Assembly (NCBI RefSeq): GCF_964213995.1
Contig: NC_135808.1
Location: 36,580,001 to 36,644,000, forward strand
Origin: Mustelus asterias
Taxonomy: Eukaryota
Length of the DNA: 64,000 nucleotides
Direction: 5' to 3'
The position numbers were made by a program, and so were the translations under genes. The notes under the pieces were generated by a model, which saw only the letters and a program-made list of their open reading frames with translations, was not told the DNA's origin and searched no databases. The first letter of the stretch is position 1. Every line of letters begins with the position of its first letter. Shown piece by piece: positions 1 through 64,000 of this stretch.

Positions 1-207
1 ACCACCGGCGAGCACGCAAGTTCAAGTAAGCCTGGACAATTGCGTCCAGGACTCTCTAATGAATATTTAAATCATGATTTTGCCGTCAGAATAGGGCCAG
101 TAATATCGCGAGAGGTGGGAAACCGGATCTGATTTTTTTTCCTCTCTCTGGCCTTACTGGCTCGCCACACCGATCAACCGGTGTGATGAGCCAGTAAGAT
201 CATCCCC
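1..207. mobile_element. End of a probable non-autonomous DNA transposon (Harbinger/MITE-like), truncated by window edge
   Basis: Subterminal hairpin (cttactggctc 153-163 / gagccagtaag 188-198) ending ...gatcatcccc. Not seen at the corresponding position of the paralogous block near 24170. Confidence 0.4.
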
Positions 208-257
208 AAAGACAACACTAACACCTGAAGTTAGAACTAGTTACCACTTTAAATCAT

Positions 258-545
258 AGGTTTAAGGTGCGAGGGGCAAGTTTTAAAAGAGCTGTACGAG
301 GCAGATTTTTTACACAGAGAGTGGTGGGTGCCTGGAACTCGTTGCCGGGGGAGGTAGTGGAAGCGGATACGGTAGTGACTTTTAAGGGGCGTCTTGACAA
401 GTACATGAATGAGATGGGAATAGAGGGATATGGTCCCCGGAAGCGTAGGGGGTTTTAGTTAAATCAGGCAGCATGGTCAGTGCAGGCTTGGAGGGCCAAA
501 GGGTCTGTTCCTGTGCTGTAATTTTCTTTGTTCTTTGTTCTTTGT
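258..545 (+). mobile_element. CR1 LINE 3' fragment
   Basis: ORF 267-458 has the CR1 C-terminal motif FFTQRVVGAWNSLP; (ttctttg)n-type tail. Confidence 0.85.
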
Positions 546-684
546 AAACTTTCAGGCTGTCAGTTTATAGGCCCGGTCTTTCCCTTACCAGTGGGACTTA
601 AGGCCATTGAAGCCCCCCAGTTGTAAACAGCCTTGAGACTTAACCCCTTAAAAATTGAATCTAATACAACATAAATATTACAAG

Positions 685-1097
685 TTGTCAGCCATGGCTT
701 AGTTAGCACTCTCATTTCTGAGTCGGAACGTTGTGAATTCAAGTCTCACTCCAAAGTGCTGAGCACTGAGGCTGACACTCCAGTGTAGTACTGAGGGAGT
801 GCTGCACTGTCAGAGATATCATATTTCAGATTAGTTAAACCTCTGCCCTCTGGTGAATATAAAACATCCCATGACATTTTATTGTAGAAGAGCAGGTTAT
901 TCCCGATGTCCACGTCAAAATAATCCCGCAATTAATGTACAAAAACTAATTTTCTGGTCTTTATCACATTGCTGTTTGTGGGATCTTGCTGCTGTAAATT
1001 ACAACAGTCACCACCACTTAATTAGCACTTCACTGGCTGTAATATTTTCAGGTACCAAGCGTATGAAAGTTGATATATAAATGCAGTTCTTTCTTTC
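685..1097 (+). mobile_element. DeuSINE/SacSINE-like tRNA-derived SINE (paralogous copy at ~24345-24570)
   Basis: tRNA-like head, central gtactgagggagtgctgcactgtc block, tail tatataaatgcagttctttctt. Confidence 0.6.
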
Positions 1098-1282
1098 GGA
1101 GGGAAGAGTTATGTTTCCTGTGCACTGGAAATTTTAAACCCATTGATGGGAAAGTCTACCAGCCCACAGTGACATTGACAATTGACGTATTGTGCACAGG
1201 ACTCTTACTGTAGGCTCCTGAGTGTTTCAGTGGATAAAAACACACCAAGCTGACAAATCAGGGACTCTGGGTTAAATTTAGA

Positions 1283-1632
1283 GGCGGCATTGGCTGAGTG
1301 GTATTATTGCTAGACTATTAATCCAGAAACTCAGCTAATGTTCTGGGGACCCGGGTTCGAATCCTGCCACGGCAGATGGTGGAATTTGAATTCAATTTTT
1401 AAAAATCTGGGATTAAGAATCTACTGATGACCATGAAACTGTTATCAATTGTCGGAAAAACCCACTGGTTCACTAATGTCCTTGAGGGAAGGAAATCTGT
1501 TGTCCTTGCCTGGCCTACATGTGACTGCAGAACCACAGCAATGTGGTTGACACTCAACTGCCCTTGGGCAACTAGGGATGGGCAATAAATGCTGGCCAGC
1601 CAGTGACGCCCATGTCCCACGAATGAATAAAA
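1283..1632 (+). mobile_element. tRNA-derived SINE with L2-like tail
   Basis: A box (tggctgagtgg), B box (ggttcgaatcc), tail gatgggcaataaatgctggcc. Related copies at ~4540-4760, ~22860-23120 and ~57530-57770. Confidence 0.65.
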
Positions 1633-2144
1633 CATTTTTTTTTAAGTGAATTTGTTGTGAGATATAAATATATACAAAAGCTACATAAAACAGCAGATAA
1701 GCAACACTATATTCAGCTTGCACCAAACATTGAATCAACCAAAATTTGAAAATTACTCAAAATCTTTCCCAGAACATGAAATGAGTTTCAGAAGAGTGTA
1801 TGGTTTTCATATTACACGGTTATCACAGCGAAGCACGGTGGGCTGAGGGAACTCAGGTTCTGTAGAGACTCACCCCCACTCCCTCATCACACTCAGACCC
1901 AGACAGAAAAGTTCAAACGTTACTGATGGTATTAGTCAAACACCTGTCAACTGAAGTGGATCTGTCTATAATTCACTATCTAAAGCAAGGTCTGATTCTA
2001 TCCTATACCCACTCCTGAGAGCACAGGGGGCACAGCATTAAAATTTGAGCTCAGGTTTTCAGGGATGATGTCAGGAAGTGACAGGAAGGCAGGTAGAGCA
2101 GGAATCTCTGACTGTATCTCACTCTCCAACCACTATTCAGTTTT

Positions 2145-3804
2145 GAATACTTAATACGATTAATGTTACCAGAGAGGCAGTGCTGGGTAGACTAATGGGA
2201 CTGAAGGTGGACAAGTCCCCGGGTCCGGATGGAATGCATCCCAGGGTATTGAAAGAAATGTCAGAGGTAATAGTGGATGCGTTAGTGATTATTTATCAAA
2301 ACTCGTTGCATTCTGGGGTAGTGCCGGTTGATTGGAAAACGGCTAATGTTACGCCGCTGTTTAAAAAAGGAAGGAGACAAAAGGCGGGTAACTATAGGCC
2401 GGTCAGCTTAACGTCTGTCGTAGGGAAAATGCTGGAATCCATTATTAAAGAGGAGATAGCAGGGCATCTGGATAGAAATGGTTCGATCAATCAGACGCAG
2501 CATGGATTCATGAGGGGAAAGTCGTGCTTGACAAACATGTTGGATTTTTATGAAGATGTGACTAGGGCGGTTGATGGAGGAGAACCGGTGGATGCGGTGT
2601 TTTTGGATTTCCAAAAGGCGTTTGATAAGGTGCCCCATAAAAGGCTGCTGAAGAAGATTAGGGCACACGGAGTTGGGGGTAGTGTGTTAAAGTGGATTGG
2701 GGACTGGCTATCCGACAGGAAGCAAAGAGTCGGAATAAATGAGTGTTTTTCCGGTTGGAGGAAGGTAACTAGTGGCGTGCCGCAGGGATCGGTACTCGGG
2801 CCGCAACTGTTTACCATTTATATAGATGATCTGGAGGAGGGGACGGAGTGTAGGGTAACGAAGTTTGCAGACGACACAAAGATAAGTGGAAAAGTGAATC
2901 GTGTGGAGGACGGAGAAGATCTGCAGAGAGATTTGGACAGGCTGAGTGAGTGGGCGAGGATATGGCAAATGGAGTATAATGTTGAGAAATGCGGGGTTAT
3001 ACACTTTGGAGGAAATAATAACAAATGGGATTACTATCTCAATGGAAACAAATTAAAACATGCTACCGTGCAAAGGGACCTGGGGGTCCTTGTGCATGAG
3101 ATGCAAAAGCCCAGTCTGCAGGTACAACAGGTGATCAAGAAGGCAAATGGGATGTTGGCCTATATTGCGAAGGGGATAGAATATAAAAGCAGGGATGTCT
3201 TGATGCACCTGTACAGGGCATTGGTGAGGCCGCAGCTGGAATACTGTGTGCAGTATTGGTCCCCTTATATGAGGAAGGATATATTGGCATTGGAGGGAGT
3301 GCAGAGAAGGTTCACCAGGTTGATACCGGAGATGAGGGGTTTGGATTATGAGGAGAGGCTGTGGAGATTGGGTTTGTACTCGTTGGAGTTCAGAAGGATG
3401 AGGGAGGATCTTATGGAGACTTATAAGATAATGCGGGGGCTGGATAGGGTGGAGGCGGAGAGATTCTTTCCACTTAGTAAGGAAGTTAAAACTAGAGGAC
3501 ACAGCCTCAAAATAAAGGGGGGTCGGTTTAAGACAGAGTTGAGGAGGAACTTCTTCTCCCAGAGGGTGGTGAATCTCTGGAATTCTCTGCCCGCTGAGGT
3601 GGTGGAGGCTACCTCGCTGAATATGTTTAAAGCGCGGATGGATAGATTCCTGATCGGTAAGGGAATTAAGGGTTATGGGGATCAGGCGGGTAAGTGGTAC
3701 TGATCCACGTCAGATCAGCCATGATCTTATTGAATGGCAGGGCAGGCTCGAGGGGCTAGATGGCCTACTCCTGCTCCTATTTCTTATGTTCTTATGTTCT
3801 TATG
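2145..3804 (+). mobile_element. Young 5'-truncated CR1 LINE; uninterrupted 507-aa ORF2 reverse-transcriptase portion (2180-3703)
   Basis: [57 protein letters not shown]; (ttatgttc)n tail. Confidence 0.95.
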
Positions 3805-5920
3805 AAAGTGATGGTTGATCTGGGAGAATGCAGCCAGAGCCATGGCACCGCAGCTAGTTCAACTGTACAGAGAACACAAAGAAGACTGGAAGAGTAATAG
3901 TGATAGGACATTTGATAGCTAGCTGAACAAACAGCCATCTTTACAAATGCAGATGTGAATCCAGGATGGTGTGATGCCAGGGTCAAGGATGTCACAGAAC
4001 GGCTGCAAAGAATCCTGAGGGGGTCAGGGGGTGAGCAGCCGGGGGCAATGTCCACATTGGTACCAACAACACAGATAGGAAGAGAGATTTGGGCTTGCAG
4101 TCAGAATTTAGAGAGCAGGGCAGAAAATTAGCAATTGGGACCTCAGAAATAATAACCTCCGATTTCTCTTGGTACCAGATACAAGTGAGAAATGGGAGGA
4201 TAAAAAAGACAAATTTGTGGCTGGAAAGATGGAGAAAGATGGAGGGCTTTAAATTCCTGGGACATTGGGATCAGTTCTGGGGGAGATGGGCCATGCAGGT
4301 TACACCTAAACAGAGCCGGGACCAACTCCTCACAGGGCGATTTGCTGGTGCTGTTGGGGAGAGTTCAAACTTATCAAGGGAGTGGGAAGCAGGAGATCAG
4401 ACTGGAGAGGAACACCAATAGTATTGGGAGAGGCAAATCGCACCAGAGTAGGAAGTAGTGAGATATTATTTGGGTTCAGAGCAAAAAAGGAAATAATCAA
4501 TGTCTAAATTATGGTCACAGTGCATGTTTCTGAATGTATGACCATGAAACCATTGTCGATTGTCTTAAAAACCCATCTGGTTCACTAACGTGCTTCAGGC
4601 ACTGAAATCTTTCATTATTACTTGGTCTGGTGTACATGTGAATCCAGATCCACAGACTCTTAACTGCCCTCTGAAATGCAACAGCAAACCACTCTTTTCA
4701 AGGGTGATTTGGGATGGGTGATTAATGCTGGCCCAGACAGTATTACCCACATCCCCTGAGCAAATAATAAGCAAACATATTGCTGAGTTGCCGATGCAAA
4801 TACCCATGGGGAAATATGATGTTGTGGCTGAAAGGAGGCTGGGACTGGGTATTAAACATTTCAGATTATAAGGTGTTTAGGAAAAATAGGGAAGGAGAGG
4901 AGGAGGGTAGTAAGATTGATGAAGTAGAATGTTACAGAGCTGGATAGAGAGGATGTCCCAGAAGGATAAAGGACAGAATCTAAATGGCTCAAGGTCAGGT
5001 ACAATAAAGGTGCAGTTCCATTGCTCAGTATTGTCTATAGGCCACCAACTAGTGGAAAAGATGTAGAAGAACAAAACTGCAAGAAAATTACAGACAGGTG
5101 CAATAAGAATAGAGTAGCTATAATGGGAGACTTTAATTATCTGAATATAGAGTGGGATAATAATGGTTAAAGGGCAGAGAGGTGTAACTGTTCCCAGAGT
5201 GTGTTAATGAGAAGATTACATTGAAGTATGATTCCACTCCAATGAGAAAGGAGGCATTGCTGGACCTGGTTTTTCAGAATGAGGGGTCCAAGTGGATCAA
5301 GTATCAGCAGAACATTTAGGGACAGTGATCATTGTATCGTAAGGTTTAGGGTGACTATGGAAAAGGAGATGGAACAATCCAGAGTAAGATTAATGAACTG
5401 GGGGAAAGCCAAATTCAATGGGGTAAGAATGGATCTGATCCACATAAATTGGAATCAAGGGTTGGCACAAAAACAGTAATTGAACAGTGGACTACATTTA
5501 AAGATCAAGTGTATTCTCACAAAGGGAAAAGGCAGAGCAAAAAAATCCAGAGCTCCCTGGATGACAAAAGAGGCAGAAGTTAATATGAAGGAGATAAAAT
5601 GTGTTTATGACCGTTGTCAGGTAGAGAATACAACAGAGAAACTGGCTGAATATTGAAGGTTTAGAGGGGAATTGGAAAAGCAAATTGCAGAAGTAAATAG
5701 ACAGTATGAGAAGATTCTGGAAGGTAACATGAAAGGGAGTCCAAAAGTCAGTAGGGATATAAATAGTGAAAGGGCGCTAAAAGGAAGCGTGGGGCCAATT
5801 AGGGACCAAACAGTGATTTCTGCATGGAGTCAGGGGGCTTGGCTGAGGTATTAAAATACTTTACATCTGTCTTTACCAAGGAAGAAGATGCTGCCCAGGT
5901 CATGGTGAAAGAGGAGTTTG
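3805..5920 (+). mobile_element. Old degraded CR1 LINE 5' part (ORF1 esterase-like and endonuclease fragments), interrupted by a SINE
   Basis: Fragments such as HIGTN, FKFLGHWDQFWGR, VYRPP, MGDFN, DSDHCIVRF with frameshifts. Confidence 0.7.
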
Positions 5921-6839
5921 GATGCATCTTGGTTTGTTAAGACACCTGAAGGATTCTCTTCTTAAACCTCTCTGCATCATTTTCTCTCTCCCCTCTGTTA
6001 GGACCCTTATTAAATCCCACCTCTTTGACCATATTTTTAGTCATCTCCTCCCAATATCTCCTTCTTTGTCTCAGTTTTAATTTTTCTCTGATTACATCTC
6101 TATGAAACACTTTGGGATGTTTGACTATATTAAAGTGCTCTATAAATACAAGTTGTTGTCCTCTCACATTCCCTCCAATCCTCAAGGTACTGTCCTGGAG
6201 TACAGACTGTGGACATTGATTGGCCTCTAGTGCTCTGTTCGAGTGGCCATTCAGCATGTGTAGACCCAAACAGTGAATGTTGTGAGACAATGGAGACTGT
6301 CACATCCGAGACACATCCTGCCCTCCCCCGACTTCCCAGCTGGGCTCACTGATGAGGAACGGGATTCCTGGTTGATTCTCCCCTCCATCGACCAGAGATG
6401 CTGAGGCTAATTGAAGTCCCACCATTACTACCCCAGAAATGGTTCCTTCCCCAGGTGCTTTTGCTGATGGATCAGAAGCTGAAGCCTTTCTAACCATTGA
6501 GCATCTGATTGCCTTCTCGGTCAGTGTGACTTGTACTGACCCTGCACTGAAAAGATGCTGAATTTATACAGGAACATCTATACATATTGATGTTTTCTTT
6601 TGGTGATATTTGGTGATCTGGTCAAAGGTTAAATTGACCTTCTTGAAATAATTAGATTGATGGTGGGAGAGGTTGGAGACAGACACTGCTGAGACAGACG
6701 GTGCTTTGGAAGGACAGCTCCGCTGTGTGAGCACTGGAGAGTAAACAACACAGACAATTCTCAGTGTAAGGGAAACAGGTGAGCAGGCTCCAAGTCCGTG
6801 TGGCGATGTCGGTGTTTGGAAAGACAGGAGGAGTCGGTG

Positions 6840-10450
<3,611 letters not shown>

Positions 10451-11419
10451 GTAGCTTTTCTTCTGATAACTCTTTTACAACAGATGCATCTTGTGTCTTA
10501 GGAGTTCTTATCGAAGTGGAGCCTTCTTCATACACTTCACATATGAGAAACCTCCCACCATAGGAATGAGTCAGTGGTTCATGAGGCTCAATGAATGATT
10601 GAAGCTCTCAACATACTTGGAGCCCATTCAGACAGCTTCCCAGTCACACCCTAATAAATGCTCCTCAGACGAACCTTTGGAAATGTTGATTCTGATGGAT
10701 GGTTCCAAACTGATGACCAGTTTCAGATTTGATGATAGGTCAAAGGTCCCCTGACCCGACTGATTTCTCGGTGATGGCTTTACTGCTCAATATTCTCTGT
10801 GTTGAGCAATGCTGTGAAGGGACACAATTATGTTGTTGTTCCTTTAGTGATAGTCAGGATCTATCTATGGTGTCTATCCTCTCTGTACTCTCTGATGTAG
10901 TACGGTGCAATCCATCTGTAAAACAGGATTTCCTCCAACTCCCTTTCGTCCTTGCTGAAGGGATTAATTCCTCCATTAAAGACTGTTCAACAGTGAGTGC
11001 CAGTCTGTTATGTTATAGAATGGAGATTTTGAAATTTCTCCTAATTTTCAGAAAATATTTGATGAAAACACACCAGCAGGAAGTGCTAGAAGCTAAGGAA
11101 AATATTACTTCAGTGTAGCTATTTGAAGGGTTCTGGTTTATCCTGGGAAATTAGACACACTGCACTCACTCAGACTTCGCATCACGAGTTCAGTTATCAG
11201 ACACAGCACTGGGCAAAACTATCAAATCCAAGCCCAGGCTTGGGAAAGGCCGTGGCCTTCAGGTAAAATCTTTAATGAAGGCATTAAAATACATTTCAAT
11301 AAATGTGTCTCTGTCCCTCCCAGATGACTGCATCTCACCTTTTCAAATTTAGTAATGACCCATCAACAAAATATAGCATGAGATGAGGAGTTTGACTGAC
11401 AAAGAGAGATTGGGCAGTT

Positions 11420-11895
11420 GAGGCCGATACTCTCTGGCGTTCAGAAGAATGAGAGATCTAATTGAGGTACACAAAATGATAAGGGGGATGTAGATGTGGA
11501 GAGGATGTTTCCTCTTGTAAGACAATCTAGAACAAGAGATCACAGTTTTAGGATAAGGGATGGCTGATTTAAAACAGAGATGAGGAGAAATTGCTTCTCT
11601 CAATGGGGAGTCACTGTCCGAAGTCTGCACATTCTCCCCTTATCTGCGTGAGTTCCTCGGAGTGCTTTGCTTTCCTCCCACAGTCACTGCCTCAGTGTGG
11701 TGGGTGCCAGGATTTGAGTAAATTTAAGGAAGAGGTGGAGAGATTTTTAATTAGTAAGGATTTGAAGGGCAATGGTGAACGGGCAGGAGAGTGGTGTTGA
11801 TGCCAGGATGAGATCAGCTGTGATCATATTAAATAGCGGAGCAGGCTCAAGAGGCTAAACTACCTACTCCTGCTCCTAGTTCTTATGTTCTTATG
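11420..11895 (+). mobile_element. CR1 3' fragment containing a small SINE fragment
   Basis: 3' UTR ...ctcctgctcctagttcttatgttcttatg as in other CR1 copies. Confidence 0.7.
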
Positions 11896-12424
11896 ACATC
11901 AGAAGGGAAATGCTTCCAATAAACACATTCAATATCCAACACACAGCTCCAATCCAACAGCTCAGCTCTGACAAAGGGTCATCTAGACTCAAAAAGTTGG
12001 CTCTATTCTCTCTCCACCGATGCTGTCAGACCCTGCAGAGATTTTCAAGTATTTTCTGATTTTGTTTCAGATTCCAGCATCTGCAGTTTTTTTGCTTTCG
12101 CTCAGTTCTAGGATTAATGGCTCTCACAGCCAGTGAGAGACAGAGGGAACAGGAGCCCAGCCCACAACAGAAATGCTAATTATTTATGCAATAAATCGCA
12201 TTGGAGAGGCAGAGCTTCATTGTCCCTTTGACAAAGGGTCATCTGGACTCAAAACATCAGCTCTTTTCTCTCCTTTCAGATGCTGCCAGACCTGCTGAGA
12301 TTTTCAAGCATTTTCTCTTTTGGTTAGAGCTTCATAGTCTCCGTGCTCTGCCCAGTTCTGAGCAGCCGCTTTCCTTGCAGACTCTCACTGGTGGGAACTA
12401 CATTATCCATGCTGCATGTGTCCC

Positions 12425-12700
12425 CGGGGCCTGTGCAGTGAGGGGCGGCAGTATGGAATCAGGGGAGTGCCAGCCCGCGGTGCCTGATGGGAGTTGTAGT
12501 TCTGCCACGCACAGTGCCGGTTGGCTCCCAGCGTTCGGGAGTTGGGAATGTGAGGAAGCGCGAGCCCCGAGCGGCTGAATCGAATTGAAAAGCAGAGATT
12601 GATCCTTGGGAGGAACCAGAGCGATGGCGGTGGGAAGATTCACTGTTGCAGGAGATTTTCTGCATAAAAGTCACACAAGTCACAGCAGTCCCACTGACTG
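12425..12700 (-). promoter_or_regulatory. CpG-containing promoter with ZNF143/Staf site (SBS), copy 1
   Basis: Reverse complement of 12476-12500 is ACTACAACTCCCATCAGGCACCGCG, matching the ACTACA-SBS/SPH motif. Block recurs at ~26940, ~54450 and ~62510. Confidence 0.7.
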
Positions 12701-12829
12701 CACAACAGAGTAGAGCTGTAAGAAGAGGATAGTGTGGTTGGGCATGTCATAGGCTGCTGAGAGGTTGCTTCTCTCTCCCCAGATATTTCCAGACCTGAGG
12801 ATTTCCAGCATTTTCTGAATCTAAAGTTT

Positions 12830-13132
12830 TAAAATTTATTTGTCAGTGTCACCAGTAGGCTTACATTAACACTGTAATGAAGTTATGGTGAAAATCCCCT
12901 AGTCGCCACACACTGGCGCCTGTTCGGGTACACTGAGGGAGGACGTGGCATGGCTAATGTACCAAACCAGCACTTCTTTCGGACTGTGGGAGGAAAGCGA
13001 AGCACTCTGAGGAATTCACGCAGATACGGGGAGAACGTGCAGACTTTGGACAGACAGTGACAGAAGCTGGGAATCGAAGCTTGTACCTGGCGCTGTGGGG
13101 CAGCAGTGCTAACCACTGTGCCAGCGTGCCGC
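12830..13132 (-). mobile_element. HE1/V-SINE-type tRNA-derived SINE
   Basis: Head ggcggcacgctggcacagtggttagcactgctgc on the minus strand; V-domain-like core. Confidence 0.8.
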
Positions 13133-13393
13133 CAGATTTCCTGCATGCACAGGATTTTGCCCCATTGGATTCCAAGAGCTGGCTGTATGCATGTCAGGGA
13201 GTGTAGACTATGGGCTGATTCGATGGAGCTTTGAAAATAACAACAATTTGTCTTCATGACTTCATGTGGACAACTTATTTCAATTGGAGAGGTTAAGGAG
13301 GAGCAAAGGTAACATTTACAAGCTGTGCAAGGGCAGAACTACAGATTCATCAATCATTAAAAGTAACGAGGCATCCCAGGTGACTAACAAAAA

Positions 13394-13428
13394 GCTTCTC
13401 GGCCTTTTGGCTAAGATCAAGTGTAGTA
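13394..13428 (+). pseudogene. RNU2: U2 snRNA 5' fragment (nt 4-38) heading a non-U2 structured sequence
   Basis: gcttctcggccttttggctaagatcaagtgtagta matches the U2 5' end; a second partial copy cggccttttggctaagat lies at 13516-13533. Confidence 0.85.
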
Positions 13429-14151
13429 GGATTGGATGCTGCACTTGGTTGAGGTCATTGGGTTACATTGAAGCTTCATATGTTTCATATGAAGCAATTT
13501 TTAAAAGCGGCATCCCGGCCTTTTGGCTAAGATGCAAATAAGCTCAAGTCTTGGAGGAGGTGTTGCTTTGCTCCTCCAATCAGCTTGGCTCATGTAGATC
13601 GGGCCCAGGACAAGGTGGTTTGGTCGCCTGCCCTGTCTTGTCAGCCTGGATCGGAAATGCTTCAACTTGTTGAGACTCTGAATTGGATTTGATTTGATTG
13701 AATTGGAAAAGTATTTTAAAAAAGGGCTGAATTTGGAGCTGAGGGAAGCTGAAGTTCCACAGCAGGCAACCTCTGGATATGGTAGGGCTGTGAATTATTA
13801 AACCATAGGGCATCAACTCACCCAATGAGCCCCAGCACACTCCCTGAGTCACCAAGACAATCTCCCAGAAATAGAGACACTCCTCGATCACTGGGTCAAT
13901 CTCCCCTCTCCGGGTCACTGTCTCTCCTCTATCCGTCTGTTCTGTGAGTGTGTGTCTCTCTCTCTCTCTTGTGTCCATCTGTCCTGTGCATGTGCTGATT
14001 CCACGACGACACATCATCGCTGCCTTGGATGCTGTGGGTCTTCCTCTTCTGATCTGCAAATCCCAGGCTACTCATCCCACACTGATGTCAGTTTGAAAGC
14101 CTCTGAGGATGAAGAATGTTATTCCCACACTAGGAATGTCTGTCACACATT

Positions 14152-14716
14152 TAGAAGTCTCACAACACCAGGTTAAAATCCAACAGGTTCATTTGGTAGC
14201 AAAAGCCACTCGCTTTTGGAGCGCTGCTCCTTCGTCAGGTGAGTAGGACTTCTGTTCACAAACAGGGCATATAAAGACACAAACTCAATTTACAAAATAA
14301 TGGTTGGAATCGCATTCCACATCCCTTGATTGAATACAAAAATAGAGAGAGAGAAATGATTTAGAATGTAACGTGCAGCACACTCAGATTTGATTTGATT
14401 GGATTAGATTTATTCTTGTAACATGTATTAGTGTACAGTGAAAAGTATTGTTTCTTGCACGCTATACAGACAAAGCATACCGTTCATAGAGAAGGAAAGG
14501 AGAAGGTGCAGAATGTAGTGTTACAGTCATAGCTAGGGTGGAGAGAAAGATCAACTTAATGCGAGGTAAGTCCATTCAAAAGTCTGAGAGCAGCAGGGAA
14601 GAAGCTGCTGCTGCTCTTCGGAGCAGTGCTCCGAAAGCTAGTGGCTTTGCTACCAAATAAACCTGTGAGACTTCTTACTGTGTTTACCCCAGTCCAACGC
14701 CGGCATCCCCACATCA
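14152..14716. mobile_element. Penelope pLTR fragments (inverted pair) with a nested Rex1/Babar 3' end (~14385-14612, minus strand)
   Basis: Same sequence family as 33866-34627 and 56700-56955; Rex tail (atttg)n. Confidence 0.7.
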
Positions 14717-14719
14717 TGT

Positions 14720-15007
14720 CACACATTTACCAGGGTAATTGAGACAGCAGCTGCAATAAGTGAGGCTTTATTCAGATGGAACAATGACAAGTTTAAATCC
14801 CCACCTGATCTGCTGCTCAAAGTCGCCTCCGTTTCACCAGTCAGTTTCCCAAACTTCAGGAAACTCATGTTACTCCAGAAATATTTGGATTGGCTGTGAG
14901 AGACGTCAATCAGAGAGCCCACCCACTCTGCCCATTTCCTCCTCTTCCTCTTTCACAGCGGCTTCACTTCCTGGAGGGACTGAAAACGAAGTGAGGAGAT
15001 GGTGAGT
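14720..15007 (+). promoter_or_regulatory. Repeated ZNF-module promoter/short 5' exon, copy 1, ending ATG|GTGAGT (15001/15002)
   Basis: Inverted CCAAT (gattggc), GACGTCA CRE-like and CACTTCCTG ETS-like motifs, consensus donor. Recurs at ~37220, ~44480, ~57780 and, inverted, ~33350. Confidence 0.65.
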
Positions 15008-15742
15008 GAAGGAGCAGAATTTATAATAATTACATTGCATAATATCCACACTAATGTTCAGGCAGTCTGACTATCCTGTGGGGAATCAGGTGTGGAAATG
15101 CCCCTTATGCTGTGTGAGAAGATCCAGCTAAGAGACCTGTTTACTCGGTGCTTTGGTTTGAGCTATTTGATTGGAGCTGTGTGTTGGATATTGAGTGTAT
15201 TTATTGGAAGCATTTCCCTTCTGACTTACACTTCCATTCTGAGTTTTATTGATGGGTCATTGCTGAATAAGAGGTGAAGTGTAATTATTTGGGAGGTGCA
15301 GAGACACATTTCTTCAAATGTGATTTAATGCCTTCTTTAAAGATTTCACCTGAAGGCCTCGGCCTTTCCCAAAAGCCTGGGCTTGGATTTGATAGTTTTG
15401 CCCAGTGCTGTGTCTGATAGCTGAATTTGGGATGTGCAACTTGAGTGAGTGCAGTGTATCTAATTTCCCAGGATAAACCTAGAACCCTTCAATCAGCTAC
15501 AATATTTTTGTATTTTCCTTAGCTTATATCACTTCCTTCCCATTGTGATTTCTTCAGATAATTTGGGAAAACGGGGGAAAAGTTGAAAATATCCATTGAA
15601 TTAACATTTCTCCGGATTAAACACAAACTTGAAGGGTAAAACTGGTCTTTACCAGGACAATATGAGTTCATAGTTCATTGGTAACTTGTTTTACACCCCG
15701 CTTGAAGGTCTATTCCATTGACTTCATGGTGCTATCAGATGT

Positions 15743-16105
15743 GCATGGTGGCACACTGGTTAGCACTGCTGCCTCACAACACCAGGGACCCAGGTTCGAT
15801 TCGAGCCTTGGGGGATTCTCTGTGTGGAGTTTGCACGTTCTCCCCATGTCTGCATGGGTTTTCTCTGGCGCTCTGGTCACTTCCCACGGTCCAAAGATAT
15901 GCAGATTAGGTGGATTGGACATGATAAATTGCCCTTTAGTAACCAAAGATGTGTAAATTAAGGAAAAATAGCGGGATATGTGTGGGGTTATGGGGATAGG
16001 GCAGGGGATGGGCCTGGGTAAAATGCTCTCTTCTGTTGGAGATTTGGAGCAGACTTGATGGGCTGAATGGCCTCCTTCTGCATTGTTTTTATGATATTAT
16101 GATTC
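15743..16105 (+). mobile_element. HE1/V-SINE
   Basis: tRNA head with ggttcgattc B box and HE1-like body and tail. Confidence 0.8.
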
Positions 16106-16860
16106 CTGAAATGAGGAATTCCAGCATTTTCTCAATCTGTCAGAGAGTGAGTGCAAATTTGATGAGTCTAATGGTCTCCTTTTGCCTGTAGGGATTCTGT
16201 GAAGTGCCTGGGCAGAGGAAATAAAGTGGTCACATTGTCAACTACCAAGTGTCCCTGCTGGAAACAGACTGTGGAAAATTGCAAGTGACACATGGGAATC
16301 GCAGACTGGCACTCACTGTGGAACCGTCTCTAACTGAGGAGTCAACCTCTTCAGCAAAGGAGGAGAGTGAATTTGAGGAAAACCTGTTTCCTTTTCCTGC
16401 TTTACAGAAGGATTACGCCGTACTACACCGGGGAATATCGAGAGAATAGACACAACAGATAGATCCTGACCATTACCCAAGGAACAACTGCACAACTGTG
16501 GAAAGCTATCCAGTCCCTTCACAGCATTGTCCAACAGAGCAGATTGGGCAGTGAAACAATCATCTGGAAATTGGTCGGGTCAGGGTACTTTGACATATCA
16601 GATCTGAAACGGGTCAGTGGTGTGGGACCATCCATCAGAACCAACCTTTCCGAAGGTTGGCTGTGGGCAATCGATCAGGATGAGGCTGGGAAGACATTTG
16701 AGTGAAGTGCAAGTGTGGTGAGAGCTTTAATCATTCATCGAGCCTCATGGCCAACTGACTAATTCCTACAGATGAGAGGCTGTTCAAGTGTGAAATGTGT
16801 GTCAGATCATAAAATCTTCTCAGGTGTTTTTGTTACAACTACTGTTACAAGGGCAACCAC

Positions 16861-18966
16861 ATGGAAGGAAAACGATTCAGCTGTGATGTTTGCGATCAAG
16901 GTTTTGTGAATTCCATGATGCTTCTGAGACACCAGGTGATTCACACAGGGGGCAAACCCTTCACGTGTGAGGTGTGCAACAAATCATTCTCAGAGTCATG
17001 GACTGTCCGTAATCACCAACGCATTCACACAGGAGAGAAACCATTCACATGCGAGGTGTGTGACAAATCATTTTCGCAGTCATCGACCCTCCACAGACAT
17101 CGTCGCATTCACAGAGGGGAGAAACCTTTCACTTGTGACGTGTGTGACAAATCATTCTCGCGGTCATCGCACCTCCATAGGCACCAGCGTACTCACACAG
17201 GGGAGAAACCCTACACGTGTGAGGTGTGTGACAAATCATTTTCTGAGTCATCGAACCTCCGTGTACACCAACGCATTCACACAGGAGAGAAATCTTTGCC
17301 GTGCAAGGTATGTGTTATATATTTAACTGGTTGCATCATTGCCTTCGGAGCTGATCACATGATTTGGTGATGTCATCAGGGTGTTTCACAGGCAGCTGTT
17401 TCGTTTCAGTTTGTACTCTGTATAGGGCAGATAACACTGCTTCAATAAACATACTGCGCGTACTTTGAATCCACATGTGCAAACCACATATTTTCTTTTT
17501 GTTCAAAACCCACAACCCCTAACAAAGAACATTACAGTATGTGGCAAATGATTCTCAGACTCATTGGCTTCTTGCATACGCTGACATATTCACATTCAAG
17601 GTATATGACAAAATATTCTTGGACACATTAGTTTCTTGTGTATACAAACACATTGACATGTATGGATGTGACAAATCAATCCCTGGGTCACATTCCCACT
17701 ACATACAGCAACACATTTATGCAGAATACAAATCATTCACATGCATGCTAATATCAGAATATTAAATATATATATATGTTAATTTTTGAAACTTTAAAAT
17801 CGTAATTTTTGAGTTGAAAATACAGAAAGATCGCGGTTTTTTAAACTAATTTTATGTTGTGTTGTGAAATGCGGTTGCCTTGTAGTTGGCTCTGACTTTG
17901 TCATAAGATTGAAACCTAATCAGAAGTCCCTCTGGGTGCAGGCTGAAAGCTGTCTCCAGCACTCAGAAAATGTGTCACAGGCAGCACAGCAAAGTCTGAA
18001 CCATGATTCATGTTTCATTTTCATTTCTTCCTTTAGGTAAAGCTGACCCATAACTCACAGGAGAGCTCATTGACTGGAGGGCGGGTTCTGTACATCAAGG
18101 AGCTGACAGAACATGAGGAGTTCACAAGGAAGCAGTTTGGTCCCTCCAACCCCACGATAACCAACTCAGATATGGGGATGAGCGAAGGTGATGTCAGCAG
18201 CTGAGTGTTCAAACCATCAGGAGGAGAGTTAATTTACGTGACAAAAGATAACAATTGTGATTTTCTTCCTCTGACAGATAAAAAAGTATCCATGGGCAGA
18301 GCAGATGGTGATGGAGGAGAGTTGGCAGCAGCGTCTGAGATTCCCAAAAGGACTGATGAGGAAGGGACAGAGGTAAATACCTCACAGCAATTTGGCATGG
18401 CAACTGCAGTGGAGGAGGGAGTGGTCAATGATGAGGTCAAGTTAAATATTGTAGTTTGTGTGAAGGAGGAGCCCTGTGATGCTCTGGCTGCTGTGGTGGA
18501 GGGAGGCCACTTCGTAACTTCTGGATGTGTGGAACCTGCCGCTTTGGTAGCAGAAGCTCCGCCACCTCCACGAGCGCACAGACGACATCAGGCCCTTGCT
18601 GCTGGTGAAGAAAATGAAGATGATCTGAAACCTCTTGCACGTTTACATCAGGAACAGGTTCAAAGTACGGAGCGTTATCAGGCCATTTCTAACTTGCTTC
18701 AGCAAACTTTAACTGAATTTAAGACGGATGTTAACCAGAAGCTTCAAAGTAACAATGAAATTCTTCAGCATCATCTACAAAGAAATAATGAGATTATTCA
18801 ACAGCATCTACAAAGAAACAATGAGATTCTTCAACAACAGAACGAGATTCTTTGTCAACTTCTGCAAAGAAGCAATGAAACTTTGAATGAAATGAGGCCG
18901 ATTCTGTCTCGAGTTGTAGCATGGTCCTTCAAAATCCATGAGAAAGGGGGACAGATCTCAAGATAG
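16861..18966 (+). CDS. Predicted spliced fusion gene: 5 C2H2 fingers plus Harbinger Myb/SANT-like C-terminal region; exons 16861-17307, 18037-18187, 18278-18966 (~428 aa)
   Basis: Donor AAG|GTATGT at phase 0; acceptor tttcttcctttag|; 151-nt exon VKLTHNSQESSLTGGRVLYIKELTEHEE...; GAAG|gt..cag|AT joins in frame with ORF 18205-18966. Same structure in the paralog at 46178. Confidence 0.75.
17313..17536. mobile_element. Solo LTR (224 bp) with 5-bp target-site duplication GTATG
   Basis: TG...CA ends, internal AATAAA, GTATG at 17308-17312 and 17537-17541; absent from the paralog at 47213. Confidence 0.7.
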
Positions 18967-21560
18967 TTCAGAGAATTATTTGAGGAATGGTGAAGAAAGT
19001 CAGGCAATTGGAGGTTCTGGATATTTTGTTTCAAAGGGAGAACTTTTTCTTTGCTTATCTAACAAAATAAGTAGACAAATTAAAATTTTGAGAGATGATG
19101 AGTGGCCGCATTTTTGTGAGATTTGGCGCTACTCATCTTTGAATCCTTTTTTAAAATCCTGATGCAAGACCCATAATTATTTGATTCTGATGTGCATAAT
19201 CTGTGAAATCCTGGTAAATGTTTTAACACCGGGGAGCCGAATTTAGTCAAAGAAATCCTCGTCCGTGTCAGAGAGGGCTGGGGTGGGGCCCAGTTCATGG
19301 CGGTTGTTCACTGGTTAGCGAGTTTGCACTTTGGTGATACTGTTGCCCCCATGATGAAGGCCATTCTTGTGCGTTAAAATGTGGACAAAGTTTTCAGCGC
19401 CCCGGCACAGATTATTGATACCATGATGAATTGTGAGATATCCTACAGAGCATGGATGAAGCGGAGATTAGAATCCTGTCAGAGGTAGGGCCTCTCCTTC
19501 CATCCTTGGAAATTCTGCTGCATGGTATGTTGAGACATCCTGCAGGAGTTTGGGCGACAGTGTCAAGTGAGGGCTGTCCATGAGCTAGATCACCTGAGAA
19601 GAGCCGTGGTGAGATTCCTGGCTGATTTTGAGAACTGGCTGCCATGCTTTCACAATCTCGATCTGAGGGCTGGGCATCTTCAGTTTGGTCAAGCATATTT
19701 CATCTGGGCTTCGAGACCTGGGGTCGGTCCGAGACCTCAACCCTGGCCTTGCATTGTCTTGACAATGTTTGTCAAGAAGGGTTGGAGGCGGCCGGACGCA
19801 ATGAGTCTGCAACACCCACCGGGGCCCAGGTTCCTGCTCATTGGGCTCTGGGATGACATGACAGATGAACAGAGAGTTTGGTGAAACTGGATGACTCTTG
19901 TGTGTTCCTTGATGATGCAGTCATGGCCTCAACCTTTTCTAGCTCCATGTATTATCCTGCAGTTCATCATTGATCCCGAACTTTGTTCCTTTGTGATGTT
20001 GCCTTTTATCGTGATAAGGGTATATGATGAGCACACACACAGGCAGTTTTTCTTTTTGCCTGTTACCCTTTTTTTTAGGGCCTTCTGGTCTACTGTCCTT
20101 CTGAGCATTGGTTCATCCTGAGGTGTGGTATCATGTTGTCTCTGATGCCAGAGTACAAGCTTTTGGGCTTATGCTCTGGTGTTGATTTTCCTTCTTCAAT
20201 TGGAGTTCAGACTGGGTGGAGTACTGGGCTTGTCTCCCTCCATGTGGTCTTGCATGGAGTCGACAAGGCTGATTCTCCTCTGGGGTCTGGACTCCCCGGG
20301 AGGGTGGTACCTTGTGATGGTGTATTCCTGAGCTTTTAGGACACTACTCTTCCTATCTGGGCAGATTAGATGTTGACTTGGTGTAGTTCAGAGGGTGTCC
20401 TTTTATCTTTGGGGGACAGGGAAAGGTCACATCTCCCCCCAAGATATCCTGTTGGTGGATGTCATGACAAATTTTCTCCACACGAGTGGGGGGCTTAGGA
20501 GTGGAAAATGCTTCACATTTTCTTTCCGGTGGGCGGTGGGGTCTGCTTGGTGATTCTGATAGGATTGGGGTGCATAATCTGTTATATCATGAAGCTCAGT
20601 CTGGGTTTAACTCCTTGGATCATTGACACAAAGAAAGAAGAACGTCAATGTCTTGGCTCTTTTTTGTGTAATGCTGGGAAGGACAGTAGTTGTTCTGTGG
20701 TTCGTACTGAGGAGAGTAGGGATTATTTTTTTCCCGGATTGGGAGAGGGAAGCCTGTCCTCTCCACGATATGACCCCAGTTTTCGTGGGTTTTTTTTCGA
20801 CAACTCCTCTCCTCATGGTCAAGGCATTTGTGGGGATGATAGTGAACTCGGTTATGTGAGCTCTATTTTCTCTGTTCTCAGGTGGAACTGTGTTACTCTG
20901 CTCCTGTTATTTGGTCTTGCTTAGATATATATGATGTTGTACTTCATTACGTTGAAACTGATTTTGATGGTTGTATCCTGGGTTGTCCCTGTTCCTGGGG
21001 TATCTTCTGGTGTATTATGCCCTAATTGAATATTTTTTTACCACACAAGAAAGATTTCTAAAGTTTGGAATGTCTTACTACTGTCTGGTAAACAAATTTT
21101 CAAATAATGGGGAAAAAAATACTGGCTGGATATCAGAATTTGTGTAACCATGGAAGACAGTTATGGCAAAGAAATGTTCAAGTGGTTGGTACAAAATATT
21201 GGAATTGATTCACTGGTGGAAGTGGAGTGGAAGCTTTGTGGAAAAGCATTCGTATAATCTGGACTGGATTCAGAATGCAAGCTGCTAAGTGAAATTATTA
21301 CTTCAAGAGAATATTTTGAAGCCTATTTTGGGAATGGAGTTTGGAAACTCTCATATGATCATCTTCTGGGGGGATTCTGAGGAGAAATCCACAAACACTA
21401 ACTTCGCCTGTTTGTGAGACCATTGTAGCTTCAAATGTACTTTGTCATCCATATTAAAATCTGTGTATGATTGCTAAGCAAAAGGGGGAGTAAAGCAGTA
21501 TTATAAGATCCATTTTCCATGTTTAATAAATGATTTTTTCTTGTTGTTAAAAATAATTAG
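18925..21560. mobile_element. Degraded retroelement-like insertion(s), family uncertain
   Basis: Absent from the paralogous region after 48820; fragmented ORFs; LTR-like end with AATAAA near 21525. Confidence 0.35.
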
Positions 21561-23434
21561 TGGTCCTATGGCTCTGGTGCTCTGTGTTTGTTTAAAACAA
21601 GTACAAGTTATGGTTTTTGAGCCAGGGTTCCATTCAAGCATCTTCTGTCCAGTTATAACATCAACTGAGATCATAGCATGTGGTTTTGGGGTGAGAGGCA
21701 TCTGAAACTCAACATGTACAAATTTGATTCATGAGGAGCTGGTCTGAATGCCATGGATATGGATGTTTGGATAGATAGGGTTCCCTTGTGGAAAGGAAGG
21801 TCTCCCTTTGGTTATGGTCCCCAGACATCTTTATGACAGTTAAGCTGCCCATTGGGAAAAGTAAGATGTCCTCTGAGATCACTAAATGTGGGCAATGAAT
21901 GTGTTGGAAAGTGCATAAACCCATTGGAACTGAGAGCTCATTGAAACTCAAAAACAGTTGCCAGAAATGTCTAGATGAAATGTCTAGGTATCTATCAAGC
22001 TCAAAAGGCACTCAAATTCCTGCATTTAATTCTTGGAAGAAACTGATTAAAATGTTAAAACAATAGCCTTTCACTGTGTCTGTTGACATAAGCCTCAGGC
22101 ATTGACCTGATTAGTTGTTCACAACAGATTTTACAACCATCCATTGTCATAGTCTGGTGCCTGCAATTTCACAGTTTGATTCACAGCTCTAAATGGTTAT
22201 GGACACTTTGAAGTGGGACTATGAATTTCATTGTTTTTATAGGGGATTATGCAATTAAATGAAAACATTGTTGTTCTATGGGATAATGTAATTGAAGGAA
22301 TCTAAATGTCACAATTAGTTTTTTTAAAATGAAGTTTTTAATGAATAAAATGTTGATCAGAAAAAAGTCTCCAATAGACACTTTGCTTTATTAAACCTCA
22401 CCGTGGACCCTGAGGTCTGCCCATTGGGATAATGGGAGAATTGACATTGGTGGTGTCAGGGAAATGGGTGGTGGATGGGGGAAAATGGGTTGGTTTGAGT
22501 TGCCACGAATTGGCAGAGGGACTTCAAAGGGCCATCTGGACTGGGTGGATGGACAGAAGGTGGTATGGAGCGTTTGAGGGGTCATGGGTGGAAGACATAG
22601 GATGACAGGATATCAAAGGCCTTATGGATATAATTGGGGCATTGTTTGGCATGGATGGAGGTAATATTGTAATTATGACCATATTTTAACTATTTCTCCT
22701 GTTTATGTGACACACCTGAAATAAAATATTCGCTGTGGGCCTGTAGTTTGCTGAACGAATGGCTGGTCACAGCATGTAGACTGGAATCATGAGTATGATA
22801 GACTGTTGGTATCTGAATGCACAAAAACCCCCGAGTCTAATTTGAAAAGCCGCCTCAAAAGTGGGCAGCAGATAGATGGGAACACCACCACCTGCAAGTT
22901 CCCCTCCAAGTCACACACCATCCTGACTTGGAAATTTATTGTTGTTCTTTCACTCCCACTGGGTCAGATCCTGAAACTCCTTACCTAACAGCACTGTGGG
23001 TGTACCTACACAACATGGACTGCAGTGGGCCAATAAGGCAGCTCACCACTGCCTTTTCAAGGACAAATAGGGATGGGCAATAAATGCTGGTCTAACCAGT
23101 GATGCCCACATTCTATGATCAAACAAATAATTGTTAATAGTGTGAAGAAAAGAGCAGCAAAGATCAAAACCAAAAACAATCTACTGACCAAATTTGCTGG
23201 ATCTCTGTTGGGAAGCTGCTGCCACAACACACAGGACCTCAGCATTCGCCCTATCAGACTCCACAGCAGAGTACTGAGCACCTCGTAAAGGACATCTCAC
23301 ACACATCTTGCTGAGACTCAACTGAACACATCAATATGCATCATAACTGCAACCCTCCACTCAGCTCCTTTCCCCTGGCTTCCTGTCCTCACAAACATCA
23401 CTCCCCCTCACATTCCCTGACTGACCATAACCCA

Positions 23435-23752
23435 CAAGCTATAGAATCTCTGCAGTGCAGAAGCAGACCATTCAGCCCACCAAGTCTGCACTGACTCCCC
23501 AACAGAGCATCCCACCCAGAACCTAACTCTGTAACCACACGTATTTACCCCATTAATTCTTCTAACCTACACATCTTGGGACAATAAGGAGCATTTCAGC
23601 AAGGCCAATTGACCTCACCTGTCTTTGGACTGTGGGAGGAGACTGGAGCACCCAAAGGAAACTAACGCAGCTACTGGCAGAACGTGTAAACTCCACACAG
23701 TCACCCAAGATCTGGTCCATGGCGCTGTGCAAACCACTGAGCCACCATGCCA
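23435..23752 (-). mobile_element. HE1/V-SINE
   Basis: tttggactgtgggagg...actccacacagtcaccc core as in other copies. Confidence 0.75.
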
Positions 23753-23759
23753 CCCCTCA

Positions 23760-24170
23760 CTGATTCACTCCATGATGACCTGTGAACCTACCTTCTGCCC
23801 ACTTTCCATCTCAGTGCCCATATGGAACAACCTTCCTGAGCAGGATCGCCCAGTGGACATCCTTTGGATCAAGGAAACCCGGAAAATCACTAACAAATTC
23901 CTTGTCTCAAACCCCAACTATCAAATGGCTTCGAACTACCCCAGTGAGAGTGCTCCTTGCTAAATAGGTTCAGGACAGGCCAAGACCCCGAGCAGGCAAC
24001 TTCCATCACCGGGGCCTCAGTACAAATCCCTTGCATGCACTTGTGGAGAAACATAAACAATGCTGCTCATTACCGAGGAGTGACCCTCTACAGACTAATC
24101 ACCTTAAACTCAATGAATGAGCCGATTGCTCGGCTTCAGGAATTTGCATTCAAAAAATAAAACAAAAAAC
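23760..24170 (+). mobile_element. Old LINE 3' end (RTE-X/I-like)
   Basis: LNRFRTGQ followed by a degenerate Cys/His knuckle and an A-rich tail. Confidence 0.45.
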
Positions 24171-25269
24171 AGAAACCCAGACACAAGGAAAACACTGGCA
24201 CCTGTAGTTCCAACTAGTTAACACTTTAAATCAAATTAAATTTTCAGGCTGCCAGTTTACAGGGGGGAAAACATTCGGTACACAGTTTTGGGACTTAATC
24301 CCATAGAAACTGAATCTAACACAACAGAAATTTTACGTGTTATTGTCAGCTGTCGCTTAACAACACTCCTCTGAGTCAAAAAGTTGCAAGTTCAAGTCTC
24401 ACTCCAGAGACTTGAGCACTGAGGGCTGACACTCCAGTGCAGTACTGAAGGAGTCCTGCACTGTCAGTGGTACCATCTTTCAGATGAGTCAAACCAAGTC
24501 CCTATCTGTCCTGTCGGGTAAATGTAAAAGATCCCATGACACTATGTTGTAAATGAGCAGGGGAGATATCGCTGATGCCCCAGTGTGATGTTCGTGTACC
24601 TTTAAGATTTTTTAAAAAAATCATGTTCTCTGCAGCTCTCCCAGCCTCAGTTGATGCCGTTGTTGTCGAATTGGCTGGAGAAGTGCTTTTACTGCTCCTT
24701 CAGTGGCTGATACATGGGCAGATACAGTTGGGCCTCCAAGACTGGCAGAGCCAGGTGACGCAGAGGCCTTTGGAGCTCACTCCAGCTGCCTCTCTGTATG
24801 ATGGAGTGTCGCAGGGGCACATTGAGGGAGGAGGAAGGGCTGGAGACAATGCTGGAGTCCCCAGCCCTCCTGAATCCCCCCTTCCTGACACCGGTGCATC
24901 TCACGGGCAGTGGGATGAACAGGGTGGCACACCTACATCCGTGAAAGTTCGCCGGAGCCCTCCACGTCCTGGCACCTAAGGGACTTCTGCCAAGGGCATC
25001 ACAAGGCGAGGAATATAGCTGACTGTCTCCACCTCTGATGTGCATCCTGGGGCGCACCTAGATGTAGCAGGACTTGTAAGGTTAAGAACTTGTAGGGTCA
25101 CCAAGAGGACACAGGTGAAGGCATACGCTAGTTAGGTTGTGTTGTCACTTAGAAAGTCACTATTAACTATTATTGCATCCCACAGCTGCAACTGTGATTC
25201 ACCTCTCACAGGGCTGACCATACCCAGGCGGTAGGCATAGCATCATTCTGCATGAGAGATGCCCTTCTC

Positions 25270-25810
25270 ATTTGGAGTATTGTGAGCAGTTTTGGGCCCC
25301 GTATCTAAGAAAGGATGTGTTAGCCTTGGAAAGTGTCCAAAGGAGGTTCACAAGAATGATCCCTGGAATGAAGAGCTTGTCGGAAGAGGAACGGTTGAGT
25401 GCTCTGGGGTTGTACTCATTGGAGTTTAGAAGGATGAGGGGGGATCTTATTGAAACTTACAGGCTACCGAGAAGCCTTGATAGAGTGGACGTGAAGAGGA
25501 TGTTTCCACTCGTAGGAAAAACTAGAACCAGAGGGCACAACCTCCGACTAAAGGGACGATCCTTTAAAACAGATGAGGAGGAATTTTTTCAGCCAGAAAG
25601 TGGTGGAACACTTTGCCACAGAAGGCTGTGGAGGCCAGATCATAGAGTATCTTTAAGACAGAGATAGATAGGGTTCTTGATTAATAAGAGGATCAGGGAT
25701 TATGGGGAAAAGGCAGGAGAATGGGGATGAGTAAAATATCAGCCATGATTGAATGGCAGAGCAGACACGCTGGGCCGAGTGGTCTAATTCTACTCCTATG
25801 TCTTATGGTC
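25270..25810 (+). mobile_element. CR1 3' fragment
   Basis: ORF 25272-25667: EYCEQFWAPYLRKDVLALESVQRRFTRMIPG. Confidence 0.9.
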
Positions 25811-26724
25811 TAACACATGGGCTCAGGCGCCAGTGTGCATTCTGAGAACAGCTCTCAGTTGTTTCGGTGAATATGGCAAATCAGTTACAAATCTATGACA
25901 CACGATTGATAAAAAAGACAAACAAGACAATATTCAGCTTACACCAAGTGTTTAATCAACTAACAAAGTATTTGAAAATTTCCCAGAACCTGAAATGAAT
26001 CTTGGAAGAGTGTAAGGTGAGCATATCACACTGTTATTACATCAAGGTACGATGGGCTGAGGGAATTCAGGTCTGCAGACTCACCACCACTCCTTCACCA
26101 TACTCAGGATAGTAGTTCTCCCAGACAGTTGAATACAAACATTACCCAGGGTATTAGTCAAACACCCGTCATTTGAAGAGATCTGTCTATAAGTCACATC
26201 ACCAGCTTAGGCAGGGTCCAACTCTACCATATACCCACTCCTGACAGCTGACTCACTTTACTAACACACACTCACATCAGGGGAAATTCTCTCAGAATAT
26301 GACAGACAGAACTTTCTTTAAAATCTCTTTCCTTAGTCTAGCTCCCAATTCCGATGGTCAGAAATGACAGTGAACATTACTGACACAGGATGGAGCTCGT
26401 TTCCATCATATAAACACACCAATGAGTACAGAGATCCAGTGGTCACGAGTCCATGGACCAGTTTCCATTCCTGGAAGACACTCCTCCCCCAGTTGAGTTG
26501 TTTTTATTTTTATTTTCTCACAGCACACAGAAACAAAAGATTAAAACAGTAAGAGTTAGAATTGTACATCACATTAATCATCAGTGTTGTTGACAGAAAT
26601 ATTAAGCAACATTACAAAGGCACTTTTAGTTTAGAGAATCAGGTTACATGTATAGACAGGTGTTGAAATAACAGATAAACAAGAAACTGCTGATGAAAAC
26701 TGATTTGTATAAAAGTTGCTCCCT

Positions 26725-26935
26725 TATAGAATCCCTACAGTGCAGACCGGGGTCATTTGGCCCATCCAGACCCTCACCCCGTAACCCAACACATTTACCC
26801 TGCTAGTCCCCCTGACACTCAGGGTCAATTTAGCATGGAATCAACCTAACCCACACATATTTGGACTGAGGGAGAAAACTGGAGCACCCAAGGAAACCCA
26901 AACAGACACAGTCACTTAAGGCCAGAATCGAACCC
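26725..26935 (-). mobile_element. HE1/V-SINE fragment
   Basis: atagaatccctacagtgcag tail and V core. Confidence 0.7.
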
Positions 26936-27300
26936 AGGGCCTGTACAGTGAGAAGCGGCAGTATGGAATCAGGAGGAGAGCCAGCTCGTGGTGCCTGGTG
27001 GGAGTTGTAGTTCTGCCGCACGCAGCGGCGTTTAGCACCCAGGATTCGGGGGTTGGAATGTGAGGAAGCGCGAGCCCGAGCAGATCAATCAAATTGAACA
27101 GCAGAAATTGACCCTTGGTAGGAACCAGAGCGATGGCGGTGGGAAGATTCACCATTGCAGGAGATTCTCTGTATACAACTGAAGAGGAAGAAGTCACACA
27201 AATCACAGCAGTCCCACTGACTGGACAACACAGAGAAGTTGCAGCAGGAGGATAGTGTGGTCGGCTATGTCAAAGGCTGCAGAGGAGGTTTCATCTCTCT
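26936..27300 (-). promoter_or_regulatory. SBS/ZNF143 promoter block, copy 2 (apparently orphaned)
   Basis: tgcctggtgggagttgtagt at 26992-27011; collinear with 12430-12790. Confidence 0.6.
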
Positions 27301-28354
27301 CCACAGATGTGTCCTGACCTGAGGATTTGTGGGGGAGGAGTCATTTTTGACAGTAATATGTGGTGTTCTGAAATGCCGAGTAATGAGCTTCCATTTATAT
27401 TCTCTCCAGATATTTGAACAGGTGGCAAGCTGGGACTCATAACAAATTTCATTCCAGTCTTCCTCCGGTATCTCCTGTTGTAATTCAACCTCCCATTTCC
27501 TGGAGTTTGATGATGCTGAGAGCTTGTCTGCCATTTGGGAGAAAACACAATCAGAGCAATCCTAAAGATAAGGCTGAAGATCTTTGAATAAATTATGGGT
27601 TATCCTCATTTGGGGCATATATATTTATCAATGGTACCTCTGTCCCACCCACTGGATGGGGACTTTACGACCTCACTCATCCTGAAACTCTAAAATCCCA
27701 TCCGAGGGCAACGGGTCTACCCATTGTCTGTCCCTTGCCCGCTCCGATTCCCGTGGCAGGCGGGACCATAAATTTTCAGCCACTGCCCCATTAAGCAACA
27801 TGAAGCTGCCTTCATTGTCCATATGTTGAGTGGATACAGAAATTCGCCAATCTGTGGAATAAGATTAGTATACCCTTTTTTCTCCCTGATGTATGAGAGA
27901 TAAAGAACACCTGGTTTGTCCAAGATCTGCCCAGCTGAATATGTTCTATATCTGATAAATGTGTTTCTTGTAAAAATGCAATTTTGCAGCTTAATGTTTC
28001 AACTGACAGAGTATCTTTTTTCTCTTCATAGAGTATGTCCCCCTTTCACATTATAGCTAATTACCTTTAATGCATCCACAATAATCTGTGTGTAATTGAC
28101 GTGACCCAGCTTGCGAAAAGAGCATCGAGAGAGAGGGTTAGTGAAAAAGAAAGAAAACTAGTACTATCCATAAAGTGGCTTTAATGTTGTTCCCGGAGAT
28201 TACTATGGGGTAGTATGTCCACAAAAGGTTTAACTGCAGATTTGACCCATTTCTAAGTGGGGCTAGGCCGAAACCAAAATGTTTAAATGAACAAAAGCGA
28301 GGCTTAGCATCTCGCTATCGAAGTGGTTAAATAGATAATTAGAATCATGGAACA

Positions 28355-28655
28355 GAATCATAGAAACCCGACAGTGCAGAATGACATAAAGCCAATCACA
28401 AGTCTGCACCGATTCACTGACAGGGCATCTTACCCAGGTCCACCCCATCCCCGTAACCCCGCTAATCCTCCTATCCTAATATTTTTGGACACTAAGGGCA
28501 ATTGAGCATGACCAATCCGCTTAACCTGCACATCTTTGGACTGTGGGAAGAAACCAGGGCACCTGGAGAAAACCCATGCAGGCAAGGGGAGAATGTGCAA
28601 ACTCCACACAGACGGTCACCTGAGGCCGTGCTGTGAGGCAGCAATGCTAACCCAG
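28355..28655 (-). mobile_element. HE1/V-SINE
   Basis: Shared HE1 core and tail. Confidence 0.75.
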
Positions 28656-29164
28656 TCCATGGGTAATGTAAAAATTAAAAAGTGTGCAATTTAAACAGTT
28701 TCATTTTGTTCCCATTGATATCTGAAACACATCTCTCCATAGTTTTAACACCGTGCTCCCTCATTAATGTCTCTGAAGCAGACTCTCTGCAGCGCGAACC
28801 ATTGGGCAGCTAAGCAGGGAATTGCATCGTCGCTGATTTCTACCAGGAGTGTGCCATCTCTCTCCAGCTGCTCGCCCTCCAAGTGGCTCACAGTGATGCC
28901 CAGGTGTTTCAGTCCGTCTGCAATCTCCAATGCTGATGGAAAGATTTTGTTTCCATCCATGCAACATTGCAGGATAAGATGTCAGAATCTTATGTTCTTT
29001 GCCCTAAGCTGCTTGTTAGTTTCTGCATACTCACATCTTTTCTGCTGCAGAGCCGGTGAGTAGTCCTTGTGTGATTCTTCTTCCTTTCCTTAGAGGTTTT
29101 TCTCACCCCAAGCCTTGGTGAGAATAGAGTGTTTTGTCCAAAAGCTAAGAAATTTCACCACAAA

Positions 29165-29480
29165 TCATAGAATCCCTACAGTGCAGAAGGAGGCCATATG
29201 GCCCATTAAGCCTGCACCGACAACAATCCTACCTGGGCTCTATCTCCATAACCCTACATATTTATGCTGTTAGTCTCCCTGACACTAAGGGACAATTTAG
29301 CATGGCCAATCAACCTAACCTGCACATCTTTGGACTGTGGGAGGAAACCGGAGCACCCGGAGGAAATCCACACAAACACGGGGAGAACGTGAAAACTCCA
29401 CACAGTCACCCAAGGTCGCAATTGAACCTCGGTCCTGTTGCTGTGAGGCAACAGTGTTAACCAATGTGCCACCGTCTCAC
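29165..29480 (-). mobile_element. HE1/V-SINE
   Basis: Shared HE1 head, core and tail. Confidence 0.8.
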
Positions 29481-30484
29481 CCAAAATGATCTCGGAGTAC
29501 ATTAGCATCCGATGGCTTTTGTTGCAGTGATCTGTGAGGCCATCTAGTTGTCGTGGAAAACCAACCGAGTGTTTATGTTGGTCTTAGAGAAAGCTTTAGT
29601 CCCACTCGATAAAGTCCCCGCATTCTCAGTTTTCTGCCATCCCATATATTTACGTTATTCTGTCTCCTGAAATTTTCACGGTCCTCTAACTGCCCGTCTT
29701 TCCGGAGTAATTAAGATGGTAGCCTGTTGATGCATATGTTGCTATCCTTAACCTTACTAATTCTGTTCTCAAACCGCTGACAGTTTGTTCCAGTTGCAAT
29801 TGAATTATTCATTTTCCTAAGGACGTCATTAACTTCTTTTCTGAATTTTCTCAGTTCAATCAGGATAGGGCTCAGCTCAGACTTTTCCAGACCTGAATGT
29901 GGTGCTCGGGTGTCCCCAATGCTACCATAAGGAGAGGGGCTGCGACTTCTCACTTCTTTATTCTATCTTCCTGAAGCAGTTACAATTCATCCCTCTTCCA
30001 TCTCATATTTTGGCTCATTCTCTGCCTATATCTATATTCGGTAAGTATTTTGGGTGATTTAATTAGTGGATGGAGGTGGACTGATGTTAGGGGTGAACAG
30101 ATGAGTAACAGTCAGCAGGCAGCCATTAGGCTCTTTAGCTCCCTCTAGTCAACAGTGCCTGCTAATCCCCAACTCTAAGCCCTTTCATTTACCACAATGC
30201 TTCTGTAGCCATCAGTCTGGTTTAACCACTCCCTCACATCCACCTTCTACACCCTTGTTCCCAAAATTACCTTTACTCCCTTCCTGGTTGTTCGCCCTGC
30301 TTCTCAATTCCAAGGGGTGAAGACTTGGGTGTATCTGGTACACAAATGGTTTAGCCATCCATCGCCAGGTCTGATGGGACCACATCAAGCAGGGCCCTGC
30401 TTTCCTCTGTCAAAACTGCTCATTACTCCATGACCATCCTGAAGAGAAAAGATTACCCACACCTTCGCTTCCCCAAAACCAACT

Positions 30485-31070
30485 GTGTCCTTGTGGAACT
30501 TATGTTCCAGCTGTACAGAACTCTGTTTAGGCCCTATTTGGAGAACTGTGTTCTGTTCTGGGCACCACTCCTCAGGAAGGATACACTGACCTTGGAGAGA
30601 GTGCAGCATAGATTCAACAAAATATTTCTGGGGCTAAAAGGGTTAAATTATGAGGACAGGTTGTACAGACTGAGCTTGCATTCCCTTGAATGTAGAAAAT
30701 TAAGGGGTGATTTACTTGGTGTTTAAGATGATTAAACAAGTTGATAGAGTAGTCAGAGAGAAACTATTCCTCTGTTGGGAGAGTCCAGAACAAGGGGACA
30801 GAGTATTAAAAGATTAGAGCTAGGTTGTTCAGGGATGATGTCAGCAAACACTTCTTCACAAACAGGGCATTGGAAATCTGGAACTCTCTCTCCACAAAAA
30901 TCTGCCGAATCTGGGGGAGGTCAATTGAAAATTTGACTACTGCTCGGTTTATTGTTAGACAGGGGAATTGGGGGGTTACAGAGCTAATGCAGGTAGATGG
31001 AGTTAAGAGACAGATTGGCCATGATCTAACTGAATGGTGTCACAGGCTCAAGAGATGACTCCAATTCCGA
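30485..31070 (+). mobile_element. Old CR1 3' fragment
   Basis: LYRTLFRPYLENCVLFWAP; FFTNRALEIWNSL. Confidence 0.8.
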
Positions 31071-31175
31071 CATTCCTGCTGTTGAAATCCTCATCCATGC
31101 TGACTGTGAAGTCTGGAACATCCTTTCCTCAATGTGGATGTCTCAGTTTCTTGAGCATTGCTGACTGTGTGAGAC

Positions 31176-31967
31176 TCAATCACAGGCCTCACTTGGCTTC
31201 CCTGCTGTGTGAATGCGACGATGATCCAACATGCCCCATAATTGTTCAAAGTCCTTATCACACACATCACATCTGAATGTTTTCTTCTTTTTCGTGTGAC
31301 TCCTCCTGTGAATCGCCAGGCCTGATATCCGTGTAAAGTCCTTATGACATACCTCACACTTGTATGGCTTCTCCCCAGTGTGAAGACGTTGGTGTTCTTG
31401 GAGTCTCAATGGCCGGGAGAATGATTTCTTACACACTTTACACCTTAATTGGTTATCCTCAGTGTGAGTGCGATGGTGTTGACGGAGGGTCGATGAATGG
31501 GAGAATGATTTCTTACACACTTCACAGGAGAATGCTTTCTCCCCTGTATGAACGTGTCGGTGTTCCACGAGTGCTGATAAACGGGTGAAGGCTCGGTCAC
31601 ACAACTCACAACTGAAGGGATTCTCCCCTGTGTGAATGCTCTGATGTATCAGGAATTCTGTCGATGTTGGGAAAGCTTTATCACAAAACTCACACTTGAA
31701 GCGTTTCTCCCCTGTGTGGATTGTCTGATGGACCTGGAGGTTCGATAACTGTGTGAAAGATTTCTCACACACGTCACAGCGGAACGGCTTCTCCCCTGTG
31801 TGAATGCGTTTGTGTGTGTGCAGATGCGATGACCGCGAGAATGATTTGTTGCAAACCTCACACGAAAATGGTTTATCACCACTGTGAGTGCGTTGGTGGT
31901 TACGAAAGTGGGATGACCATGAGAATGATTTGTCACACAACTTACACTTTAACAGTTTTGCTTCCAT
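31176..31967 (-). CDS. C2H2 zinc-finger protein, 9 fingers, 263 aa, no KRAB/SCAN/BTB domain
   Basis: Intact ORF of CxxC-x12-HxxxH repeats with TGEKP-type linkers; module acceptor at 32402/32403 and promoter block at 33350-33557. Confidence 0.85.
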   Translation of the reverse strand: MEAKLLKCKLCDKSFSWSSHFRNHQRTHSGDKPFSCEVCNKSFSRSSHLHTHKRIHTGEKPFRCDVCEKSFTQLSNLQVHQTIHTGEKRFKCEFCDKAFPTSTEFLIHQSIHTGENPFSCELCDRAFTRLSALVEHRHVHTGEKAFSCEVCKKSFSHSSTLRQHHRTHTEDNQLRCKVCKKSFSRPLRLQEHQRLHTGEKPYKCEVCHKDFTRISGLAIHRRSHTKKKKTFRCDVCDKDFEQLWGMLDHRRIHTAGKPSEACD

Positions 31968-33344
31968 GTGATAGTCCCTGTGGTTACAGCTGGTATACCT
32001 GATACTGTGGAGCCTTCCTCACACACCACACACTTGAACAGCCTCTCACCTGCAGGGATGAGTCAGTGGTCTATGAAGCTCGATGAATGATTGAAACTGT
32101 CACCACATTTTGAGTCCACTCACACTTCTTCCCAGCCTCAACATCATCCACAACTGAACTTCAGAAAGGTTGGTTCTGATGGAAGGTTCCACACCGCTGA
32201 CCAGTTTCAGATCTGATGATACATCAAAGTCCCTGACTCGACCGATTTTCAGATGTCGGTGTCACTGCCCGTCTCTGTGTTGAGCAATGCTGTGAAGGGA
32301 CTAGATGTCTTCCCACAGCTGTGCAGCTGTTGTTTGATTCGGTCAGGATCTATCTGCGGTGTCTATCCTCTATATTCTCTGGTGTAGTAAGGTGCAATCC
32401 TTCTGTAAAACAGGAAAAGGGAACATGATTTCCTCCAACTCCCTTTCCTCTTTTGCTGAGGGGCTGACTAGACTGTTCCACAGTGAGTACCAGTCTGCTA
32501 TTTCCCTGTGTGGGGGATCAGACACAAGTCCTTTCTTTTTCCTCATTTGACTGTCACACACCCACTGTTTCCAGCACGGCCACTGGATCGTGACCAGAAG
32601 CAGACAATATGGCTACTTTCTTTCCGACACCCAGACCCCTATCTTCCCAGGCAACATGAGGGAAATGGAAAATACAGCCAAATGAAGAGTAAATTAATTA
32701 ACTATAAATGCCTGGGATTTCTTTATATCTTTATAATATAAAAACACTGAGAGATGTTAATTCAATGGAAATGTAGTAGTGTCTCCCATTGTTTTCAAAA
32801 ATTATTGAAGGAAAACACACTGGGCAGGAAGTGCTGGAAGATTTTTAAAAATTGCTTCAGTGTAGCTGATTGATGCGTTCTAGTCCATCCTGGGAAATTA
32901 AATACACCACAGTCACTCAGACTGCACATCCCAAATTTCGCTATTACACACAACACTGGGTAAAACTAGCAATTCGAAGCTTAAGTTTCTCGGAAAGGCC
33001 GAGGCCTTCAGGTAAAGTATTTAAAGACGTTCAAAGATTTTTCAATAAATGTGTTTCTGCCCCTCCCAGATAATTACACCTCACCTTCTCATATTCAGTA
33101 ATGATCCGTCAACAAAACTCAGGCTGCAAATCAGAAGGTAAATACTTCCAGTAAACACACTCAATATCCAACACACAGCTCCAATCAAACAGCTCAGCAC
33201 AAAGCACCGAGTAAACAGGTCTCTCAGCTGGATCTTCTCACACAGCATAAGGGACATTTCCACAACTGATTCCCCAGAGGATAGTCAGACTGCCTGAACA
33301 TTAGTGTGGATATTATGCAATGTAATTATAAATTTTGCTCCTTC

Positions 33345-33557
33345 ACAGTTTCAGTCCCGACAGGAAGTGAAGCAGCTGTGAAAGAGGAAGAGGAGAGAAT
33401 GGGCAGAGTGGGTGGGCTCTCTGATTGAAGTCTCTCACAGCCAATCCTAATATTTCTGGAATAATATGAGTTTCCAGAAGCTTGGGAAACTGACCGGTGA
33501 AACGGAGGCGACTTTGAGCAGCAGATCAGGTGGGGATTTAAACTTGTCATTGTCCCA
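33345..33557 (-). promoter_or_regulatory. ZNF-module promoter/5' exon block (inverted copy; ATG|GTGAGT segment deleted)
   Basis: Reverse complement of the 14780-15000 block but lacking caagtgaggagatggtga. Confidence 0.65.
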
Positions 33558-33715
33558 AGTTGGAGGAAATCATGTTTCCTTTTCCCGTTTTACAGAAGGA
33601 TTGTACGTCCGACACCAGACAATACAGAGAGGATAGACACCACAGATAGATCCTGACCATCACCCAAGGCACAACTGCACAACTGTGGGAGACATCCAGT
33701 CCTTTCACATTATTT
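33558..33715 (+). pseudogene. Orphan fragment of the module's second exon (acceptor at 33595/33596) with no ZNF ORF following
   Basis: gtttccttttcccgttttacag|aaggattg...; homologous to 45700-45845. Confidence 0.7.
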
Positions 33716-33865
33716 CTTGGGGAGGCACGGTGGCACAGTGGTTAGCACTGCTGCCTCACAGCGCCAGTGACCTGGGTTAAATCCCGCTTGGGCTACTGTC
33801 TGTGTGGAATTTGCACATTCTCCTTGTGTCTGCGTGGGTTTCCTCCGAGTGCTCTGGTTTCCTCC

Positions 33866-34627
33866 CACAGTAAGAAGTTTAACAACACCAGGTTAAAGTC
33901 CAACAGGTTTATTTGGTAGCAAAAGCCACACAAGCTTTCGAGGCTCTAAGCCCCTTCTTCAGGTGAGTGGGAATTCTGTTCACAAACAGAACTTATAAAG
34001 ACACAGACTCAATTTACATGAATAATGGTTGGAATGCGAATACTTACAACTAATCCAGTCTTTAAGAAACAAAACAATGGGAGTGGAGAGAGCATCAAGA
34101 CAGGCTAAAAAGATGTGTATTGTCTCACGGGCATTCGGCCTCTGATATTCGGGTAAGCGTTCTCCAAGGCGGCCTTCGCGTCACACGACAGCGCAGAGTC
34201 GCTGAGCAGAAACTGATAGCCAAGTTCCGCACACACAAGGACGGCCTCAACCGGGATATTGGGTTCATGTCACACTATTTGTAACTCCCACAGTTGCGTG
34301 GACCTGCAGAGTTTCACTGGCTGTCTTGTCTGGAGACAATACACATCTTTTTAGCCTGTCTTGATGCTCTCTCCACTCCCATTGTTTTGTTTCTTAAAGA
34401 CTGGATTAGTTGTAAGTATTCGCATTCCAACCATTATTCATGTAAATTGAGTCTGTGTCTTTATAAGTTCTGTTTGTGAACAGAATTCCCACTCACCTGA
34501 AGAAGGGGCTTAGAGCCTCGAAAGCTTGTGTGGCTTTTGCTACCAAATAAACCTGTTGGACTTTAACCTGGTGTTGTTAAACTTCTTACTGTGTTTACCC
34601 CAGTCCAACGCCGGCATCTCCACATCA
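33866..34627. mobile_element. Young Penelope-like element 3' end with inverted pLTR (261-bp arms 33866-34126 / 34333-34593)
   Basis: Arms read as exact reverse complements; spacer encodes the GIY-YIG C-terminus (AEQKLIAKFRTHKDGLNRDIG). Confidence 0.9.
34490..34545 (+). ncRNA. Minimal hammerhead ribozyme motif in Penelope pLTR (mirror copy ~33915-33970, minus strand)
   Basis: CTGAAGA (34497-34503), short stem II, GAAA (34520-34523), short stem III. Confidence 0.65.
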
Positions 34628-35440
34628 TTCCTCCCACAGTCCAAAGATGTGCAAGTGAGGTGGATTGGTCATGCTAAATTGCCTCTTAGTGTACCTAAAT
34701 GCGTGTAGTTTGGGGAATTTGGGTTACAGGGATAGGGCGGGGGTGAGCCTGGGTAAGATGCTCTGTCAGTGAGTCGGTACAGACTCGGTGGGTCAAATGG
34801 CCTCCTTCTGCACTGTAGGCATTCTATGATTCTTAAATAATTCTATAGAAACAGAAATTATATTAATAGTACAATATCATCACATGCTGTTTTATCAGTG
34901 TAGATTGATAGCTCAAATTAATTCACTTTTTTAAAGTTAACCCAGCCTACCTAATTTGTCAGCATGGTGTGTTCTATTTACTGAAACTCTCAGGAGTCTA
35001 CATTGAGGATCCTGTACACAATGTATTGGTCAATGTCACTGTGGGCTGGAATACTTTCTCCATTAATGGTTTAGAATTTCCAGTTCACAGAAAGCAAAAC
35101 ATTTCCCTGACAAGAAAAGTAAGACTTGAATTTATATAAACTTTTACAAACCTGAGTTGGCTAAAAGAACTTGGACCGAAGTCGTCTGTTCCTATAGATA
35201 GATTTTTGACAAAGAAGGGGATTGTGGTTTGTGGGATAGACAAGAAACTAGAGCTGAGACCATAACCAGATCAGCCATGCTTTTATTGAATGGCAGAACA
35301 GGTTTGAAGGGCTGAATGGCTTTCTCCTGCTCCGAAGTCCTATGTTCCTAGAGAATGCTGGTGATAATCACAATGACATTATTAGTCCAATAATATTGGA
35401 TGGTGTCTCTGCATTATTTTTCATTTATGATACGTTTAAA

Positions 35441-35915
35441 ATGGTGAACGTTCTCTCAATCCCTCTCATATTTATAATGCTGGAGAGGGAGAGAGCCAGG
35501 AGAGGATAGAGGTACAGGAAAGAGGAAGAGAGATAAGAGGAGGGGGCACTAGATAATGAAAGTGGAAAGATAGAAAGAGGAATGGCAGGAGCAGATGCTA
35601 GGAGAGGAGTCATTGGAGTTTTATGGAATAGCTGCTTCCCCAAGGTGTTGGGAATGATTGATAACACTCACATGACATTGAAGGTCACCCGAAGACACTC
35701 ACAGGGCACCCGGAACAGAAATTAATTCCTCTTGTTAACATAGTGTGTAATGACTGTGAGAATAGTCCATGTGAACATCATTCACACTGGATCATCCCAC
35801 AATTCTTTCATTGTCAGGAACTCAGGCATCTCACCCATATTCAGGAAGGCGAGTGACCTGATGGTCAGCTGATTAGGGATAATTTTCATCCCTTCTGTGG
35901 CTGATGTCACCATTT
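35441..35915 (+). pseudogene. PIF/Harbinger (HARBI1-like, DDE_Tnp_4) transposase fossil
   Basis: Translation with frameshifts/stops: FYGIA-FPKVLGMIDNTHMTLK...RNRN...RIVHVN..HTGSSHNSFIVRNSGI...WLMSP, collinear with the HARBI1 core (G.ID.TH..I, NRKG, PGS..D, WLMTP). Confidence 0.75.
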
Positions 35916-36017
35916 CATGTACAACACACATTGCTTTTAGGTGGAATTCTGACTTAGAAGCGTTCAGTCATAATCCCACAGATGGTAGCTTCACACCATT
36001 GGCTCCTCTGCCAAGCA

Positions 36018-36810
36018 CATACCGAATGAGATAAAGAATCTGGTGAACTGGTGTGATGACAATATTCTCTCCCTCAATGTCAACAAAACGAAGGAGATAG
36101 TCATTGACTTCAGGAAGCGTATTGGAGAACATGGCCCTGTCTACATCAATGGGGACAAAGTAGAAATAGTCGAGAGCTTCAGGTTTTTAGGTGTCCAGAT
36201 CACCAACAACCTGTCCTGGTCCCCCCATGCCGACATTATAGTTAGGAAAGCCAACCAACGCCTCTACTTTCTCAGAAGACTAAGGAAATTTGGCATGTCT
36301 GCTACGACTCTCACCACTTTTACAGATGCACCATAGAAAGCATTATTTTTGGTTGTATCAAAGCTTGGTATGGCTCCTGCTCTGCCCAAGTCCACAGGAA
36401 ACTACAAAGGGTCATGAATGATGCCCAGTCCATCACACAAACCAGCCTCCCATCCATTGACTTTGTCTACACTTCCCGTTGCCTCAGAAAAGCAGCCAGC
36501 ATAAATAAGGACCCCACCCATGCCGGACATACTCTCTTCCATCTTCTTTTGTCGGGAAAAAGATACAAAAATCTGAGGTCACATACCAACCGACTCAAGA
36601 ACAGCTTCTTCCCTGCTGCATCAGACTTTTGAATGGACCTACTTTGCACTAAGTTGATCTTTCTCTACACCCGAGCTATGACTGTAACACGACATTCTGC
36701 GCACTCTCCTTTCCTTCTCTATGAATGGCATGCTTTGTCTGTATAGCATGCAAGGAAAAAAATACTTTTCACTGTATACTAATACGTGTGACAATAATAA
36801 ATCAAATCAA
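36018..36810 (+). mobile_element. Rex1/Babar LINE 3' part
   Basis: LSLNVNKTKEIVIDFRK...FLGVQITNNLSW...QRLYFLRRLRKFG; (aatca)n tail. Confidence 0.85.
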
Positions 36811-37219
36811 CCACACTGAGGAGGAGGTATTCTTTATCAATACTCGTCTCTCTCTCTCAAGGAAACTCTCCAAATACTTCATGATTTCTCTCCCTTCCAG
36901 GCATCCTATCGCATGTACCCCTCTCTCCTTTCCCCCTCCCTGCAGCATCCCATCCTCCCATGTTCCTGTGTCTCGAGGGCTCCAGTCCCTGATGTCCACC
37001 TCTCTCATATCCCTCTCTCCTCTGTCATTCTCTGCTGTATATGTGCTGATCCACCAGCGTACATCATAACTGCCTTGGATGATATGATGTGGGTCTTCCT
37101 CTTCTGATCTGCTGTCAAACACATCCGAGGCGACACATCTCACACTGATGTTGTCAGTTTGAAAGCCTCCGAGGATGAAGAATGCTATTTCCACACTAGA
37201 AATCTCTGTCAAACATTGC

Positions 37220-37496
37220 CAGGGGAACTGAGACAGCAGCTGTAATAAGTGAGATTTAATTCAGATGGGACAATTGACAAGTTTAAATCCTACCTGATCT
37301 GCTGCTCAAAGTCTCCTCCGTTTCATCAGTCAGTTTCCCAAGTTTCAGGAAATTCCTGTTACTCCAGAAATATTAGGATTAGCTGTGAGAGACGTCAATC
37401 AGAGAGCCCACGCACTCTGCCCATTCCCTCCTCTTCCTCTTTCACAACTGCTTCACTTCCTGTAGGGATTGAAAACCAAGTGAGGAGATGGTGAGT
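37220..37496 (+). promoter_or_regulatory. ZNF-module promoter/5' exon, ending ATG|GTGAGT (37490/37491)
   Basis: Homologous to 14720-15007. Confidence 0.65.
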
Positions 37497-38311
37497 GAAG
37501 GAGCAGAATTTATAATAATTACATTGCATAATATCCACACTAATGTTCAGGTAGTCTGACTATCCTGTGGGGAATCAGGTGTGGAAATGCCCCTTTATGC
37601 TGTGTGAGAAGATCCAGCTGAGAGACCTGTTTACTCGGTGCTTTGTGCTGAGCTGTTTGATTGGAGCTGTGTATTGGATATTAAGTGCGTTTATTGGAAG
37701 CATTTCCCTTCTGATTTACAGGCTGAGTTTTGTTGAGGGGTCATTACGAATATGAGAAGGTGAGGCGTAACTAACTGGGAGGGGCAGAGACACTTCTTCA
37801 AATGTATTTTAATGCCTTCTTTAAAGGTTTTACCTGAAGGCCTCGGTCTTTCCCAAAGCGTGGGCTTGGATTTGATATTTTTCCCCAGTGCTGTGTCTGA
37901 TAGCTGAATTTGGTATGTGCAGTCTGTGAGTGCAGTGTATCAGAACCCTTTAATCATCTACACTGAAGCAATATTTTCCTTAGCTTCTCGCACTTCCTAT
38001 CCAGTACATTCTTCAAATAATTTTTGAAAACAAAGGGAGAAATTTCAAAATATCAGTTGAATTAACATTTCTCCTGAGTTTTTTTAATTAATTGAACACA
38101 TCCTTTAAGGGTAAAACCAGTCTCATTGTGAAGTGATAGCTGGTTTTCCAATATCAAGGCTCACCATGACTGCTTTTACAGCACCTTGCAAACTGGAAGC
38201 CTCTCCACATAGAAGGACAAGGCCAGCAGATACACGGGACTTACACCACCTGCAAGTTCTCCTTCAAGTCACACCATCTTGACTTGGAAATATAAAACTG
38301 TTCCTTTGTTG

Positions 38312-39205
38312 TGTGATGATTCTGTGCCTTTAAGAAATGTCTTTCTGAGTCATGTTCTTATGCAGGGTCTGTTGTAGCTGTTTTATGCACTCAGTCTACT
38401 GGCATCCTGTACTGTTGCTGCAACAGCATAATTGCTTCTAATGGCTCGAACTGATGCTGTTCTGTTTACCCCAGGAATTTTGCAGAGGAGGGCTTAATTG
38501 GGATGAATGGCAGGTATGGTCATGTGATTGAAAAGTTGGGCTTACACAGGATATTCAAGTTCAGATCTGCTTTTGGAATTGAGAGAGAGAGAGAGCAGTG
38601 TCTCTTTTTCCCCCTCTGAAGTTAGAGACTGGAATCTGCCAAGAGATAAGTCTTTTTTGGAGATTCTTCTCTGAGAGTGGATCTTTCTCTGAGAGTTGCT
38701 GCATTGGAAACTGCAGAGGGAGAGGTATCCTTTTGCTCTCTCTGGGGTCTGGAGACTGGGAGCTGCTGGATGCTGGGTTTGCTTCTGAGGTTTTGCTGTT
38801 CTGAGGATAAATCCATCTCTGAAGATTGCTGTCTCGATCTCTGTGCGGAATGTTGAGGAGCTGAGGGTCTAGCATCACGTGATATCTTTGGTTTCCATGT
38901 TAACTGGTTCTACAGAAGGGATTTATGTCTATGGGGTATTGCTTTAAACTGGAACAACGGAAGTAGCTAGCTGTTCAGGATCATGTCTAAATATTTTAAT
39001 TGGTAAAAGTTAAGCTAATTATTTTTATTATATTCTAACAGTGTTCTTCAAGTTTGTTTTGATAAAAGCTTCCCAGTGGATCACTTGAATCATAACCTGG
39101 AGTGAAACACCTTATGCTCACCCTAATGCCAAAAATCAAATGCAAAACTTGTGGTCTTGGCTAACTGCATAATATACCCTCGAGTTTCCAGTCTGGGCCT
39201 TAACA
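38312..39205. mobile_element. Probable solo LTR nested in an L2-type 3' fragment
   Basis: TG...CA ends, gttg/attg flanks; interrupts an L2-like tail (38210-38311 / 39206-39335). Confidence 0.55.
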
Positions 39206-39854
39206 ATTGTCACTGGGTCGACATCCTGGAAGTCCCTTCCAAACAGTACTGTGGTTGAAGAAGGCAGTTCATCATAACTCTTAGGCAATTAGGAAAGGGC
39301 AATCAAAGCTGTCCTATCCAGTGAAGCCTACATCTGAGTCACCCTTCAGGAAGGGAGCAGGAGGTGCTGATGTTTCCTTTTCCTGTTTTACAGAAGGATT
39401 GCATCTTACTACGCCAGAGATTACAGAGAGGATAGACACCGCAGATAGATCTGACCATCACCCAGGAACAACTGCAAAACTGTAGGAAGACATTCAGTCC
39501 CTTCACAGTATTGCTCAATACAGAGAAGGTTGGGCAGTGAAACCATCATCTGGAAATCGGTCGGGTCAGGGGAGCTTTGACATATCATCAGATCTGAAAC
39601 TGGTCAGTTGTGTGGAACTTTCCATCAGAACCAGCCTTTCCAAAGGTTCAGCTGTGGGTGATCAGTCAGGGTGAGGCTGGGAAGAAGTGTGAGTGGGCTC
39701 CAAGTGTGGTGTGCACTTCAATCATTCATCGAGCCTCATGAACTACTGATTCATTCTTGCAGGTGAAAGGCTGTTTAAGTGCAAGGAGGGAACCACAACC
39801 TGAAAAGATTTCCTAACAGACAACTGTGGTACCTCCTGTAACACGGGCAGTCAC

Positions 39855-40808
39855 ATGGAAGAGAAATTATTCAAGTGTGAGGTGTGTGAGAAATCTTTCT
39901 CAGTGTTAGGGAAGCTAAATAAACACCAATACACTCACATAGAGCAAAAACCATTCAAGTGTGAGGTGTGCGAGAAATCATTCTCACAGTCATCGCATCT
40001 CCTCCAGCATCAGAGAATTCACACAGGGGAGAAACCATTCACATGTGAGGTGTGTGACAAATCATTCTCGCAGTCATCAAATCTGCTGCAGCATCAGAGG
40101 ATTCACACAGGGGAGAAACCATTCAGTTGTGAGGTGTGTGGCAAATCATTCTCAACATCAGGGACTCTCCATAAACACCAACGCACTCACAAAAGGCAGA
40201 AACCATTCATATGTGAGGTGTGTGACAAATCATTCTCATCATCATCATATCTCCGTTTACACCAGCACATTCACACAGGGGAGAAGCCATTCACTTGTGA
40301 GGTGTGTAAAACGTCTTTCATCCAGTCATCCCTTCTCCTGAGGCACCAGAGGATTCACACGGGGGAGAAACCATTTAAGTGTGAGATGTGTGACCAAGCA
40401 TTCACACAGTCATCAAACCTCCGTGCACATCTACGCATTCACACTGGGGAGAAACCATTCAAGTGTGAGGTGTGCAACAAATCATTCTCACGCTCATCTC
40501 ATCTCCGTGTACACCAACGCATCCACACTGGGGAGAAGCCATTCACTTGCAAAGCGTGCGACAAATCATTCTCACAGTCATCGACCCTGCACGAACACCA
40601 ACGCCTTCACACTAGGGAGAAACCATTCACTTGCGAAGTGTGCAGCAAATCATTCTTACAGTCATCAACTCTTCATGAGCACTACCGTGTTCACACAGGG
40701 GAGAAACCATTCACGTGTGAAGTGTGTAATAAGGGCTTTGCACAAATATCAGGACTGTTAAATCACTGGCGTGTTCACACAGGGGAGAAGCCCTATATTC
40801 AAACATAA
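39855..40808 (+). CDS. C2H2 zinc-finger protein, 11 fingers, 317 aa, no effector domain visible
   Basis: Intact ORF; acceptor at 39393/39394 upstream; degenerate fingers continue at 40810-41460. Confidence 0.88.
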   Translation: MEEKLFKCEVCEKSFSVLGKLNKHQYTHIEQKPFKCEVCEKSFSQSSHLLQHQRIHTGEKPFTCEVCDKSFSQSSNLLQHQRIHTGEKPFSCEVCGKSFSTSGTLHKHQRTHKRQKPFICEVCDKSFSSSSYLRLHQHIHTGEKPFTCEVCKTSFIQSSLLLRHQRIHTGEKPFKCEMCDQAFTQSSNLRAHLRIHTGEKPFKCEVCNKSFSRSSHLRVHQRIHTGEKPFTCKACDKSFSQSSTLHEHQRLHTREKPFTCEVCSKSFLQSSTLHEHYRVHTGEKPFTCEVCNKGFAQISGLLNHWRVHTGEKPYIQT

Positions 40809-41849
40809 GGTGTGTGACGACTCAGCCTGACACAGTCAGCAACACACATGACATATCCTCACTGAGGAAAAGCTGTTGAAGTGTGAAACGTGTGACAAAA
40901 CCTTCACAAAGTTGATATCCTTGAATAGAGAAAACATTCAATTGTGAGGTATGTGACCGAGCCTTCACACTGTCAGTGACACTCATGAAATAATGATCCA
41001 TTCACAAGTGGGGAGAATCCATTCAAGTGTGAGGCGTGTAACACAGATTTTGCACAATCATCGTGTTTGACGATCAGCAGCATATTCACAATAGAAAGGA
41101 AATCTTCAGCTATGAGCTCTGTGTCAAATCCTTCACAAACTCATCAAACCTGGACCCTCAGAGGATTCAGACAGGGAGTGACTCTATGTCTTGAAATTTC
41201 TAAGCAAAATCCTCTTGAAGTCTTTGCACCTCTTGGAACTGGAGCAAACTCACACAGGAGGGAAAATCTTCGGGTGCAATGTTTGTGAGACAGTTTTCAC
41301 CCATTCATCTTAATCTCCTGAAGCACCAGCAGATGCTCACTGGAGAGAGATCATTCAGGTGTGCGGTGTGTTACAAGGTTTTCACACAGTCAGTGTATCT
41401 CCTGATCCATCAACACACACACACAGGGGAGAAACCCTGTTGGTGTGAGTTCCTTGTGTCTTCATGGAGATATTTTAGTTAGCCTCAACATCTCTGATCC
41501 AGTCAGGAATCCCATTCTTCATCAGTGAATCCAGCTGGGAAGTCGGGAAGGGCAGCATGTGTCTCAACTGTGTCAATTTCCATTGTCTCACAACATTTAC
41601 TGTGTTGCTGAAAAAGAGATTCTCTGTCTCTTGTATCTCATCAGGTCAATTCACAAGAATGCCAAATAATAAAGCAAACAACAATTTATACTACATAAGA
41701 GTGTGCTGATAGGATGGCAAGTGGACACTGATTGGTAGAAGCATTGCCATGGAGAATGCACCAGTAACTGACAACTGACATTGGTTTGCTTAAGTTCAAA
41801 CCAAGGCACTGATTCTGGTCAAGGTGTTACCCTGAGGAATGAGCCACGG

Positions 41850-42507
41850 AATGGAACATAGAAACAGGGCATTCAGCTCATCAAGTCTGCTGCGCCGTTC
41901 AATAGAACCATGGCTACTCGGACACTTCAATGCCTTATGCCCACATGATCCCCCATAATCCTTTGCATTATTGTGAATCAGAAATCTATCGGTCTCTGCT
42001 TTAAACATACTCAATAACTCAGCTTCCTCAGCCCTCTGAGGTAGGCAATTCTAAAGATCTACAGCCATCTGTGTGGAGAAATTTGGCCTCATCTCAGTCA
42101 TAATGACCTTCCTTTATTTTGAAATTGTGCTCCTGATTCTAGACTACCCAACCAAGGGAAACATCTTTCCTACATCCAGCCTGTCCATTCTTTTCAGTAT
42201 TTTGTGGGTTTCAATGAAATCGGCTCTCATTCTTTGAAACCCTAGAGTTCCATTTTGCCTAATCTCTCTTCATAAGACAGTCCCGCCATCCCCAGAAGAA
42301 TTCTAGTGAACCTTTGCACTCATCTGTGTCTTCATATCCTTTCTGATGTAAAGGACCAAAACTGCACACATTACTCCACGTGGGGTCTGACCAAGTTCCT
42401 ATACAATTGAAACAAGATCTTACTATTTCTGACTCAAAAGTGCTTGCGTTAAATGCTAAAATTCCATTAGCCTCCCTAATAGCTTGCTGCACCTGCATGC
42501 TAGCCTT
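41850..42507 (-). mobile_element. Old CR1 3' fragment (continues briefly after the SINE)
   Basis: MQVQQAIREANGILAF; MFKAETDRFL. Confidence 0.75.
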
Positions 42508-42845
42508 CAGGCAGCACGGTAGCACAGTGATTAGCACTGCAGCTTCACAGCTCCAGGGTCCCGGGTTCGATTCCCGGCTCGGGTCACTGTCTGTGTGGAG
42601 TTTGCACATTCTCCTCGTGTCTGCGTGGGTTTCCTCCGGGTGCTCCGGTTTCCTCCCACAGTCCAAAGATGTGCGGGTTAGGTTGATTGGCCAGGTTAAA
42701 AATTGCCCCTTAGAGTCCTGAGATGCGTAGGTTAGAGGGATTAGCGGGTGAAATATGTGGGGGTTAGGGCCTGGGTGGGATTGTGGTCGGTGCAGACTCG
42801 ATGGGCCGAATGGCCTCCTTCTGCACTGTAGGGATTCTATGATTC
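42508..42845 (+). mobile_element. Young HE1/V-SINE
   Basis: CpG-rich full copy with ggttcgattcc B box and tail gggattctatgattc. Confidence 0.88.
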
Positions 42846-43566
42846 AGTGACTTATGGACAAGGACGCCCAAGTCCCTCCAACGTACCTCGATGTAATAAT
42901 GGTGTGTCCACCTTGCATTTTTCTAAGATTCATTTCATGTTGTGGGAAAAATCTTGAATCATTTTTAAATGCTTTGTTATTTTAGTTGATTCAAAGTTTG
43001 TTGTAAGCTGAATATTGTATTCCTTGCTGTTTCATCAATCTTCTGTATTGAACTCGCAATAAATTCATTTTTTAAGCTGAACCAAAACTACCTGATTAGT
43101 CAGCATGGTGTGTTCCTAATCACTGAAATATTCAGGAGCCTACGTAGGAGTCCTGTATACAATATATTGGTCAATGTCACTGTGGGCTGGTATATTTTCT
43201 CCATCAATAGGTTTATAATTTCCAATACAGAGGAAGCATAACATTTCCCTAAGAAAGAAAGATTTGCATTTATATGTCAACTTTCACAAACCCATGTTGT
43301 CTGAACTCCTAGGTTCCTATAAACATATTTTTGACGGACAAGGGAGTCAAGGGTTATGAGGGTCAATGTGAAAGTGGAGTTGGGGCCATAATCAAATAAT
43401 TCATGATCTTATGAAATTGCAGAGGAGCTCGAAGGGCTGAATGGCCTTTTCCTGCTCCTACATCTAATGTTATTTGAATAATGAGGATAATCATAATGAA
43501 ATTACCCCAGTAATATTGTACAAAGTTTCTGCTTTGTTTTAAAATTATATTGAAGGGACCAATAAA

Positions 43567-44165
43567 ATGGTGAACTTTCTCTGTATTGCTTTATTGTGAT
43601 GAATGAGGAGCGAGATGGAGGAGAGGATGGGGTAGGAGAAGCGGGATAGGAGAATGAAAGTGGAAAGATAGAAACAGGACAGGAGGAGGAAAGAGGAAAG
43701 ATAAGGGAGATGATTGAAGGAGAATAAATTACTCCGCAGACATTACTCCAATCTCATAAAATTGAATACAACATTCAGAGAGCACCAGCAGACGTCACTG
43801 GAGTTTTATGGAATAGTTCCTTCCCAAGGTGTTGGAGGGATTGATAACACTCACACGGCATTGAAGGTCACCTGAGGTGACTCAGAGCTCCCTAAACAGA
43901 AAACAATTCCCCTCCTTCATGTGGTGTGTTATGACTGTCTGAGAATACTCCATGTGAACCTCACTCACACTGGATCATCCTACAAGACTTTAATTGTCAC
44001 GAACTCGGACATCACATTCATATTGGGGGAAGAAGCTGTGACCTGATTGTCTCTAATCAGCTATGTTCATCCCTTCTGTGACTGATGTCACCATTTCTTG
44101 TACCGCACACTGAGGTGTTGCTGTTTACTGATGCCATTATCGCTCGGAAGACATTCTACAAACAC
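43567..44165 (+). pseudogene. PIF/Harbinger (HARBI1-like) transposase fossil, paralog of 35441-35915
   Basis: LEFYGIV..GGIDNTHTALK...LNRKQFPS..VVCYDCLRILHVNLTHTGSS...LMSPFLVPHTE, with stops and frameshifts. Confidence 0.75.
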
Positions 44166-44474
44166 GAGATTTTCTTTTTCTTCCTCCCAGGCGCCCCTTC
44201 TCTCCTTTACAACTCCTGTTTACGTCATCTCCTCGGCTTGTATTCCTCCCAGGACCCTGTCGCGGCTTTGTTCCTCTCCTGTGTCTGTCTCTCCTCTGCC
44301 TGTTCCGATTCCATCACTGCTCATCATCTCTGCTTTGGATGCTGTGCGTCTTCCTCTTCTGATCTGTTGCCAAACATATCCCAGGCTACACATCCCACAC
44401 TGATGTTGTCAGTTTAAAAGCCTCCGAGGATGAAGAATGCTATTCCCACACTAGGAATCTCTGTCAAACATTTG

Positions 44475-44753
44475 CCAGGGGGAGCTGAGACAACAACTGC
44501 AATAAGTGAGGTTTTATTCAGATGGGACAATGACAAGTTTAAATCCCCACCTTATCTGCTGCTCAAAGTCGCCTCCGTTTCATCGGTCACTTTCCCAAGC
44601 TTCAGGAAACTCAGGTTACTCCAGAAATATTTGGATTGGCTGTGAGAGACGTCAATCAGAGAGCCCACCCACTCTGCCCATTCCCTCCTCTTCCTCTTTC
44701 ACAGCTGCTTCACTTCCTGTAGGGACTGAAAACCAAGTGAGGAGATGGTGAGT
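44475..44753 (+). promoter_or_regulatory. ZNF-module promoter/5' exon, ending ATG|GTGAGT (44747/44748)
   Basis: Homologous block with CCAAT, CRE-like and ETS-like motifs. Confidence 0.65.
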
Positions 44754-46177
44754 GAAGGAGCAGAATTTATAATAATTATATTGCATAATATCCACACTAA
44801 TGTTCAGGCGGTCTGATTATAGTGTGGGGAATCAGGTGTGGAAATGCCCTTTATTCTGTGTGAGAAGATCCAGCTGAGAGACCTGTTTACTCAGTGCTTT
44901 GTGCTGAGCTGATTGGAGCTGTGTGTTGGATATTGAGTGTTTATTGGAAGTATTTCCCTTCTGATTTACAGGCTGAGTTTTGTTGAGGGGTCATTACTGA
45001 ATATGAGAAGGTGAGGTGTAATTATCTGGTTGGGACAGAGACACATTTACTGAAATGTCTTCATTAAAGATTTTACCTGAAGGCCTTGGCCTTTCCAAAA
45101 ATCCTGGGCTTGAATTTGCAAGTTTTGCCCAGTGCTGTGTCTGATAGCTGAATTTGGGATGTGCAGTCTGAGTGAGTGCAGTATATCTAATTTCCCAGGA
45201 TAAACCAGAACCCTTCAATCAGCTGCAGTGAAGCCATATTTTTGTTAGCAACTAGCACTTCTTGTCCAATGTGTTTTCGTCAAATAATTGGAGAAAACAA
45301 GAGGAAACATTCAAAAATTTCTAAAGAAAATGTTAATTTTAAAGAATTAACATTTCTCTTGTTTGCTTTTATATTAAACACATACTCAAAGGCTAAAATG
45401 GTCTTTGCCATCACAGCTCAACCTCAGTGAACTGATAGCCCATTTTACACTGCATCCAACTGTCTTTTTTCATTGCCCTCATGGTGCCTGGGAAAATGGG
45501 GGTTTGGGCAGAGGAAAGAAAGTAGCCATGTTGTCTGCTCCTGGTCACGATCCAGTGTCCCTTCTGGAAACAGAGGATGTGTGACAGTAAAGTGAGGAAA
45601 AGGGATCTGCAACTGATCCCCACACAGGGCAATAGCAAATTGGCACTCACAGTCTGTAACTGAGGTGTCAGCCTCTTCAACAAAGGAGGAAAGGGAGTTG
45701 GAGGAAATCATGTTTCCTTTTCCTGTTTTACAGAAGGATTGCACTGTACTACATCAGAGAATACAGAGAGGATAGACACCACAGATTGATCCTGACCATC
45801 ACTCAAGAAACAACTGCACAACTGTGGGAAGACAAATAGACCCTTCGGAGAAGGTGAAACCATCAGCTGGAAATTGTTCGGCTCAGGTGGGCTTTGACTT
45901 ATCATCAGATCTGAAACTGGTCAGTGGTGTGGAATCTTCCATCAGAACGAACCTTTCTGAAGGTTCAGCTGTGGCTGATTGGTCAGGGTGAGGCTGGGAA
46001 GAAGTGTGAGTGAGTTCCAATTGTGGGAGGGCTTCAATCATTAATTGAGTCTCATGAAGCATGGACTCGTCCTCGAGGTGAGATGCTGTTCAGCTGTGAG
46101 CTGTGTGGCAGGTGATCCACAGTTTCTTAAGATCATCTAAGTTGCATTTTTTACAACTACTGTTACCACACAGCGAC

Positions 46178-48854
46178 ATGGAAGAGAAACTATTCAGGTG
46201 TGATGTTTGTGATAAAGATTTTGTAAATTCTACAAAGCTCCTGAGACACCAGGTGATTCACACAGGCAAGAAACCATTCAGATGTGATATTTGTGTGAAG
46301 TCCTTCTCACAATCATCGACTCTCCTTCAACATCAGTACCTTCACACAGGGGAGAAACCCTTCATGTGCAAAATGTGTGACAAATCATTCCCATGGTCAT
46401 CAGCTCTCCGCAAACACCAACGTGTTCACACAGGAGAAAAACCCTTCACATGTGAGGTATGTGACAAATCATTTACACAGTCATCTGGCCTCAGTGAACA
46501 CAGACGTCTTCACACAGGGGAGAAACCCTTCAACTGTGATGTTTGTCAGATGACTTTCAGCCGAAAAGCCAGCCTTCTATCACACCAGAGGATTCACACA
46601 GGGGAGAAACCCTTCACTTGTGAGGTGTGTGACAAATCATTTTCAAAGTTATCAAACCTCCGACAGCATCGACGCATTCACACAGGGGAGAAACCCTTCA
46701 AATGTGATGTTTGTAAGAAAGCTTTCAGCCAATTTGCCCATCTTCTGTCACACCAGAGAATTCACACGGGGGAGAAACCCTTCACATGTGAGGTGTGTAA
46801 CAAATCATTCTCGTTGTCATCGACCCTCCGCGAACACCAACGTGTTCACACAGGGGAAAAAGCATTCACGTGTGAGGTGTGTGATAAATCATTCTCAAAG
46901 TCATCGACCCTTCGTGTACACCAACGCATTCACACGGGGGAAAAGCCATTCACATGTGAAGTGTGTGACAAATCATACTCAGATTCGTCAACTCTCTGTA
47001 AACACCGACGCACTCATGCAGCTGAGAAACCTTTCAAATGTGACTTTTGTAAGAAAGCTTTCAACCAATTTGCCCATCTTCTATCACACCAGAAGATTCA
47101 TAGAGGGGAGAAACTCTTCACATGTGAGGTTTGTGACAAATCATTCTCGGAATCATCGACCCTCCGCAAACACCAACGCACTCACACAGGGGAGAAACCC
47201 TTCCCATGCAAGGTATGTGACTAATTATTCTCAGACTTATTGGCTTTTTGTGTATACTGACATATTCACATGTATGTATGTGACAAATCATTCCCTCTTT
47301 TGTCATCTTCCCTCTGCACACAGCAACACATTCCCATTTATGGTATGTAACAAATCGTTCTCGGACTAATCAGTCCTCTGCACACTGGTGAGAAACTAGT
47401 CACATATGAGGTATGACAAATCATTCTCATGGTCATCAGACATCCACAGACACCAACACATTCATACTGCAGCTCACCTGCTTCCCTTACACTGAGAGTT
47501 GTTGTGTTGCTTACCCTCCAGTGCTCACAGGGGAGCTGTCCTTCCAAAGCACTGTCTGTCTCAGCAGTGTCTGTCTCCAACCTCTCCCACCATCAGTCCA
47601 ATTGTTTCAAAAAGGTCCATTTAACCTTTGACCCGCTTGCCAAACATCTCCAAAAGAAGACATCTATATGTATAGAAATTGCTGCTTAAGCACAAGTTTC
47701 CCTACGATGGACAAGAGGGCAATAGCTGAATATTAATTACATAAATATATGATAATTTTTGAAACTTTGAATCATAGTTTTTGAGTTGAAATTACAGGTT
47801 GATCTGTAATCAGAAGTCCCCCTGGGTGCAGGCTGAAAGCTGTCTCCATCGCTCGGAAAATGTGTCACAAGACAGCACAGTGAAGTCTGGACCATGACTT
47901 TTTCATTTTCATTCCTTCCTTTAGGTAAAGCTGGCCCATAATATCCAGGAGCGCTCATTGACTGGAGGAGGAGTTCCGTACATCAAGGAGCTGACGGAAC
48001 AGGAGGAGTTCACGAGGAAGCAGTTTGGCCTCTCCAACCCCACAATAACCAATGGCGGATCAGATATGGGGATGAGCGAAGGTGATGTCAGCAGCTGAGT
48101 GTTTAAACCATCAGGAGGAGAGTTAATTTATTTGATAAAAGATAATAATTGTGATTTTCTTCCTCTGACAGATACACAGGTGTCCATGGGCACATCAGAT
48201 GGTGATGGAGGAGAGTTGGCAGCAGCGTCCGAGATTCCTGAAAGGATTGATGAGGAAGGGACGGAGGTGAATACATCACAGCAGTGTGACATAGCAACGG
48301 CAGTGGAGGAGGGAGAGGAGAGTCAGGAGGGTAAGATGTCTGATTTGGAGGATAATGTTGGTGAGTTAAAGTTAAATATTGTGGCTTATGTGAAGGAGGA
48401 GGCCTGTGATTCTCTGGCTGCTGTGGTGGAGGGAGGGCACTCAGAATCTTCTGGAGGTGAGGAACCCGCTGCTTTGGGAGCAGAAGCCTTGCCACCTCCA
48501 GGAGCATATGGACAACAACAGGCCCATATTGCTGGTGAAGAAAATAAAGATGATCTGAAACCTTTTGCACACTTACATCAAGAACATGTTCAAAGATTGG
48601 AGAGTTATCAGATCACTTCTAACTTGCTTCAGCAAACTTTGACTGAATTTAAGACAGATGTTAGTCTGAATCTGCAAAGAAACAATGAGATTCTTCAGCA
48701 GCATCTACAAAGAAACAATGAGATTCTTCAGCAGCAGAATGAGTTTCTTTGTCATCTTCTGCAAAGAAGCAATGAAACTTTGAATGAAATGAGGCAGATT
48801 CTGTCTCAGATTGTTGGGCCTGCACCTTCTGGCCAGCAGCAGCCCAGTGCATAG
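46178..48854 (+). CDS. Predicted spliced fusion gene: 12 C2H2 fingers plus Harbinger Myb/SANT-like C-terminal region; exons 46178-47212, 47925-48081, 48172-48854 (~624 aa)
   Basis: Donor AAG|GTATGT after 345 codons; acceptor ttccttcctttag|; 157-nt exon VKLAHNIQERSLTGGGVPYIKELTEQEEF...; phase-1 join to ORF 48099-48854 (acidic region, VKEE, LQRNNEILQQH repeats). Confidence 0.8.
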
Positions 48855-49444
48855 ACATCTGTTGCTGGACATGCCTCTGCTACAGGCCACCTTACAGGAA
48901 CTGGGGAGACACAGAAGGTATCAGGATCCTTTCCTCCAACACTGCCTTCTCAAACCCATAAACCCCCTCCTCAGCCCCATTATCTCTCCCTCCTGAGGGA
49001 TATTTTTCTGTCTGAATTTTTGCCATGACAGAGCGCCTCTCCATCTTGAGGACAATGGCACAATATGCCTGAATCTCTGAATCCTGCTCCCCGATTACAG
49101 CAGCTCCCATTTTTGTTGGATCAGGAATGGGCTAGGTTGGGATTTGTTGGGTTCACGGAGTCAACAGTCCATAGAAATAAGCAGCTATATCCACTTGTGT
49201 AATTTTGGGTGAGAGGTGCCTTAAATCTGATGTGTGCAGACTAGACCAAGTAAGATCAGGTCTGAACTCCGTGGATTTGGTACTCTTTTGCAGAGGATAT
49301 GGTCCCCAGGCATCTTTGTGGAAGTAAGCTGTCCTTTGAGTTTCCTGAAAGTAGAAACAAATATGAATTAAAAGTTCACAAACTCATTGGAACTGAGAGC
49401 ACAAGGAACTGTTAAAAACAATTGTCAGAAGTGTCAAGGTGAAT

Positions 49445-49725
49445 GGGCGGCACGGTGGCACAGTGTTTCGCACTGCAGCCTCACAGCACCAGGGATCCTG
49501 GTTCAATTCCTGGCTTGGGTCACTGTCTGTATGGAGTCTGTATGCTCTCCCCATGTCTGCATGGGTTTCCTCTGAATGCTCTGGTTTCATCCCACAGTCT
49601 GAAAGACATGCTGGTTAAGCACGTATTGGCCATGCTAAATTCTCCCGACTAGGGGACTTTCACAGAAACTTCATTGCAGTGTTAATGTAAGCCTTCTTGT
49701 GACACTAATTAATAAACTTTAAACA
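49445..49725 (+). mobile_element. HE1/V-SINE variant
   Basis: gggcggcacggtggcacagtg head; tail like 12830. Confidence 0.8.
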
Positions 49726-50014
49726 AATGGAGCTCTCAAACTCTCCAGACATTTAAATCTCCTGCCTTTGAAGAATGTGGAATGTTAAAAGTTATTACCT
49801 TTCACACTCTCTGATGTAAGCATCAGTGACTGACTGGATTGATATTGCATGACACATTTCACAATTATCCGTTATCACATTAGGATGCATTCCATCCCAT
49901 ATAATTTTGATTGACAGCTCCATGTCATTGCAGCACTTCAAGTGGGACTATGAATTTTTTTCAGACAGGATTATGCAATTGAATGATATGTTTGTTACAA
50001 GGAATATAAATGTA

Positions 50015-50650
50015 CTAAAACAGAACTGCTGGAAAATCACAGCAGGTCTGACAGCATCTGTGGAGAGAGAATAGAGCCAATGTTTCGAGTCTGGATGACC
50101 CTTCATCAGAGCTAACGGCAAAGAAAATCAGAAAAGATTTATAGTTATAAGGGTGGTGGGGACCTGTAAGAAGACAAAGGGAATGTAAATGAGGATAAAG
50201 AAGGCTGAGAGAGGGGCTAAAAGTGTCCATTAAGAGATCAGAATGTGAATGGCAGAACAGAGATACAGATGGTTAAAGCAGTTGGCCTGAAGGGGGTGGG
50301 GGGTGGCAAGAAGAGCGGGAATGGAGAAGAGGAAAAATGGAAGAGAGAAAGAAGGATGATAAAAATGGATGAATGAGATGAAAAGGAGAAACAGAATGAA
50401 ATAACACATGGAAATGGGGTGAAGTTGGAGGGAGAGTAACAACTTCTGAGCATGAACGCTCCCCTCCACCTTCACCCCATTTCCATTTATTTCATTCTGT
50501 TTCTTCTTTTCATCTCATTCAACAATTTTTATCGTCCTTCTTTCTCTCCTCCATTTTCATATCAGATTTAAGGCACTTCTCCATTCCAGCTCTCCTTCTT
50601 GCCCCCTTCCCCCGGCTTTCAGGCCAACTGCCTTCACCATCTGTACCTCT
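50015..50650. mobile_element. Penelope-like pLTR with internal inverted repeat and hammerhead motif (50065-50110, minus strand)
   Basis: Minus strand reads ctgatga-agggtc-atcca-gactc-gaaa; imperfect inverted arms around ~50450. Related degenerate copies at 11965-12100 and 12225-12320. Confidence 0.6.
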
Positions 50651-51156
50651 ACCGTCTTCATTCTCAGCAAGTGAGCAGTCTGGTGCAGACAAATCGGCAC
50701 TATGTAAACAGAGCTGAATCTTAAACATACCTCTCACAAGAAACATGATGTAAATGCATTTCTTAAAGGCATATTATCAACAGACCTGTCTGCACAGCAC
50801 ATGCGCACGAGTCTGTGATTACGCTGAAATCCAATGATGTCACTCCGTTGCGCCCAGTCTGCTGGTACCCTCTGCACATAGGTCAGTGATATCACCATGC
50901 ACATGCACCACCTTCCTGATTCTGTGTTGTAAATACTCTGTTTACTTTATTACCTTTAGTTTCTGGCAGTGCTTTTCTGCTCATGTATAAAATCTTACAT
51001 ATTGATAAATATATTGATTTTACTTTGTAATGATTTGATGGTGTGATATTTATTGCTTTTAAAATGAGACGGGAAAGTGAAAGGCATCTCACGTACATGG
51101 TTTCTGAGGCATTGTAAATCCATTCATGATAGGTTCATCCTATGAAGCACTGATTG

Positions 51157-51485
51157 AGGTGACCTTGTGGTGCAGTGAGTAGCACCCCTGGTTCTGAGCC
51201 AGAAGCTCTGGGCTCGAGTCCCACCCCTGAATTTGATGGCCAAGGAAAGTGCATTTATAACGTGGCCGAACAAGTTGAGTATTAAACTGGAAAATTCTGC
51301 CAACTCACCAAATGGCTAGCGGTAAGAGCGGAAGAGACTCCTGGTCAGCCATGCTTCGTGTGGAGTGGCGCCCCTCAAGCTATAGGCCTCTGGTGATAGG
51401 ATAGTGACCTATTCCAGGAAGAATCTTGTTTTGGGAACAGATGAAAGTCTGTCTTCAGCAGCACTAGGTGCGGGAAGAGAAGTAA
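51157..51485 (+). mobile_element. Probable tRNA-derived SINE of another family
   Basis: A-box-like tggtgcagtgag and B-box-like ggctcgagtccc. Confidence 0.45.
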
Positions 51486-52289
51486 CTAAACACTGACAGA
51501 GGTGGCAAGTTCCATTTCATGGGAAGCATCCTCTGTTTCTACAAACTGACATTTTGCTGCTCGCAGTCAAAACAAAATGCCAAAAGAAAGTCTGAATTAC
51601 AGCATCTGGGGTCGGTTTGATTGTAAACAATCTGAAGGATGAAAAAACTTTACAGGTCATTAATACTATTCTGAGTACTAGATGCTGGAGGTCGACAAGC
51701 TGAGTGGAATGAGAGCTGTTGTACAAATCAGACTGAAAGAAGCAGCAATGAAAGGCCAATATGTCAATGATTCTGCCGCAATTCTTGTCACATTGAAGTT
51801 GTAGTCAGGGCACAGGTTAGAAACTAAGGGTTTTAAGAGGCATTTTCACTGTTTGGAACATGAATCAATATAAATCTCTTGTGCTGAACAATTTCTGTCT
51901 CACATCCACAAATTCCCATCCCCGACAAACAAAAAGCTGACTCCCTCTCAGGCCAAATTCACTGCCCGAGGCCCAAGTCTGACTGTGGCCCCACTCGGAA
52001 AACTGACTCCCTCGCCATTGATGACAGACGCTTTGGACAACCTGCTTCAATTCGGAATTAAACAATGCTGCCTAAAACACAGCTGTGATTATTTGAGCAG
52101 CACCATCTTTGTTCCTGGTTGCTGCCTAATCCGTCAGTGGCAATATGGTAACGGAATAAAAGACGAAAACTGTTCTGGCAAAAATGCACCCAATCAGCAC
52201 AGAGACAGGCCATTTGGCGCACCCACTTTCTACCGGTGTTTATGCTCCACATGAGCTTCTCCCTACCTATTATTTATTTACTAGTGTTA

Positions 52290-53488
52290 CAAGTATCTAC
52301 AGCAGGCCCATTGATAATCTCACAATGCTCCACTTCTCCAGCTTCCACCCTAAACATGTTAAAGAAGCCATCCCCTGCGGGCAAGCCCTCTGTATACACA
52401 GGATCTGCTCAGACAAGGAGGAACGCAACGCAACAGATATCTACAGGCGCTGAAAGATGCGGGATATGACACTTGACTCAAAGATAGATGCCAACCTCCT
52501 CAGAAGACAAACACGAGACATGACCGACAGAGTGCCCTTCGTCGTCCAGTACTTCCCTGGAGCAGAGAAACTACGACATCTTCGGAGCCTTCAACATGTC
52601 ATCGATCAAGATGAACATCTCGCCAAGGCCATCCCCACATCCCCACTACTTGTCTTCAAACAACTGCACAACCTCAAACAGACCATTGTTCGCAGCAAAC
52701 TACCCAGCCTTCAGGAGAACAGCAACCACGACACCACACAACTCTGCCACGGCAACCTCTGCAAGATGTGCCAGATCATCGACATGGCTACCACCATTAC
52801 ACGTGAGAACACCACCCACCAGGTACACAGTACATACTCATGCGACTCGGCCAACGTTGTCTACCTCATACGCTGCAGGAAAAAATGTCCCGAGGCGTGG
52901 TACGTCGCCGAGACCATGCAGACGCTACGACAACGAGGAACGGACACCGCAGGACAATCGCAAGGCAGGAGTGTTCCCTTCCAGTCGGGAAACACTTTAG
53001 CAGTCAAGGGTATTCAGCCTCTGATCTTCTGGTAAGCGTTCTCCAAGGCGGCCTTCAAGACACACAACGCAGAATTGCTGGGCAGAAACTGATAGCCAAG
53101 TTCTGCATGCATGAGGACGGCCTCAACCGGGATCTTGGGTTAATGTCACATTACATGTAACACCCACCATTTGGCCTGGGCTTGCAAAATCCTGCTAACT
53201 GTCCTGGCTTGAGACAATTCACACCTCTTTAACCTGTGATTATCCCCCTTTCCACTCGCATTGTCTGTACCTGACTTGATTATCTGAAAAGACTCACATT
53301 CCAACCATTATCTTGCTATTGTGTCTTTGTCTATATATGACGTGTTTGTGAAACCTACCTCTCCACTCACCTGATGAAGGAGCAGCGCTCCAAAAGCTTA
53401 TGATTCCAAATAAACCTGTTGGACTTTAACCTGGTTGTGAGACTTCTTATTGTGCCCACTCAAGTCCAATGCCGGCATCTCCACATCA
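52290..53488 (+). mobile_element. Penelope-like element 3' part with GIY-YIG endonuclease remnant and pLTR
   Basis: YSCDSANVVYLIRCRKKCPEAWYVAET..LRQR; KLIAKF..HEDGLNRDLG; pLTR shared with 34333-34627. Confidence 0.88.
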
Positions 53489-53814
53489 AGTATTTTATCG
53501 CAGCTGATCAGCAGATCTTTCTATTCCTTACTCTCCCATCAACTTGCCTGGCTTCCCATACATCAAAACTATTTGCCTCAACCATTCCCTGTGGGAGGAA
53601 GTTCTCTTGGGAAATAAGTTTCTTCTGAATTCCTCATTGGACTTATAATTGACCACTTATATTTCTGGAACCCTAGTCTTGGACTCCTCACGCAACTGGG
53701 AACATCTCTCCATTTACCCCAAATTCTTAATTTTAAGTATTTCTTATGATGTTCCTTCTCAACTATTTGTAGAGAAAGTGTGCTGGCCTGTTCAGCCTTT
53801 TCTGATAGTTACAG

Positions 53815-54136
53815 AGGTGACACAGTGGTGAGCAGTACTGCCTCACAACGTATGGGATCCAGGTTCAATTCTGGCCATGGGTGACTGTCACATTCTCCTG
53901 TGTCATTGTGTGTTTCCTCTGGGTGCTCTGGTTTCCCCCCCACACTCCAAAGATTGGGTGGTAGATTGGCCATGCTAGATTGTCCCTTACTGTCACAAGA
54001 TGTGTCGGTTAGGGGAGGTAGCGGGGTAAATATGTGGAGCGATATAGGGTTGGCCGTGGATAGAATGCTCTGTCGGAGAGTCGGTGCAGACCTGAGGCCA
54101 AATGGCCTCCTTCTGCACTGTTCAGATTCTATGATT
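53815..54136 (+). mobile_element. HE1/V-SINE (old)
   Basis: Degenerate head, core and tail. Confidence 0.7.
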
Positions 54137-54399
54137 CACCTAGCAGTGACAAATAACAAGGAAAAAATCTCTCAATATCATCCTTATCAACGCTTTTTGC
54201 AACTCCTCCAGTCCCTTTCTGTTTTTTATTCAATATGTTGATCTGAATTGTGCACAGCTCTCCCAACTGTGGTCCAAACAAGGTTCGAGACAAGTTTAAC
54301 ATCACTTCTCTGCTTTTCAATTCTATTCCTCCAAAAATGGACCCCATTGTTATTATTGTTTGATTTTTTTTTCTGTGGAGAGATAAGCAACCTTTCTGC

Positions 54400-54830
54400 A
54401 GCCTTTGACATGACCGACCACACTATCCTTCTGCTGCAACTCTTCTATGTTCTCCAGTCAGTGGGACAGTTGTGACTTGTGTGACTTTTTCCTCTTCAGT
54501 TGTATACAGAGAATCTCCTGCAATGGTGAATCTTCCCACCGCTATCGCTCTGGTTCCTACCAAGGATCAATCTCTGCTTTTCAATTCGATTCAACCGCTC
54601 GGGCTCGCGCTTCCTCACATTCCAACTCCCGAACGCTCGGAGCCAACCGCAGCTGCGCGCGGCAGAACTACAACTCCCATCAGGCACCGCGGGCTGGCTC
54701 TCCCCCGATTCCATACTGCCGCTCCTCACTGCGCAGGCCCAGGGCTACATGCAGCCGACGAATGTAGTGCCGACTGGATGAAAGTCTACGTGGAAAAGCC
54801 GCTGGGCAGAACTGGGCGGAGCGCGGTGCC
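54400..54830 (+). promoter_or_regulatory. SBS/ZNF143 CpG-rich promoter, copy 3 (most CpG-rich)
   Basis: ACTACAACTCCCATCAGGCACCGCG at 54667-54691; TGCGCA and GGGCGG elements downstream. Confidence 0.72.
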
Positions 54831-55024
54831 ACTAATATCCTGCCCCCACAAAGTCAAAATCACACTGATTGACTTGCCTGTTTTGTTTTCTCTCTCGCTG
54901 ACTGACTGTGACCAACGTCAATCAGAGCACTCAGCTTTTTGATTGAGCTGTATGTTGGATATGGAGAGTGTTTATTGGAAGCATTTACAGGCTGAGTTTT
55001 GGTGATAGGTCATCACTGAATCTG

Positions 55025-55270
55025 TTTAAAGTTTAAGTTTAAAGTTTATTTATTAGTGTCACAAGAAGGCTTACTAACATTCACACTGCAATGAAGTTAC
55101 CGTGGAAATCCCTTCGTCGCCACACTCCGGCGCCTGTTTGGCGACACTAAGGGAGAATTTAGCATGGCCAATGCACCTCACCAGCACGTCTTTCAGACTA
55201 TGAGAGGAAACTGGAGCACCTGGAGGAAACCCATGCAGATATGGGGAGAACGTGCAGACTCCGTACAGTG
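55025..55270 (-). mobile_element. HE1/V-SINE variant fragment
   Basis: Same tail as 12830 and 61480. Confidence 0.7.
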
Positions 55271-55279
55271 ATCTTTAAA

Positions 55280-56520
55280 AATTTGATTTGATTTATTATT
55301 GTCACATATATTAACATACAGTGGAAAGTATTGTTTCTTGCGCATTATACAGCCAAAACACACCGTTCATAGAGAAGGAAACGAGAGAGTGCAGAATGTA
55401 GTGTTACAGTCATAGCTAGGGTGTAGAGAAAGATCAACTTAATGCAAGGTAAGTCCATTCAAAAGTCTGACAGCAGCAGGGAAGAAGCTGTTATTGAGTC
55501 GGTTGGTACGTGACCTCAGACTTTTGTATCTTTTTCCCGACGGAAGAAGGTGGAAGAATGTCCGGGGTGTGTGGGGTCCTTAATTATGCTGGTTGCTTTG
55601 CCGAGGCAGTGGGAAGTGTAGACAGAGTTAATGGATGGAAAGCTGGTTTGCGTGATGGATTGGGCTACATTCACGATCTTTTGTAGTTCCTTGTGGTCTT
55701 GGGCAGAGCAGGAGCCATACCAAGCTGTGATACAACCAGAACGAATGCTTTCTATGGTACATCTATAAAAGTTGGTGAGTCGTAGCTGACGTGCCAAATT
55801 TCCTTCGACTTCTGAGAAAGTAGAGGCATTGCTGGGCTTTTTTAACTATAATGTCGGCATGGGAGGACCAGGACAGATTGTTGGTGATCTGGACACCTAA
55901 AAACTTGAAGCTCTCGACCTTCTCTACTTCATCCCCATTGATGTAGACAGGGGCATGTTCTCTTTTACGTTTCCTGAAGTCGATGACAATCTCCCTCGTT
56001 TTGTTGACATTGAGGGAGAGATTATTGTTGCCGCACCAGTTAACCAGATTCTCTATCTCATTCCTGTACCCTGTCTCATCATTCTTTGAGATCCGACCCA
56101 CTATGGTGGTGTCGTCAGCAAACTTGAAAATCGAATTGGAGTGGAATTTGGCTGCACAGTCATAGGTGTATAAGGAGTATAGTAGGGGACTGAGAACACA
56201 GCCTTGTGGGGCACCGGTGTTGAGGATTATTGTGGAGGTGTTGTTCTGTCTATTCTTACTGATTGTGGTCTGTGAGTTAGGAAGTTCAGGATCCAGTCGC
56301 AGAGAGAGATGCTGAGGCCCAGGCCAGGGAGTTTGGAGATGAGTTTCGTGGGAATAATAGTGTTGAAGGCTGAGCTGTAGTCAATAAATAAGAGTCTGAC
56401 ATAGGTCTCCTTGTCATCTAGGTGTTCCAGAGTTGAGTGCAGGACCTGGGAAATGCCATCTGCTGTGGACCTGTTGTGGCAAACTGTAGTGGATCCAGGT
56501 AGTCTGAGAGGCGAGAATTG
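55280..56520 (-). mobile_element. Rex1/Babar LINE RT and 3' part
   Basis: GAPQGCVLSPLLYSLYT...KFADD; ORFs 55763-56101 and 55516-55797. Confidence 0.88.
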
Positions 56521-56659
56521 ATTTCATAGAAATCATAGAAACCCTACAGTACAGAAAGAGGCCATTCGGCCCATCGAGTCTGCACCGACCACAATCCCAC
56601 CCAGGCCCTACCCCCATATTTGTGCAATGACTAATCTTTTGAAGCACTTAATAATGCAA

Positions 56660-56957
56660 GCCCAGTCAAGTTGTGGGGGTTACAGATAGTGTGACATACT
56701 CTCTCTCTCCACTCAGATTGTCTGTACCTTTAAGACTTGATTACCTGTAAAGACTCACATTCCAACCATTATTTTGTAAATTGAGTTTGTGTCTTTATAT
56801 GCCCTGTTTGTGAACAGAACTCCCACTCACCTGATGAAGGGGCAGCGCTCCGAAAGCTAGTGGCTTGTGCTACCAAATAAACCTGTTGGACTTTAACCTG
56901 GTGTTGTGAGACTTCTTAATGGGTTTACCCCAGTCTAACACCGGCATCTCCACATCA
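56660..56957 (+). mobile_element. Penelope pLTR with hammerhead motif (56831-56875)
   Basis: ctgatga-aggggc-agc-gctcc-gaaa-gctagtggc. Confidence 0.75.
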
Positions 56958-57040
56958 ACATTTATTGCCCATCCCTAGTTGCCCTTGTTCAGAGGGCAGT
57001 TGAGAGTCAACCACATTGCTGTGGCTCTGGAATTACATGA

Positions 57041-57526
57041 TGTGGAGATCACAAACCCACTCAGTTCTGGAATTACATGATGTGGAGATCACAAACCCAC
57101 TCAGGTCAACCTATAACACAGACTATGCTGAGAGACTTTGCCATCGTACCTTTCTCACCCTCCTCAACCACCTCATACACCAGCTCTACAGAAAACGCCG
57201 CAGCCTGGAAACCAAGATAGAATCCATATTCTCAACTTGCGCTCAGCACTCAGACTAGCTGCAAAAGTCTGCCAAGCAGATGAGACAAAGGAACTACACC
57301 ACCCACATGCACACCAAGAACAGGAAACTTGAGAAACTCAGCATCACCACCAGCAGCAACCAAGCCTCCCCCGGTACCACAGTAGAAAACAGTACCACTG
57401 CAGGGAAGTCCATTGTCAACTTGTCAGACTACACACTTCAACCAGATGAAATCGAAGTTCTCAGCCGAAGGCTCAATTTTTGCACCACCACCAAAACCAG
57501 TCTCGCAGCAAACACAGAGGAATTCA
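57041..57526 (+). mobile_element. Penelope ORF N-terminal fragment inserted in a SINE
   Basis: SIVNLSDYTLQPDEIEVLSRRLNFC; flanked by tctggaattacatg repeats. Confidence 0.7.
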
Positions 57527-57771
57527 TCTGGAATTACATGCCGACCAGACCACATAAGGGCAGCAGATTTCCTTCCCTTAAGAATATTAGTGAACCAGAT
57601 GGTTTTTTTCTGACAATTGATGATAGTTTCATGATCAGTAGATTCTTAATTCCAGGTATTTTTCACTGAATTCAAATTCCACCATCTGCCATGGCGGGAT
57701 TCGAACCTAGGTCACCAGAACATTAATTGAGTTTCTGGATTAACAGTCTAGCGATAACAGCACTAGAGGCC

Positions 57772-58050
57772 ATTACCGGGGGAACTGAGACAGCAGCTGC
57801 AATAAGTAAGGTTTTATTCAGATGGGACAATGACAAGTTTAAATCCCCACCTGATCTGCTGCTCAAAGTCGCCTCCGTTTCACCGGTCAGTTTCCCAAGC
57901 TTCAGGAAACTCATGTTACTCGAGAAATATTTGGATTGGCTGTGAGAGACGTCAATCAGAGAGCCCACCCACTCTGCCCATTCCCTCCTCTTCCTCTTTC
58001 ACAGCTGCTTCACTTCCTGTAGGGACTGAAAACCAAATGAGATGGTGAGT
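57772..58050 (+). promoter_or_regulatory. ZNF-module promoter/5' exon, ending ATG|GTGAGT (58044/58045)
   Basis: Homologous block. Confidence 0.65.
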
Positions 58051-59489
58051 GAAAAAGCAGAATTCATAATAATTACAGTGCATAATATCCACACTAATGT
58101 TCAGGCAGTCAGACAATTCTGTGGGGAATCAGGTGTGGAAATGGCCCTTATGCTGTGTGAGAAGATCCAGCTGAGAGACCTGTTTACTCGGTGCTTTGTG
58201 CTGAGCTGTTTGATTGGAGCTGTGTGTTGGATATTGAGTGTATTTATTGGAAGCATTTCCCTTCTGATTTGCAGGCTGAGTTTTGTTGATGTCTCATTAC
58301 TGAATATGAGAACGTGAGATGTTATTATCTGAGAGAGGCAGAAACACATTTATTGAAATGTCTTTGAACGTCTTCTTTAAATACTTTACCTGAAGGCCTC
58401 AGCATTTCCGAGAAACCTCGGCTTCAATCTGATAGTTTTGCCCAGTGCTGTGTCTGATAGCTGAATTTGGGATGTGCAGTCTGAGTGAGTGCAGTGTATC
58501 TAATTTCCCAGGATAAACCAGAACCCTTCATTCAGCTGCACTGAAGTGTGATTTTCGTTAGCTTCAAGCATTTCCTGCCCAGTGTATTTTCTTCAAATAA
58601 TTTTGGAAGACAAGGGGAGAAATTTAAAAATCTCCATTGAATTAACATTTCTTCTGAGTTTCTGTACATTAAAGAAATAGTCTAAGGATAAAACTGGCCT
58701 GTGTCAGCACAATTCAAGCTCATAGTGAATTAAAGCATGTTTTACGCTCCACCCGACTCTCTTTTCCATTGCACTCATGGTGCCTGGGAAGATGGGGGTC
58801 TGGGCAGAGGAAAGAAAGTAGCCATGTTGTCTGCTCCTGGTCACGATCCAGTGTCCCTACTGGAAACAGGGGGTGTGTGACAGTCAAGTAACAAAAAAGA
58901 AAATACTTGCATCTGATTCCCCCAGCAGGGTATTAGCAGACTGTCACTCACTGTGGAACAGTCTCTAACTGTGGAGTCAGCCCCTTCAGCAAAGGAGAAG
59001 AGGGAGTTGGAGGAAATCATGTTTCTTTTTCCTGTTTTACAGAAGGATGGTACCGTACTGCACAAGAGAATACAGAGAGGATAGTCACTGCAGATAGATC
59101 CTGACTAGCACCCAAGAAACAACTGCACAACTGTGGGAAGACATCCAGTCCCTTCACAGCACTGCTCAGCACAGAGAAAGTTGGACAGTGAAACCATCAT
59201 CTGGAAATCGGTCAGGTCAGGAGAGCTTTGACATATCGTCAAATCTGAAACTGGTCAGTGGTGTGGCACCTTCCATCAGAACCAACCTTTCCGAAGGATC
59301 GGCTGTGGATGATCGGTGTGCGAGACTGGGAAGAAGTGTGAGTGGGCTCCAAGTGTGGTGAGAGTTTCACTCATTCCCCAAGCCTCATTAACCACTGACT
59401 TATTCCTGCAGGGGAGAGGCTGTTCAAGTTTGAGGTGGGCTCCACAGAATCCTACCTTCTCCAGACACTGCTAAGATCAGGACTGCGAC

Positions 59490-60269
59490 ATGGAAGGAAA
59501 AAGATTCAAGTGTGAGGTTTGCTGTAAAGTTTTTGTGACATCTTCAAGCCTCCTGATACACCAGAGGATTCACACTGGGGAGAAACCCTTCAGGTGTGAT
59601 GTCTGTGAGGCAGCTTTCACTCAATCCTCCAATCTCCAAACGCATATGAGGATTCACTCAGGGGAGAAACCATTCAAGTGTGATGTGTGCAACAAATCAT
59701 TCTTGCAGTCATCAGCCCTCCGCAGACACCAACGTATTCACACAGGGGAAAAACCATTCACGTGTGAGGTGTGTGACAAATCATTCTCTCGATCGTTGAC
59801 TCTCCTCGACCACCAACGCATTCACACTGGGGAGAGACCTTTCACGTGTGAAGTGTGTAATAAATCATTCTCACGGCCATCAACCCTCCTCGAACACCAA
59901 CACATTCACACAGGGGAAAAACCATTCAGATGTGAGGTGTGCGGTAAATCATTTACACGTTCATCAGATCTCCGTGTCCACCTGCGCATTCACACAGGGG
60001 AGAGACCATTCAAGTGTGAGGTGTGTAACAAATCGTTTTCAGACTCATCTGCCCTTCGGGAACACAGACGTATTCACACAGGGGAGAAACCATTCACGTG
60101 TGAGGTGTGTGACAAATCATTCACACAGTCATCAACTCTCCGTGCACACCAACGCATTCACACAGGGCAGAAACCGTTCACATGTAAGATTTGTGACAAA
60201 TCATTCTCGCAGTCCCGAACCCTCCGTGTACACCAATGCATTCACACAGAAGTAACCCTTCTCATGTAA
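59490..60269 (+). CDS. C2H2 zinc-finger protein, 9 fingers, 259 aa, no effector domain visible
   Basis: Intact ORF; acceptor at 59042/59043; degenerate fingers continue to ~60760. Confidence 0.88.
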   Translation: MEGKRFKCEVCCKVFVTSSSLLIHQRIHTGEKPFRCDVCEAAFTQSSNLQTHMRIHSGEKPFKCDVCNKSFLQSSALRRHQRIHTGEKPFTCEVCDKSFSRSLTLLDHQRIHTGERPFTCEVCNKSFSRPSTLLEHQHIHTGEKPFRCEVCGKSFTRSSDLRVHLRIHTGERPFKCEVCNKSFSDSSALREHRRIHTGEKPFTCEVCDKSFTQSSTLRAHQRIHTGQKPFTCKICDKSFSQSRTLRVHQCIHTEVTLLM

Positions 60270-60999
60270 GAAGTGTGACAAAACCATCAGAGTTTCCAAG
60301 CTCCTGTCCCATCAGTTGCCCCACATGGGAGGGGGGGCAGGGAGAAACAATTCAATCATGAGACGTGTGACAAATCATTCATGCAATCATCTAAATTTCT
60401 GCTGCACCAGAGGATCCACACAGGATCCTGTCCAAGTGGTTTGTGATAAAACTTTTTTCATGTCTTCATCCTCCTGGGACAGGAGAGGACTCATGCAGGA
60501 GAGAAAGTCCTGAGGTGCGATGTTTGGGGCAAGGTTTTCACCCAGTACTCTGATCTCTGAATCTCCAGCAGGTCCACACCGGAGAGAAACTTTTCAGGTG
60601 TGAGGTTTGTGACAAGGTTTTCACACAGTCAATGTATTTCCTGGTCCATCAATGCACTCACACAGGAGGGGAAATCCTATCTGTGTGTGTTCTGTAATAA
60701 AATCTTCGCACAGTTGTTGGACCTCCTAGAACATATTTGTACCCAGACAGGAAATGAGTGTAAATATCTGCACAAGCTGACTGCAAAGGATGTTACCTCA
60801 TTTGCAGAAATATCATCAAGTGAAGACCTGACAGATTATATGTGCAATGTGTGTGTCGGGACAAACAAAATTGGAACAGACTAAAAAGAACAAAGAATTA
60901 TTCTGTGCAAGTGTGATAATTTTATTTATGGACTATTTATGTGACATGTAAACAAAAAGTGGGTATTTGGATAAATCCCTTTGTACGCTGTGGATTCCC

Positions 61000-61340
61000 A
61001 ACTTGTTATTGTCCCATTTGAATAAAACCTCACTTATAGCAGCTGCTGTCTCGGTTCCACTGGTAAACTTCTGATGGAGATTTCTAGTGTGGGAATAGCA
61101 TTCTTCATCCTTGGAGGCTTTCAAACTGATGACATCAGTGTGGGTTGTGTAGCCTGGGATGTGTTTGACAGCAGATCAGAAGAGGAAGACCCACAGCATC
61201 CAAGGTAGCGATGATGTGGAGTAGTGGGATCAGCACATGCGTAGAAGCGAGGAGTTCAGCAGAGATGGGTATTGCAGAACAGGCACAGGGGAGGTGTGTA
61301 GGAGAGAAGCATTCGGGAGTGAGGGCTGCAAGAGATGTGC
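61000..61340 (-). repeat. Upstream half of the ZNF-module promoter block (inverted); continuation of 33345-33557
   Basis: Reverse complement matches 44300-44538 and joins seamlessly to 33540. Confidence 0.75.
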
Positions 61341-61479
61341 ATGGGAGGTACATTAAGGATAGCTGGAAAGGAGATAGAGCAAGTGCTTGGGGATTGACTC
61401 TGGGATTGACCCTGACTTGGGGAGTGACACGGGACGTGGGAAATGACACTCCCTCTTGAAGTGTAACATTGGGGTGCCT

Positions 61480-61787
61480 TTGAGTTTAAGGTTAAAGTTT
61501 ATTTATTATTGTCACAAGTAGGCTTACATTAACACCGCAATGAAGTTACTGTGAAAAATCCCCTAGTTGCCACACGCCTTTTCAGGTACACTGAAGGAGA
61601 TTTCTTTTAGCATAGCCAATGCACCTAACCAGCAAGTCTTTCAGACTGTGAGAGGAAACCGGAGCACCCGGAGGAACACACAGACATGGAGGGAACATGC
61701 AGACTCCGCATAGAGAGTGACCTCAAGCTGGGAATTGAACCTGGGTCCCTGGCGCTGAGACAGCAGTGCTAACCACTGTGCCACCAT
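61480..61787 (-). mobile_element. HE1/V-SINE variant
   Basis: Head ggtggcacagtggttagcactgctg on the minus strand. Confidence 0.8.
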
Positions 61788-62511
61788 GACACCAATGAGA
61801 TTTATAATTGACTGTGTTCAGAGAGTAACTTGGAGAGTGACTGCTGGTGTTATATCCCCATCTTGGGGAGAGACTCGGAGGTTGACCCAAGGCCGAACAA
61901 CTCTGAGGAAATAGAATTAAGGACATTTTGACCATGGAACGGGTGCTGCTGAAAGCAAGGGCAGTGGGAGAGGGGGGCATGGGAATGACGTTGACCAGGA
62001 GGGGAGCAATCTCTGATAAAAGGTGAAGGTTTCAAGTTAAATCATGAATACTGTTTCTAGTTTTTAAAGTACAGAAAAATCATTCTGCTCATTTGCTTTC
62101 TACCGGTGCTTATGCTCCACATGAGCTTTTACCCTACCTATTTTATCTCACCCTATTAGCAGATCCTTCCTTCTTTTCTCCTCATCTACTCAACTGGCTT
62201 CCCTTTAAATTCATCAAAACTTCTTGTCTCAACCATTCCTTGTGGGAACAAGTTCCACATTCTAATCATTGTCTTGGGAAAGAAGTTTCTCCTGAATTAC
62301 TCATTGGATTTATTATTGACCATCTTATATTTCTGGCCCTAGTTTTGAATTCCTCTAAAACAAGTGGAAATATCTGCTCTCCATTTAGCGACAAATTTGG
62401 GTAGTGAGGGAGGGGGTAACGAATGGGTTTGAACCGGCTTCAATCCTGGTTCCCACCACCTGGAGCTGGGACTTACAGGTGCACACCTCCAATTCCAGCC
62501 CCGCCCATGTG

Positions 62512-62680
62512 ACAACCGCTCGGGCTCGCGCTTCCTCACATTCCAACTCCTGAACGCTGGGCGCCAACTGTCGCTGCGTGTGGCAGCACTACAACTCCCA
62601 TCAGGCACCGCGGGCTGGCTCTCTCCCTGAATCCATACTGCCGCTCCTCACTGCGCAGGCCCAGGGCCATTTGCAGCATG
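62512..62680 (+). promoter_or_regulatory. SBS/ZNF143 promoter, copy 4 (partial)
   Basis: ACTACAACTCCCATCAGGCACCGCG at 62588-62612. Confidence 0.65.
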
Positions 62681-62774
62681 GGCAATATAGTTCCCAGTGG
62701 GTTTGAGGCTGTCTCATCCGCACCTGCCCTGTGTGGGAGAGTGGGAAACCCCAGCAGCAGTCACTGCCTTTTCA

Positions 62775-63415
62775 GGGACGAAGTAGAAAGGGTCGAGAGC
62801 TTCATGGTTTTAGGTGTCCAGCTCACCAACAACCTGTCCTGGGCCCCCATGCTGGCATTATAGTTAAGAAAGCCCACTAACGCTTCTACTTTCTCAGAAG
62901 ACTAAGGAAATTTGGCATGTCAGCTATGATTCTCACCAACTTTTATAGCTGCACCATAGAAAGCAGTCTTTCTGGTTGTATCACAGCTTGATATGCCTCC
63001 TGCTCTACCCAAGACCGCGAGGAACTACAGAGGGTCGTGAATGTGGCCCAACCCAACACGCAAACCAGCCTCCCATCCATTCACTCTGTCTACACTTCCC
63101 ACTGCCTCGGCAAAGCAGCCAGCATAATTAAGGACCCCACTCACCCCGGACATTCTCTCTTCTACCTTCTTCCGTCGGGAAAGAGATACAAAAGTCTGAG
63201 GTCATGTACCAACCGAACCCTGCTGCTGTCAGACTTTTGAATGGACTTACCTTGCATTAAGTTGATCTTTCTCTACACCTGAGCTATGACTGTAACACTA
63301 CATTCTGCACTCTCTCGTTTCCTTCTCTCTGAATGATATGCTTTGTATAGCACGCAAGAAACAATACTTTTCACTGTATACTAATACATGTGACAATAAT
63401 AAATCAAATTAAATC
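62775..63415 (+). mobile_element. Rex1/Babar LINE 3' part
   Basis: VERVESF..LGVQLTNNLSW; 3' UTR shared with 36600-36810. Confidence 0.85.
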
Positions 63416-63559
63416 CAAGAGGAGACTGGATTGTGGTGGAGAATCTGAACAAGTGGAAAAGGAAGGTCTGGAAAAGGCAGAACTGCCTGGATGATAAAAC
63501 AGAAAATATAGGATGAAACAGAATGGCAGTTTAATAATTCAAATAATAATCAGGATGTA

Positions 63560-64000
63560 AAGAGAGAAGATGAGGAGCACTGGCAGCTAAATAATGGGAA
63601 TGTTTGATAGACAAACAAATAGTTAAAATTAATAAGAATATGGGTAGGTGAATCAGGGACCAGAAAGGAGATGAAGACTCAGGGACAGTGAGTGAGGCCG
63701 AGATACGAAGAGAACCTGGTCCTTACCCAGAGAGAAGATGCTGCTGAAATCATATTGACAGAGGAGGTTAATTGAAACAGTGTGTGTTAAATATTGATGA
63801 AGAGGAGGTATTAGAAACACTGGCATACTTAAAGTTGCGAAATCACCGGGACCAAATTCGATCTACATCCTGGACACTGCGGGGAGTATGGAATGGAATG
63901 GAAATTTTGGAGGTACAATTTTCCTTTAGATATTGGGATGCCAGAGGAACAGAGAATTATTAAGATTACAGCCTTGTTGAAAAAAGGATAAGCATTATAC
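63560..64000 (+). mobile_element. Old CR1 ORF2 fragment running off the window
   Basis: IDEEEVLETLAYLK...SPGP-like region and ITALLKK, highly degenerate. Confidence 0.55.

Follow-up and report, generated by a model that had tools for sequence, protein, structure and literature searches.

Locus A, at positions 16861 to 18966 of the window (the whole 64,000-nucleotide stretch of Mustelus asterias DNA analyzed here), is probably a functional member of a clustered shark family of about 40 genes. Splicing in this family is predicted to join a C2H2 zinc-finger exon, variable among copies, to the final two exons of a Harbinger-type Myb/SANT gene that lacks its Myb exon, such that the fingers would choose the DNA and the tail would bind partners. 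The shark gene family is real, was made by a swap of DNA-binding domains on a Harbinger-type gene, and is apparently undescribed. Its key event is the loss of the Myb DNA-binding exon, which, like the size of the family, the original prediction had overlooked. The anatomy and history of the family are well supported. We infer that the fingers bind DNA and that a predicted helix in the tail provides self-association or cofactor recruitment.

Table 1. Predicted features of locus A and its paralog (positions within the window)
Feature	Position	Strand	Remarks
Putative promoter and non-coding first exon	14727..15001 (limits approximate)	+	Conserved block; inverted CCAAT, donor-like ATG/GTGAGT
Finger exon, 5′ untranslated part	16408..16860	+	Acceptor TTTACAG ends at 16407
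Finger exon, coding part	16861..17307	+	ATG, five C2H2 fingers, then a sixth, degenerate finger at the phase-0 donor AAG/GTATGT
Intron 1	17308..18036	+	Decayed fingers; from ~17772, 3′ part of the first intron of the Myb gene
Tail exon 2 (VKLTHN..TGG..IKELT)	18037..18187	+	Homologous to exon 2 of Harbinger Myb genes
Intron 2, 90 nt	18188..18277	+	Unusually conserved; skipped in contigs of 3/4 runs
Exon 3, first half: acidic linker, predicted disordered	18278..18615	+	Structure prediction
Exon 3, second half: one predicted helix of ~110 residues	18616..18948	+	11-residue repeats of QHHLQRNNEIL type, number varying among copies
Derived 3′ end: last 14 residues and stop (18964-18966)	18911..19088	+	Match to L038 only, among 39 loci
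Paralog B	46178..48854	+	12 fingers (46178-47212), exon 2 (47925-48081), exon 3 (48172-48854)

The features of locus A and of paralog B, which lies in the same window, are listed in Table 1. In locus A, four splice sites (donor after 17307, acceptor before 18037, donor after 18187, acceptor before 18278) and introns of phases 0 and 1, as in paralog B, give an open spliced frame of 428 aa with five C2H2 fingers and a stop ending at 18966. The spliced frame of paralog B is open as well (624 aa, 12 C2H2 fingers), and its intron 2 also measures 90 nt. The original prediction had assigned both copies the same exon layout and phases, with a 90-nt second intron in each; comparison of splice sites and frames confirmed this, as it did the difference of five versus 12 fingers. 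The acceptor motif of the finger exon is present in all zinc-finger (ZNF) units of the window, and the conserved block upstream is kept in 5/5 aligned units, its donor-like site in 4/5. Within intron 1, remains of degenerate fingers are visible, and homology to the Myb-retaining copy L043 begins 265 nt before the acceptor, at the breakpoint of the Myb-exon loss. The derived 3′ end of A stands in place of the family's usual C-terminus, which often ends basic, and by this end A is closest to L038, not to paralog B. Copy A also has the longest end branch of the tail tree.

Locus A had been presented as the second copy of a pair, but the tail loci, itself included, number at least 39. The first fingers of A (FVNSMMLLRHQVIH) and B (FVNSTKLLRHQVIH) do match as claimed, although this likeness is not specific to the pair, related first fingers being found in most copies. 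The tails also differ by frame-keeping indels, of 6, 36 and 33 nt; the 33-nt indel is a single unit of an internal tandem repeat, however, so only two of them are informative. Homology between the two tails stops near 18910. Differences between A and B affect 5/90 sites of intron 2 (5.6%), 17/151 of exon 2 (11.3%) and 94/643 of exon 3 (14.6%). Thus exon and intron divergence showed the opposite of the contrast expected under selection, with intron 2 more alike than either exon, and the A-B pair alone is poor evidence of selection. Omega for the pair is 0.63 (95% interval 0.42-0.94). NG86 estimates (0.43 for A-B, 0.54 for the family) were set aside, because this method ignores transition bias.

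When the tail was searched against its own genome, 54 matches were obtained and grouped into 39 loci, 38 at 35.1-40.5 Mb on C8 and one on C11; 40/82 candidates were scored, so the family comprises at least 39 loci. Six more tail-like places were kept outside the frame tally. The 5.4-Mb span that holds 38/39 loci is a zinc-finger cluster. Among the mapped copies, 29/35 have a same-strand finger array upstream, and in 25/35 the array ends in an in-frame donor of the AAG/GTATGT type. All junctions were mapped for 29 loci, of which 23 have open tails of at least 260 aa and six are broken; the AG acceptor is lost in 3/23 open tails. Exon 3 is open in four of the 10 partially mapped loci (240-264 codons), bringing the open tails to 27/39 loci. 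In three of those four, a new in-phase donor visibly comes from a LINE fragment in exon 2; two of the four correspond to public models P0008 and P0009.

A LINE 3′ fragment lies within exon 2 at L055, L056, L058 and L060 (C8:36.85, 35.47, 40.52 and 36.55 Mb), where the exon is cut to 73 nt; we take the fragment, by resemblance, to be CR1-like. The shortened exon-2 peptide is also found in Scyliorhinus torazame (P0001), and hence the insertion likely predates the split of the two genera. At L061, a 3.2-kb insertion in intron 2 leaves the frame intact. The 5′ region of the finger genes occurs cluster-wide, with 251 candidates, of which 40 were scored, all 40 on C8. Judging from these numbers, tails mark a minority of units. 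Within the window, finger genes at 9935-10474, 31176-32018, 39804-40808 and 59475-60269 share the promoter-like block and the 5′ region and show no tail match. Shuffling of tails among finger genes was examined with a tree of the 5′ region, in which 28/37 inner branches are unresolved; tail-less and tail-bearing units are mixed in this tree, including in one supported clade.

By homology, the tail represents the second and third exons of a Harbinger-type Myb/SANT gene. The order fingers-Myb-tail is seen in models from Cetorhinus (P0011), Carcharodon (P0031) and Chiloscyllium (P0183), in which the Myb exon is open and the finger exon short. In the Mustelus genome this form is a pseudogene, a dead orthologue inside the cluster. 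The only surviving Myb exons carry a stop; they are those of L043, L092 and the C11 copy L066. Upstream of the one in L043, at a distance of 10 kb, the Cetorhinus finger exon has a frameshifted match. The Myb/SANT trihelix domain (PF13873) is absent from A, from B and from 33/35 mapped copies. In 24/33 Myb-less copies, homology to L043 starts 256-282 nt ahead of the acceptor, barely within the former intron, and this common breakpoint indicates a single founding deletion. Broken ORFs (L066:6296-7519, minus strand), located ~2.4 kb upstream of the Myb remnant on C11, are taken by us to resemble a retroviral envelope gene.

We then compared the tail gene with other Myb genes of the Harbinger type. 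Of the 19 Myb-like loci fetched, eight have a convergent DDE_Tnp_4 transposase, and 7/8 of these encode a tail-type exon-2 peptide after the same phase-0 intron (after ..RAAR); one transposase-linked example reads EKNIHNAREMTQTGGGVPDLRQLT, and the tail type reads VKLAHNIQERSLTGGGVPYIKELT. Similarity of the tail gene to the transposase-linked Myb genes is confined to the Myb exon and exon 2. In a tree of 33 Myb domains, rooted for drawing only, the Myb of the fusion (98/92) groups with conserved elasmobranch genes; their clade (98/97) is separate from the transposase-linked Myb genes. The tail's linker and helix also occur in P0067 and P0069, which are stand-alone relatives. The donor clade includes conserved shark and ray genes, such as a C3 gene that is 88-92% identical to Carcharodon P0060. 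The donor was likely a host gene already domesticated, although the case is not clean, given transposase remnants near three members of the donor clade (L127, L137 and L139). No transposase match was found in the 10-kb stretches of the Myb-retaining L043, L092 and L066 and their flanks, and no transposase-like ORF of at least 90 aa is apparent among those of the window. The genome as a whole has at least 150 DDE_Tnp_4 matches above the cut-off, many with long open frames; in elephant shark, Harbinger was not detected, according to the accessible text of PMC9179366. The locus had been described as a Harbinger fusion, and this holds for the tail, which is of the Harbinger-Myb type, but the immediate donor belongs to a clade apart from transposase-linked elements and the fusion contains no transposase.

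Two other Myb/SANT loci were observed in this genome. A separate tandem cluster at G000:C16:88.5-89.3 Mb (L120, L139) holds at least eight paralogs, most of them without a stop in the Myb exon. At G000:C3:47757500-47760300 (L121) lies an intact stand-alone gene, the one 88-92% identical to Carcharodon P0060, with close relatives in Heterodontus, Pristiophorus and Pristis; it is a candidate elasmobranch Harbinger domestication, annotated only as uncharacterized.

To assess selection on the tail across the family, we simulated neutral tails at the observed substitution numbers, and a fraction of 0.119 (~12%) is expected to be stop-free. The observed figure is 23/29 among fully mapped loci, and even when counted as 23/39, the difference from the stop-only simulation is large (P ~3e-12). 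Copy A carries 76 changes relative to the column majority; under this load its frame would stay open with a chance of 6%. Indels in exons are multiples of three in 22/32 events, compared to 8/30 in introns (P = 0.001, after manual merging of one split gap in A), and all 10 exon indels of other lengths sit in broken copies. A stop in the last exon would not trigger decay, and most of the tail lies in that exon; the open frame thus points to a protein.

Constraint on the amino-acid sequence is less pronounced. In a codon model of 23 tails, picked for being open, omega is 0.70 overall (2dL 25.5 against 1); exon 2 and the helix are each at ~0.5 (2dL 32.5 and 27.4), the 122-codon linker at ~1. When compared to the column majority, the six broken copies show ratios like those of the open ones (0.85 and 0.87). 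In this majority-based test, a value of ~0.96 is obtained for codons 1-30 of the helical region. These data show that the frame of the tail is strongly kept and its sequence only moderately. Purifying selection on the tail, as originally proposed, is therefore upheld for the frame, but at the amino-acid level it is weak and patchy, both in the family and between A and B.

Intron 2 evolves more slowly than third codon positions (tree length 1.35 versus 1.82, 22 copies). In the window, this 90-nt intron (18188-18277) has a weak donor (GTGATG) despite its high conservation. The idea that it forms a structured RNA was unsupported, as an Rfam search over 14000-20000 returned one match, far below the gathering score and located in exon 3. 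Our guess is that its conservation reflects splicing constraint on a short intron.

Contact residues of the fingers vary freely. We analyzed 158 fingers from 21 genes (21/29 copies; eight, including A, were left out, the donor having been missed by the pattern) and found 111 distinct contact fingerprints, with no two arrays alike. The proposal of a changing finger module is borne out by these differences from copy to copy. Values of pN/pS are near 1 for contact codons (0.342/0.381 and 0.395/0.349), compared to 0.36-0.54 for held-out framework codons (0.136/0.252 and 0.105/0.293). Contact residues thus appear relaxed or diversifying, not >1 by a margin, a pattern that fits a changing recognition module. 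The arrays are tandem C2H2 fingers with TGEKP linkers, clustered and expanded, and no KRAB, SCAN, BTB or ZAD domain was found for finger exons or tail among the best 25 Pfam matches listed per protein. In the fetched loci, 51/177 finger linkers contain a phase-0 donor-like GAG/GTGTGT (cf. window 17305-17313), which suggests why finger-tail fusions arise easily. Model P0062 joins the tail after three fingers, compared to eight predicted, so finger number may also vary by splicing. The arrays of L032, L035, L041 and L054 open with VKQPF(P/T)C after a stop. As model P0013 reads ..PCK-VKQPF.., the array of this subgroup may be split by a phase-0 intron.

Expression was assessed in four runs from four studies, none recorded as RNA; X1 and X2 were guessed to be RNA, and X15 and X17 are of unknown kind. 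Run X15 may share its source with the assembly and hence is not independent; it alone has pieces identical to copy A. Contig depth sums all paralogs and is thus a family signal rather than a measure of the level of copy A. Depth climbs in the bin from 16394 in 4/4 runs; the finger exon, exon 2 and exon 3 are deeply covered, intron 1 is thinly covered, and coverage drops after 18915. Depth falls sharply after the finger-exon donor and is near zero at 17558-17945 in 3/4 runs. The joint of exons 2 and 3 is present in contigs of 3/4 RNA-like runs (18187 to 18289, the gap being filled by 11 paralog letters). The 15 joints listed, out of 352, do not include that from fingers to tail, so its presence is neither supported nor contradicted. 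Contigs continue beyond the donor into intron 1, indicating that a finger-only transcript probably exists too. The original prediction had named expression of both paralogs as a check; what the contigs show is exon 2-3 splicing, at the level of the family and in the tail part of the transcript.

We infer the finger-to-tail splice in copy A from public gene models of its paralogs. Protein searches with exon 3 and exon 2 returned 19 and 52 proteins, respectively, all from sharks. The tail-matching proteins come from Mustelus asterias, Scyliorhinus canicula, S. torazame, Cetorhinus and Carcharodon, and are named uncharacterized, hypothetical or '-like'. Fingers are joined to the tail in models from Mustelus and from the two Scyliorhinus species. 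In 5/7 Mustelus models tested, the tail is identical to predicted loci and the fingers run into exon 2 at phase 0; the tail of A itself is matched by 0/7.

In the predicted structure of the exon-3 peptide, modeled as a monomer, residues 1-110 are without secondary structure (mean pLDDT 42-62) and residues 113-223 form a helix, with 101 residues at pLDDT ≥90. The hydrophobic period of 3.67 is stronger than that of 3.5, and the 11-residue helix repeat changes in number in frame. Pfam searches with the tail gave only weak coiled-coil-type matches below cut-offs, and none for exon 2. A search of the ESM Atlas with exon 3 gave no usable match, which speaks neither for novelty nor for absence. A lone long helix of such a kind is usually a coiled coil, and we therefore read this one as serving self-association or cofactor binding. 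Given that the Myb DNA-binding exon has been lost, the tail likely acts as a shared protein-binding module, comparable to KRAB in land vertebrates.

A simple history could account for these observations. A Harbinger Myb gene would have become a conserved elasmobranch gene family, and one Myb copy would have been placed behind a short finger exon, yielding the fingers-Myb-tail form that is open in lamniform and bamboo-shark models. A single deletion would then have taken out the Myb exon; because both flanking introns are of phase 0, the fingers would join exon 2 in frame. The Myb-less unit would have multiplied with the cluster, and the parent would have decayed in this genome. In the resulting protein, the fingers would serve targeting, the acidic stretch would be a flexible spacer, and the helix would mediate self-association or cofactor binding. 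As far as sequence can tell, the family most likely represents shark-specific transcription factors with a transposon-derived oligomerization or cofactor helix. By analogy, the output would most likely be repression of repeats or of lineage-specific genes. Domesticated Harbinger proteins are reported from plant chromatin complexes, ALP1/ALP2 with PRC2 and HDP1/HDP2 with an acetyltransferase complex (PMC9710019, available text), and this analogy makes a chromatin role plausible for the tail. A more specific scenario is that carcharhiniform sharks built a KRAB-like system by swapping the Harbinger Myb exon for finger arrays, with the helical tail as a common effector that oligomerizes and recruits chromatin silencers to transposons. 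We consider this possible but rather doubtful.

It is unlikely, though only somewhat more so than that scenario, that the tail is carried along as an almost neutral passenger while the finger cluster evolves by birth and death, being translated, purged of frameshifts as mildly harmful, and devoid of an effector role. The overall omega, the neutral linker, the alike ratios of broken and open copies, the mixing of tail-less and tail-bearing units in the 5′ tree and the dispensability of half of exon 2 in one subgroup would all fit a passenger. However, stops are avoided in the last exon too, the constraint on exon 2 and the helix is significant, and the family has been retained in both catsharks and Mustelus. 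The chances are lower still that the fusion is a minor isoform, or that copy A is decaying, and that the working product is a finger-only protein made by reading through the donor to a stop at 17370. The extension of contigs into intron 1 and the joints listed (15/352, none of them finger-to-tail) are compatible with a minor isoform, but depth falls sharply past the donor and rises on exons 2 and 3. Decay of A would be in line with its five fingers, 36-nt deletion, replaced end and long branch, as well as with the seven Mustelus models tested, none of which matches its tail. Yet its four splice sites and 428-aa frame are intact despite the substitutions it has accumulated, which makes an open frame improbable by chance, and omega for A-B is <1.

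Harbinger Myb proteins bind their own transposase (PMC9392472 and PMC9710019, citing Sinzelle 2008, in the portions available), and the tail might have kept the ability to bind transposase or intact Myb proteins, acting as a decoy that tethers them to finger-bound sites. The abundance of DDE_Tnp_4 matches in this genome is in keeping with such a role. Nevertheless, we regard it as very improbable, since transposase-linked Myb genes fall outside the donor clade, the likeness to these is limited to the Myb exon and exon 2, and transposase binding is not placed in the C-terminal part in the same portions of PMC9392472 and PMC9710019. Our preferred reading remains a functional gene in which fingers are joined to a partner-binding tail.

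No description of a shark finger-Myb fusion was found in the literature searched, which was mostly open-access, supplements aside (that of PMC10547256 might list shark finger-associated domains). Likewise, the family is not described in the accessible parts of PMC10547256, PMC9392472, PMC9710019, PMC9179366, PMC10380595, PMC12062965 and bioRxiv 10.1101/2020.05.07.082677, four of which lack the word 'shark' altogether. Reports of KRAB-ZFPs are limited to coelacanth, lungfish and tetrapods (PMC10380595), and how finger arrays are coupled to regulation in other vertebrates is an open question even for FiNZ (PMC10547256), as far as the available text of these papers goes. The shark family is a concrete candidate for an effector module in cartilaginous fish, testable in the catshark model. 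Moreover, extant genomes retain all steps of the domain swap, from the stand-alone Myb gene through fingers-Myb-tail, Myb deletion and amplification to the death of the parent.

How does this family compare with known systems? Like the KRAB-ZFPs of tetrapods, the FiNZ-ZNFs of cyprinids (PMC10547256, in part) and the ZAD-ZNFs of insects, it is a clustered, lineage-specific expansion with variable contact residues, in which a one-exon finger array is combined with a constant module encoded apart. Unlike in those systems, the shark module is C-terminal, ~280 aa in size, of transposon-gene origin, and has a long predicted helix at its end; the family has tens of genes instead of hundreds, and its module is under weak constraint. 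With NAIF1 and MSANTD1-4, as presented in the available text of PMC9392472, the shark donor shares Myb_DNA-bind_5 (PF13873) and the exon layout of Harbinger Myb genes. NAIF1 and MSANTD1-4 retain the Myb domain and remain at a single position that is conserved among vertebrates, whereas in the shark unit the Myb exon was deleted, host fingers took its place, and the unit was amplified. Finally, as in KRABINER (bioRxiv 10.1101/2020.05.07.082677, available text), host exons are spliced to a transposon-derived acceptor in a zinc-finger locus. In the shark family, however, the logic is inverted, with a host DNA-binding domain joined to a transposon-derived part that does not bind DNA; the source is a Myb accessory gene rather than a transposase, and the fusion founded a multigene family.
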